64,000 bases of DNA from NCBI GenBank assembly GCA_965644295.1, contig CBFFRP010000284.1, positions 62,001 through 126,000 on the forward strand. The letters are read 5' to 3'. The position numbers and the translations under genes are program-made. A model generated the notes under the pieces. That model worked only from the letters and a program-made list of their open reading frames with translations, made no database searches and was not told where the DNA came from. The DNA is from Paraphysomonas bandaiensis. Its lineage: Eukaryota > Protista > Chrysophyceae. Numbering within the stretch: the first letter of the stretch is position 1; each line of letters starts with the position of its first letter. This document shows positions 1 through 64,000 of this stretch, one piece after another.

Positions 1-215
1 CTCCTACAATATAATATTAATATATAGTTTTATTTATTACTCCCATTAGTACTCAAAAAGTGTTTTTGGTCTGAATTCTGAATTGGGTTTAACAGAATGC
101 TCATATTAGCACCGGGCAAAATAGACAGTGGTCGGTTAGAAGTTAGAACATTAGAATTAGAATAGAAACTATCTTCTATCTTAGTTATGACATTGTCAGT
201 GACTTCATTATACAT
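1..215 (-). CDS. Probable first exon of a gene running off the left edge (unknown product)
   Basis: ATG at 215 and an open frame to a GTAATA donor near 41; an AT-rich intron-like segment ends in TTGTAG near 5; no homology recognised. Confidence 0.3.
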
Positions 216-805
216 TATACTGGGAAACAGAAGTATCACGACGATTCAAGATACAAAAGTTGATCAGCGGTTGACATGAAAGAAATATATAACGATGTTA
301 TTGATATATTTTACATGACAGTGCAAAATGGTGTGTGCGTGTGTGCAATAATAAATAATTATCGTATCTATCTAGTAACCTTCTCTTACGACCTAAACCA
401 AAAGGTTCAAAAGCCAAGCGGTACTATAAGCTTTCATTGTCTCTTTTTTTAATTGTTAATCGGGAAACACCTATTTTTTCGAACAGCTAGTCAACTACAA
501 ATTGATATGCATTCTTGATGTAATAGGTTTTTACATCATGAGGATAAGCTAGAATTTAACCTAGGGATAGGAGGATCGTGCCTTGTCGAATCTTTAATCT
601 CGGGCTCCTTTTCACTCATGATACGGCAATAGTACAAATGCTATTTATCGACTTTGCCTAGGACATATTCGGAGATACAAAGAGCATTTGTGAAAGCCAA
701 GGCGAGAATCTAGACACAGTTACATATAAATTATCTTTATACAAAATATCAGATACATCTACAACTAAAGCCACAACAATCTATCTAATACAATTGAAAA
801 CAGAA

Positions 806-2203
806 TTATATTATCTGCATTCGTCTACACAAGAAAGGAAGGGCAATCGAAAGTACCGTAGCTATAAGTGCAGAACCAGTCGATATCGTCGTAAACATAC
901 TTTCAGATGACTCGAAAGTGTTTCGCATGTTCATTCCCCACAGTGCACACAAAAACATACCAAGACTGCATGCGCAATTAATAAGCGTCAAGATCAGGTC
1001 CGCTACTTGTAGCTGGTTTCGTGCTATGTCCGATCGTAGGTTCATCTACAAGATATTGCATTACTGCAACATAGCATTTGACACACACAGTCCCACCATA
1101 TTCACGGCATCACCAAGCCTACTCAGAAGTATATTTTGCTGCGTAATGAGTGCGTTATAGTCCATGAGATATGAATCAAGAAGTGCCTAAGAAACGAATC
1201 ACTTCACATCTTACCGAACATAGCATTTTTAAGCGACCCACCTCTACTTCTTCGTGCGTCTCCATCATCTTCGGTGATAGAGGGGATCTATAACATGTCA
1301 AAACTACACTAAAAATACATTTCACACAGTCTCCCACCTATACAGGTCAGGTTCGGATTTGAGAACCGATAGATTCATTAAAGCCATCTCTTCGTCATCC
1401 TCCATCAACTCTTCAATGATCTGCTTATGTGCCTGAGCCCTTTGCAGCTGCTCCGACACCTCATATTTACACTGTAGGGTCTTCTCCTGTATAGCTACAG
1501 GTACCACGCTCCTAAAGGACTTCATGACCTTGAATATCTTTTGTGCTCTACTCTGTAGCACAGACAGCTCTTGCTTAAACACTTCCACCACAGTACCCAA
1601 GATTCCCTCAAGCACGTGCCACTCGAAATTCACGTCTTTATTGTGACTGATACATTCCTAACAATAATACTATCATCGGGGCGATTTACATAAGCCACAG
1701 AAAACCTACCTTGATGTGTGTGGTAAGGCAGTCTACAGTGTCGGATCCAGTATCAGGGCATCGGAATATAAGCACCTTGTCCGCCATCACAACAGCACGA
1801 ACTGGGCTGAGAGCAACAAGCACAGCATGACGTCTGATCAGCAATGCTACTTCCTCCTGAGGGGTGTAGGTATAGTCGAGACGATGCAAATCACGTAGTT
1901 TAATATCATTCTCACGAGGACGAGGTTTACCAGTGTCACTATAACTTCTCTGATGTCTACATGACAATACATACATACATTACATACATATAATACTCAT
2001 ATATATTATTACTTCTGTTGAGAGGATATATACGTAGAACTGTTATCTTTATTCGTTCCTTCAGGATGATATTTATTTATTACAGTCTTAATATGATGCA
2101 ATAAATCACGAACTGTATAGAGACATTCGACTATATGCCCGTTATTGTTAAGCTCTATTACACAACTCACTGGTTTAGTATTATAAGTGTTAACATTTGT
2201 CAT
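806..2203 (-). CDS. MRS2/CorA-family magnesium transporter, 6 exons
   Basis: GT-AG introns of 50-56 bp inferred at 1957-2012, 1658-1709, 1288-1337, 1187-1241 and 1046-1096. Motifs: LRDL, 'FEWHVLEGIL', 'LMEDDEEMALMNLS', 'RNQL', and GMN at the end of TM1 followed by a second TM. Confidence 0.9.
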
Positions 2204-2796
2204 AGTGAGAGAATGATCATTATAATGATATGACTGGAATGGGATCTTGTTAATGATATCTTAGACAGTGTGGTTAGCTAAGAGTGGAATCATTGTGCTA
2301 TATATGACACAGAACTTCTGTATGACGTATCGGCAGTCAGCGTCTTATTTTTTCGGAAATAAATTGAAGCGAAATTCTTTTACATTACTGCACTATAAGT
2401 ACGTCTGAAATACACATAATTGTTATCTCAATATATGAGGCATCTTGGAACAAAAACATACAAAGGATGCCGATGCAATCACTATAGTAAGCCTCTGTAC
2501 ACAATATCCATATGAAATACAGCAGTACTGCGATATACACTTCCATACTGTGTATATGAGAGCAGAGTATAGTATACACGTACGTGGTATATCATCTCAT
2601 CCCATATGGAGAGATGTATCTCTCTACTTTTACATACGTACATAATTCTACTACAGTACGCGTATTCCTTCATAATATATATTCGTTGAATAATTGTTTT
2701 GAAATCTTGAAATACATATTTGTAGTCTTATAGGAATATTCCATAGTTTAAACTCCATTTTTTTAGGTAGGATTATCTACGTAGTTTTCTATATGA

Positions 2797-2938
2797 TTAG
2801 GGTTCTGTACGTAGTTTTCTATATGGTTAGGGTTATTGCTAGGGTTAGGGTTAAGTAACCCTACCTATACCTACCTGTATATAGAGATTCTACGTAGCAG
2901 CTAGGGTTAGCTAGGGTTAACACACACATTAACCCTAA
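2797..2938. promoter_or_regulatory. Cluster of telomere-like TAGGGTT/AACCCTA motifs directly upstream of the telobox-Myb gene
   Basis: About 8 (T/C/G)TAGGGTT units in both orientations within ~140 bp, ending ~45 bp before the ATG at 2984; function is inferred. Confidence 0.55.
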
Positions 2939-2983
2939 GCATCATAACATACCCCATATATACATATATATATATATTAATTC

Positions 2984-5250
2984 ATGGAATCTATCACAGA
3001 TTTACAAACATTATATAATACTGCCGAATGGGCAGTATATCATGGTTATCATGGTATATTAAGTGGTAATCTCTCCGTCATATACCATACATAACATCAA
3101 CACACATATATATATATATAGATACGATAAAAATTCTAGAAAGTCGTGGAGGATCAGTTGCTACTGGATCTGTATTGGATAAACGGCTCAAGTTTTCTGG
3201 ATATTTAGCTGCTGTATGTTTAATATAAAACTGTTTTGATATGAGGATATTCATGACATGATGGTGTAGGTTAAATCAGATATTGACGATAGGGAACTAA
3301 AGCTGATTGATTCTCTTACTTTTTTAGATGATCTTGTAAGATATATGTGAGTTATATGAAATGTTACTTATGTGATATGTTTGTAGTATGACAGCTTTAA
3401 AGATCTCTGCAAGTCAGATGCATGTAGTGATTTTCATTGGGTGAGAATCAGGCAGTTAACAGCCATGCAGGTTGAGCGTATTATATTTCTATGCTCTGTA
3501 TGTCACACATTTTTAGCTCGGGATTCTGTGCCTCAAGAAGCACCTGGATATACCAGCCCTTTCTCCCCCACCTGCGGATCCTAGGGAGATAGCAATCCCT
3601 GCCCAGTTTTGCTATAGTGATTTCAAGAAGGAGGTAGAAAGTATATTTGACAAATACAAAAAATACCCCAGTACATTGGCAGTGGGTAAGGTGGAGGATG
3701 AGCATATACGTAATTCTATGTCTGCACTTCTGGACATATTTCAAGTGAAGCCAATGACTACGAATAAAGTAAAGTACCGAGCGCATTACATACTCCATCA
3801 CTACTGCATATCTGGTTTCCGACACGAGGCTCAGTGCTTTGCCAAAATGGTTGAGAATGAGGTATGATTGCATTTCATACGCTTATGTTTGTAATGAGTC
3901 ACAGGTTCTTCCTCCTCCACCAGCAGCCCCGGGTCAGTCTCTGGCGCTGTTTTCTGGCAGCCAATCGGAGAGCTCCGCCACACCGACAGGAAAGGTGTCC
4001 AATTCTTCCAAGGATAAATCTTTGGATGCGCAGGATGCTGCAGCGGCGCGAGCACTGGGTGTATTACGAAAGCAAGACTGGACCCGTGACGAAAGGGATG
4101 AGAAGGGCCCATACGGTGCGTTGTTGATATTACATTTCCAAACGTTGAATATACTATACATGCAGCATCACAAAAGCAAGATAACAGTAGACGAAGGAAG
4201 GTAGCAGCACCTCCTCCAGAGGAATCTAGTGATGACACTGAGGAGCAGCAGGCGTCGGTACGGCGCTTACTTATCTGTTTTTGTTGTCCGCCAAAATCTG
4301 AGTTTTCCTGTACTATAGTCCCCGCGTGTCCGGCGGAGCGGACGCCTCAGAGGAGAGACTGCGGAAGCAACTGAGTTAGCTTTGCGACGTAATCAGATGA
4401 CCCGCAATAATAGCGGGCGTGATCCTCTGGTAGAAGCTATCGGTGTGGATAGCGTGAAACCTGTGGTTTCTGTTGCTGGTCAGAAGAAGTTGCGCTCGCA
4501 GCGTGGACATGTGTCAAAAGGCCATGATAATAAGGAGGAGGAGGATGAAGGCAGTGATGGTGAAGAAAAAGGGTTAGGCGCAATGCCCATTGGAATTTTG
4601 ATCATAATATGCTGTATTTTTACGTGCAGGGGGAAAGATGCGCAACAATCACGTCAATCGTCATCAGGATGGAAAGAGAAGAGACGTCTGATTGATAGTC
4701 GAGTTACGTCATCCACGGTATTTTGGACTTTAATGTTACCAATACTAGGTTTGATATATTACGTAGGTTGACTTCGGAGAATCCGATGTAGATTCCGAAG
4801 GTGAAAGTCCTGAAAAGTTGACCAAGAGAATGAGAATTGAGGTGCTATTGGCCTGTCATTTTGATCTTGTTTTATATCTGGTGTTTAGGCCATTGAAAAG
4901 AAGAAGTTTCCTCGTGAATTGGAAGGCTTAAGCCCTGTTGCTAGCCCAGGGACACGTAAGCGGTATCCAGAGGTTCGTCTGCGGTGGAGTGCAGATGAAG
5001 AGGAGGCGTAAGCTGGTTGCGGCAACGTTTTCTTGTCTTATTTCTGTGGTGTAGGTTTATGGAAGGCATTCGCAAGCACGGTGTAGGTTCTTGGGCCGAA
5101 ATTCTTCAAGACCCAGAGCTTAGCTTCAGGGTAAGGATGAATGTGACTTAGCTATGTTGTTACTGAAGGATGGTATAGTTTTGCGGAAGAACCAATGTGA
5201 ATTTGAAGGATAAATATCGCAATTTAAAAAAGATCGGGGTATTGGACTAG
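2984..5250 (+). CDS. TRF-like telomere-repeat-binding protein (C-terminal telobox Myb, TRFH-like N-terminal helical domain), multi-exon
   Basis: Spliced C-terminus RWSADEEEAFMEGIRKHGVGSWAEILQDPELSFRFCGRTNVNLKDKYRNLKK, matching the telobox LKDK(W/Y)RN motif; stop TAG at 5248-5250; many ~50-bp introns; low-complexity linker. Confidence 0.85.
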
Positions 5251-5951
5251 GCTTGCTGCTTGTGCAGATACTGGAAGCTTTGGTGTTATTTGCCCATTTA
5301 TCGTATTGTTCGAGGTGCCGCCATGCGTTGTGTTGCATGAATTATTGTAATAAATATTTGGCTTTGATTGTTAAGTCTTTAACAAAACTGCACTCATGGG
5401 GGAATACGTGATCATTCAACTGAAGTGTCCACCAACAGGTAATTGTTAAATATGTAGTTCAACCGAATTGTCAATTTTATTCATGAAGAAATTATCGATG
5501 TTGTGGCTAAATATTGAATCAGTACCAAAATTTATTGGGCCTATTATTGGACCTAGACAATTTATTAGGTGTAATTTTCTTGTCAAACCTAAAAATAGTG
5601 CAAAAACGTTGAAAACTTATAATTTCAGTTCACAATGGCTATGTGTTTATGGTTTATGGTACTCACCTAGCCATCAATTAATATTTAATGAATGCAGATT
5701 TGCTTTGACTAGGTTTTTACAGCAAAATTGGTGGTGAAACTAGAAGTCGGTGTGCTCAACAAACCTGGGAAAGTGATTTCACCAGGTTTCATATATGGAA
5801 AAGTTAGAAAAACTGAAATACTTTGACTGTAATAGGATCGTGTCTAGCTAAGACCTGTTTGTCTTGGTTGGTAGTTGAGAGAATATAGTTATAGAAATGA
5901 TGAGAGATGTTGATTGTAACTTTACCATTTAATAATTGTTCAAGTTCAACT

Positions 5952-6494
5952 AATATTGAATGTCTTTTTATTTAGCAATAGGCGTTAAAAACCCGTTCCG
6001 ATATAGCGGCTAGTTGAATACTAGTCTACTAGTTAGACCTCTACCCATAACTAATCAGCGCAAATTCTATTATCCTACTATTTAACGCTACAGAAGCTGC
6101 TTGTGCGTCGCCGCAAGCACCAAGGTGCAACCACTTCCGTTCTTGATGTTTGTGTGTGAATTCGCCCTGCTCGTGTGTCTGAGGACTCACTGGCGCGTGT
6201 TGTCCGGGGGTCTCCCCTTGGGATACGGTTCCGCCTGACTCTGAGGTACCGGGTTCTGTATTAAGGTCCTGAGTGTACCGAGCACTAGATGTGTGGACTG
6301 AGAGGTTGATGGTGTGGTGGAATGTGGCGGTGTCGCCATGCACCGTTTGGGCGTTGGGCATAGGTGGAGTTGCCGGAGACGTCGTCGCCTTTGTCTAGGG
6401 CCTGTTGGTTTCATACGGTCCGTTGCTATGGTCCTCTGTGTATGGTTGGTAGGGTTCAGAGGTACGGTGGGCGGTGTTCCAGTCTCGGTTCGTC
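5952..6494 (-). mobile_element. Family E non-LTR-type retroposon, copy A (5'-truncated)
   Basis: 12-bp TSD TCAAGTTCAACT at 5940-5951 and 6495-6506; sense 3' end AATAAAAAGACATTCA+ATATT; remnant ORF ends PKGRPPDNTRQ*. Confidence 0.85.
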
Positions 6495-8185
6495 TCAAGT
6501 TCAACTTACTTTTATCAGTTGATTCACCATCCAAATAATATGTCTACAGTTGATTCAGCAGTATTATAATATAGATTCAATAGCGTGCAATGAAATAATA
6601 TTAGATAAACGAATGTATATTGTAACCGCATACGATTGTGACTGTACAGTATTGTTGTATTGATTGGTTGAAGTGTGCCACACTGTACAGGTGTAGCAAA
6701 GAATATATATATATTTAACCATTAACGAGTGCAAAAACCCGAGTTTTAAACTTTAGACAAGGGAAGATACTCTTTATCCGAAGTGAACAATATATGCAAA
6801 TTAAATTGTAGCTGACCCTCGTGATGTTGAAAACTTAATATTATATTGTATAATAGCTATTAGTAGTTTGCTCACTGTAAGAAGAAATAGATGCTTCCTG
6901 ATTAACATGAAGAAAACAAATGAGAAGTCATATTAGGTAGTTCAGCCAATTTGACCGGGTTGAATAATATTTCCCATTGTTAGATAACGACTTATTAGCA
7001 GCTAAACTTTGTAGAAACGCTTAGACTTTATGCAGAAAAATTATAAATTAAGCGATATCATTCACCATTCATTGTCATTCACCAACTCAATTTATCTCTA
7101 CTATATACCAACCATTTCTAGTACGATCTTACATAGTCACTATCTTGTACAGTCAATATATTATTTCAGTTTCAGAACTATAATACGGTTTTCATAATGC
7201 GGTTACCTACTGCTGTATTCTTGAGTAACGGTTATAATTCAAATATCTTAGAAACTACAGCTTTTAATTGCTCTCAAACAACAGCAAAACTCAACACCTA
7301 TTTTTTTTTCTGATCGCACACAGTTAATGGTTAATGCAGTACTACTTATTAGAATATGGATCTTATTCTAGTATATTCAGTATGTCACTTGAAGACAATG
7401 TACGAGAATACAGTGAAATATAGTGATGTACAAATGCTGTGATAATATTGAGAAACTGAAATAGTTTGATCTTTCAAGATATGTTCAGTAACGAGAGGTT
7501 CGCATATGTAGGATATTATGCAGGGATTATAATGAGTTAGTGTTGGTTATCACAACTTCGTGTAAACGATATTAATAAATCTATCTAGTCTTACGACAAA
7601 TTCTCTCTGTGATCTAGCTTAAAATGAGCATTTCTCAATACTACTAAGTAAAATGTCATGTTGATTGCAACCAATAAAAACATGTATGACTCACTTTCAC
7701 TGTCAACCACACAGGCGGTGTCATTTTTAAACCTATTAAAGTTTCCATTTGTTCCTACTAAAACAACTAAAAAGTGTCACTTGTTCTAAATTTTGCTGAT
7801 GGTAGTTGAGCTGTATTGAAATTTTGTAGAATCGATGAAATTTTAATTGCGCCGACATTGATGAGAAATGTATATTACATTGAGGTGTGTTAATTTGCAC
7901 TCCACGTGCGGTTGGAGCTCAGCTAAGTTTACCAGATATTCGATATTCATATCTCAATGATACAGTTGAAAAGTTACGAATCTATAACATGACACCTTTA
8001 TGTATTACAATTATCAAGTAACGAATAGAAGAACTATAAGCCACTTAAATTGATCAACAATAAATACATTATAAAATAGGGGATATCTAAGGAAAAGAGT
8101 TGAAGTAACAACACAATCAACTCAGAGCAGGTATTAAGTGTTATTTCCGTCCACAACGCGTTTATGGCTAATGTAGAGTTCTAAA

Positions 8186-9706
8186 TTATTGCTGGATGTT
8201 TTTATGAAATTCATAGGCAACTAAAGCGTCCGCAGCTCCTGTAATATAACTCTTCGCATCCTGACTATTTTTATTCTGTAATCTTTCATCCCATACGTCA
8301 GAAAGTACCTACATGATAAATTCTGTTATCACACCACGATGGTAACATCATACACTATTCAGCATACCTCAATTCCAGAAAGAGTAACATGTGCAGCCCC
8401 AACATCCATCCAGGCTTGACACAGTCCTTCATACAGAGTAAGCGAGGCATACTGCTTTGTGTCACCATTATTTTTAGATACAAAGTCAATGGCGTCTTTC
8501 TTGAGAGAGTCACAGAGTGCCTCTTGTCTGGCCTACATGAAACACAAGCAAACCGTGAGCGAAGGGAGAAAAGCTGTAGTAGAAGTAGTACATCTAAAGC
8601 ACAATCAAACGCTCGAATGAGATTTCTGCGCATTGGCTTATATAAGCTCATGAACTCCTTGGCCGCTTCAAACCCACTACTTTCTAGGGCGGTGCAGGCT
8701 TTTTCGAAATTGGGAGAGACATCATTCTCCTTCAGGTATTCCCACTCCTCACAGAAACTTATCTTACTTTGGGAGTTCATTAACGTTAGTCCAAGTAGAA
8801 GATGAGGCATATGTAAGTCAGGAATAGACTGTTGTTCATTCTTTATCTAAAAGAAAAATTTTAGAAAAGAAAACTAGATAAACATTAGTTAACCTTCTCC
8901 AAAAACCTTTGCTCGATGTGTATACAGGAGTCCATATTCTTTTTGAGGCCATCGATGGCAGTGTCTATGCTACAAGCAGGGAGTCTGTTAACAGAAGGGC
9001 ATGCAGACGGAGGAAGAAGCATGCCCGGGGAGCGAGGATGGGCTCTCAGTACGTCAGAAGAAACCATAGGAATCCCCTTCGACACTGTCCACTCGACTAC
9101 ACGAAGTGCACCAGGAACAGTAAAGGCATTACTCGCACACACGACAACATCCAGTAATCCTTCCTCGCATAGATGTTCCATAATACGCAGGTGCTTCTCT
9201 ATATCCCCCTCAGATAACACTTGAACACCCAAGTTCACACCAACTGAGCTGGAAGGGTGCAGTGTACGCAGTTGAACAATTACATTTTTTAATTCTGTCC
9301 ATTCTATTGGGACAGCTATTAAATCTAGTGGACGACCTTTAAAGATGCTCACAACATTAGCAACTTCTGAGGAGTAACTGGTTTGTGATGATACAGTACT
9401 TCCAATCACAAGTGAATCACAGTCAACTTCATCCATTGACTGTATTTATACATTCAATTTAAATATATATTCTATCATATCTCTTACCGATATCTCTGCT
9501 ATATGTTCATACTGTCTTATAGTTGTCCCTGTATTCCCAATAATAAAACGACATCCTGATCGTATGGATCTATCAATGAAGACATCAGATGCATGATATG
9601 AGGGAATGAAAGCATACCTTTCGAGAGATATACAATCAATTGATGGTTTAATGTATGGAGACATCTCAAATCCAAATTTCGTCCCCTGTATATGTATATT
9701 ATTCAT
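8186..9706 (-). CDS. Protein of unknown function (possibly degenerate aldo-keto-reductase/TIM-barrel-like), ~5 exons
   Basis: ORF pieces 9446-9706, 8885-9436 and 8591-8846 joined by short introns; an intron at ~8533-8590 restores the frame ARQEALCDSLKK...SGIE; last exon VLSDVW...IQQ*. Confidence 0.65.
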
Positions 9707-10427
9707 AATTCAGAAGATGAGAGTGATGTGACATACATTCATCAATGAAAACGATCGACAGTGAGCAGGTAGAGTATTTCTAGCCCATTGGAATGCTTGT
9801 ATTGAGTATTTGTAAGTAATCATTGTATAGGATAACATATGACACTATGGGGATATGTGTGTATTATATATAGCAATGAATATATTGCATGTTTTTAATT
9901 AATTCACTTACTCACTTCACAATAGAAGGATGATTGTTATTGGACCATGCAAAGACTTCCACTTCACACAGACCCCTTCTATTCTACTGTACTTGTATAC
10001 TACATAGATGTACATACTGCTCAACATATACAGACATACTGTACAGTATACATGCAGCAGATTATATTATGTAGTGTTATACGCTGTATACGGATGTATA
10101 CCTGCCTCTACTCTACATATGAATTTCTCCATATGTAGAATATGGCATTCAGCATCGTACTTGTTGGACCCATCTGTACAACTTCTACCACACTATACCC
10201 CTTCATTCCCTCCAGCAGCCTATAGATCCACCCCCCCCCCAACTACTGTGCTAAATACATATACATATACATATACACACACCTCACCAGTATATACTTT
10301 GCTAGTATATCTATATATACAAACTAGTGCTGTGTCCGTGTCAGTATATATACATACACTCTCAATACTTTCTTAATATTTATATCCATATTATAGTAAT
10401 ATTTATTACAAGTAAATAGTAGTGGTT

Positions 10428-12733
10428 ATGACAGAAACAGCCACAAATCAAGCTATTAGTGCTTTTGAGGAGATGTCCTTAGATAATGGATCCATGTTAG
10501 CCACTAGAAATGGTACATCTTATGATGGAAACTTTAATTCATCACCAGCACCTGAAACATCAAATGGATCAGGATTAGATGGTAATTTTAATCATTCACC
10601 AGCACCTGAAACATCTTCATCACCCAGTCTTATGGAACCCACACAATCACAACCCACTGGTTCGATTAGTATTGAAATGGAGTGCCCTCATAATAAAGTG
10701 GGGATGGTTATAGGATCTAAAGGAATTATAATACAAGAAATAATGAATCGTACTCACTGTAAAATTGTTATTATTCAAGATAATATACCTGATGGACATC
10801 CTCGAAATGTTGTTATAACAGGCTCTCCCGATCTTGTTCCAATGGCGAAGTCTCTAATTACTGCGGTTATTAATGATGGCCCGTCGGCGCTCATGACTTC
10901 AGCGCCTGGGCAGGATCCATCTGAACCATCTGAGACAGAAGAAATGTTATGTCCCGCGGATAAAGTTGGTTTAGTTATTGGCTCTAAAGGAGTTGTGATA
11001 CAAGACATAATGCGCCGAAGTTTCTGTAAAATTACTATTGATCAAAATTTTCCGGAGGGGGAGCCTAGAGTGGTTATGATTACTGGGAAACGGAGTTTTA
11101 TCGAACAAGCGAAGTCTCTTATTGGTTTAGTAATTGCGAATGGACCTACAGCTCTGAGTCAAAGCCCTGTGGGAAATAGTGGCACTACGATAACTGACGA
11201 AATGGACTGTCCCCAGGATAAAGTTGGCATTGTTATTGGTGCCCGTGGAACCATCGTCCAAGATATAATGCGGAAGTGTGGTTGTCGCATAGTAATCCAC
11301 CAAGATTACCCAGAAGGACACCCCCGCAAGGTGGTGTTCACGGGTACTCCCCGGCAGGTCGAGTCCGGCAAAAGTTTAGTTTCTGCAGTGATAGCGCATG
11401 GTCCTGCAGCCATCCAGATGTCAATGGGAGGGTCGGGAAACATCGTGCAAGATCTGAAAATTATTCAAGCACAAGTTGGAAAACTGATTGGCCCTGGAGG
11501 CAGTACCATCAAAGAAATTCAGCAGCGGTGTGCAGTCAAGATGAACATAGATCAGGTGCTGCCCGACACGGATGAGCGGCGTCTACGCATCACTGGCGAG
11601 GCCAGTCGGGTACAGGCAGCGACACAGTTGGTCTGGCATGTGTTGCATAGTGGGGGTGGGGGTATGATGGGCGGCGTGTTGCCGCAACAACAACCCTATG
11701 CCATGCCAATGATAGGCGGTTATTCTGATGGAACAGGAGCCATGATGCACCCTGCATACTATGCTTCTACTCCGTTGCAGGGAGGCGCGGGGCCATATGG
11801 GATGCAGTCACCCATGGGTGCGGATGGTATGCACCAGATGCAGCCGACCATACACTCCGCTGTTGGACAAGGGCTGGGTTCGGACGGGTTATCAGGCAGG
11901 ATAATGCCTGCGACTCCCATGAGCAACGGTATGATGCACCAGGTGGTTTATATCCTCAAGAATCTCGTGGGGAGGATTGCTGGGAATAACTTTGCTACAC
12001 TTGCGTTAATGATGTCTAAATCTGGCGCGAATATCCAGATCGAACAGGCCCCAGTGATGACTTCTAGAGGTCAGGAGTTGTGTAAAATTAACGTTATCGG
12101 CAGTCAGCAAGGTGTTACTTTGGCTGGACAAATGGTTCAAGAGGTACTATATATGCTCCGTGCTATGTAGTGCAGTACTTTTATTCGCTATGTTGGCATA
12201 GGTAATTATCAATGGGCCAGAAAAGTTGATGTCACTGCCGGATGCCTCTGCTCCTAATATTTATAGCCATGATGGACAGCGCTCTGGGACAAGTGCACAA
12301 CGCACAGTTGGCCCGGAGAGCCAGCAGCATATGTATGGAGGTGAGCCGCACCAGGGATATGGGGGGGGGTACGGTGTACATATGGGTGGAGGGCAACAGC
12401 AAATGTACATGCCGCAGCACGTAAGTTCGTTCTTTTAATTTTGCTTCCTCATTTTTGGTTCGTCCTTAGCCACAGGAACACGGCCATGTTGCAAATGTCC
12501 CGTCGAGCTCGGAAGCGCAGCCCTCTACTGGGTACATGTCTGGCGGAGAGGTGTATGGGCAACCCCCTCAAATACATATGTACCATCAGCAACAACAGCA
12601 ACACCCACAGTTCTACACCCAACAGCAGCATAGCGGGGGGTCTGTTGTAGGTGCTAATGGTATGATGGGAGGCATGCAGCAAACGTACCACCAGCCTCAA
12701 GAGTCCCAGGGTAGCAAGAGCCCTGGAAATTAA
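10428..12733 (+). CDS. Multi-KH-domain RNA/ssDNA-binding protein (FUBP/KHSRP-like)
   Basis: Four GxxG KH repeats (VGMVIGSKG, VGLVIGSKG, VGIVIGARG, VGKLIGPGG) plus a degenerate fifth; Q/G/M/Y-rich tail; introns 12144-12201 and 12421-12469. Confidence 0.9.
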
Positions 12734-13526
12734 TTTTGCATCATATGCTGCATAAGATAATGCAACTGAGGTTATGCCCATCACAATATTTGCATCCAAT
12801 AAAGTCCGAGAAAATGGTGAAAATAAAGTTTTTGAATTAAGAATAAATGTTTTACATGGTACTGATCGATGGATATGTATGCATAATTATGAATAGGTTA
12901 TTCACACACACAGACAGTATTGTGTACATGCATGACAGAATTGGCATGAGTGTAAGTTATGTGTTCCCGTAATCATGATAGTATATGGTATGAACATGTT
13001 CACAATGATGATACTTTTCGTGGTTCTTCACATTTTCTTAATAATTACTTGTCGATTGAAAATGTGTTTGTATATGTTATGTCTGAATTCTAGTCATCAT
13101 GAACTCATGAACCCAGTCAGTCGACGGGCATGATCGTATAAGATATTTATTACTTAGCCTCCACAAGTATACCTTAGCTTAGAAAATTACTTTTGTTGAC
13201 ATTTTACTCGTGTGCTGCGAATTTCAGTCAAATAGTGATATGATTTTCGTTGAGAACTTCAACTTGAGTATTTTAAGGCAAAGTACTCACTTAATTAGGA
13301 GAGATAGGAAGGTTATGATATACAGTTATGTAAGTTGGCCACAACATACACATCACAATTAATAAGAAAGTCATCTACAGTTTAAATAAAACTGCTGAAA
13401 ATGAATCACTGCATATATTACGCAGACACTTGCACACCAATTAAATCATAATATGAATAGAATTAAAGAGTGCTTGAAGACATGAAATACTAATCTTTGA
13501 GAGCAGTAGAAAGAGGCATATAGTTT

Positions 13527-13806
13527 CCCGTATCCCAAGGGGAGACCCCCGGACAACACGCGCCAGTGAGTCCTCAGACACACGAGCAGGGCGAACTCAC
13601 ACACAACATCAAGAACGGAAGTGGTTGCACCTTGGTGCTTGCGGCGACGCACAAGCAGCTTCTGTAGCGTTAAATAGTAGGATAATAGAATTTGTGCTGA
13701 TTAGTTATGGGTAGAGGTCTAACTAGTAGACTAGTATTCAACTAGCCGCTATATCGGAACGAGTTTTTAACGCCTATTGCTAAATAAAAAGACATTCAAT
13801 ATATAT
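13527..13806 (+). mobile_element. Family E copy B (5'-truncated, 280 bp)
   Basis: 12-bp TSD GGCATATAGTTT at 13515-13526 and 13807-13818; tail ATATATAT after GACATTCA; near-identical to the 3' part of copy A. Confidence 0.9.
13615..13665 (+). ncRNA. Conserved 3' RNA three-way-junction module of family E (representative copy)
   Basis: Basal stem ACGGAAG/CTTCTGT enclosing GCAC-CTTG-GTGC and TGCG-GCGA-CGCA hairpins; pair-preserving variants in other copies. Confidence 0.65.
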
Positions 13807-13870
13807 GGCATATAGTTTTTGCCTCGTACAGTATAGTATGCTTTGTGAATGACCTTCAGTTTTTTTACCA

Positions 13871-14285
13871 CAGGACTGCGTATCAATTAGTTGTCAATTA
13901 TTGAAACTGAAAAATTGAAATTGAGACAGCAAAACATAATTGCAATTGTAATTGACAATTGACTGGAGCTTGCTTCAATTATTTAATCAATACCATCAAT
14001 TTGGCACTGGCAATTCGTTATGAAACAGCATTTCGTTTTTGGTAAAAAACTACCCGAAGATTGGTAAAAGGCAATAAAAATTTTAGATTTATCTCACATA
14101 ACATTTATTTAATTGATAACCGATATGAGCGACGAGGAATTGGTACCAGAAATCACTGTTCAAGTGTTTTTCCTTAGAGACGTTGCATTAGAGACTCAAT
14201 TAATCGGAACAGCAAGTATTAGTTGTGAAATATAATTGACTACAACTTGCGTCAATTAATTGACAATTTATTGTACGCAGCCCTG
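13871..14285. mobile_element. MITE-like element with hAT-type TIRs
   Basis: Imperfect ~34-bp TIRs CAGGACTGCGTATCAATTAGTTGTCAATTA / TAATTGACAATTTATTGTACGCAGCCCTG; no clear TSD; TIRs resemble those of 51262-52620. Confidence 0.6.
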
Positions 14286-14568
14286 GTTCTTGATTACTCA
14301 GTTTTACTTTTGGTGTCAGTGGGCATTGGCTAGATATCAGGGATAGGAACAAGATATAGTAATCGTATTGTCAGTTTGAATTGTATTCAAAAAGCATTAA
14401 ACTAAGGAGAGTGTATATATTCTGCACCATAACTTTTAAGAAATTTAAAATATCTGCAATTCATTACAACTCATGGGGTCGATTTGATATAATTTCAGCT
14501 ACAAATTTTATTCATTTATACAAATTCGTCATCCGTTTCAAATAGCAATTTGTGAACGGACAACCGCC

Positions 14569-15811
14569 TTATGGTGAACTAATATTCCTGCGGGTAAAGT
14601 ATAGCGCTGCCTCCTCTACATATTCTATAGCACAGTTTGTGTCTTCAAATAATACCCACTTTTCTACAGCGTTGTAAGCACAATACATGGTCGAGTTACC
14701 GCATACTTCTGGATAGAAGCTCATAATGTAATGCTCATTTTGCGCTTCCATATCCCCTTGTGTAGAATTGCACATATCGAAATGGGTCAGTAGTGACAGC
14801 CATCCTATGATTGTGATTACAGAACATACAGCCATACCAAATTTCACCAGGATAGTTTGCGTTCTGTAAGATTGTTTCATCTTTTCGGCCTCTGTGGGAG
14901 TAAATGTATAACTCTCCAGGAATGAGTTAACTTTATATCCCAAATGAAGATCACCGGAAAAGCACCCGATTACATCGCATACGAAAGGGGTCACCACGTC
15001 ATCAATTTCTGCAACCACCAAGAGGGCAGTAAAATTCATTATGATTCCAATAGCTCCTTCGCTATCATCAGAAGCCATGATCACAACATAGCTCTGTATT
15101 TCATCCATACACCACAGAATATGTTACCCACATGTCGTAAAGATTTCACATTACCCACTTACCACCATGACCGTCAAAGCTATACTTATGAACTCCAACA
15201 CGTGCGCCACAACTGCTGTTAGTAGGAAAAAATCCATCTTCTTTTCCAACACAAAAACTAGTAAGTTGACCTTCTTGAATAGATTCATCACTGATGTAAA
15301 CATCATCGCCATTACCAACAGCATGCATACTACAAGTATCAATAAAGTATTAAACCACACATATGTATATGAATACACACTTACTTGCACGTTCAAAAAA
15401 AAATTTAGAGTTGTTTGCTGAACGGACAAATAAATTTGAAGCTAAATCATTTTCATCATTCCATAAAGAGATCGCTAATGTTGTTTGAACATACAGTATA
15501 ATTAAAGAAATAATAACAGAAAATTGCCAATATGGGAAAAATTTTCTCCATGTTGGAACATTTGCAAGTATGCATAACATCCCAAGATCTAAATGTAATT
15601 CACAGATCATTTCAGAGTCATTATTATCATCATTAATATGATTATTTGTTTCAATTATATGATTATTTGTTTGTTCTTTTGTTATATTAGAAGATTTTTC
15701 TGTATCTTCATTAATAGAATCAGATGATGGTGGTATGCGTGGTGAAACTTGTTGTGTACGTACTTTAGCATGTTTATATTGTATAGTAGATCGTAATAAT
15801 GATTTTAACAT
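14569..15811 (-). CDS. Multi-pass membrane protein of unknown function, 3 exons
   Basis: Short introns ~15329-15383 and ~15094-15162 join the frames; several hydrophobic helices; 'IIMNFTALLVVAEIDD' motif. Confidence 0.75.
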
Positions 15812-17939
15812 GATTATATGAATGTATATTGATTAATAAAGTGTTATAAGATGACTCTATAGAGATATGTATGTATATATGGATGCTCTAGAGAGTTAAA
15901 GCAGCTCTGGACACTCCTTTAAATGTATATGCATATATATAGTGGTGTTTATTATGCTATATTTCGTAAGAAAAATCCTGAAATTCGTAGAGATCATTGA
16001 TATTATTCATTAATATCTATGTTTTTTAGAAAAAATCCTATATTTTTGAGAATTCCTCATCCCTCTATAGAGTAACTGATGTACAACGGTTGTCATAGCA
16101 CAGTCTGTATTTTACAGTCTGTACTGGTGTATAATTAGGCTATTTTTAATGGTCCAAATCCTTAAAATCCCTGATTTGAGGGTTTAAAGAGTGTAAAAGT
16201 CCGTTAAATTTAACCTCAAGTAGATCTTCAGTAACTGTAATATACATGCATACTCACCGTTGTGATGATATGTGCACAATGCCCTATACAAATGATCATA
16301 TCTGGATAATCTGATTGCACATCTGTGTTTAGAGTTGTCGAGATGGGATGTTGAAAGCCTCTGGGATTAATACAGAAGGTGTTAAGATGCTTTATATCGT
16401 CAGATATATTCAGGAGAGTGCATTTAGATGCTATTAATTACGTGTTATAATTGTATTTGAAGATCTTGTTCGCAATACTCAGTGTGTAAGATTCCTATAT
16501 GTGTATGACATACTTACTCGTAGTAGCCCATGATGTATAACTTTGTGGATGCATTTAATCATTTCAAAAAAGCCTTTCTATCCCACCATTTTATGTTGAG
16601 TTATATCAGAAGGATCTAGGATTGGTTCAAGACACCTTGTGACTCTACTACTTTGCTAATGTCTCTTTTCAAAGCCCCTGGGAATACTGACATAATAAAG
16701 CTTAACCCTTTAGATGGAAAACAACTGATGCAATCTACAGTTCTGGTAGCAGAATATAGTACTGAAATTTTATTCTCGGTTAAAGTTAGATAAAGGTTAG
16801 TACGACACATGACGCGTTCTAGTTTGTAATATCGGACTACTCTATTTAGTTGCAACACTAATATCTTTGAAATTATTTTTCTTATTAGTCTGCATCTGTT
16901 GCAAGTGCTTAAGACTGATCGCTTAGGCCCTATCACTTGTGTAGGTAACTCGATGACAGAACAAATCGTGTTTTATAATTATTTGACAATACTCTTGATA
17001 GAGTGGCTTCTAACGAGCACAAGTAGAACTTTACAAAGTTAAGTTTCTAAGGTAGCAGGTATGACTATACAACAGTTCAATAGCATCGCCTACATAGAAG
17101 TATGCCTAATACTAAAGTTTAGGGTGTTAAAATTCACAGTACAAAACTAAACAATGTACAAAATAGATATTCAGACGCTGATTTAATGTCGTATTTTGTA
17201 GATGTTAAAGTATTCATCCATAGCGTCTTATAACTATTAAAATATAGTGGCTTCAAAAGGACTACGGCCTCTCGAACATAATAGATAATTTTCCAATAAC
17301 AGTTTTGTATCTCTCACATACTATATGAATTGTGTGTAATTAGTTGATACGTCGTTTAAGTATATATTTTTGAGAATATAACTAGAATTTTTGGTGTTAG
17401 AAATGAACAGTTCACTGAAGTTAACTTTGCTCTACATGTAAGCCTTAATCTTGCTTTGTTTAACACAATGCACTTTCAAGTAAAACGTTATAATTAATAA
17501 TATAAACACTTCACTTCATATTCATGTAACATCTGGTGAACATCTGCTCACAGCAACATCTGTTTATCATACGTTCACCAGCCACTCCCCTATATCTTAT
17601 ATAGTCACACATCAGTAACTGAATGTAACTCCTTTGTAACTAGAATCATCCGTTACACCTATGAGTTGACTTCACCTATTGCACACTATTAACTCACTTC
17701 AATTGGACAATATATATCGCATCATACTGCAGAACTCATATTGTAAACTAATATGCAACTTATACAGCCTACGGTAATATTTCTTTCCTTCATGCACCCA
17801 CTGAAAATATAAGCACAATCTCGATACAATACTACTTTCTACGCTTTAGCCGATACAATATATTATTATACATATTCTAAGACTCTTGAATAGGTAGTGT
17901 TCGTAAAACAGTAATCACTACATGAAAATATTCACTCTT

Positions 17940-20900
17940 TTATACACTTCCATCTCCAATGAACTGTATGATGTTGTCGTAAACATGTTTCCTGCAGCGA
18001 CATTATCAACGCTTAAAGAGCTGACTTAGATACATACCGCCGCATGAGCGCACTATCAGCACATATGGTGTGAATGTAATCATCCAGCATTATCCGTCGA
18101 TTTTCTAGCACAGCATCATCGAGACCAAAAGGAGAGTAGCTCTTGCTTGGAAACTTTTCGTCCACTCCTGCAGTAAGATTACAAATATGAGAGACAATAG
18201 CCACAACCTACCCTCTGATTTTAACTCTAGAGCTTCTCTGAGGTGCCTAAACTCACGGTATGTTCTATAGGTCGTCCACGATATAACTTTGCCCGAAGGT
18301 TCAGACCGCTGAACAGTTATTTGATATCTGGCTTCAGTCTTTGAGCTTCTAGTCACATCAGTAACGTTTACTATTAATGTTGGGACCCTGTGTTTCACAT
18401 TTGACTTTCTCGCACTCGTCATTCTTTTATCAAGCTTTGCAATACTTTTACAGTTTCTAGATATGGCATGCAGTCCGCGACCATTGAATTCTCCTAGTAA
18501 AGCAATATACTTTTCTTTGACACGAAGCAGGTCATCAGTCAGCTTTTTGTTATCATTCTCAAGTTCCAATATCCGCGCCGCCTGTACAGGAGACGTTGTG
18601 TAATGATCAGCAGGTTCCGCCGGTGCAGAGGAGTGTTCTTGCTGCAAAGTGACATTGGATTTTGCTATCGACAAGTCAGCCTCTACTGAGCTTCTTTCTT
18701 TTAAGATATCGCGCAGTTCCTGTTTGAGAGCAGCTAAATCGGCCGTGGACACAGCTACTTCCTCTTGTGTCGCTTTGTATTCACGAATAATGGCATCTAA
18801 CTCTGTCTTCAAGGCGTCCAAATTATTTCGTGATGATGAAATACTTTGAATCAAGGCATCGCCATTATCCACAGCACTACCTTCCGTTTTACTAGGTGAT
18901 TTGTGTAATTTACTCTTGATTCGGGAATGCTCTTCTTGCAATGAAATTGACTGATCTTTCAGTTCTAGTTTCTCCTTAATGTGCAGTGATGTATCAATTT
19001 TATCATCATGTACTGCAGCCTTTGACGCACTGTCAACACGGGTATTGCGCAATTGTTTGCGCAATGCTGCAAGTTCCTTCTTTAGAGTTCGGTTTTCATC
19101 CACAAGAGCCAAATACGGAACACTACTGGTTCCTGCAGTGCCCTATTCACATCAATATACAATAAAAGTACACCCATACATATTATAATAGCCTACCAAA
19201 CCCTCTGCTCTTTTCCGTCGCTCTGCTATAAGTGCATCCTTCTCCGCAGCACGCTCTCTTTGTCGTTTCTGTACAAATGTCAAACTGAAAACAAAATCGA
19301 TACAGTGATCACCAGCTCAAGAATAGTTGCTTTCAGATGCGATTTTGATCTGATAACGGCTCCCCGCCACAAAGATTGAATAGAAACAATAGCTATTTTT
19401 CGATAGCGCAACTTCAATGATGCGTATAACCTCCTCGCAATCTTTTGGATAGTAACTGCTGACGTTCTCATTCTCAGGAACCTCTTGCTTAAAATATAAC
19501 ATCGAAAAGACTTTTGAATACACACTGCGTAGCAGTATCTTAGTCTCATTACATATTGACGGCCTAAATAGCCACGAAACCGAGCCTTAAACAGAGTAAT
19601 TCCCCTTAAAACAGTCTTTCGGTATTGAACGGTGAGAAACACTCGTATACGACGCTGCAGTATTATCGTTGCTGAGACACATCTCATCGCTGTTCTCCTT
19701 TTGTGCTCACAAAACCACAGCAGTGCATGATTTATCGCCCGTACAGAATGACGCTTTGCAAAAAATCTCGCACGAAAATGCCTCTGTATGGTACGGGCAG
19801 CCATAGTCTCTGCCCTAACAAACAGCGTTTCCAAAAACTCAAAGACAGGAGCCATTAAAAAAACTTGTGAGCGTCCCATTTGCAACCCTCTGTGAACGTT
19901 CACGGCTTCATCAGGAGTGGTATTATCGACGATATGGAGGATTGCATCTGTAAGACACACTGTATCGATAAGCTTCGCAGTCGTCATTCTCCAATACTTC
20001 TGCAAGCCTGTTTTTCTGGCTTGATCCATGCATCTACATAAGTCTACCGTCAAGGGATTGATTCCACAAACGACAATGAATACTGAGTAGCGAGATACAA
20101 AGTCCGAGAAGTCTATTCTGTTTGGAAAACCTGCCCTGAACACTTTGACCGCCTCCAGAGCACCACCACATCTGAGTTGCGACACCACCATGCTGTAGTC
20201 GAACACATCTGGGACAAGATCATTGTTCGGCTTTATACATCGGATGAAATGAGACCTTGTCGAACGAATCTTCGACACAAGAACTTGAAGCTGTTTGCAA
20301 AATTCAGAAGATACAGTGGTTGTTCTCTTCCCAACAGATCTTCCCGGCGCCACCTTTATCCTCGGCTTAGGGGACGTGCTATGGCTTGTCTCCAGTGAAG
20401 GGCCGGTATGTTCTACCTTCACTAATCCCGCCACAAGTGAACTTTTAGAACTTTGAAAAGCTGCACTAATTTCGGATGCAATATCACTGCGATTTTTATT
20501 CAACAGACCCTCGCATTGATATTTCACGTCACAGGCAAAGTGGGACACGGTAAACTCTAGTCTTGATTGATCGGATTTCGATGCATTGAAAAAGTTTTTG
20601 ACCCCACACTTCGAAAACAATGCGCTCGCAAGTTTTTTATCACTTGGCTTAGGAAGTTTTAGCTGCTCATTACATAATGCAAATATTCCCGTGACTTTAT
20701 GCTCAAACAGATCTAGCCTCTCAGAGTTATCCGGGTAGTCAACGAATGTCCACACAAGACCCTCTTCTTCGTAGACTTCCTGTTCACTTTTAAAAACTGC
20801 ATAATTGAAGTGATCCTGTAACTTCTCATTAGCGTAGTTGATACAGAGCTGTTCGAAGGAATTCGTTTTGAAAAACTCAAACCCAAATATATCCAACACG

Positions 20901-22380
20901 CCAATGAACGAAGCAGCACTACTTGCATTGTTTGAACACAGTGACCGGTTCACAGCATCGATCATCCACTTGAATAGCAGGTCGTAGAGGGTCTTGGCAA
21001 GAGCATCTCTAGCAGCAATGGCTCCCTCAACATTTAACACTTTCTGAATAGTACTCCCAGCTACGACCAGGCTTCTTTTAGAAACAGCTGTTAACAAGGC
21101 CTCTTCGTCAACCTCCAACAGCGCACAGATGTTATTGATATGGCTTCCACAGTCTTTCGAGAATACAGCGGCCTCCTCACCAGCTGTAGCAGACTCGTCG
21201 AATGAAAGGTTTCCAATATGCAGTACAGCGGCAACTGCCCGAAGCATTGAATCTTGCTCATCTTGTGTCAACGATATGCGGCCCATGGCCTCTTGCAGCC
21301 GCTTGAAATTATCTTCATCACTCTCGCCGTCGTGACGGCTGTATTCGCCACTCCTATTTGTATAGTGGAAGTCTTCCAGACTGCGCAATCCCCATTCTTG
21401 CAACTTGGAGGGAGAGAGTCCCGCAAAACACTCATAGAATACGTGATAGTTACGCTCGCCCTTGCTCTGGGATACCACACGGACTGTTTCAAGCAGGTAG
21501 GTACGTATCATCGCCCCCTCAATGTAACCGTCAGCAGCATAACTTAGTTCAATAAACTTGCCGAACCGAGAAGAATTATTGTTTCGAGAAGTTCTAGCGT
21601 TACCAAATGACTCAGTAATAGGGTTAACAGCATTCACTAATGACTCAAAATCAACAGAGTCATTACAGTTAAGCACATCGACTGCGACCTTGGAGGAAAC
21701 TGCAGCTAAGTAATGAAGAACTTGCTTGGTACTCTCGGTTTTGCCTATCATTAAAATAAGTGGCTAATATTGTATATTTAGGAGTAGACTTTACCTGCAC
21801 CAGACTCCCCATTGACTAGTATAGATTGATTCTCACGCTTGTCGGGATCATACTTATCAATGAACATTTTCCTATATGCCCTATCACTAATTTGATAAAC
21901 ATGTGGACCTAAATGTTTGCAGGTGGCTGGATTGGCTACGTAATAACTTTGAAGTGTCTCTGTAGAATACAGAGGGAGCCTTTCAAACGGGTTTATTGCA
22001 AGTAAGATAGGACCAGTATTGGTGTATATCTTCTTCTCCTGAAACCGGAGCCGCATACATGCAATCATTTCAGGTTCATTTAAAAAAGGTAATGATGTCA
22101 TATCTTCAACATGTCGAGAATTCTCAGGTATTTTATCTCTTTTTTTAACCCATTTAAATTCAAGATTATGCTTATCAACCGATACAGTCTTCACCTCATG
22201 TGTATTGTCCTCTACAGATATTGTAAATACTTTCTCTCCTGTATCAACATCAACCGGTTTGTGCCGTACAACGATACCTGGTTTCCATATACCATTTGGT
22301 GGGCCTAATACTACCCATACATATGAATTAGACCATGAATCTATAGTTTTAGTTGATGATCTTCTATTAGGTGTTGACAT
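17940..22380 (-). CDS. Unconventional myosin: motor, IQ motifs, coiled coil, C-terminal PX domain
   Basis: GESGAGKTES P-loop (split by an intron), NNNSSRFGKF, LDIFGFE, FIRCIKPN, IQ repeats, PX-like 'YRTYREFRHLREAL...FPSK...LENRRIMLDDYI'; last exon KHVYDNIIQFIGDGSV*. Confidence 0.92.
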
Positions 22381-23780
22381 ATCTCAGATAATGTATATAT
22401 AAGACTGTAATATTAAAAAGATAGTGTTGTTATATCTCTATACATTAGAGTAACTGTTTAAACATGTTAGTTCATTGTTTAATATATTATGGTTACATGA
22501 GGAGTGGAATCTACTTAATAGAGTAGCATATCAACCAAATGGATCACTGGTCGGACTATATATGCATATATGCATATAGTACTCTGCTACGCTCTGCTCA
22601 CTTTTGTCCGAGTTTTTTTTGGAGGGGGGGGTAATTTTTTTCTTGTCCTATTTTAAATTTACGTATGATTCTATAAGTAAAATAATTGGAAATTTTTTCT
22701 TGTATTTTCGTACTCCGCTTGGTATTGTTGAATACACTAGTAAATGGTGTTTCCGTCCAGATACAAAATTACTTGTAAAAAGTGAAAGAGGACAAAATAT
22801 TGAAGCAAGCTTTTAAGGAGGATGTTTTCATGGACAGGAAGAGTAAGCTTTCTGCAATCTCATCCTTGTATAGTAACTGCTGTAGCTATTGTCATCATTG
22901 CTTCAGTGATGCTTGCGGAGGCTATCGCAGCATATGGATCTCAATCAACTATCTAACAGTTTACATCATCTGTCAGGGAATATGCATAGAACCACATGGA
23001 CCCAAACAAATCCAATAGGGTAAAAGTTAGTGTCATTGCCTCTACAGGGTGTAGAGAACACTCCTTACAGAACATTCTATTGGGGATAGTATGAAGCGCT
23101 GTATGTGGCGAGGAATCGCGAGTATCGGACGTTGAGGCGATGGTAGCTGTGTAGCTGTCCACCTGTCCACAATGAAGACCCTGCGGTGTTTTCATACGAA
23201 GAGTAGGAAACTATATAAGGTTTTGAATGGTAGCGTCCCGTCAATAATATTTAGTGCCTTTATTAATCAGTTGATAAATACATACTTATATTCATCATAT
23301 ATACATATATATATACTATCATATTGCCCTCAGAAACAGCACCATCGTAATTGCATCAGAGACTTAATGAAGTGTGCATCGCAGTTTACGAATTTAGTGT
23401 ATGCTTCTGTGCTTTATACGTTATACACATATACACCTACTAGATGGTGCAAAATATAAAATACATTGGTAACAACCTTATCAATACTACACAAACCTTT
23501 GGAGAAAAGAAGTTGGCTTGAACAAAATCATCTCTTTACACACATTAAAAACTTAACTAATCATCTACAAAAAGAATACATGAAATGTATAGCGGCGTGT
23601 AACAGTTCGTATACAATTTCTTGCGTCAAACAGTCCGTACACCCTTTCTTCAATAGTACAATATAAAAATCAGCAAATTTCAATAGATATAAAATATTGA
23701 TTTTCAACTGCACCCCTAGATCAAACTCATTTGTATTTGTCTAGAGAGTGGTTGTATGTCCAAAGTTGCCTGAAACAGAC

Positions 23781-25358
23781 TTATGTTCCCGAATAACTAC
23801 TTTTGCTATGAGGTTCACCTTGCTTCTTCTTTTTATTCTTCTTATTCTTCTTTTTCGTATATACACCGGATTCCAACAATGACCTATATGCAACACTCTT
23901 CGTGCTGACAGTGCTGGATTCACGTGAACCCATCCCACTTTCCATATCACTTTCAGCGAATTCACTGTGCGTCGAGTTCATTGGGAGGATCTCAAACGAA
24001 GAATCTCGCGTATTTTGCGTTTTAAGCCACTTTTGCCGCAAGATGTACAATACAAGAGGAAGAAATGACACCGCACCCAATATGGAAAAGGAAGCATTAT
24101 AGTCTACTTTCTCCGCGATTACCTCTGCAACAACAATACTAAGCATCCCAGCAGCCACTTCTGAGCTTTTCACAATTCCAAGCAGCAGGCCAAATCGACC
24201 CGACTCCCTGTAACTACTGTGTCAAGTATAGGTATCTCAGTGCACATGGCGTACATACCTTGCAATGTGTTCCACTGCAGTCACCAACACCGCACCAAAA
24301 AACCCGTTAGCAATCCCATCAATCACCTGCGCACACACCAATGCAGTATGGTAACTACCCACAACCTCCAACAGTGAAATGATACAAAACGCTCTTAAAG
24401 TGACCAGTGCCAGACAAAGTACGCTCAGTGATTTTAATTGAACATGCTTCATCAGTCTACCAAACAATGAAGAGGATATTGCCATAAATACTTGCGACAG
24501 AGCCATTGATTTTACCATATACGAAAATAAACTGTAGCCACTGTTCTCAACATCCACGAAATGGATCTGAAGCAGCAGTGGTAACATTGCAGCATTGGAG
24601 AAGTGGAAAACAAACACCCACAAGTTCCAAAATTGCAGTCTTGTATCTGTCAGCACAGAGAACAGCGTTGATGCCTCACTAGCCTTGGCTCCACATTTAG
24701 CAACCCGTAAATTATGAAATTCTAGTTCGGTGAGCAATAGAAACTGTACTATGCAGCATGCAAATAAAAACCACATTGCACACAGCCACAATAATCCAGA
24801 ATTCAGATAATCGATGCGGAGAATTACGACAACGGCAAGCGAGAATACTGCATTTCCCACGTGTCTACTAGACTCTACCACCGGAATTATTGAAACCATA
24901 TTTTCGCTTCCGACAAATCTAAGTGTGGCAGCATAAAGGGAGGGGTATGTCAATGTACATCCAGCAGCGTCGAGAAAGAGTACTAAAAAAACTCCAAACA
25001 ATTGCGGGCCAAGTGCTATCATAGCAAAGTATGAAAGAGTAGCAAGAGCATTCGCGCAAAACAAAAATAAAATTTTACGTTGGGAATTATCTATCACATG
25101 ACCCGCAAAGCCTTGACATGTAACTGTGATAATGCTTGTGGCTAAAACAAGCTGTCCAATTGCTGTTTCATGCCATCCATTCAATAGTAAATAAGGAACA
25201 ACATAAACTCCAGGTTTGAATCTATTGAGACTAAAAAAACTAGAAAGACCAAGTAAATGATATGTCTTTAACAATCCAGAAACATCAGGTGTTGAATCCC
25301 CTCTACGTACTGCCTGATCAGTCCCCTCTTGATTCGATTGATCAGAGACTTTTACCAT
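23781..25358 (-). CDS. Major facilitator superfamily transporter, 2 exons
   Basis: About 12 hydrophobic segments, 'AGHVIDNSQRK' motif-A-like loop, 'FHFSNAAMLPL', 'GSGRFG' after an intron at ~24210-24258. Confidence 0.85.
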
Positions 25359-25855
25359 GGGGTCAATACACTCATATTAATGCACATCAGATAAAGGATA
25401 TTGACTTTCTGTGAGCACTCCTATATTACTACGTTTATGAGATTGATATCCATTAATTCTTATGAAGACTTAACAGCACCAATATATATATATATATATA
25501 TACCATCCAAACCAGTAAAATTCAAGGCTAAAAAATTGAATTATTCAATCCATCTCTACCCATTTCTGTATGTCCCGGTCATAAAAATGGTGGAATATAG
25601 ATAAAATAGGTTAAAAAAATTAGATGCTTCCACCCTTTTACCCCAACGAGCTGGTGGGTGTTGTTGAATTGCTTGGTGTATTTGTATTGACGTATTGAAT
25701 ATAGCAGCACTGATAGAAATACTAGAACTGAAAAGTGTCTGTTCAAGCTATAAATAGAAAAATGTTTTTTGGTGGTTGGTTTCTACATACCATATTGAGG
25801 CAATGAGGTGACTGGGATGAATACAAGACAATTAGTAACATCATATTAGAGGAAG

Positions 25856-26552
25856 ATGGGGATTGATCTTATTGCAGGTGGAAGAAGAGTTGGACACAAT
25901 GTCCGTAAGGCTCCTGTTTCTCAGGATGTTTACCTGAAGCTTTTGGTTAAGCTTTACAGGTATTACAATAGAGTTTAATTCTATATATTTTGAGTAATAA
26001 ATATATATATTAGCTTTCTCGCCAGAAGGGCCGAATCTAAGTTCGCCGGTGTTATTGCTAAGAGATTATGCATGTCCCGTCTGAACAAGGCCCCCATTTC
26101 TCTGTCCCGTTTGGCTCGTTACATGAAGGGCAAGGACGGAAAAATTGCTGTCATTGTCGGCGCTGTCACTAACGACGCCAGACTTCTTGAAGTGCCTGCC
26201 CTCACAGTTTGCGCTCTTCGCTTCACTGCTGACGCCAGGTACTTTCAATGTTATTGTCAACACAGTAGTTCTGTGCAATATTTAATTGATGTATTTATGT
26301 AGAGCTCGCATTACCAAGGCTGGTGGTGAGTGCATTACCTTCGATCAGCTCGCCCTCCGCTCTCCCAAGGGCAGCAACACCGTCCTTCTTCGTGGTGCCA
26401 AAAACGCCCGTGAATCTGTTCGCCACTTTGGCCACAGAACCACTGTCAATAACCCCCATACCCACGATTCTGTTAAGCCTTATGTCAGATCCAAGGGACG
26501 CAAGTTCGAGAAGGCCCGCGGTCGCAGAAAGTCCAATGGCTTCAAGGTGTAA
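25856..26552 (+). CDS. RPL18: 60S ribosomal protein L18 (eL18), 3 exons
   Basis: [10 protein letters not shown]..., '[13 protein letters not shown]', '[24 protein letters not shown]', '[25 protein letters not shown]'. Confidence 0.98.
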
Positions 26553-27730
26553 ATTTTCTCATCTATATCTGTGCTTCCACATAGTAGCCGGATAGATGTA
26601 GGGTGTTTTGCCTTCTTACCGCTATAATAATGAGATCCCTCTGATGTTGAATATTGAATACACTTCATAAGTACGCCGCATTTACGGATGTGGCGGACGT
26701 TATGTAACAAACGTTGAATTAGCTGGATATAAAACACATACATTGACACTTGTTGGGTGAAGCAACCCTAATAGTAGCTCCTGTTCACTAGAACAAGATG
26801 TTAGTAATCTGTCTCATATGTAGTAGTCAAATTCGATCAGCTCAAAACTCGAGTCTATTTCAGTGCTAGAATGTAATATCAATATTGTGGGTTGTTCGCG
26901 CATATAAAAAGTTTTAATATTGTTGGATTGAACCAACATATCGTTTATTAATCTACTCAGTTACTTCTTACGTGCGATGTAAAATATATAATGTATATAG
27001 TATATATACAAGTTTAACAATATGATATAGCATAATGTGGGAAAAATCTTAAAACTATAACATGATGGAAATGACTGAAGTATCTACACAATACGAGAGT
27101 ACTTGCGTATTCTTTCTCGAAGGAGGAGGGCACAAGGTCTTGCAGATGAACTAAGTTTTTGTCATCCATCAGTACGAGAATACACTCGCTTTATATGACC
27201 AAGTGACATGACGTAGGGGGTAGAAAGGTCGAGGTGTGTAATTTAATATCTCGTTGTACTAAGATTAATTGATTCACGTATATACCATAACGTGCGAATA
27301 CAACACATGTATACAATAAAATATCTAATTGATTGATAATTACCAAACGACTATACAAGATACCCGTGTGTGTGTGTGGTGCTAAAGCTCTGTTCAAACG
27401 TGTCTTGCTATCATACTATTTAAAAAATCAATCTTTATCTCTAACAATACGAAGTGCATCTTTCATTAAATACTAAGACTAGCTATAAATCTTATTTCGT
27501 TGACTTTGTTGTCGTGTTGGTTTATTACTATATAAATACATCATACATAGATAAGCAAATAGTTCGGTACACATCCTACAATATAATAAACGTCATATAG
27601 TACGTGACATGAATTCAAAAAAGCAAAAAACATAGGCTCCAAACGATGAAGTATAGAAGAAAAAGAGGATTCAGTGAACAAAGCAAATAACCAATTTCAA
27701 CACATCTCCACACATCGCATTAGTACTCAA

Positions 27731-29011
27731 TTATCTATACGCCCTCCAAATAATCCAATTCAGTACATCAATTTGTCCTTTTACTTCTGCAGTAGCAATA
27801 CAAGCACGTTCATTCCATGGACATGGAGGGTCCTGTGAAAGGAGCCACTTCAGTACATCCAACTGGCCATAAGCAGCAGCAGCTTTGCAAGTGAATTCAC
27901 CCCATGGACATGGCGGGTCCTGTGAACGAAGCCAATGCAGAACGTCCAAATGGCCAGCACCAGCAGCACCTGTGGAAGTGCTCCCACCCCATGGACATGG
28001 AGGGTCCTGTGAACGAAGCCACTTCAGTACATCCAACTGGCCATTAGCAGCAGCAGCTTTGCAAGTGAATTCACCCCATGGACATGGCGGGTCCTGTGAA
28101 CGAAGCCATTTCAGAATATCCAAATGGCCAGCACCAGCAGCACCTGTGGAAGTGCTCCCACCCCATGGACATGGAGGGTCCTGTGAACGAAGCCACTTCA
28201 GTACATCCAACTGGCCATATGCAGCAGCACGGCAAACGTCTTTATTCCATGGGCACGGAGGGTCGTGTGAACGAAGCCATTTCAGAATATCCAATTGTCC
28301 ACAAACAGCAGCACTTTCACAAGTCGTACTATCCCATGGACATGGCGGGTCCTGTAAACGAAGCCACTTCAGCACATTCAAATGTCCATCAGCAGCCTCA
28401 CTACACGTGAGTTCATCCCATGGACATGGAGGGTCCTGTGAACGAAGCCACTTCAGTACATCCAAATGGCCAGCACCAGCAGCACTCTGACAAGTCATAC
28501 TATCCCATGGACATGGAGGGTTTTGTGAACGAAGCCACTTCAGCACATCTAAGTGTCCATCAGCAGCAGCAGCAGCAGAAGTGTGTTCATCCCATGGACA
28601 TGGAGGGTCGTGTGAACGAAGCCATTTCAGAACATCTAAATGTCCACGACAAGCAGCAGAAAAGCAAGTGTCGTCAGTCAATAAATATAAGTGCATTGGG
28701 TACACCATAAGTGGAGGTGTGTATATGAGGCTCATGATGTATTTCATCTGCTGTAGTCTGCCGTATTCTGCACATGTATTTATGAGCTCAGTATGTGGGC
28801 AGCCCATAGACAGAGCCCATGAGACCATTGAGTTGGTCATACAATAGTGAGATGCATCTGACTCTACTCTCCTCGTATCAGTCATAGCGTGAAATCTCTT
28901 ACAAGTCAACATCACTGGAAGGATAGCTGCGTGTGGGATCATAGAGATGATGAGACGAATCACATCATCATTAAGAACAGATATATTCGACATATATGAA
29001 CACTGATTCAT
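27731..29011 (-). CDS. Intronless F-box-like plus ankyrin-like 'GHLDVLKWLRSQDPPCPW' repeat protein
   Basis: N-terminal LNDDVIRLII...VMLTCKRF (F-box-like); 10 tandem 28-29 aa repeats. Confidence 0.85.
   Translation of the reverse strand: MNQCSYMSNISVLNDDVIRLIISMIPHAAILPVMLTCKRFHAMTDTRRVESDASHYCMTNSMVSWALSMGCPHTELINTCAEYGRLQQMKYIMSLIYTPPLMVYPMHLYLLTDDTCFSAACRGHLDVLKWLRSHDPPCPWDEHTSAAAAADGHLDVLKWLRSQNPPCPWDSMTCQSAAGAGHLDVLKWLRSQDPPCPWDELTCSEAADGHLNVLKWLRLQDPPCPWDSTTCESAAVCGQLDILKWLRSHDPPCPWNKDVCRAAAYGQLDVLKWLRSQDPPCPWGGSTSTGAAGAGHLDILKWLRSQDPPCPWGEFTCKAAAANGQLDVLKWLRSQDPPCPWGGSTSTGAAGAGHLDVLHWLRSQDPPCPWGEFTCKAAAAYGQLDVLKWLLSQDPPCPWNERACIATAEVKGQIDVLNWIIWRAYR
27812..28650. repeat. 84/87-bp coding tandem repeat array
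   Basis: Recurrent CCATGGACATGG(A/C)GGGTCCTGTGAACGAAGCCA; a near-exact 174-bp two-unit duplication (27887 vs 28061). Confidence 0.95.
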
Positions 29012-29448
29012 CGTTTATATGACTAATAGACATATACATATATATATATGGGGTGTGTTATTAACATATCCATATATCGACCCAGCAGTGAAGTGTCGAA
29101 GAAGGAAAATTTCTTATATCCTTTTTACGCACATCTATCTTCTATGTACATATCTGCCTATACTATATACTGTTATACGGATTGTATACGTATACATATG
29201 TACAGTACACTGTACATATAATTAGTGAAAAATTAGAAGAACCTTCACCAATGCTTTGAAAATAAGGATTTTGTGTTCGGCTTTGGGGTGAAAATTGAAG
29301 TTTTTATACGTTCCTGGTAGCTTTCATACATACAACTGTAGTTGAAATGTTCTTGTGTAAAACTCCCCACTGGAAGTATAGTAGATATATATATATATCA
29401 CATATCACTCTTACTATCCGTGATACAAACACTAAGAACATTCAGTTA

Positions 29449-30245
29449 ATGAATCCAGGTGTTGTTAAAGTTGGGGCCTGTGGTCATCTTGAAAAAGATG
29501 GTCTCCCGCAGGCGGTGGCTGAGTATGTGGATGATGATATGTGGTTGTTAATTGTCAAGAAGATCAACGCATCCACTACTCAACAGTCTGTTTGCAACTT
29601 ACTAGGATGTATTATATGCCTTCCATGTTATATGATGGCGTATTCCTGTATATATGAAGATCAAGTTAGAACTAACTTGAAGAGGTAAATGGAAAAAAAT
29701 TTACAGTGTGCCGTAATAACTGTACTTATAGAAATATTATTGAGTTAAACGCGGAACTATTCCATGGTGTTCAAGCACTGTCTAACGATAACTTCACTGT
29801 TATGCTAAATTGCAAAGATATCCCTCGGGTGCGAACCACCCTAAAAGAAGCGCAGTCGAATGCGCTCCCTACAGTGACAGCTGAAATTTGTCCCAATGTT
29901 ACTATTCATCCGCAGCCCGGACCTGGGATGTTTCCACCTATGCAGCCGTCACAAGTGTACCCACAACAATCTCCTCAGTACATGTACCCTATGCAGCAGC
30001 CAATGTATCAACAGCAACCAATGCCTCAATTGTATCAACTACCACAGCAAGTCCCACAAATGTACCAACAGCAACCCCTACCGCAAGTGTACCAACAGCA
30101 GCCGACTCAACAAGTGTACCAACAGCAACCCATTCCTCAGGCATATCAACAACAGCCCACTATTCAAATGTACCAACAACAACCACAGTACAACGTCCAC
30201 AGTGGTCCAAGTGACCCGCGGCAAGTTATCCCGGTGAATAACTAG
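29449..30245 (+). CDS. Small protein with a Cys-rich hydrophobic segment and a Q/P/Y-rich repeat tail, 2 exons
   Basis: ATG 29449; intron ~29685-29731; 'VCNLLGCIICLPC'; repeated QVYQQQP. Confidence 0.75.
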
Positions 30246-30428
30246 ATGTAAAGTACATTATACATGGACAAATTTGTTACTATTAGAGTGTGTTTATTGT
30301 TGTGTGTGTCCCTAATTCAGTCTTTATATTCATAATCAGCTCCTAAGTGATTGACAACCTTTAATTGAGGCAACGTATTGGTAAATTGTGAATGTAGATT
30401 TGCTCTTAGAATATTTTTGATGTTGCCT

Positions 30429-31541
30429 GCACGAGCCATGTTCTGAGAGGTTGTAGCCGTAGAAAGCGATGGGTGAGACGAAGTTGTCTGCTGAGGGGAT
30501 AGCACATAGGTGCGGTCAGCGCTGCATTGGTGCAGGCACGTGGTTTAACTGAAGTAGTTGAGTAGGGTGAAGGTTGCAAGGCCAGGCAGGGGGGCTTGGA
30601 GCGTGTACAACATGGTGTGACAGGTAATTTGTCAGAAGCGTGGTGGTCAACAAAATGCAGCAGTAAGGGAGTGTAAAAGGCCCTGGGCACACTGATGTGA
30701 CTCAGCCACAGTCTCAATAGAGACATTGGGCTTGGAGCTGGTTAATAGAGTGAAACTTTATGTTGGACTGTATTTGCCATCGTAGGGCAGAGATTACTGT
30801 ACGTATATATATATGCACACACATATGCATATATACACCCTCTCAATATACGTATATATGTACACATACATATTCATATATATATAATGCCAATACCTAC
30901 GGCACATCTCATTGCTGGTATATCTGTTGCTGTGTATGAAGTGTAACATATATTCATATCAGGGCTATCGTTTGCACTCGTGTCTGTCTTGGGTCCCCTC
31001 TCTATTGCATATATCTCCGCTCCACACCTACACTCTCTCTCCCGGCGGGTGCGGGTATCATACCAGCAAGGGGCAATTGGGTGTGAGTGTACTCCTCTCT
31101 ACAGTCTTTTTTTAATGATATATATATAATGATGTGGCAACAAGAACTCGTAACAAACTATTTGTTACAAGGTGTGCACCAGTTGCATTAGCTGTGTTGC
31201 TAGAGTTGATTTTATTTGTTGAAGTGGTTATATATTAGTTTTTATCATCATGCTTTGTATTCGTTGTAATAATTGTATTCGCTATGGTGATATTATTCGT
31301 TTGTGTATATTTGTTGCATGAAGTATGTTATAGTAGGCACATGACTGTACTGGATGCATCTAGTATTGGTTATATAATATATATTATATTATTACCTCTA
31401 CTACTGTACTACGTTAATAGTTATATTTTTGTTGTTGATGTGATATTATTTGTTTTTTATGCTGATTAAATTAGTTGCCACACACAGAGCTTCACTTCTG
31501 TATGAATACAGTATATGCTTACAACAACGATTAATGAGTTA
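30429..31541. repeat. 1113-bp direct duplication of 35890-37002 (5' part of a family E C/D element plus ~750 bp adjacent DNA)
   Basis: Identical ORF translations at an offset of 5461 bp; ends located by eye. Confidence 0.9.
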
Positions 31542-32230
31542 TACACCGAGACGTAAATACACGTATCAAGGGAATTGTCAAAAGGCCGAGGCTGGGAATA
31601 TGCTTAAAAGCTCGAACCAAACAGAGGCCTCTGGTTACGCTATGTTTTCGTGCAATGGACTCACAACATTATTTGCAGCAATGCACAAGCAATCCCGAGA
31701 CAACTGAGCATTTTGTAATCTGTGTTGTTACCACTAGTCTAGAGTAATAGATAGATAAATGCAATAAGTTCTCTCATGTAATAATCAGATCTTATTATAT
31801 ATGGACTCACAACATGGTAAAACATTAGCATATTTGTAATGTGAAATTAGAATACTGTGAAATTTCTCACTCTTTTCTTTCACACAGTGCTGTGGCTTGA
31901 TTTTGACCTTCCACATGTTGCCGATGTGTGTTTACTCTCTATTACCACCAGCAGCAGTCTCCCAACCATCTTGCCAGCTCTGGCGGTATTTTTGGTGGCA
32001 GGGCCAACGTATTTGTTTATCTGAGGTAGTACTGAGTTAACGTCTCTAGGAGTGAATCTATGCGTTTATCAATCTCAGAGATATTTGGTTCGAAAATGAT
32101 AAGTAATAACGCGACTCATTATCCTGCATCCGATTTGTAGAACAAACGTAATAAATATGTACATAACTTCGTATGGTCTTTGAAACAAGGGTAGAGTGTG
32201 GAAGTGCTGATGGTTTCGTATAATATAGTA

Positions 32231-33940
32231 TATATTGAATGTCTGATTATTTAGCAATAGGCGTTGAAAGCCTGCACCAATTAGTGGCTAGAAGAATGCT
32301 AGTCATACTAGTTAGACTACTACCCGTAACTAATCAATACAAACTCTTTTATCCTACTATTTAACGCTACAGAAGCTGCTTGTGCGTCGCCGCAAGCACC
32401 AAGGTGCAACCACTTCCGTTCTTAGTGTGTGTTATGAGGCTCGCCATGATCGTGTGTCCTGGGACTCACCGGCGCGTGTGATCTGGAGGTCTCCTCTTGG
32501 GATGAGACTCCACTCGCTATATGATAGATAGCCTTATGTACCTCACGGGGACTGACTTATTAGCCTTATGGCAGTTAGGGGAAACAGTAATATGCCCTTC
32601 TGAGATTGGCGATCTGGTGGCCTTCCTTTAGGCATTGTTCCAAGTGGCTCGGAGGTATGTGGATGAAGGTCTTGCAAAAGGTTATGGCCTACTGTGAAGA
32701 AGCGTCGAAATCGGCTCTTTTGCTGTCTTAGCCAGCGGTAGAGAACACATGCAAGAGGGTGTATAGCTGTACAGGGGTGGGATGTGAGGGTCATCCGGTG
32801 TGTCCAGCTACAGGGAGTCGAGAGGGAGTGTGATGGTGCAAGAGAGGCAACATCTGATTGAGGAGAGTGAGACTGCGCAACAGAACAAGAGTCACTGAGG
32901 TCGAGTACTCTGATAGACCTATGCACGAGATGATCGTGATGATGATGATGGTCTGGAGGAGACACTCGGACGTCCTCAGCTGCCCTTGTTAGTGTCTGTG
33001 TTGGTGCAGGGGGGTACAGGCTGAGGCATAGAGAGTGTGTGTAAGGAAGATGACGGCAAGGTATCAGAGACGAAGGGAGAGGCGATAGTTTGTCTGGGGG
33101 TTTTCTAGGAGGAGGCAGAGTGTACTGTGTGTGTGTATGACAGTGCAGCGGTGCTATGAGTGTGTTGGACAGAGAGAGAGAGCTGGTGATGTGTCCAACA
33201 GTACAGGTAGACAGGTACATGGACATGGTGATGTGTCCAACAGTACCGGTATACAGGTACATGGACATGGTGATGTGTCCAACAGCAGTAGAGGTATACA
33301 CGGAATGGTATACATCCTGTAGGACACAGTAGTACAGTAGTCGAGTATACCGTATGCGGAATACAGTGTCTATCCAATGAGATGGATGGGCTGTGGGGGT
33401 GATAGGTGAACAGGGTGAGGGGGTAGCCTGCTGGGTGGATGGACCACAGACAAACCATGTTGGGTTGGGCTGGGTTGTCGTCAGGAGACGGCCCTGTTGC
33501 ACAGTGGAGAGGTGTCGAGAGGAGACAGGGGTTGCAGAGAAGGTACATGGGGGCCGTTTGCGTGGACCTGCTCGCACGAGCCATGCTGTAAGTGGTTGTA
33601 TCCGTAGAGAACCGTGTAGGAGACGAAGGTGTCTCCTTAGGTGATAGCATATGCATGCGGTCAGCGCTGCATTGGTGCAGGCACGTTGTTTAACTGAAGT
33701 AGTTGAGTAGGGTGAAGGTTGCAAGGCCAGGCAGGGGGGCTTGGAGCGTGTACAACATGGTGTGACAGGTAATTTGTCGGAAGCGTGGTGGTCAACAAAA
33801 TGCAGCAGTAAGGGAGTGTAAAAGGCCCTGGGCACACTGATGTGACTCAGCCACGGTCTCAATAGAGACATTGGGCTTGGAGCTGGTTAATAGGGTGAAA
33901 CTTTATGTTGGACTGTATTTGCCATCGTAGGGCAGAGAAT
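32231..33940 (-). mobile_element. Family E copy C (1.7 kb, carries a 442-aa ORF, no RT)
   Basis: 12-bp TSD TATAATATAGTA at 32219-32230 and 33941-33952; tail ATATA; shared 3' module. Confidence 0.9.
32543..33871 (-). CDS. Element-borne ORF, H/T/P/C-rich, with (R/K)PPD motifs; function unknown
   Basis: 442 codons, also open in copy D; no RT or endonuclease motifs recognised. Confidence 0.4.
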   Translation of the reverse strand: MSLLRPWLSHISVPRAFYTPLLLHFVDHHASDKLPVTPCCTRSKPPCLALQPSPYSTTSVKQRACTNAALTACICYHLRRHLRLLHGSLRIQPLTAWLVRAGPRKRPPCTFSATPVSSRHLSTVQQGRLLTTTQPNPTWFVCGPSTQQATPSPCSPITPTAHPSHWIDTVFRIRYTRLLYYCVLQDVYHSVYTSTAVGHITMSMYLYTGTVGHITMSMYLSTCTVGHITSSLSLSNTLIAPLHCHTHTQYTLPPPRKPPDKLSPLPSSLIPCRHLPYTHSLCLSLYPPAPTQTLTRAAEDVRVSPPDHHHHHDHLVHRSIRVLDLSDSCSVAQSHSPQSDVASLAPSHSLSTPCSWTHRMTLTSHPCTAIHPLACVLYRWLRQQKSRFRRFFTVGHNLLQDLHPHTSEPLGTMPKGRPPDRQSQKGILLFPLTAIRLISQSP

Positions 33941-34394
33941 TATAATATAGTAACTGAACATAATAATATGTATGATACTCAATTAAAATCAAAATTGGGA
34001 TAATTATTTCTCATCCTTTATATTGGTGTACTTGTCGCTGCTACCAACCAATATTTAACAATCTTAAATGTTATATAGACATCTTCTTATGCAGTCAATG
34101 TATTTCAGTATATCTAACCTTTAATCATGTAATTTATTTCATTAAGTTCATACAATACGACATCGTTAAGTCTTTAACTACTGCACTCTTCAATAAAACG
34201 AGGACCCCTTCGGGGTTTGAAGGAACATGATCACCTTCTTCTCTACTTGATTTTTAATTGACGATTATAACTCAAAAATCTCACAAAAAAGAAAACTCAA
34301 CATGACGAACGCTTTGCATGCATCCCAATCGTGTGATCAATGCTGTCTACATCAGTGCTTACGCTGCCACTGGAGATGTTGTAGATACTTATTC

Positions 34395-34484
34395 GCCTTC
34401 TTAGGCGTAGTGCCACGTGGCTCGGAGGTATGTGGATGAAGGCCTTGCAACAGTTTTTCGGAATGATCGGTTCTTTTGCTGTCT
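34395..34484 (-). mobile_element. Old degenerate internal fragment of family E C/D type
   Basis: GTGGCTCGGAGGTATGTGGATGAAGG...TCTTTTGCTGTCT matches 32644-32727 with an internal deletion. Confidence 0.7.
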
Positions 34485-34505
34485 GTCTCTAGTAGCCTGG
34501 CTTTT

Positions 34506-36254
34506 ATATTGAATGTCTGATTATTTAGCAATAGGCGTTGAAAGCGTGCACCAATTAGTGGCTAGAAGAATGCTAGTCATACTAGTTAGACTACTACCCG
34601 TAACTAATCAATACAAACTCTTTTATCCTACTATTTAACGCTACAGAAGCTGCTTGTGCGTCGCCGCAAGCACCAAGGTGCAACCACTTCCGTTCTTAGT
34701 GTGTGTTATGAGGCTCGCCATGATCGTGTGTCCTGGGACTCACCGGCGCGTGTGATCTGGAGGTCTCCTCTTGGGATGAGACTCCACTCGCTATATGATA
34801 GATAGCCTTATGTACCTCACGGGGACTGACTTATTAGCCTTATGGCAGTTAGGGGAAACAGTAATATGCCCTTCTGAGATTGGCGATCTGGTGGCCTTCC
34901 TTTAGGCATTGTTCCAAGTGGCTCGGAGGTATGTGGATGAAGGTCTTGCAAAAGGTTATGGCCTACTGTGAAGAAGCGTCGAAATCGGCTCTTTTGCTGT
35001 CTTAGCCAGCGGTAGAGAACACATGCAAGAGGGTGTATAGCTGTACAGGGGTGGGATGTGAGGGTCATCCGGTGTGTCCAGCTACAGGGAGTCGAGAGGG
35101 AGTGTGATGGTGCAAGAGAGGCAACATCTGATTGAGGGGAGTGAGACTGCGCAACAGAACAAGAGTCACTGAGGTCGAGTACTCTGATAGCCCTATGCAC
35201 GAGATGATCGTGATGATGATGATGGTCTGGAGGAGACACTCGGACGTCCTCAGCTGCCCTTGTTAGTGTCTGTGTTGGTGCAGGGGGGTACAGGCTGAGG
35301 CATAGAGTATGTGTGTAAGGAAGATGACGGCAAGGTATCAGAGACGAAGGGAGAGGAGATAGTTTGTCCGGGGGTTTTCTAGGAGGAGGTAGAGTGTACT
35401 GTGTGTGTGTATGACACTGCAGTGGTGTTATGAGTGTGTTGGACAGAGAGAGAGAGCTGGTGATGTGTCCAGCAGTACAGGTAGACAGGTACATGGACAT
35501 GGTGATGTGTCCAACAGTACAGGTATACAGGTACATGGACATGGTGATGTGTCCAACAGTACAGGTATACAGGTACATGGACATGGTGATGTGTCCAACA
35601 GCAGTAGAGGTATACACGGAATGGTATACATCCTGTAGGACACAGTAGTACAGTAGTCGAGTATACCGTATGCGGAATACAGTGTCTATCCAATGAGATG
35701 GATGGGCTGTGGGGGTGATAGGTGAACAGGGTGAGGGGGTAGCCTGCTGGGTGGATGGACCACAGACAAACCATGTTGGGTTGGGTTGAGTGGGCGGCAG
35801 AAGGCAGCCCTGTTGCACAGTTGAGAGGGATCGAGAGTATTCAGTGATTGCATAGGGGGTCCATGGGGGTCGTTTTCGTGAGCCTGCTCGCACGAGCCAT
35901 GTTCTGAGAGGTTGTAGCCGTAGAAAGCGATGGGTGAGACGAAGTTGTCTGCTGAGGGGATAGCACATAGGTGCGGTCAGCGCTGCATTGGTGCAGGCAC
36001 GTGGTTTAACTGAAGTAGTTGAGTAGGGTGAAGGTTGCAAGGCCAGGCAGGGGGGCTTGGAGCGTGTACAACATGGTGTGACAGGTAATTTGTCAGAAGC
36101 GTGGTGGTCAACAAAATGCAGCAGTAAGGGAGTGTAAAAGGCCCTGGGCACACTGATGTGACTCAGCCACAGTCTCAATAGAGACATTGGGCTTGGAGCT
36201 GGTTAATAGAGTGAAACTTTATGTTGGACTGTATTTGCCATCGTAGGGCAGAGA
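34506..36254 (-). mobile_element. Family E copy D (same ends as C, one extra 42-bp repeat, no TSD found)
   Basis: Near-identical to 32231-33938 apart from one divergent block and the repeat number; ORF 34817-36187 (456 aa). Confidence 0.88.
35458..35605. repeat. 42-bp minisatellite (TVGHITMSMYLYTC units); one unit fewer at 33184-33290
   Basis: TGGTGATGTGTCCAACAGTACAGGTATACAGGTACATGGACA repeated ~3.5 times. Confidence 0.9.
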
Positions 36255-37002
36255 TTACTGTACGTATATATATATGCACACACATATGCATATATACACC
36301 CTCTCAATATACGTATATATGTACACATACATATTCATATATATATAATGCCAATACCTACGGCACATCTCATTGCTGGTATATCTGTTGCTGTGTATGA
36401 AGTGTAACATATATTCATATCAGGGCTATCGTTTGCACTCGTGTCTGTCTTGGGTCCCCTCTCTATTGCATATATCTCCGCTCCACACCTACACTCTCTC
36501 TCCCGGCGGGTGCGGGTATCATACCAGCAAGGGGCAATTGGGTGTGAGTGTACTCCTCTCTACAGTCTTTTTTTAATGATATATATATAATGATGTGGCA
36601 ACAAGAACTCGTAACAAACTATTTGTTACAAGGTGTGCACCAGTTGCATTAGCTGTGTTGCTAGAGTTGATTTTATTTGTTGAAGTGGTTATATATTAGT
36701 TTTTATCATCATGCTTTGTATTCGTTGTAATAATTGTATTCGCTATGGTGATATTATTCGTTTGTGTATATTTGTTGCATGAAGTATGTTATAGTAGGCA
36801 CATGACTGTACTGGATGCATCTAGTATTGGTTATATAATATATATTATATTATTACCTCTACTACTGTACTACGTTAATAGTTATATTTTTGTTGTTGAT
36901 GTGATATTATTTGTTTTTTATGCTGATTAAATTAGTTGCCACACACAGAGCTTCACTTCTGTATGAATACAGTATATGCTTACAACAACGATTAATGAGT
37001 TA

Positions 37003-37192
37003 GTAGTGAATGTCTGATTATTTAGCAATAGGCGTTGAGACCTTGCATCAATTAGTGGCTAGAAGAATGCTAGTCATACTAGTTAGACCACTACCCGTAA
37101 CTAATCAATACAAACTCTTTTATCCTACTATTTAACGCTACGAAAGCTGCTTGTGCGTCGCCGCAAGCACCAAGGTGCAACCACTTCCGTTC
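37003..37192 (-). mobile_element. Family E copy F: 3' module only, fused to a copia fragment
   Basis: Interrupts the duplicated flank at GAGTTA (compare 31541); similarity stops at the base of the 3' stem, where copia integrase sequence starts. Confidence 0.85.
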
Positions 37193-38987
37193 AGGAGCAC
37201 GTACTTATACCCTTGTCTGGATTCACAATTGAGATAGACGGAGATGTCCGCTGTTACTCTTTCCAGGAACCTGACTGCGCTTAGCTCTTCGTTGTCCCGT
37301 GATTTGAACGAATGCCTGGTTATCTTCGCCTTGGCACACCATTTACACAGGGGTTTCTTGCAACTCTTCTCCTTTGCCTTCGAAAGGTGATGTCGTTGTA
37401 GTCCTGATCCTCTGAATAACATGTGTCGGTGAGCTTCTATTAACTTCGATTTCGAGACATGTCCAGTACGCTCATGTAAGCGATCCAACGCATCTTGTCC
37501 TGTATTATCCGACAAATTTACCTCCTCCATCTGATTGCACATAGACACATTTGGCAGATTTAACACCTCCATCAAGTCCACATACGGCATTCCTCCATGC
37601 TCATCGTACTCTCCAGTCAACACCTCGTTTCCAGAGTCCAATTCCACGATTTTAGGCTTTCGAAGCAGTTGTAATCCGTATCCCATTGATCTCAGCATTC
37701 CTCCTGACACAATGTTCTTCACCGCTTCTTCACTAACTCTGATGTCTCTCCATTCCCCGAATGTACCAGTTCCCTGTGTCTCCAATTGAGAACCCTTTCT
37801 AGTTAGTTGGATTGCCCCAAACTCAGGAGTAAATGACTCCAGTGCAATTTTATCCTTTACTATAAACAGTCTTTTACTTGCACAACTGTCCAGATATACA
37901 CGAGGTTCTTCCGACGTATCCACCGATAGCAAAACCTCTTCTCCAAACATATTCGCTTCATCATCCGACGACTCTCCGTCGTTGACGTATTTCTTCCATT
38001 CTGTCTCGAATTTCCTGTTCGATTTTCGAGGATTCTCATTATCCGGGTTTTTTATGTTCTTCCGTTTTTTCGACTTGCACTGTCGGGCTTTATGACTAAA
38101 ATCTCCACAGATATGACAACCAGTATAATCCTTTGATCCTGGCTGCTGCACACTCTTCGAAGCCTTTTCCTTTGTCTTCCCTTTTCTTTTGAACTTGTCC
38201 ATTTTTCTTTGTCGTTCCTTAGCATAACAATTCGCTGCTACATGTCCCTTCTTCCGACAAAATGAACAAACCACTGGCTCCTTCGACGCCGTAAAATTGA
38301 TCTCTTCAGATTTGTCTCCCTTTAGTTTCTTCAGCTGCGTCATAGCCTCGTCATACTCTTCACAAGCCTCTTTCACCGAATCAAATGTAGTTGTTGCTTT
38401 AGGCATCATCGCTACCGACATCCATAAATCATGTAATTCCTCTATCTGCAGCGCTGCTTTTATCTTTGCTAATTTACTTGCCTCTGTCTGCGGTTGTCCC
38501 AATTTTATGAGCTTCTGGATTATACCGTTCAGTCGATCTACCCCAACAGACACCTTTTCCCCCGGCCTTATTTTGAACGAATGGTATTCTGCCGTAGTCT
38601 TCTCCAATACAGTCCCAATCTCGCCTCTGAACCTATCAACCAGTGTCTGAAGGAGCTCACTGGATAACACCTCCTTAGCAGGATCATCAGCAGGTAAAAT
38701 TGCCTTCCCCTCCAAATATTGATTGGCTACCTCCAACACATCAGGGTCATGCTCGCAAGCCTCCCAAATAGTACTAACACAGGTATCATTACGCTCTCTC
38801 CATGACTCTAAATTACTATAGTGTACAAACCACCCACTCAGTGATCGTATCCTGTATAGTCATCCACTTCTACTTCAGTTTCATACTACATAATATAATG
38901 TACTAATTACATATATATCTTTCGATCCTTGCATCTCACATAATACTGCACTCAATTGCAAGTATATAGAATCTTCAGATCTCAACA
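37193..38987 (-). pseudogene. Truncated, internally deleted copy of the copia element (partial 5' LTR, gag, protease, integrase N-terminus)
   Basis: Near-identical to 48629-50250 and 50526-50698; a ~275-bp deletion at ~38814 removes U5, the ATG and the PBS; RT/RNase H absent. Confidence 0.92.
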
Positions 38988-39740
38988 TTAAGTTCGGTAT
39001 GAGCATATATAATAAGTGTATTAATTATTTATTCAAAATGCATGACAAATTCTTTAAAATCATTAATATTCATTGTGCAATCATGCCAGAACAATTTCTC
39101 ACCTTTCATCATTACAACAGAACCGAGAGATCTAAATTTTGAATTATCTAATGAATGAAAGAGTCTCATATAAAAAGGATGTTTTTTTCTTTCATACTTA
39201 ATAATTACCTTAAGTAATTACTTCAAGTATTTAATTTTATTATAAGAATATAAATAATATATAAGTAGAAATTAGCGAGAGAGAAAGAATTACAACCGAA
39301 GGTTGTAATTGTAAACTTTCGGAGAAAAAGCCCCAATGAAATGGGGTTTGGGGTTAAAAAAAGACTTGCCGCTCTCCTCCTCCCCGTTTTTTAGGAAACA
39401 CTCTCATTGTAGCAAGCAAGAATAAATAATTGCAATATTTATATATTGTAATATATTGCAATCCATATATTTTTGACTGGCCCAGGTATTTAGCATATTG
39501 AGAAATATGTGACAATATAAGGAAGTAAAACGTTGACGGGTAGACATTCCCTTCAACTTGTAGTTGCATCTTGTGACTGATATCCATTGCCACACCACTC
39601 TTGTTCAACTTAGGTTGCTATCATAGTACACATATAGAAATAAAGGTGATAATGTTCATTACTTCTATCCGAATATAAATAGATCCAACAACCAAATAAT
39701 AGCTCACTGGATATAATGCTACACTACGTATGACACGACA

Positions 39741-42700
39741 TCACAACTCCATGGCTAAAAGAGCTTCCACTGTTTCATTGGCTACCACTTGACATTCCTC
39801 ACGTAGTGTTCCGATGCATTTGACGTCGACAGAGACAGTCTTACCTGTCGAAGATGCCTTTAGCATAGTGCATATGATGCTCTGTGCCCCACCCCTGTTC
39901 CCCCCAGCAATAGAGGCAGTAGTCATTGCCTTTCCTTCCTCGTACTCTACTTCATGCCCCCGTAGCATTGCTAATATTGCTCTAAACGCCTTTTTGGGTT
40001 TACTAAAAGAGTATTTTAGTTTAGCATGTGCCTCGCCAAGCACTCGCCCATCCATGGTAGAGGGGAATATAATATCATGAAAAGCTGCGGGCGCAATTGG
40101 ATAGGGGTCGAAGAAAGTACACACAGGTATTGGCAAGTTTACGGATATCGGTGCCAAGGTTTCAGGGCCTAAAAGAGACTCCACCGTCACTTGTAGGTGG
40201 CACAGCATATGAGTAGTGCGTGTTCGCAACACTCCGGGGGCAACCTCGACTTCGACACTCCCTTGCGATTCGTTACCAGGGGCCACGCTTCTCACTACAG
40301 GGCTGTGATCTTCCCCATTGGCTCCAGCTAGACGGAAGCATGTGGCCGACTGCGGTGCCACCCCCATGGAAAGAGAGATGCCAAATTCATGGGAGGGGTG
40401 ATTTATTACACGGTACGTAACTGATAGCACACTATTACCAGCAGAGTACTCCAGTACGTAGAATACATCGAATCTACTAACTTCTGAGTGCAGGGGCAAC
40501 CACATCTTGCTTTTGGACTTCTTCATCTTTTGTGCAGGGGATGCGGCTTTTGCTGCGGAACATTCATTTTTATCTACACCAATGTCCGCACATGTCTCCA
40601 AATCAAGCCCAATAAGATCTCGTACCACGAGATTCCCTTCCTTTTTCCTTTCTTTCGATTTACTTCTACTTTTCTTTTTTCCTGCCTTTTGTCTTTTCCT
40701 CTCCTCATCGGAAGGAATCACGCCTGCCTCAATACCACCACCACGACGGTCCGATGGCTGCTGTGTAGAACCTGTTGCCTCTCTGTGCCGATGGACAGGG
40801 AGTGTCTCGTCCGCTCTGAGGGGCGTAGTGATATCAATGTTCTCTAGCCCCTGCAGAATGGACAGAAGCAGAGAATAAACGTGACATCAGATAGATACAT
40901 CTATTCACAAACCTCGTTTTCATCATCTAAATCCGCTCCATTGTCTGTAACTGAAGCCTTCTTCCCCTTACCTTTCACGGTGCGAAATATTCCCTTCTCG
41001 TCTTCACTGGAAAATCCGTCCTCTGCACCTATTGGAAGTATATCCTGGCGGTCAACACGCTTGCTATTTTTCTTGGAAGACTTTGATCCCTCTTTTCTCT
41101 TTTTCTTCTTCCTTCGACGGGTCTCCGAGTCCATTGTGGGAAATGGGGCACACAATTCTCGACGCTCGTCGTCGCCCTGGTGCCGCAGATAGAAAGTGCT
41201 GTCTCTTGCATCCACATCCCTCTCATCCGATTCATCGAACACAGACCTTCCACCATTGTTGCTCCCAAAGTCATGTACACCTTCCCCAGCATTAGACGAG
41301 TCGAAGTATTGCCCCTGAGTCCGCTCTTTATGACGATCCCTCTCCTGAAACGAGCTTTCAATGCTTCGAGACATATGCTCATCCTCCTCGCGTAGTTGTG
41401 TGGCGCTTCCTCCCTCTCTCCCACTCGAGTGAGAGTTACTGCTCGAAATGAATGACAGAGTGCTAAGCGACGGCTCCTTTTCTCCACTTCCATTTCCGGT
41501 ATTGAGTACCTCAGTTAGAGCCTTAGAATTAAACGCGCATTCCAGGTCTAGGTCTTCAGGTACTGGAACCTTCCGTTGGGCTTTAGGGTGTACTCCAAAG
41601 AACTGCTCGTTAGTTATAGCACTCAACATCCCGAGCACTGACCCTTGTGCCCTCGTCGCACCAGCCCTATCTCCCGGCAACACCTGTACTCCTTCACCCA
41701 CCCCATCTACACCCCGCTCACCTTCCACTGGGAAGGACAACAAATCTCCTTGCTTACTCCCGTCCTCATCGCAATGATCAGAATGCTCTTCACCGATGGA
41801 TAGAATTCCCATTTCTGCTAATAGATGTCTTAGAGTAGAAGCTCGCTCCTGTACCTCCAAATGGACACTCTGATATAATATACATGAGGTTGTGACTTGT
41901 TCATACTAAGCATTTTACGGCGAGTATACCTGCAAAAATACCGGGAGTCGAATGCGCATGAGAGCTACAATCTGCGCCAAGTGCTCCGTGTCGCACTGTT
42001 TGTCACATGCACGGATGAACACTTTCATGGCAGCGTGAAGAAAACAACTTTGGACAGGGGGTGGAAGATTGGTGGCCCGTGGATGCAGCAAACTATCTAC
42101 AGTCATAACCAGCAGTGGCTTTTTCCGCCACCGTGACCGGATCTCATCCCCGTCAGGTCCCTCAATCCAGTACCCTTCGTCGTCATCTTCTTCCTCATCC
42201 TCATCCTCATCTGAGGACTTTAAGTCCAGCATGATGCAGGTCAGCACGTCAGAATACTCTCCACATATCCACGCAGCCGCCATAAGAACCTATCTTTCGT
42301 CAGCCATTGAGCGCATAATATTTATAAACATACCTCCGCAACAGTGTCCTTTGCCTGCCCGAGGATTAACTCCCCACCATCTAAAAGCATAGTCACCATG
42401 CACTCCACCGCATACGGGCGCACACTCTTCACCCGAAGACAAATATCCATGAGGTGTTCTGCTACTTTCTTGCCATGGTGAGGCCTCTCATGTACCCCCC
42501 CAACCCCTCCCGCAGCCCCGCTCTGCATACATGCCAGTCGTTGCAACACGGAGACGTACCACACAAAATCAGTCACGAGAGCATACCGGTCCTGTCCAGT
42601 CATATATAGAATCTTAGCAATAATCTCATCGCGGTATGCCCCTTCAGCTAACCTCACGTGCTTGAGGAGGTGGTGAACAAGGTCGACAAGAGTTTTCTTT

Positions 42701-43864
42701 GTGACAATTCCAACCAAGAGCTCCAGGGCTTTGGTTCGGATTGTAACATCATCGTCAGCGAGACACATAAGCACAAGCTCCCTTTGCTCCACTACTACTC
42801 TTGGATGGCTTGCCATCAACTGTTTGAGTCCCACTAAGCCAAGGTACTTAAGATTCTGGTCCTCATCCTCTACTAACTCATGCAACTGCTGCGCACAGAG
42901 CGCGAGAACAGCTGGTACATTCCTAGCGTCGGATCCGTCTTCTCGTCTGGTAAAGGGCAGGGCGAGAGTAATGGTATGAATGCATTCATACTGCAGGCTC
43001 TTAGCTGAGTTGTTCTGAATAATAGTCGCCAGTGGCTCCAGGAGTTTTCGAGCGAGTCTGGGTTCCTCGCAAACTAGTGAGCCCATGAGCTTTACCACTT
43101 TGATGAGCATCCAATTGTTGGAGGACGTCGTCAATAACTTAAAGAACTTTGGAGCCATTGCCAAATAGTTTCGTGGATTTTTACGAGCCAGTTCACAAAT
43201 AACGTTAACTGCACATGAGACAACGGAGCTATCCGGGTCATCCAGCTTCTCCTTGAGACTATCAAAGGTCAGACGCAGACCCTGCGGGTACTTCACATAG
43301 AGTTTGTACATGCATGTAACCGCTTTTTTCCGGATGTATGGTCGACTGTGACTCATGAGGGCAACGACGTCTGACATACAGTCGCGAGCAAGGTCTTTAT
43401 TTGCAATGTTTGATAAACAGTTAATGGCTAATCCTATTTCATAGTGGCTTCTAGATGACTGAGCTGCGAATTCTTTTTTGAAGAGGTTGGTCGTAAGAAG
43501 AATGACATCAGTTGACTCCGAAAAAGACTACACACATAGATATTATTCAGATAACAAACAACATTATCAATACCTGATTAGCAGCTAGGTAGCCAATGCG
43601 CTTGTGATCGAAACGTGGCTGAGACATAACTTCGACAATGGAAAAGGACGCCCATGACACGTTATACCCCATAGAGTGCAGATAAGTCAGCTTACGAACA
43701 GCTTCTGCCTTAATAAAAGGGTCCGTAGACTGCAGTTCTGCTTTTATTTCAGCGATGGACTGTGATATGAAGGAAGACGGGTCTCTCTTCTGGCTGCGGA
43801 TTCCTTTCACTATGTCCTGAAGATTCTTTTGGAACATAGCCAATGCTGCTGAATTACCGGACAT
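39741..43864 (-). CDS. AP3D1: AP-3 complex subunit delta (delta-adaptin), 5 exons
   Basis: 'MFQKNLQDIVKGIR', 'WASFSIVEVMS', 'KRIGYLAANQ', 'LLTTSSNNWMLIKVVKL', 'DQNLKYLGL', 'EVQERA', 'HPKAQRKVPVPEDLDL'. Confidence 0.96.
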
Positions 43865-45404
43865 TATGAGGACACCCGCACACTTGATTTACTACAGTTA
43901 ATTATCTACTCAGCCTCTGCTTCATGGAGGCGATTTATATATGTGCTAATAGTGTGGAGTGAGAGCGCTGCAGTGACCTCATCTAATAAGAGTGTTGTCA
44001 TAGTGGGCACTGCCACACAAAGACTTCCAGATGCGACTATTGGATGTCGCATACCATACATACCATACTACTCCTGGTACTGCTGCTCTGTATACTATAC
44101 ATTGTATACCGTATACACGCACAATACCCTCATTCAGTCGAAAAATATCCTTATTTCTGGAATATATAGAGCATAAAACCAGGATTTTGTTTTTCATTTG
44201 AGGCTGCGGATGTGATGTACATGTATAGGACACGTATGCATGATCAAAGATGGATTGCTTTACTTATGGTGTGTTGGTATATTTCGAGTAGCGTTAGCTA
44301 TCTTCTGAGAATTTCATCGACGATCAAACTCGTGATAAGCAAGATACGCTCCACGTGATGTCAGTGTCCATTCTTCTTTACCGTCCTCCAACAAATATAC
44401 TCTGGCTTATACTCTCAATCTAATTGAATCAATTAGAAAGTTTCTCTGGCGTAGATGCTACCTGCCCTATAATAAAACTTGGACTCAAACCTATACGCGA
44501 GTTTGTAGGTATAAGTGCCGGAGAGACTCCCTTTGTGAAAGTCACATGAGCCGCTGTTTGTAGGCAGCACGACCTTGTTTTTACGGGTTCTATTTCCTAC
44601 TACTCACAGCCAAATGTATATGTGGTGCAAGGAGCATTGGCATGCATTTTCTGTGTAAACATGAAAAATAAACAGGGGTCCATGCTATGGTCAACTCGAT
44701 GTTTTGGGCTGTCTGCAGAAGTTAAGTATCCGGGATTAGTTCACCATGATGACTCGAAAATCAGTTGATTTTAAAATTAAAAAATTCTGTTGCTCATTAC
44801 ATCTGCATTGAGTAATTGATGTTAATGTAAGTTCACTACATTCAATATTTGTGTGGGACATTCAATATTTGTGTGGGCAATGACTGATGAAATGGGTGGA
44901 ATAGCAACTGCCAACAGCGACGTGGTTACACGTGCTTTCGCATATCACACACTACGGCCTAGTCTTGTTTACTGTTATGCTCTACCACTGTTATTTAAGC
45001 ACTGTCAGATACATTTGTGCTTTATTTTTTTTTCTTGGTTAGCAAGTGTTTTCATTTTTATGGCTGAAAGAGCGCGGTTTCCAATTGCATTATATCACTA
45101 AATACTTAATACTGCTTCAGCGTAGTAGGCTGGTAACTACATAACTACTTTACGCTGGACACACTTCAACTGTGTATTCTAAAGGAAGCCTTTAGTTGGC
45201 AATATAACACAAGCCGCAATAATCATAGCTAGTGCTTGTGTGGTAAAACAATAGGGTATTTGTCAGCTGTCTACTTTTCGGGTGTAGTGAAAGTCTGATT
45301 ATTAGCAATAGGCGTGTAAGAGTCAGAACTAATATACTAAACAAATTTAACTAACTAGTGTTTATCACTAATATCCTACTATTTGGCGCTACAAAAGCTG
45401 CTTG

Positions 45405-45697
45405 TAACAGAAGTTGACATTATTTGCTAAGGTTTACTATTCTCAACTGATAAGATGAAATTATAAACATTACATGATAAAGAACCTAAGTTGTGTTCGA
45501 TGTGTTCAACACCATTCATTTACTACTATAGTGTACAAACCACCCACTCAGTGATCGTATCCTGTATAGTCATCCACTTCTACTTCAGTTTCATACTACA
45601 TAATATAATGTACTAATTACATATATATCTTTCGATCCTTGCATCTCACATAATACTGCACTCAATTGCAAGTATATAGAATCTTCAGATCTCAACA
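45405..45697 (-). repeat. 3' LTR (sense TGTTGAG...CTGTTA)
   Basis: Identical by eye to 50406-50698. Confidence 0.95.
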
Positions 45698-45708
45698 CTC
45701 CCCCTCAA
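45698..45708 (-). other. Polypurine tract
   Basis: Sense TTGAGGGGGAG immediately before the 3' LTR. Confidence 0.9.
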
Positions 45709-45822
45709 TTGAGTGTTGTACTTATGACGCCTCCCAGCTATTGAATGCCTGAGATAAAAAAATTCTTGACAGTAAAATAGACTCATCTCTAAGTCTAAAC
45801 CTCTGTCTAAAAAACTCAGTAC

Positions 45823-48800
45823 CTACTTGCGCCTTCTTTTATCCCTTGGTCCCTCATTAATCACTTCAGTGGAACTCTTAACTTTCTCTCCAAGATTTCT
45901 CTTTCTCTGCTCCATATATGATAAACCAACCAATGACTTTGTATAAATATCTGCTGCTTGTTGCGATGTATGCACATGCACTAACTTAATCGTATTGAAC
46001 TGATTGGGATCCACGTGCTCTCTCACCATGTGATACTTAATCTCAATGTGCTTCGACTTCTTGTGAAACACTGGGTTTTCGGCCAAATCCTGGGCACTCT
46101 GACTGTCGATGAAGAATGGTGTGGGTTTGATGAGCCTCAACTTAATCTCACCCGTCACCCCCCGAACCCATAGCACTTCTTGGAGACCCGAGTAAATACA
46201 CTGATACTCAGACTGCATGCTTGACGTTGCCACTGTCGTCTGCAGTTTGGACTGCCAGACTATAGGCCCTCCCGCTGCAAACCCAACGTACCCCGACGTG
46301 GACTTCCTGGAGAGCTGATCTCCCGCCCAATCCGCGTCAGTAAACATATGGAAGTCGAACCGTCTACTCCCATATTGAATCCCTTTGTCAATAGAACCAC
46401 GAATATATTGCCATACATGTGTTAATAGCTTGCATACTTCAATATTCACCTTATTACTGAACCGAGACAGTACTCCCACTGCATAGGCAATATCCGGCCT
46501 CGTGTTCATCGATAGATATAGTAATGCACCTATCAGCGGCCGATATGGGAAGTTATCTACTATAAGCTGTTCCTCCTCGGTATGCTCATGCCGCGCCCCT
46601 TTTGCCACTAAATCCATTGCTTCCGCCGGTAGAGGACTCTTCCGTACCTTTCGCGGTGACCCAAGATACTTTTCAAACTTTTCTAAGATCTTAGCCGCAT
46701 ATACTGATTGGTCAAGACGAATATACTCTGGCGTTCTTGTGACTCGAACATTCAGAAAATGTTCCATCTCGCCCATATCCTTCATATCAAACCGGGCACA
46801 CAGTTGAGCTTTAATATCCTTCACTATGTTGACATCACGACCTAACACTAGGATATCATCCACATATATCGTTAATAATATCAATTCATCGCCCTTATAC
46901 TGATAATACAAACACGGGTCTAATACACATGGTTTAAAATGCATAGATCGTATGAATTTATCCAATGTTTTCCACCACGACCGCGGGGAACTCCGAAGCC
47001 CGTATAACGACTTCTTCAGCTTAAAGCAGTACCCCTCAGGCAGCTGAAAGTCCGGAGTTGCCTTCATATATACGTCCCCCTCTATATCTGCATATAGAAA
47101 TGCGTTAGACACATCCAGTTGATGAATTACCATGTTCATCACGAAAGCTATGGCGATTAACAGTCGCACTGTTACCCCCTTAACAACGGGTGCGAAATGG
47201 TTCGCCCAACCACTCGACTGCTGTCCACAACCGATTGCTACAAGACGAGCCTTATATCGGCGGACCTCTCCCTCCTTATCGTACTTCTTTCCATAGACGT
47301 ACTTGGAGTGCAGTGGGACGACTCCGTCCGGTATACGAGTCACCTCCATGGTATCTCGCTTCGCCAAACCCTCTCGCTCTACACGGCGAGCTCGTCTCCA
47401 CTCCCTGTGCTCGGCACTCTCCAAGGACTCACGATGTGTCTGAGGCACTGTCGACTCTTCCGCTGACATCCACACTGAGTCTGCCTCCTGTAAAAGGTCA
47501 CTCACATCACTCTCATCACTCAAATGATGGATTTGTCCTAACACCGACACATTCGTTACCGTCCTTGGAGTTCTTGCGCGTTTGCCGTGCGGATGATTCT
47601 CGGCAGGGGTCCCTTCCCCCGAAGGTAATGCTGAGTCAGCCTGGGGCTGCACCTGCCCACTTTCCGACTGCTGTGGCACCACTCCGCTGATACCGCCGTC
47701 ACGGTTGTCAGTAACTCTGGCCCTAACCACCCTCTGCGCAAGATCCTCTGTCATCTTCTTGATGTCAGCAATATGAATAGGAGTTTTATCCTCCACTTGA
47801 ACCTGGTTACCAGTAACCAACGACCGGTATCCCACAATAAGTCCCTTCCTTATCACCACTCTGTTAGTCTTGTATAGCAGACCACCATCCTCATGGTGCT
47901 TTCCGATAAGATACTCAAACTCACCCGGTTGACGAGCCTCGGGATCTATAGCCACTTGAGCCTCCTCCAGCTCTCTATAATAATCCTGAGACCTCTCAGG
48001 TACCGATTCATCAAATAATACATGTACAGAGTGTACTACGGTGTCCCCCACTAGCACCTTGTATCCTTTTCGATCAGCTGGATACCCTATGAAATAACCT
48101 GTCATTGCTTTGTCCTCCCAGTCCTTCCTCCTGTCGGCCTTGGGTGTTAGCACATATGCTTTGCACCCCCATTTCCGTAGCCACGATAGGCTGGGAACGC
48201 TCCCCCCTGGGACACACTCATATGGAGACATCCATCCTTGCCACGTCCGAGTTGGCATTCGTCGCACAATGTAACATGCAGTTTGATAAGCATCAAACCA
48301 GAACGACTTTGGAAGTCCAGATGCCGTCAACATCGTCAGTGTCATCTCCCCAATTGTTCGGAATTTCCTCTCAGACACCGCGTTGAGCTCTGGCGTGTCT
48401 CGTGTTGTATGTGACACCCGAGTCCCATATCGCTGCAACAGATACTCTCTTATCTGCTGACTAATAAGTTCGGATCCTCCATCGGCATGATACTCCACTA
48501 TACGGTTCCACCCCTCGTACTTCACTAAGTGGACCTCGCACAAGTGTCGTAGACATTTGAACACCTCCTCTCCGCTTCGAGTCCTCAATCCATATTCCCA
48601 TATCATCTTTGTTGCTAAGTCCGTAAATAGGAGCACGTACTTATACCCTTGTCTGGATTCACAATTGAGATAGACGGAGATGTCCGCTGTTACTCTTTCC
48701 AGGAACCTGACTGCGCTTAGCTCTTCGTTGTCCCGTGATTTGAACGAATGCCTGGTTATCTTCGCCTTGGCACACCATTTACACAGGGGTTTCTTGCAAC

Positions 48801-50421
48801 TCTTCTCCTTTGCCTTCGAAAGGTGATGTCGTTGTAGTCCTGATCCTCTGAATAACATGTGTCGGTGAGCTTCTATTAACTTCGATTTCGAGACATGTCC
48901 AGTACGCTCATGTAAGCGATCCAACGCATCTTGTCCTGTATTATCCGACAAATTTACCTCCTCCATCTGATTGCACATAGACACATTTGGCAGATTTAAC
49001 ACCTCCATCAAGTCCACATACGGCATTCCTCCATGCTCATCGTACTCTCCAGTCAACACCTCGTTTCCAGAGTCCAATTCCACGATTTTAGGCTTTCGAA
49101 GCAGTTGTAATCCGTATCCCATTGATCTCAGCATTCCTCCTGACACAATGTTCTTCACCGCTTCTTCACTAACTCTGATGTCTCTCCATTCCCCGAATGT
49201 ACCAGTTCCCTGTGTCTCCAATTGAGAACCCTTTCTAGTTAGTTGGATTGCCCCAAACTCAGGAGTAAATGACTCCAGTGCAATTTTATCCTTTACTATA
49301 AACAGTCTTTTACTTGCACAACTGTCCAGATATACACGAGGTTCTTCCGACGTATCCACCGATAGCAAAACCTCTTCTCCAAACATATTCGCTTCATCAT
49401 CCGACGACTCTCCGTCGTTGACGTATTTCTTCCATTCTGTCTCGAATTTCCTGTTCGATTTTCGAGGATTCTCATTATCCGGGTTTTTTATGTTCTTCCG
49501 TTTTTTCGACTTGCACTGTCGGGCTTTATGACTAAAATCTCCACAGATATGACAACCAGTATAATCCTTTGATCCTGGCTGCTGCACACTCTTCGAAGCC
49601 TTTTCCTTTGTCTTCCCTTTTCTTTTGAACTTATCCATTTTTCTTTGTCGTTCCTTAGCATAACAATTCGCTGCTACATGTCCCTTCTTCCGACAAAATG
49701 AACAAACCACTGGCTCCTTCGACGCCGTAAAATTGATCTCTTCAGATTTGTCTCCCTTTAGTTTCTTCAGCTGCGTCATAGCCTCGTCATACTCTTCACA
49801 AGCCTCTTTCACCGAATCAAATGTAGTTGTTGCTTTAGGCATCATCGCTACCGACATCCATAAATCATGTAATTCCTCTATCTGCAGCGCTGCTTTTATC
49901 TTTGCTAATTTACTTGCCTCTGTCTGCGGTTGTCCCAATTTTATGAGCTTCTGGATTATACCGTTCAGTCGATCTACCCCAACAGACACCTTTTCCCCCG
50001 GCCTTATTTTGAACGAATGGTATTCTGCCGTAGTCTTCTCCAATACAGTCCCAATCTCGCCTCTGAACCTATCAACCAGTGTCTGAAGGAGCTCACTGGA
50101 TAACACCTCCTTAGCAGGATCATCAGCAGGTAAAATTGCCTTCCCCTCCAAATATTGATTGGCTACCTCCAACACATCAGGGTCATGCTCGCAAGCCTCC
50201 CAAATAGTACTAACACAGGTATCATTACGCTCTCTCCATGACTCTAAATTCCTTCCTCCGGCTGGCGGGTCCTCCAAGCCAAGATGGTTTCGGTTTTTCT
50301 TCATTAGATGCATCTTGATTTTTCTCGCTGAATAGTCTGCTTGGTTCTTGTCAAACCGTAGCTTCTTGTCATCTTCCCCATCCCTACAACTAGCATTCGC
50401 TACCATAACAGAAGTTGACAT
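45823..50421 (-). CDS. Copia Gag-Pol polyprotein (1532 aa)
   Basis: Two CCHC knuckles, protease LDSCAS, HHCC plus DDE integrase, RKGY, RT QLDV...IYVDD, RNase H DADWAG...KHIEIKYH; order PR-IN-RT-RH. Confidence 0.98.
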   Translation of the reverse strand: MSTSVMVANASCRDGEDDKKLRFDKNQADYSARKIKMHLMKKNRNHLGLEDPPAGGRNLESWRERNDTCVSTIWEACEHDPDVLEVANQYLEGKAILPADDPAKEVLSSELLQTLVDRFRGEIGTVLEKTTAEYHSFKIRPGEKVSVGVDRLNGIIQKLIKLGQPQTEASKLAKIKAALQIEELHDLWMSVAMMPKATTTFDSVKEACEEYDEAMTQLKKLKGDKSEEINFTASKEPVVCSFCRKKGHVAANCYAKERQRKMDKFKRKGKTKEKASKSVQQPGSKDYTGCHICGDFSHKARQCKSKKRKNIKNPDNENPRKSNRKFETEWKKYVNDGESSDDEANMFGEEVLLSVDTSEEPRVYLDSCASKRLFIVKDKIALESFTPEFGAIQLTRKGSQLETQGTGTFGEWRDIRVSEEAVKNIVSGGMLRSMGYGLQLLRKPKIVELDSGNEVLTGEYDEHGGMPYVDLMEVLNLPNVSMCNQMEEVNLSDNTGQDALDRLHERTGHVSKSKLIEAHRHMLFRGSGLQRHHLSKAKEKSCKKPLCKWCAKAKITRHSFKSRDNEELSAVRFLERVTADISVYLNCESRQGYKYVLLFTDLATKMIWEYGLRTRSGEEVFKCLRHLCEVHLVKYEGWNRIVEYHADGGSELISQQIREYLLQRYGTRVSHTTRDTPELNAVSERKFRTIGEMTLTMLTASGLPKSFWFDAYQTACYIVRRMPTRTWQGWMSPYECVPGGSVPSLSWLRKWGCKAYVLTPKADRRKDWEDKAMTGYFIGYPADRKGYKVLVGDTVVHSVHVLFDESVPERSQDYYRELEEAQVAIDPEARQPGEFEYLIGKHHEDGGLLYKTNRVVIRKGLIVGYRSLVTGNQVQVEDKTPIHIADIKKMTEDLAQRVVRARVTDNRDGGISGVVPQQSESGQVQPQADSALPSGEGTPAENHPHGKRARTPRTVTNVSVLGQIHHLSDESDVSDLLQEADSVWMSAEESTVPQTHRESLESAEHREWRRARRVEREGLAKRDTMEVTRIPDGVVPLHSKYVYGKKYDKEGEVRRYKARLVAIGCGQQSSGWANHFAPVVKGVTVRLLIAIAFVMNMVIHQLDVSNAFLYADIEGDVYMKATPDFQLPEGYCFKLKKSLYGLRSSPRSWWKTLDKFIRSMHFKPCVLDPCLYYQYKGDELILLTIYVDDILVLGRDVNIVKDIKAQLCARFDMKDMGEMEHFLNVRVTRTPEYIRLDQSVYAAKILEKFEKYLGSPRKVRKSPLPAEAMDLVAKGARHEHTEEEQLIVDNFPYRPLIGALLYLSMNTRPDIAYAVGVLSRFSNKVNIEVCKLLTHVWQYIRGSIDKGIQYGSRRFDFHMFTDADWAGDQLSRKSTSGYVGFAAGGPIVWQSKLQTTVATSSMQSEYQCIYSGLQEVLWVRGVTGEIKLRLIKPTPFFIDSQSAQDLAENPVFHKKSKHIEIKYHMVREHVDPNQFNTIKLVHVHTSQQAADIYTKSLVGLSYMEQRKRNLGEKVKSSTEVINEGPRDKRRRK
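50394..50405 (-). other. Primer-binding site (probably initiator tRNA-Met)
   Basis: Sense TGGTAGCGAATG directly after the 5' LTR; complementary to a ...GCUACCA tRNA end, implying an A1:U72 pair. Confidence 0.75.
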
Positions 50422-50698
50422 TATTTGCTAAGGTTTACTATTCTCAACTGATAAGATGAAATTATAAACATTACATGATAAAGAACCTAAGTTGTGTTCG
50501 ATGTGTTCAACACCATTCATTTACTACTATAGTGTACAAACCACCCACTCAGTGATCGTATCCTGTATAGTCATCCACTTCTACTTCAGTTTCATACTAC
50601 ATAATATAATGTACTAATTACATATATATCTTTCGATCCTTGCATCTCACATAATACTGCACTCAATTGCAAGTATATAGAATCTTCAGATCTCAACA
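50406..50698 (-). repeat. 5' LTR (contains the gag ATG at 50421)
   Basis: Identical to the 3' LTR. Confidence 0.95.
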
Positions 50699-50956
50699 GC
50701 TTGTGCGTCACCGCAAGCACCAAGGTGCTATCACTTTCGCTTTATGTCCTCGAGGTGAACTAGCCCGGATGCTTGACTTTAGTATTAGGCAGCCCAATAC
50801 CCTGGTAACCCTAGAGGTGGGGCCATTTCCGGATGCATGTTTATTCGTCAAGGCCCAATGACGTCTACACAAGTGACACTTGTATATTAGTGTCCCGTGT
50901 ACCACACAAGCATTTGGCTGTGAGTGGGCAGAACAATATCTTCTGACTATATATGC

Positions 50957-51044
50957 GACTCACGTTACTTTCCTGAAAAAATCTCTCCGGTACTTACCCC
51001 TCGAAACACCACGAAAAGGTGTAAGTCCGACTTTGTTGAGGGAC
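50957..51044 (-). ncRNA. HDV-ribozyme-like nested double pseudoknot at the 5' end of copy G
   Basis: P1 GTCCCTC/GAGGGGT, P2 GACTTAC/GTGAGTC, P3 ACC/GGT, L3 TTTTCGT, P1.1 TT/AA, P4 hairpin; no catalytic C in J4/2. Confidence 0.45.
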
Positions 51045-51261
51045 TTTCGGGTGGCTTACCGGGAAAACGTTAATCCTAAGAGCTGAAACTATCTAGATCT
51101 AGGTCTATTACCATTAAACTTCATATATATTTATTTAACGTTCTTCGTAGCAGTGTAGCACATACAAGGAAGAATAGAATCGATATATTGCTATTACCTA
51201 ACACACCTACTGTTACTGTTTCTACTAACCCTCCATGAACATCATACATTTATTATCTACA

Positions 51262-52620
51262 CAGGGCTACGTAGCAAATGAATTGCATTTAAATTGCATG
51301 GAATATAAGCAATAATTGCAATTTAATTGCTAGCTGAAAGAAGGTTGTAATTAAATTTTGATTAATTGGCAATTATTTCTCAGGAGACAATACCCATATG
51401 AATCTAAAGTTAGTCAGACTTATTGATCTGACGATTGAAGAGATTGCGCCTTTGATAGGATGCGCTTGCAAGAAGCTTGCTGTGCGCTTCTATATTGTGA
51501 AGAGTATTATGCTGGGCGCTGGGCGGGTGGATAGCATTAACAAATTGTGCAAAACAGCTCTGCTTTCTGAAAATGCAAGCAAATTGAGGAAACATGACTT
51601 GCCATGATGTGCACTTGTGAGCAATGACACTTGTGGGGTTCCATATTTACCATGCTCCGAAGAGTTTTGGAGTTGGCAGGAGATCTGGGCAGGTGCATTA
51701 CTCCCAAATGCAGTGACACATGCTAAATTACAGCGCTTGACAGCGGAGATAAAGCAATTTGAAATAGTTTTTATGATTCTCCAGAACGATGGCGCTTAAC
51801 AGGCCAATCTTAGTGTTGTTTGTGCGATTTTTATTCAATACCTTCATTCAAAAATTCCCTTGTACTAGAGCACCACCTTCACAAATATATCATCCTTGGT
51901 GCGGGCATAATTAAGAGAGGACACTCTCACTTGACCTGAAAAGGTTGGACAGAACTGATGAAGAAGAGGAAAAAAGAAGTTGATGGTGTCGACTCACTTT
52001 CGAATAATCTGAATGTCTGATTATTATGAGAAAGCGTTGACTAGAAAGAATACCAACCTAAAGCCAATATCAAGCAGCACAATCATGAAATATCTGGATA
52101 CTTTAGCGCAGCAGGTTGAAAAAGTGAAAGAAATGTTGCCTATTTCATTTGGCATAGTAGGTCAGGATGGTTGGACCTGAGAATGCGCAGCTCAAACGTT
52201 TTCTGTTGGACAGAACTGTTGAAGAAAAAGATGATGATGGTGTCGCCTCACTGGCGAGAAGACACCAAACGCACCAAGAACAGAAAAGCGACTATATATA
52301 CGTACGACCAAACCAATTAAGTACCGCTGCTTGAAGAAAATTTACTCCACTACTAATTGTGTAGAAAGGTTTTTCAGTAGAGCAAAAATCAACATGAGTG
52401 ATCTGCGCCAATCCACGGCATCTCATTGATTGCTCTTGCGCTTTAGTAGACTTCTGTGGAATGCAAGTACAGCTGAAGATGTTATTTGTGTTTGTAATGT
52501 GTAATGAGTAGCTAATTTCATTAGACAATAATTGGCAAATAAATTGCCGTTAATTTTAATTGCGCGAGCTATAACTAATAATTGCAATTTAATTGCAATT
52601 AATTGTGACGCACCCCTTCG
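51262..52620 (+). mobile_element. Decayed hAT-superfamily DNA transposon
   Basis: Degenerate CAGGGCT(A/G)CGT..AATTGCA TIRs; flanks TATCTACA/TATCTACC (7/8 TSD match); broken transposase with 'WGSIFTMLRR' and 'STTNCVERFFSRAK' (~52346-52390). Confidence 0.8.
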
Positions 52621-52963
52621 TATCTACCGCCTACTCATTACCTGGTAAAACGCTTTGCATTGGGTATTATAAAAAATGTCACTTTGTGTTCTGGAATCTG
52701 TCGGCCAAAGCACCCACAATACTCAATACTATATGGTGAATGATTTGGTAAACATCAAACTTGATGCAAAAGTTATTATAATTCCTTAGTCAATATAATC
52801 TTTACAAATGTACTCTGTCATATTTAGCAACATATGATGTGGTAGAGAAGACAAGGCTGAAAAGTCACATACCCCTTTAGTAAGTGACCAGAAATAAGAA
52901 CAGACAATTGTCTCCGCTATTGTAATACCACAATGTCATATGTAATTTGCCAGTACGCTACTG

Positions 52964-53857
52964 CTATGTCGGGTCGACATCTGTAATCGACACCCAGTTA
53001 ATTTTTCTCTTTGCAAACTTTCCCTTATTCCGTTCCCTTTTAGCTGTGGCGGCCTGACGTGGTCCAGAAGGGCGCCTTTGCGCTTGCTCTTCTCTTCTCT
53101 TGGTCGTCCACTTGTGAATGGCATCAGCTCTCCTCTCGTCGGCCGGAACAGTGGCAACACTTTTGATTCCTTTACCATTCGGCTTCACGGGTGGGGCAGG
53201 GGGTGCACCCACAGAAAACTTAGGTATAGCATATGGCAAAGGTGCAGGGGTAGGCAACGGATCAGCGAGAGTGCACTCTGTGAAGTTCTCAGTGATATTA
53301 TCAACCTCTGATTCTTGGTAATATGGTGTCTCGCCGGTGGAACTGCCAGCGGCCATGCGTTTTTTCATTTCCTCCTCGCACGCCCACTCCCCATAGCTTA
53401 AGTCCTGGATTATCTCTGCAAAGACTAGATCATCATGCTCCGACATACTGACGTCATCATTATCCACCATCTGTATAGCTTCAACGTTTACCACATCTCC
53501 CATCTCAGTGGCTTCGCACATGCGAGCGGCTTTAGCATCAACATCAACATCAAAAAACTCAGCGACAGCAACAGCAGGGGCATGACCATCATCCACTGAA
53601 TTCAACGAATTAGCAATAGGTAGACTACTATTTAGATCTGCAGTGTGTACCGGGGGCTGAATTACCCCATTATCAAATAACCACTCCTCAAAATCATCAA
53701 AAACAATTACGTTCTCCGCTTCCAAGGGTGATTGCTGGCGGTCTTCTCCATTAGAATCGAATTCATCATGTAGGCCAGGAGCATAAGGTACTGCGGTGAC
53801 CGATGGGACCGCGGTTAAGTTGACCGAAAAGTTATTCTGACTCGAGTCCGAAGACAT
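52964..53857 (-). CDS. CCT-motif protein with an acidic N-terminus (putative transcriptional regulator)
   Basis: C-terminal 'ERRADAIHKWTTKRR...RQAATAKRERNKGKFAK'. Confidence 0.8.
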   Translation of the reverse strand: MSSDSSQNNFSVNLTAVPSVTAVPYAPGLHDEFDSNGEDRQQSPLEAENVIVFDDFEEWLFDNGVIQPPVHTADLNSSLPIANSLNSVDDGHAPAVAVAEFFDVDVDAKAARMCEATEMGDVVNVEAIQMVDNDDVSMSEHDDLVFAEIIQDLSYGEWACEEEMKKRMAAGSSTGETPYYQESEVDNITENFTECTLADPLPTPAPLPYAIPKFSVGAPPAPPVKPNGKGIKSVATVPADERRADAIHKWTTKRREEQAQRRPSGPRQAATAKRERNKGKFAKRKINWVSITDVDPT

Positions 53858-54662
53858 AATATCACTCCTCAGTCATACGATACCTAATAGATGTATTCAA
53901 CGAATCAATGGTAAAGAGCGTTACGAAAGTGCTGGAACAAAAATGCTAAAGTACGTTTCGACGACAACATAAGAATTATCACTCTGATAAGCGATGAATA
54001 GTTCTGCACACTATAGATATAAGTCTCAATCGCAGTGTAGCAGCCACAGCTTCAAATATCGTATTCTTTTTTAATAGAAACGCTTAGTGAATAGCGACGA
54101 TGGAGGTGGAAAGATTGTGGCGACCAAAACTTTTGATTTGATATGCTGGTGTGCGAGCATCTGAGCTCTGTGTATGTGGAGATATTACGTTTGGTAGTGT
54201 ACCGTATTGCAGTACGACTGCGGGGTAATTCCCTCTTACGTGATAAAACCTCATATTTTCCCGAATAACCCGTTAATGTGCTGGTATTCCATCCATTTTT
54301 TGGCAAAAATATGGTTTTCTGCTGTACTGTACCAACGCGGTATTCCATCTGTATATGTGGAGTATCTTCCGCAATGTTCTTCTGGTTCAAAATTTCTCTT
54401 TCAAGTGTCTGTATACACGGCACAGCAACAGACTACGTACGTATAACCCAAGTTCACAAAGAGACGGTATACTGCTTTATACGAGAGGGTATTATACGAT
54501 GCTGTCGTTGAGGGCCGCTCTTTAATGTCTGCATGTGTGATAGCTATAGCAGTACAGTGGCATGTAGTCGCCCTTATATGAGCGGGATAGCATAAATCAA
54601 CCCATCGAACAATAATCATTGTTGGGGAACCGCATGGTCTTTGATAGATATTATTCCAATCA

Positions 54663-56814
54663 ATGCGCCAATCACAGTCGAGTAATATGAACAGAAGAGT
54701 AGTGCTCGTGTCGTTGGTTGTGCTTATATGTTTGTCAGTGCGCTTTTCTATATATGGAATCAACTCACTGGTTCCTTGGAAGAGTAACCGTCCGTTAGAT
54801 ATTCATTATGTTATGAATGCGTGGGAAAAAAAGGAATACGAGATGCAGCATCGCGTCACAGGAGTGTTGAGCAGTTCTCGTCTTCGTCAGTGTAATGACG
54901 ACGCGTATGTTACCTTTGTTATGCCGACATATGGATCAAGACCGTCAATATCAACCTCTATGCAGTCCATAATAAACTTAGATGAATGTGGATGGCGTTT
55001 GATTGTTGTGTATGCTGTTGTTGACGATGCCGCTGCAAGCGAGCTACATCAGGAAGCGCCATTTCAGCTCACTACAATTCCTCAGTATATTTGGCAAGAC
55101 CCCCGCATATACTTTCTACCATACAAGAGCACAGTTGCGAGAAATTACGGGGGATCGCAACGCAATGCTGCATTCCGTCACATATCGACCCCTTGGATAG
55201 CTTTTCTTGACGATGATGACACTATAACTGCAGACTATATTACACTGCTCAAGAAAGAGATACGTAGTTACCCTGAAGCAGCCGCAGTATTGTTTCGCAT
55301 GACCTGCACGACCTGTGAGCACACGGTTATTCCGCCTGAGTCCTACCGCACTATTGAGGCCAACCACGCCGGTATAAGTTTTGCTGTGCGTCGAGTTGTT
55401 GTGACTCCGCTAGGAAATCATAAGTTTGTGGATGGGCCGGCGGAGGATTACAAGTTTTTACATGATATGGTTCGTGGGGGTCTAGAGGTGGTACTATCAG
55501 GATCTGTAGCGTATCTGGTGAAGGGTAACTACATTAAGCCCGAGATTCCAATGGCTTCCACAATTGTGCACCTAATTGACAACAACGAGACGGAATTCCA
55601 ACAACCTATATTAAGGCCAATTCTAGGTTTCGACTTTCCAGAGAAAGATAGTATTTTCTTCGGGTCAAATATACGCGGCTTACAGCAGTCTCTCGAACGA
55701 CTGCGAGGAGTTGGATGTATAGACAGCGTATTTTTTGACGCCATGGCGGTGGAAGTGCATTTTGGTTTCAAGACTCCCGTTGTTGACGAGAAAAAACTCC
55801 TCATTCAAGTGCAGGTAGAACAAATACATAACAGAACCATACCCCGAACAGACACACTCGTTTTCTCTCCGCACTACCTTCAAAAGATGCGTACTGCCAG
55901 TCAAGTGTGGGCTATAGCTCCCTCCCACTTTAGATTCTTGACGCAAACGTTAGGGCTCAATAACGTTTTCTTTGTACCAATGTGGCACATGACAGAATCG
56001 GATCTGGGTGGGGAGCTAGCTTTAACCAGGAAGGAAAAGGCTCGACTAGCAGTGCCGACCAAGGAGCAGCAATGTATGTATGCTGAAGTCCATCCTATCC
56101 TTTTTGAAGGAAATACATACACGGTGGGAAACTGTGTGTTGTATCCTGCGAACTGCCCGGAGACAGGACATTCTAGTAGTATCCCACTGTGCAAGCTACC
56201 GCGGGTACTTTTCTTCGGTGCCGTTCGATACAGTCATAACGGCAGACGAGAGCGACTCTGCCAGGTGATGAGCGAAGGTGTGGATGACTTCGTCTGCTAT
56301 GAGGGAGTATTTGGACCGCATCTAAACCGCCTGATCGACACCGCCGATGTAGTAGTGCTTGACCGCTATTATGCCGTGTCTACTATAGAGTCCCACCGCA
56401 TTGACCCACTGCTGCTTAAGGGTAAAGTTATTGTCAGTACACATTCCTTCGGTACGTAGGTCACTTTCAGTGTACTGTTGCTCATTTTGTTTTTGTAGAC
56501 CGTGACTTGGAACTCGTCTACAACAACTCCATAGTTTTTGTTGACCGCGTTGAGGATATGCCCAGAACTGTAAACAGAATCCTTAATGATCAGCAGATGT
56601 TGAAGCGCATGTCTGTGTACAATAGAGAATTTATGCGGCAAAAGGTGTGTTGTATCACAATTCTTGTCTTGTTGCTAATTTCTTGTAGATGATGTCATCA
56701 GGACCTCTGTGTGCCGCTTTGACAGCACTTCGGCGTTCTGCCCTATCATCTGGTACTGTTAAAGTTGTTACCGAAAGGATTAAACCAGATAAGCAGCGAC
56801 ATAAATATTGGTAG
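54663..56814 (+). CDS. Type-II membrane glycosyltransferase (GT2/GT-A domain plus a second GT-like domain), 3 exons
   Basis: N-terminal TM; 'FVMPTYG', 'RNAAF...WIAFLDDDD', 'AEDY'; two short introns near 56451-56498 and 56645-56688; stop at 56812-56814. Confidence 0.85.
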
Positions 56815-57623
56815 TGTATAGATTTTAGACAAGCAACGCGCCCCCTATGATAAACTAGAGAGTGATGCTGTGGGCTACATGTTACTACTTCCAATATGCA
56901 ACAGTACTTGCCCGGCTGCAATGTCATGTTTGCATCGCGTAGTGTTATGGGTCAACTTATTCTAAGATAAATTGCAATAGTAAAGTAGATAGTACTACAG
57001 ATATTTCATCGTGTGGTCATTTTGGAAGCTTCTTAATTATTTCTGTAGAATGACTGTGTAGAAATAGCTTTAGATAACGCTGATAATTTTTTAACTTATT
57101 GGTTTTAAGATGTTTTATTTCTAATCCTTAAGTGCTTCTGAGGACAGAAAAAATATTGGGAAATATGATTCAGCCAAATCGAATAGTCAAATTGGTTGTC
57201 CAACCTAGTCACACTATTTTTGGTGTAACTATCTAGTCAAAGAACTCAACTTAGTCATAAATTGTACTAGCAGTCATGTAGCATATAACTACACATTACT
57301 GTACAATAATGAAGGCACGCTACTGGTCAAGTGAAATCAAACCAACATAGGTAATCCTACGACTGGTAGTGGTTGCAATGTATGTATTAGAAACTGAGTA
57401 AGGTCTGTCGGCTCAGGACAAAATATGATAGGCTTGCAAACATTGTATATAGTAAACTCGTGAATGTCGATGGGAGCCTGCCATACTACTTCATATATAT
57501 ACCAAACTCAATATCTATGATCAAGACACCGTGATTATTTATAAATTGATTCTCAACGAGTGTAGGTATGATACGAAGACAATCGACAACACTACTTTTT
57601 CAAATGTGCACGGAAAAAGAGCA

Positions 57624-58202
57624 TTAGTCATCGAGGTTGTAATTTTGAAGCATTCCCCAGTTAGGGGGCAGCCATCTAAATCGATAAGTGCTTTCTCCTG
57701 GCACCCACCCTTCAACATCTTTCATGAGCTCAGCCTCCAATGCTTCATCTGCATTAAGTCTTCCGAGAAGCATTCTGTCGGATTCCGCCTGTTTAATGCA
57801 TGGTCACAACACTTGGTAGTACACTTAAGAGGGCACTCCACGTCACCTTTCTGTACGGAAATATTGCCAGTTGAAGTTCTCTGTTTTCACGTTGGTAAGT
57901 CCGGCTCTTATTATGTTGCTTTTTAATCTAATAAATTGTATATTAACTTCCATAATAAACAACAGTGAGCTACTGACCATATAGAACCCATTGACGGTCA
58001 TCGCGAAAATACCTAGCCATAGCAACCATCCCGGGGGACTCCTCGACTTGGAATGCCATATCATTTTTTTCCACTAATAATATACGATATAAATGAATTT
58101 GAGTATTATTCATATGTTACGATTCACCTCCCACGACGGCATCTTTGGTGGGCTGCCTTTGTCGAAGACAACAGGCCCGACATTACCTTTCTTACCTCCC
58201 AT
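57624..58202 (-). CDS. NDUFA13: Complex I subunit NDUFA13 / GRIM-19 (B16.6), 4 exons
   Basis: Spliced ...PPGWLLWLGIFAMTVNGFYM...AIFPYRKAESDR...EAELMKDVEGWVPGESTYRFRWLPP; only fragments appear in the ORF track. Confidence 0.88.
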
Positions 58203-58300
58203 GACGAATTTAGTCACTTGGTTTCAGTAGCGTAAATTAGGCTTAATTATGCCAATGTTTTAATGCTACGAAGCGGATAAAGTAGTGAGAGTGGTAGTGT

Positions 58301-60826
58301 ATGCTGCTATACTCTACGCTGTGTGCTGCTGTATGCTGTAACATGCTGTTGGTTGTATTATTGTACGTAGCATGCATATGTATGTCAGCATATCCCACAT
58401 CAGCTCGCCCTGTCATGCACCAGCAGCAGGCACTAATGCAGTCTCAGTTAGTGGATAACAGCATAACATACAACTGTAGTATAGGTACAGTATTCCACTG
58501 TATAATCGTGTTCATTGTATTCATATAGTGTATAGGCGTATATGGATACTGCTGTATGGCGCCCTGCGTATGATGCTGTGTGTTGTGGGTGCATTTTCCT
58601 CACTGGGCTTCTCGGCTATACGAAGATTACTTGCAGGGATTAGAAGTCTAGAAGTGGGTTAGTCCAGGCAATCACCATTTGACCTGTGTTCCTGTGAGAG
58701 TGATAAATTCATCATACAGCGTAATGCCAGCGGTTGAATCAACTGTAACGGTCCCCTCTTCATTCTCATCTATGCAGAAACAAAACTCAATTCGCGCCAG
58801 CGTTGAATCGATATTGAAAATGCTGCAATACTTTGAGGTGGATTCACATGTGGATGTCGTCCTGTTGGGATCATCATTCTCTCAGTCATTCGTTCGTGAT
58901 GTTACTTCATATTTGTCTCACTTATCGCGGATGGGGTATGTGGGGAGCTCGTTGGAATATGTCCACGAAAAGTTTGTGTTTCATGTGGGCATGTCACGAC
59001 AGCTGGAAAGCTCATTATTACTTGACATCGAGGGTGGGGCTCAGCTAAACGACGACTCACTGAGTTCACACTTTAAACGACACCACTATAAGGCTACAAC
59101 TGGAACAACGATATTCATACTTAACTTCCCGACATATGATATGATGATTTCTGATACTTTCATTTCCCCTGAAGGCTTCGCATGGTTGGATGTGACTCCA
59201 TCAAAAAAAAATTATGGATATGTTTCCCCGATATCGCCAATGACAAGTGTGATGCCTAACCCATTTCATGGGATTGAAAGGGAGCTCAGTTCTCATGATT
59301 TGGCGGTGTTGATCTACAGATCTGCGGAACAGCTGTCCCCTCCCGTCTCTCCAGTTATTCATTCTCAAATGAATATCACGGATTCTGATTCTGGCGATTG
59401 GAAGATTCGTAGTGAGCTCCCAACCACCAATGTTAATGTTAGATTACTCACTCTCTGCGGGTATCCTCTGGCACGCTGTCAGCCTGATATGATATCCGCC
59501 GCCGCTATATCTGCTGTATCTGAGCACGTCGGGGGGGGTCGCATACAGGTATCGCACCAGAGCTCCATGGTCCGCCTGACAGACTCTCCTTCTGTGACAC
59601 ATGCCCTACTTTCGGCACTCCAGCGACACACACCACCCCCTGAGGGAACAGGAAAGGGAATCCACAGGCAACCGCAGAGTGAGAAAGGCGTGTGGGGTGG
59701 AAGAAGTTTACTTTCTCCCAGTGAAATGATGAAGCGACTGTTTCGTTCAGATGAGCTGCAAGCAGTTCTAGCTCATAGTCTGGAACAGGAAGGGAGAGGG
59801 AGGGTGCTGCCCGTTGTCAGCGTGCTTCTCCCAGCTGAATGGGATGTCGTGCTTTCTATGGAAGGAACAAATGGTTGCGGAGCAATATCCCCTCTTTCTG
59901 ACGGACGACAAGTGGGTATGACTGCATGTACGCGTTTCGACCATCTCTCTTCTTCGACTGAGAGTGGGTGGAAACTTCACAGAGAAGCGGTTGTAGTTCT
60001 CAGGCGTGATGACACACCAACTCCCGATAGATCGCACACAAGAGGCCAAGGGTCCAACAGAGCACCCCCTCTCGACACAGGCCTTATTCAAATAGATGGA
60101 AAAGAGGTGCCGAGATCTGATGCCTTCGAAACACACGAACTTAGTGATGCAATCATGGCGACATTATGGGGAATTCCTCCTGCGCATTCCTATTACAGTG
60201 CCAGCGCGCAACAGATGGTGTCTGACTTTCTCTGGTATCCAGCCCTTGCGTTGAGATCGAAAGAATCTCTCGATAACTTCAGGTACTCCCGAGTAGTGAG
60301 ACGGCACATGCTACTTTTAAGTGCGGACGATGCGATTAGGCGTACGGCCGTTGCGCTGGCTGAGGCTGAAGGATTCTCCGTTGGCATCCCATTTTTGGAA
60401 CAGCGATTTCAGCTCACTGGGGTAGTTCAAGACTCATCCGCGACTAGTACTATTGTGCGCCCCTCCGCTGTGCAAGATATAATACATGGCCTTGATGGTG
60501 TTGCCACTGACTACTCACACCTTGAATTCGATCTTGCATTGCAAGGGATGACTGATGTAGACGCCAAGGTACAACAGCTGGAAAGTCTCGTGCAGAAGGC
60601 GTGGGTGGGATCTGACCCCAGTCAGTTGTCTATTGAGTGTAAGTCATACGATCAGTATTCCTTTAACATTCGAAATACTGTAACTGAAAGTAATGGTGTT
60701 TTTCTTATTGTTGTGCTCGTCATCGGGACGTTTCTCGGAATGTTAGGTGCATTGTACTGCGTTGGCATAAAAAAATACGGTACCATAGGAATTCGACGGG
60801 TTGGTAGAAGAGTTGTGGTGAGATGA
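58301..60826 (+). CDS. Large signal-peptide plus C-terminal TM protein of unknown function
   Basis: Hydrophobic N-terminal exon, a 715-codon main exon, a TM and a basic tail; 5' exon structure uncertain. Confidence 0.75.
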
Positions 60827-60923
60827 TGAGAGTCATATATTAAGAATAGTAGAATTAGATAGAGTGAATCAGTAATAAGATGTTACTCATTGTGTGCTTA
60901 ACGTATTGATAGGACTTGTAGAC

Positions 60924-61072
60924 GAAGTGAATGTCTGATTATTAGCAATAGGCGTGCAAGAGTCTGAACTAATGTAGTACAACTATTTAACTAACTAGTG
61001 CTATTTATTTATTTAACGCTACGAAAGCTGTTTGTGCGTCACCGCAAACACCAAGGTGCAACCACTTTCGCT
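60924..61072 (-). mobile_element. Family E copy H1: 3' module only (G-like subtype)
   Basis: TGAATGTCTGATTATTAGCAATAGGCG at 60928; similarity ends at the base of the 3' stem. Confidence 0.85.
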
Positions 61073-61143
61073 CTATCGCCCTCAACAAAGTCGGACTCAC
61101 ACCTTTTCGTGGTGTTCTGGGGGATAAGCACCGGAGAGATTCT

Positions 61144-63476
<2,333 letters not shown>

Positions 63477-64000
63477 TCACACTCTGAAAAAACTTCTGTA
63501 CTATGCCCCTTTTCAAGTAGAATGCGATCAATAGCAACCAGTTCAGCATGCCGAGTACCCTGAACCGAATTATACAGATAGATTCTTGATTAGTGCCATA
63601 AAACTATATGAACGACAGGTACATTTCGGCTTCTATTCGTCTGATTGCAGCCAACTCCGATAACCTCTTCGTCGAGAGTGTTCGGCTTATATACAAACAC
63701 ACATCCAACTGGCACTTCTCCGAAGCCAAGGGCTTTCTCCGCCTAGAGTGATATGCATGTTGAGTTAATATGTCTGTGGGGGCGATTGGCAGCACCTGAA
63801 GCAACGCCATGCGCATAAACCTCTCGCGAGAATCCGCGCACGTCATGCTGTATATACGCGCTACGACTCTACAGATCTCGAGAAACCACTACTCAAACAA
63901 TGAATCCACGTCTAGATAGAGTATCACAGTGCTGTCTATATGAGTCATGAGATGGAGGAAGAATGGCCACTCTCTGTGTACACCTGGTACAGCAGTGATC

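What the first reader, a model, noticed from the sequence alone, without database searches (positions are those of the whole stretch)
50957..51044. Variant HDV-like ribozyme fold at the 5' end of the short subfamily
Seen (sense, copy G): GTCCCTC-AACAAAGTCG-GACTTAC-ACC-TTTTCGT-GGT-GTTTC-GAGGGGT-AA-GTA-[CCGGAGAGATTTTTTCAGG]-AAAGTAAC-GTGAGTC. This gives a 7-bp P1 opening with G.U, then P2, a 3-bp P3, a 7-nt L3 ending UCGU, P1.1 and P4, in HDV order. Copy H2 (61079-61165) keeps most pairings with changed bases (GACTCAC/GTGAGCC, 8-bp P4 CCGGAGAG/CTCTCTGG). The fold starts at the insertion boundary. Established: R2 and other non-LTR elements, and R2 SIDEs, use HDV-like ribozymes to make their 5' end. 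Oddities: P1.1 is UU/AA rather than CC/GG; 5 extra nt lie between P3 and P1 (GTT can pair with AAC); J4/2 reads GTAAC or TTAAC with no catalytic C. It is therefore either a dead or structural relic or a new variant. Caveat: the first GT could belong to a slipped TSD.
Basis: partly seen in the sequence, partly recalled or inferred. Interest (0 to 1): 0.8.

Follow-up and report, generated by a model that had tools for sequence, protein, structure and literature searches.

The report
Trypanosome-type HDV-like ribozyme head, diatom retroposon
The first ~87 bases of a roughly 500-base retroposon found in hundreds of copies in this stramenopile (probably diatom) genome fold like the HDV-like ribozyme/promoter "Pr77" head so far described only in trypanosome retroposons, but the two copies in this window have lost the candidate catalytic cytosine and are probably dead.

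Summary
The quoted sequence is there (copy G 51044-50957, minus strand; H2 61079-61165), but its first two bases (GT) are target-site duplication. The element starts at CCCTCAAC.

Copy G is an old, ~85%-identical copy split by a copia element. The family has more than 490 heads in the genome.

G carries G and H2 carries T at that position.

The head shares ordered blocks with the trypanosomatid Pr77/L1TcRz hallmark, an experimentally active HDV-like ribozyme and promoter:
- CCCT at the 5' end
- ACC-U..UCGU-GGU
- AGUACC
- GGGAA.CUAA

A metagenome scan found further relatives. Across these lineages P1, P1.1, P2, P3 and P4 covary: 87% of cells are paired against 64% in shuffles (0/500) and 35-46% with partners slid.

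Points against: there is no Rfam HDV hit, Pr77-only models do not reach significance, and all copies carry a 3-nt insertion between P3 and P1. Self-cleavage is untested.

The host is a stramenopile, not a kinetoplastid, and I found no report of this head there. The scan's first readers noted the same family elsewhere in this genome.

The parts
50954..51042 (-). Head of copy G (element nt 1-88): P1 51042-51036, P2 5' strand about 51028-51021, P3/L3/P3' 51020-51008, GTT linker and P1' 51007-50998, P4 50990-50972. J4/2 carries G instead of the family's C at 50968. P2' is 50963-50957.
   Evidence: It is 78/90 identical to the family consensus. The position equivalent to C76 reads G (sequence read directly).
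51043..51054 (-). 5' target-site duplication of copy G (CCACCCGAAAGT).
   Evidence: It matches ACACCCGAAAAGT directly after the element's 3' end.
50699..50953 (-). Body of copy G, up to the point where an LTR retrotransposon interrupts it.
   Evidence: query positions 58-402 match 40 genomic copies at 82-86%.
45405..50698 (-). Ty1/copia LTR retrotransposon inserted into copy G. It has identical 293-bp LTRs (45405-45697 and 50406-50698) and a 1532-aa ORF. It is not part of the retroposon.
   Evidence: LTRs 100% identical; RVT_2, rve and SH3_retrovirus domains.
45286..45404 (-). 3' tail of copy G, ending ...CAGACTTTCA(CT). The 3' target-site duplication follows at about 45273-45285.
61079..61167 (+). 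Head of copy H2, 87/90 identical to the consensus. The J4/2 position C76 reads T at 61154.
61168..61664 (+). Body and tail of H2, a diverged subfamily with an extra internal segment. It ends GACTTTCAAT at 61655-61664. Bases 61144-62265 are tandemly duplicated at 62262-63383.
44466..44560 (+). Old, roughly 70%-identical head-like copy (CCTATAAT...). It has no close relatives in the genome.

Best explanation
The first ~87 nt of this retroposon family are a Pr77/L1TcRz-type HDV-like ribozyme module.

The element. It is about 490 bp and non-coding. It starts at CCCTCAAC, ends at GACTTTCAAT, and is flanked by 11-14-bp target-site duplications. Its 3' ~190 nt are shared with an APE+RT LINE of the same genome, which presumably copies it by target-primed reverse transcription (inferred).

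The fold, in consensus numbering:
- P1: C1-A6 with U40-G45, plus the A7/C39 mismatch
- P2: G15-C22 with G81-C87
- P3: A23-C25 with G33-U35
- L3: U26-U32 (UUUUCGU)
- a 3-nt linker, G36-U38
- P1.1: U28 with A46
- J1/4: UAAGUA
- P4: C53-G60 with C64-G71
- J4/2: GAAAC76UAAC

Proposed mechanism (inferred by analogy with L1TcRz and R2). When a copy is transcribed through from upstream, the RNA folds into this double pseudoknot and C76 catalyses cleavage just 5' of C1. This releases a unit-length RNA that still carries the whole head, so every new copy inherits it. As in Pr77, the same DNA may also act as an internal Pol II promoter, because CGTG lies at +30 to +33.

The two copies in the window carry G or T at C76, and G has further decay, so they are inactive descendants.

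Shown here: the element boundaries, the copy number, the conserved core, and covariation of all helices across lineages. Not shown: cleavage, promoter activity, and mobilisation by the LINE.
For: Exact 5' end. Flanks diverge immediately upstream of CCCTC and the TSDs abut it. Loose ends at L003:1501/1502 in contigs of two further organism labels (X3, X12) mark the same boundary.

Abundance. 492 and 613 exact pattern matches in the genome, against 0 and 14 for the controls.

C76. It is C in 99 of 100 listed copies and in all eight other rows of A4, that is every row except copies G and H2.

Similarity to Pr77 heads taken from the supplement of PMC4035085. The summed global alignment score has z = 3.9, with 0 of 5000 dinucleotide shuffles as high; LmSIDER2A alone has z = 5.4.

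Conserved positions. Eighteen columns are invariant across the 10 sequences, including the first U of L3, the CG of L3, GG of P3', GGAA and AA of J4/2. They correspond to HDV U20, C24/G25 and A77/A78; that equivalence rests on my own knowledge of the HDV numbering.

Metagenomic relatives. They have unrelated bodies but the same core.

Covariation on a MAFFT alignment made without reference to structure. For P2+P3+P1.1+P4, 87.1% of cells are paired, against 64.3+-2.8 in shuffles (0/500) and 35-46% with partners slid. There are 44 double-sided changes against 17.3+-3.1. P1.1 reads U:A x5, A:U x4, U.G x1.

P1. In register, 88.6% of cells are paired against 30-59% when slid, with C:G<->G:C at position 5.

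Own versus swapped partner duplex energies. Only 2 of 720 permutations for P2, and 4 of 720 for P1, do as well as the true pairing.

Conservation across subfamilies. The head is more conserved than the body in 7 of 8 diverged copies.

Transcription. Parts of the element occur in contigs of poly-A marine metatranscriptome runs. That tool notes presence in such a run does not prove transcription.

Precedent. L1TcRz and several other Pr77 heads cleave in vitro at +1 (PMC3185411, PMC4035085).
Against: - No Rfam HDV-like family matches, even at E<=10 on 141 nt of a consensus-like head.
- An HMM built from five Pr77 heads finds nothing. A covariance model of the same five gives only 6.7 bits, E = 8.9, on one head.
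- All copies carry 3 extra nt between P3' and P1'. Only 5 matches have canonical spacing, and all are deletion derivatives or chance. As far as I know no characterised HDV-like ribozyme has such a linker.
- P1 is 6 bp plus an A/C mismatch in most copies. There is no G1.U wobble. P1.1 is a single U:A pair.
- The nested MFE is no better than shuffles.
- Within this genome P1, P2 and P3 never vary between subfamilies, so there is no internal covariation.
- In the young subfamily the head is no more conserved than the body: 97.3% for both.
- The LINE that shares the 3' tail has no such head.
- Some natural Pr77 variants are catalytically inactive (PMC4035085).
- The metagenomic relatives were found with a pattern taken from our own head, so their conserved blocks are not independent evidence. 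Their helices are.
Confidence: 0.6

Rival explanations
1. The head is a conserved, structured 5' module without catalysis in this lineage. It would be an internal Pol II promoter (initiation at +1, with a DPE-like CGTG at +30 to +33) and/or a structure that stabilises the RNA or recruits protein. It would descend from, or converge on, the Pr77 fold, with the 3-nt insertion having abolished cleavage.
For: - In Pr77, CGTG at +25 to +28 is an essential downstream promoter element (PMC4748587). Here CGTG sits at +30 to +33, inside the most conserved block.
- A dispersed element with hundreds of copies and no target specificity needs its own promoter.
- Every copy has the non-canonical P3-P1 linker and a weak P1.1.
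- Rfam and the Pr77 models do not recognise it.
- Several natural Pr77 variants do not cleave (PMC4035085).
Against: - A DNA promoter alone does not explain compensatory changes in P1, P2, P4 and P1.1 across lineages.
- It does not explain the conserved C-N-A-A or the U..CG of L3, which are the catalytic-core positions of HDV-type ribozymes.
- Promoter and ribozyme functions coexist in L1Tc (PMC3383444), so this rival excludes only the catalysis.
Confidence: 0.3
2. A chance fold. The 5' end is simply the start of a repeat, and the HDV order of helices is read into it.
For: - 1.7% of shuffles pass a relaxed descriptor.
- The MFE z-score is -0.23.
- There is no Rfam hit.
- There is no within-genome covariation.
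Against: - Cross-lineage covariation, with 0 of 500 shuffles as high and clear separation from the slid controls.
- Similarity to Pr77, with 0 of 5000 shuffles as high.
- The same core heads unrelated bodies in other organisms.
Confidence: 0.04
3. A classical SINE head derived from a Pol III-transcribed small RNA (tRNA, 5S, 7SL or snRNA).
For: The element is short, non-coding, high in copy number and shares its 3' tail with a LINE.
Against: - No small-RNA family matches the head, even at E<=10.
- I see no A-box or B-box in the sequence (read directly; not searched with a tool).
- A T4 run at nt 26-29 and a T5 run in the tail would terminate Pol III. That inference rests on established knowledge of Pol III termination.
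Confidence: 0.03

Closest known systems
L1TcRz / Pr77 hallmark of trypanosomatid ingi/L1Tc-clade retroposons (L1Tc, NARTc, ingi, RIME, SIDER, DIRE)
   Same: - It sits at nt +1 of a non-LTR retroposon, including short non-coding derivatives.
- It begins CCCU, so there is no G1.U.
- P3 is 3 bp (ACC/GGU).
- L3 is 7 nt and ends UCGU.
- P1.1 is a single base pair, U:A here and A:U there.
- J1/4 contains AGUAC.
- GGGAA precedes C-N-A-A in J4/2.
- P2' follows directly.
- CGTG lies near +25 to +33.

   Different: - The host is a stramenopile, not a kinetoplastid.
- The head is about 87 nt instead of 77-79.
- There is a 3-nt insertion between P3' and P1'.
- P1 position 5 is C:G instead of G:C.
- L3 reads UUUUCGU, not UCAUCGU.
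- Models built only from Pr77 do not score it significantly.
- The LINE sharing the 3' tail lacks the head.
- Activity is untested.
R2 and other non-LTR HDV-like ribozymes (R2, R4, RTE, LOA, Baggins) and R2-derived SIDEs
   Same: An HDV-type double pseudoknot at the 5' end that defines the element's 5' terminus on co-transcripts. The non-autonomous derivatives keep the head plus the 3' tail (PMC3414825, PMC5786205).
   Different: Those ribozymes keep G1.U, GC-rich P1.1 pairs and direct P3'-P1' continuity, and are recognised by HDV descriptors. R2 is target-specific and lacks a promoter. This element is dispersed, with variable TSDs.
Genomic HDV ribozyme (Rfam RF00094)
   Same: The order of helices; a 3-bp P3; L3 with U...CG; and C-N-R-A in J4/2. 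The comparison rests on my own knowledge of the HDV sequence.
   Different: There is no sequence or covariance-model match. In this head, 4 nt (GAAA) separate P4 from the C, P1.1 is one A-U pair, and there is a P3-P1 linker.

Membership tests
HDV-like self-cleaving ribozymes (general class) | Nested double pseudoknot in the order P1-P2-P3-L3-P3'-P1'-P1.1-P4-J4/2-P2' | tested here: met
   All helices are present in the consensus. They covary across 10 sequences from at least 6 lineages.
HDV-like self-cleaving ribozymes (general class) | 6-7-bp P1 whose 3' strand directly continues from P3' | tested here: not met
   P1 is 6 bp plus an A/C mismatch. Three extra nt (GUU) lie between P3' and P1' in essentially all of the 490+ copies. 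The relatives L081, L082 and Pr77 have direct continuity.
HDV-like self-cleaving ribozymes (general class) | G1.U wobble at the cleavage site | tested here: not met
   The element starts with C1, paired to G45. The same is true of Pr77/L1TcRz, which is active.
HDV-like self-cleaving ribozymes (general class) | Catalytic C in J4/2 (C-N-R-A) | tested here: met
   The consensus reads C76-U-A-A, and 99 of 100 listed copies have C. This is NOT met in the two window copies: G at 50968 and T at 61154.
HDV-like self-cleaving ribozymes (general class) | Recognition by curated covariance models (Rfam HDV, CPEB3, drz families) | tested here: not met
   No hit at the gathering score or at E<=10.
HDV-like self-cleaving ribozymes (general class) | Site-specific self-cleavage 5' of nt 1 | not testable with these tools
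   Only contigs were available for RNA runs, so no 5' ends can be read.
Pr77 hallmark / L1TcRz | Occupies the exact 5' end of a non-LTR retroposon | tested here: met
Pr77 hallmark / L1TcRz | Sequence similarity to the 77-79-nt signature | tested here: inconclusive
   Pairwise global scores give z = 3.9, with 0 of 5000 shuffles as high. nhmmer finds nothing, and the covariance model gives 6.7 bits, E = 8.9.
Pr77 hallmark / L1TcRz | CGTG downstream promoter element at +25 to +28 | tested here: inconclusive
   CGTG is present and invariant, but at +30 to +33 (PMC4748587). Promoter activity cannot be tested here.
Pr77 hallmark / L1TcRz | Carried by ingi/L1Tc-clade LINEs and their derivatives | not tested
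   The LINE sharing the 3' tail (APE+RT) has no head at its 5' end. Its clade was not determined.
Pol III SINE | Head derived from tRNA, 5S, 7SL or snRNA with internal A and B boxes | tested here: not met
   No Rfam small-RNA match. There are T4 and T5 runs inside the element.

The most novel reading that the evidence does not exclude
The Pr77/L1TcRz head is not a trypanosomatid invention. It would be an ancient or horizontally mobile ribozyme-promoter cassette that heads unrelated retroposon bodies in distant eukaryotes: a diatom-like stramenopile, unidentified eukaryotes in metagenomes, and kinetoplastids. In this genome it drives a SINE-like family of hundreds of copies whose LINE partner does not carry it, and a variant with a 3-nt P3-P1 linker is still catalytically competent.
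Probability: 0.35. Interest if true: 0.75.

Novelty: new variant of a known kind. Interest (0 to 1): 0.6.

Why it matters
HDV-like ribozymes at the 5' ends of non-LTR elements are established. The Pr77/L1TcRz type, however, has been treated as a hallmark of trypanosomatid retroposons and linked to their peculiar polycistronic transcription.

A recognisably similar head, with the same helices kept by compensatory changes, in a stramenopile alga and in environmental eukaryotes would mean two things. The module is far older or more mobile than thought, and its dual ribozyme/promoter logic is not tied to kinetoplastid biology.

It would also give marine phytoplankton an abundant family of candidate self-cleaving RNAs: hundreds of copies per genome, also found in contigs of poly-A metatranscriptome runs. 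These could cut host transcripts wherever a copy sits in sense orientation.

The universal 3-nt P3-P1 insertion is a natural test of how much slack the HDV fold tolerates.

I found no paper combining HDV-like ribozymes, or Pr77, with diatoms in the searchable library. That library is incomplete.

Tried and rejected
- Rfam at the gathering score on the window, and at E<=10 on both a 1-kb and a 141-nt stretch, gave no HDV-like or small-RNA family.
- nhmmer with an HMM of five Pr77 heads gave no hit on any head.
- A covariance model of the five Pr77 heads (P1, P3, P4) gave only one head, at 6.7 bits.
- Within-genome covariation is uninformative. The 5' half is essentially invariant, and only P4 shows G:C<->G.U and loop changes.
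- Head versus body conservation in 25 young copies shows no difference: 97.3% each.
- RNA 5' ends could not be read. All runs are kept as contigs, so no starts are visible and contig breaks at the boundary also occur in DNA runs.
- I looked for a head on the LINE partner and found none. Its 5' end at L077:853 is shared by at least 5 copies and consists of tandem ~400-nt monomers.
- I looked for canonical-spacing heads in this genome. There were only 5 matches, all deletion derivatives or chance.
- The inverted 45-nt repeat flanking H2 first suggested a MITE or foldback. I rejected this. It is the 3' module of a separate, antisense, 5'-truncated copy, and the 30 other copies have unrelated upstream flanks.
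- The copy at 44466 has striking P1 changes (CCTATAA/TTGTAGG), but it is a lone, decayed sequence with register shifts, so I did not use it as evidence.
- One metagenome hit (L080) lies inside a bacterial ABC-transporter ORF and was discarded as chance.
As a result the LINE clade and additional 5' ends were not examined.

Full report
**What is at the coordinates.** A search of the window's own genome (62.6 Mb, 669 contigs) with copy G returned 40 scored full-length copies at 82-86% identity, from 2640 first-look candidates.

Aligning 30 of these copies with their flanks shows three things:
- The element begins precisely at CCCTCAACAAAGTCGG.
- It runs for about 490 bp and ends at ...GACTTTCAAT.
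- It is flanked by 11-14-bp target-site duplications.

For copy G they are the end of the duplication CCACCCGAAAGT (51043-51054), which recurs after the element's 3' end at about 45273-45285.

Copy G is split at 50699/45404 by a Ty1/copia retrotransposon with identical 293-bp LTRs. It is only about 85% identical to the family consensus: head 78/90, body 84%. H2 belongs to a diverged subfamily, yet its head is 87/90 identical to the consensus.

**Host.** A myosin ORF in the window has its only 100% match in a JGI record, and its closest relatives (58-62%) are unnamed JGI, ENA and MMETSP records. The nearest named relatives are oomycetes, Ectocarpus, a labyrinthulomycete and Thalassiosira. Runs holding the element are four coded organisms plus marine metagenomes and metatranscriptomes. 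The genome is a stramenopile, most likely a diatom, and not a kinetoplastid. I did not obtain a species name.

**The family consensus.** The head reads CCCTCAACAAAGTCGGACTCGCACCTTTTCGTGGTGTTCTGGGGGATAAGTACCGGAGAGATTCTCTCTGGGAAACTAACGTGAGCC.

Exact-pattern searches of the genome gave these counts:

| Pattern | Matches | Reversed control |
|---|---|---|
| TCGTGG-N13-15-AGTAC-N8-40-GGAANCNAA | 492 | 0 |
| 5' half | 613 | 14 |

With the J4/2 position left free, 99 of the first 100 listed copies read AAACTAAC. Copy G has G there (window 50968) and H2 has T (61154).

**Known-family scans.** Rfam gave no HDV-like or small-RNA match, at the gathering score or at E<=10. The nested MFE is not unusual (z = -0.23). 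The centroid structure picks P1+P3+P4 while RNAalifold picks P2+P3+P4, as expected for a pseudoknot. A relaxed HDV-order descriptor anchored at nt 1 passes in 1.7% of shuffles. The fold alone is weak evidence.

**The link to Pr77.** Earlier first-reader notes on this genome mentioned the trypanosome ingi/L1Tc signature, and I tested that lead. Pr77 heads printed in the supplement of PMC4035085 share ordered blocks with our head:
- CCCT at +1
- (C)ACC-U..UCGU-GGU
- the P1' G-run
- AGUACC
- GGGAA(A/G)C(U/C)AA
- then the P2' strand

Global alignment of our consensus to five Pr77 heads scores z = 3.9 summed, with 0 of 5000 dinucleotide shuffles as high. LmSIDER2A alone scores z = 5.4.

Models built only from those five heads do not recognise ours. 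nhmmer finds nothing, and a covariance model gives 6.7 bits, E = 8.9, on one head, although the alignment is in the expected register. Membership by model is therefore inconclusive.

**Relatives elsewhere.** One metagenome scan with TTCGTGGT-N-AGTACC-N-GGGAANCTAA returned six loci. One lies in a bacterial ORF and is chance. The other five share features not in the pattern (ACCT before it, A-N-N before AGTACC) and sit in AT-rich, non-coding contexts with bodies unrelated to ours.
- L082 has P1 CCCUCAG/CUGGGGG directly after GGU.
- L081 has an 8-bp P2, GGAUGUCU/AGACAUCC.
- Neither has the three nt (GUU) that in our family separate P3' from P1'.

In our genome essentially every copy has that insertion. 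Only 5 matches have canonical spacing, and all are deletion derivatives or chance.

**Covariation.** A MAFFT alignment of four of our heads, L081, L082 and four Pr77 heads was made without structural input. On it, the helices P2, P3, P1.1 and P4 compare with the controls as follows (P2+P3 alone):

| Measure | Observed | Shuffled | Partners slid |
|---|---|---|---|
| Cells paired | 87.1% | 64.3+-2.8% (0/500 as high) | 35-46% |
| Cells changed on both sides | 44 | 17.3+-3.1 | not compared |
| Covariation score | 0.678 | 0.227 | <=0.19 |

The single P1.1 pair is U:A in the stramenopile and metagenome sequences, A:U in the trypanosomatid ones, and U.G in copy G.

MAFFT split P1, so I counted it directly. 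The first 7 nt against the 7 nt before the P1.1 partner are paired in 88.6% of cells, against 30-59% when slid. There are C:G<->G:C changes at position 5 and three or more pair types at positions 6 and 7.

Swapping partners between lineages makes both helices worse. Only 2 of 720 permutations for P2, and 4 of 720 for P1, reach the observed duplex energy.

Caveat: the sequences are few and partly related, and the metagenomic ones were fished with our own conserved blocks. Their helices were not part of the bait.

**Core nucleotides.** Invariant columns across all ten sequences include the first U of L3, the C-G of L3, GG of P3', GGAA before the J4/2 C, and the AA after it. By my knowledge of the genomic HDV ribozyme these correspond to U20, C24-G25 and A77-A78, with C76 in the place of C75. 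The conserved AGUA...GAA pair of strands at the base of P4 resembles a loop-E (bulged-G) motif. That is a recollection, not a test.

**Within-genome signals.**
- P1, P2 and P3 do not vary between subfamilies, so they are uninformative.
- P4 shows loop changes and G:C<->G.U switches.
- In 25 young copies, head and body are equally conserved at 97.3%, as expected for neutral decay after insertion.
- Across diverged copies the head is better kept than the body in 7 of 8.
- Across runs of three other organism labels and a metatranscriptome, only two substitution sites and one indel in the head reach 10%, against at least 34 sites in the remaining 400 nt. That table is truncated.

**Partner LINE.** A LINE with APE and RT domains, one copy also carrying a SET domain in the same open frame, has a 3' UTR homologous to the short element's last ~190 nt, including the terminal GACTTTCA. 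Its 5' end is shared by at least five copies and is made of tandem ~400-nt monomers, with no head. The short element is thus SINE-like: a ribozyme-type head, its own body, and a LINE-derived tail. T4 and T5 runs inside it argue against Pol III transcription.

**Interpretation.** The most likely reading (about 0.6) is that the family head is an L1TcRz/Pr77-type HDV-like module that defines the RNA 5' end by self-cleavage and may double as an internal Pol II promoter. CGTG lies at +30 to +33, compared with +25 to +28 in Pr77 (PMC4748587).

The main rival (about 0.3) is the same structured module without catalysis, because of the universal P3-P1 linker, the weak P1.1 and the lack of model hits. 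The two copies in this window lack C76 and are best called dead relics.

I found no report of HDV-like ribozymes or Pr77 in diatoms in the searchable library. [quoted passage not shown]

Noticed in passing
window 45405-50698 (and 37193-38987): A Ty1/copia LTR retrotransposon with 100%-identical 293-bp LTRs, an intact 1532-aa ORF and a 5-bp duplication (CTTGT) is inserted inside copy G. A second, partial copy 99.9% identical over 1.6 kb lies at 37193-38817. It appears to be a very recent insertion.
   Followed up: partly
L077:843-8279 (G000:C426) and L075:3769-8778: This is the LINE family whose 3' tail the short element shares. One copy has a 2479-codon open frame with a SET/PR domain upstream of APE and RT. 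Its 5' end consists of tandem ~400-nt monomers.
   Followed up: partly
window 61010-61076; L075:9266-9439; L077:640-855: 5'-truncated antisense copies of the retroposon's 3' module abut the 5' ends of H2 and of two LINE copies, head to head. In the two cases read closely (H2 and L075) the antisense copy is cut at nearly the same element position (about nt 300). I have no explanation for this recurrent arrangement; it might reflect a preferred target or a priming artefact.
   Followed up: partly
window 30429-37192: A tandem array of ~2.27-kb units (94-100% identical) lies on a stretch with strong GC skew. Each unit holds a 442-456-aa ORF on the minus strand with no Pfam match, next to a 190-270-bp piece of the retroposon's 3' region.
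   Followed up: no
window 61144-63383: A 1.12-kb tandem duplication (99.9% identical) duplicates most of H2 and its downstream flank.
   Followed up: no
window 27752-28670: Internal tandem repeats (77-85% identical, offsets of about 87-90 nt, with further matches at roughly 174-nt steps) lie inside the 426-aa ORF 27731-29011.
   Followed up: no
L078/L079, L081, L082, L083 (metagenome contigs): Related heads occur in environmental, apparently eukaryotic contigs (GC 34-48%) with unrelated downstream sequence. L078/L079 is a 5'-truncated copy of the L082 family. The source organisms are unknown.
   Followed up: partly
L021:1398-1496 next to L021:1501: Two heads lie in tandem, a partial one directly upstream of a full element. 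This recalls the double Pr77 signatures of SIDER2.
   Followed up: no
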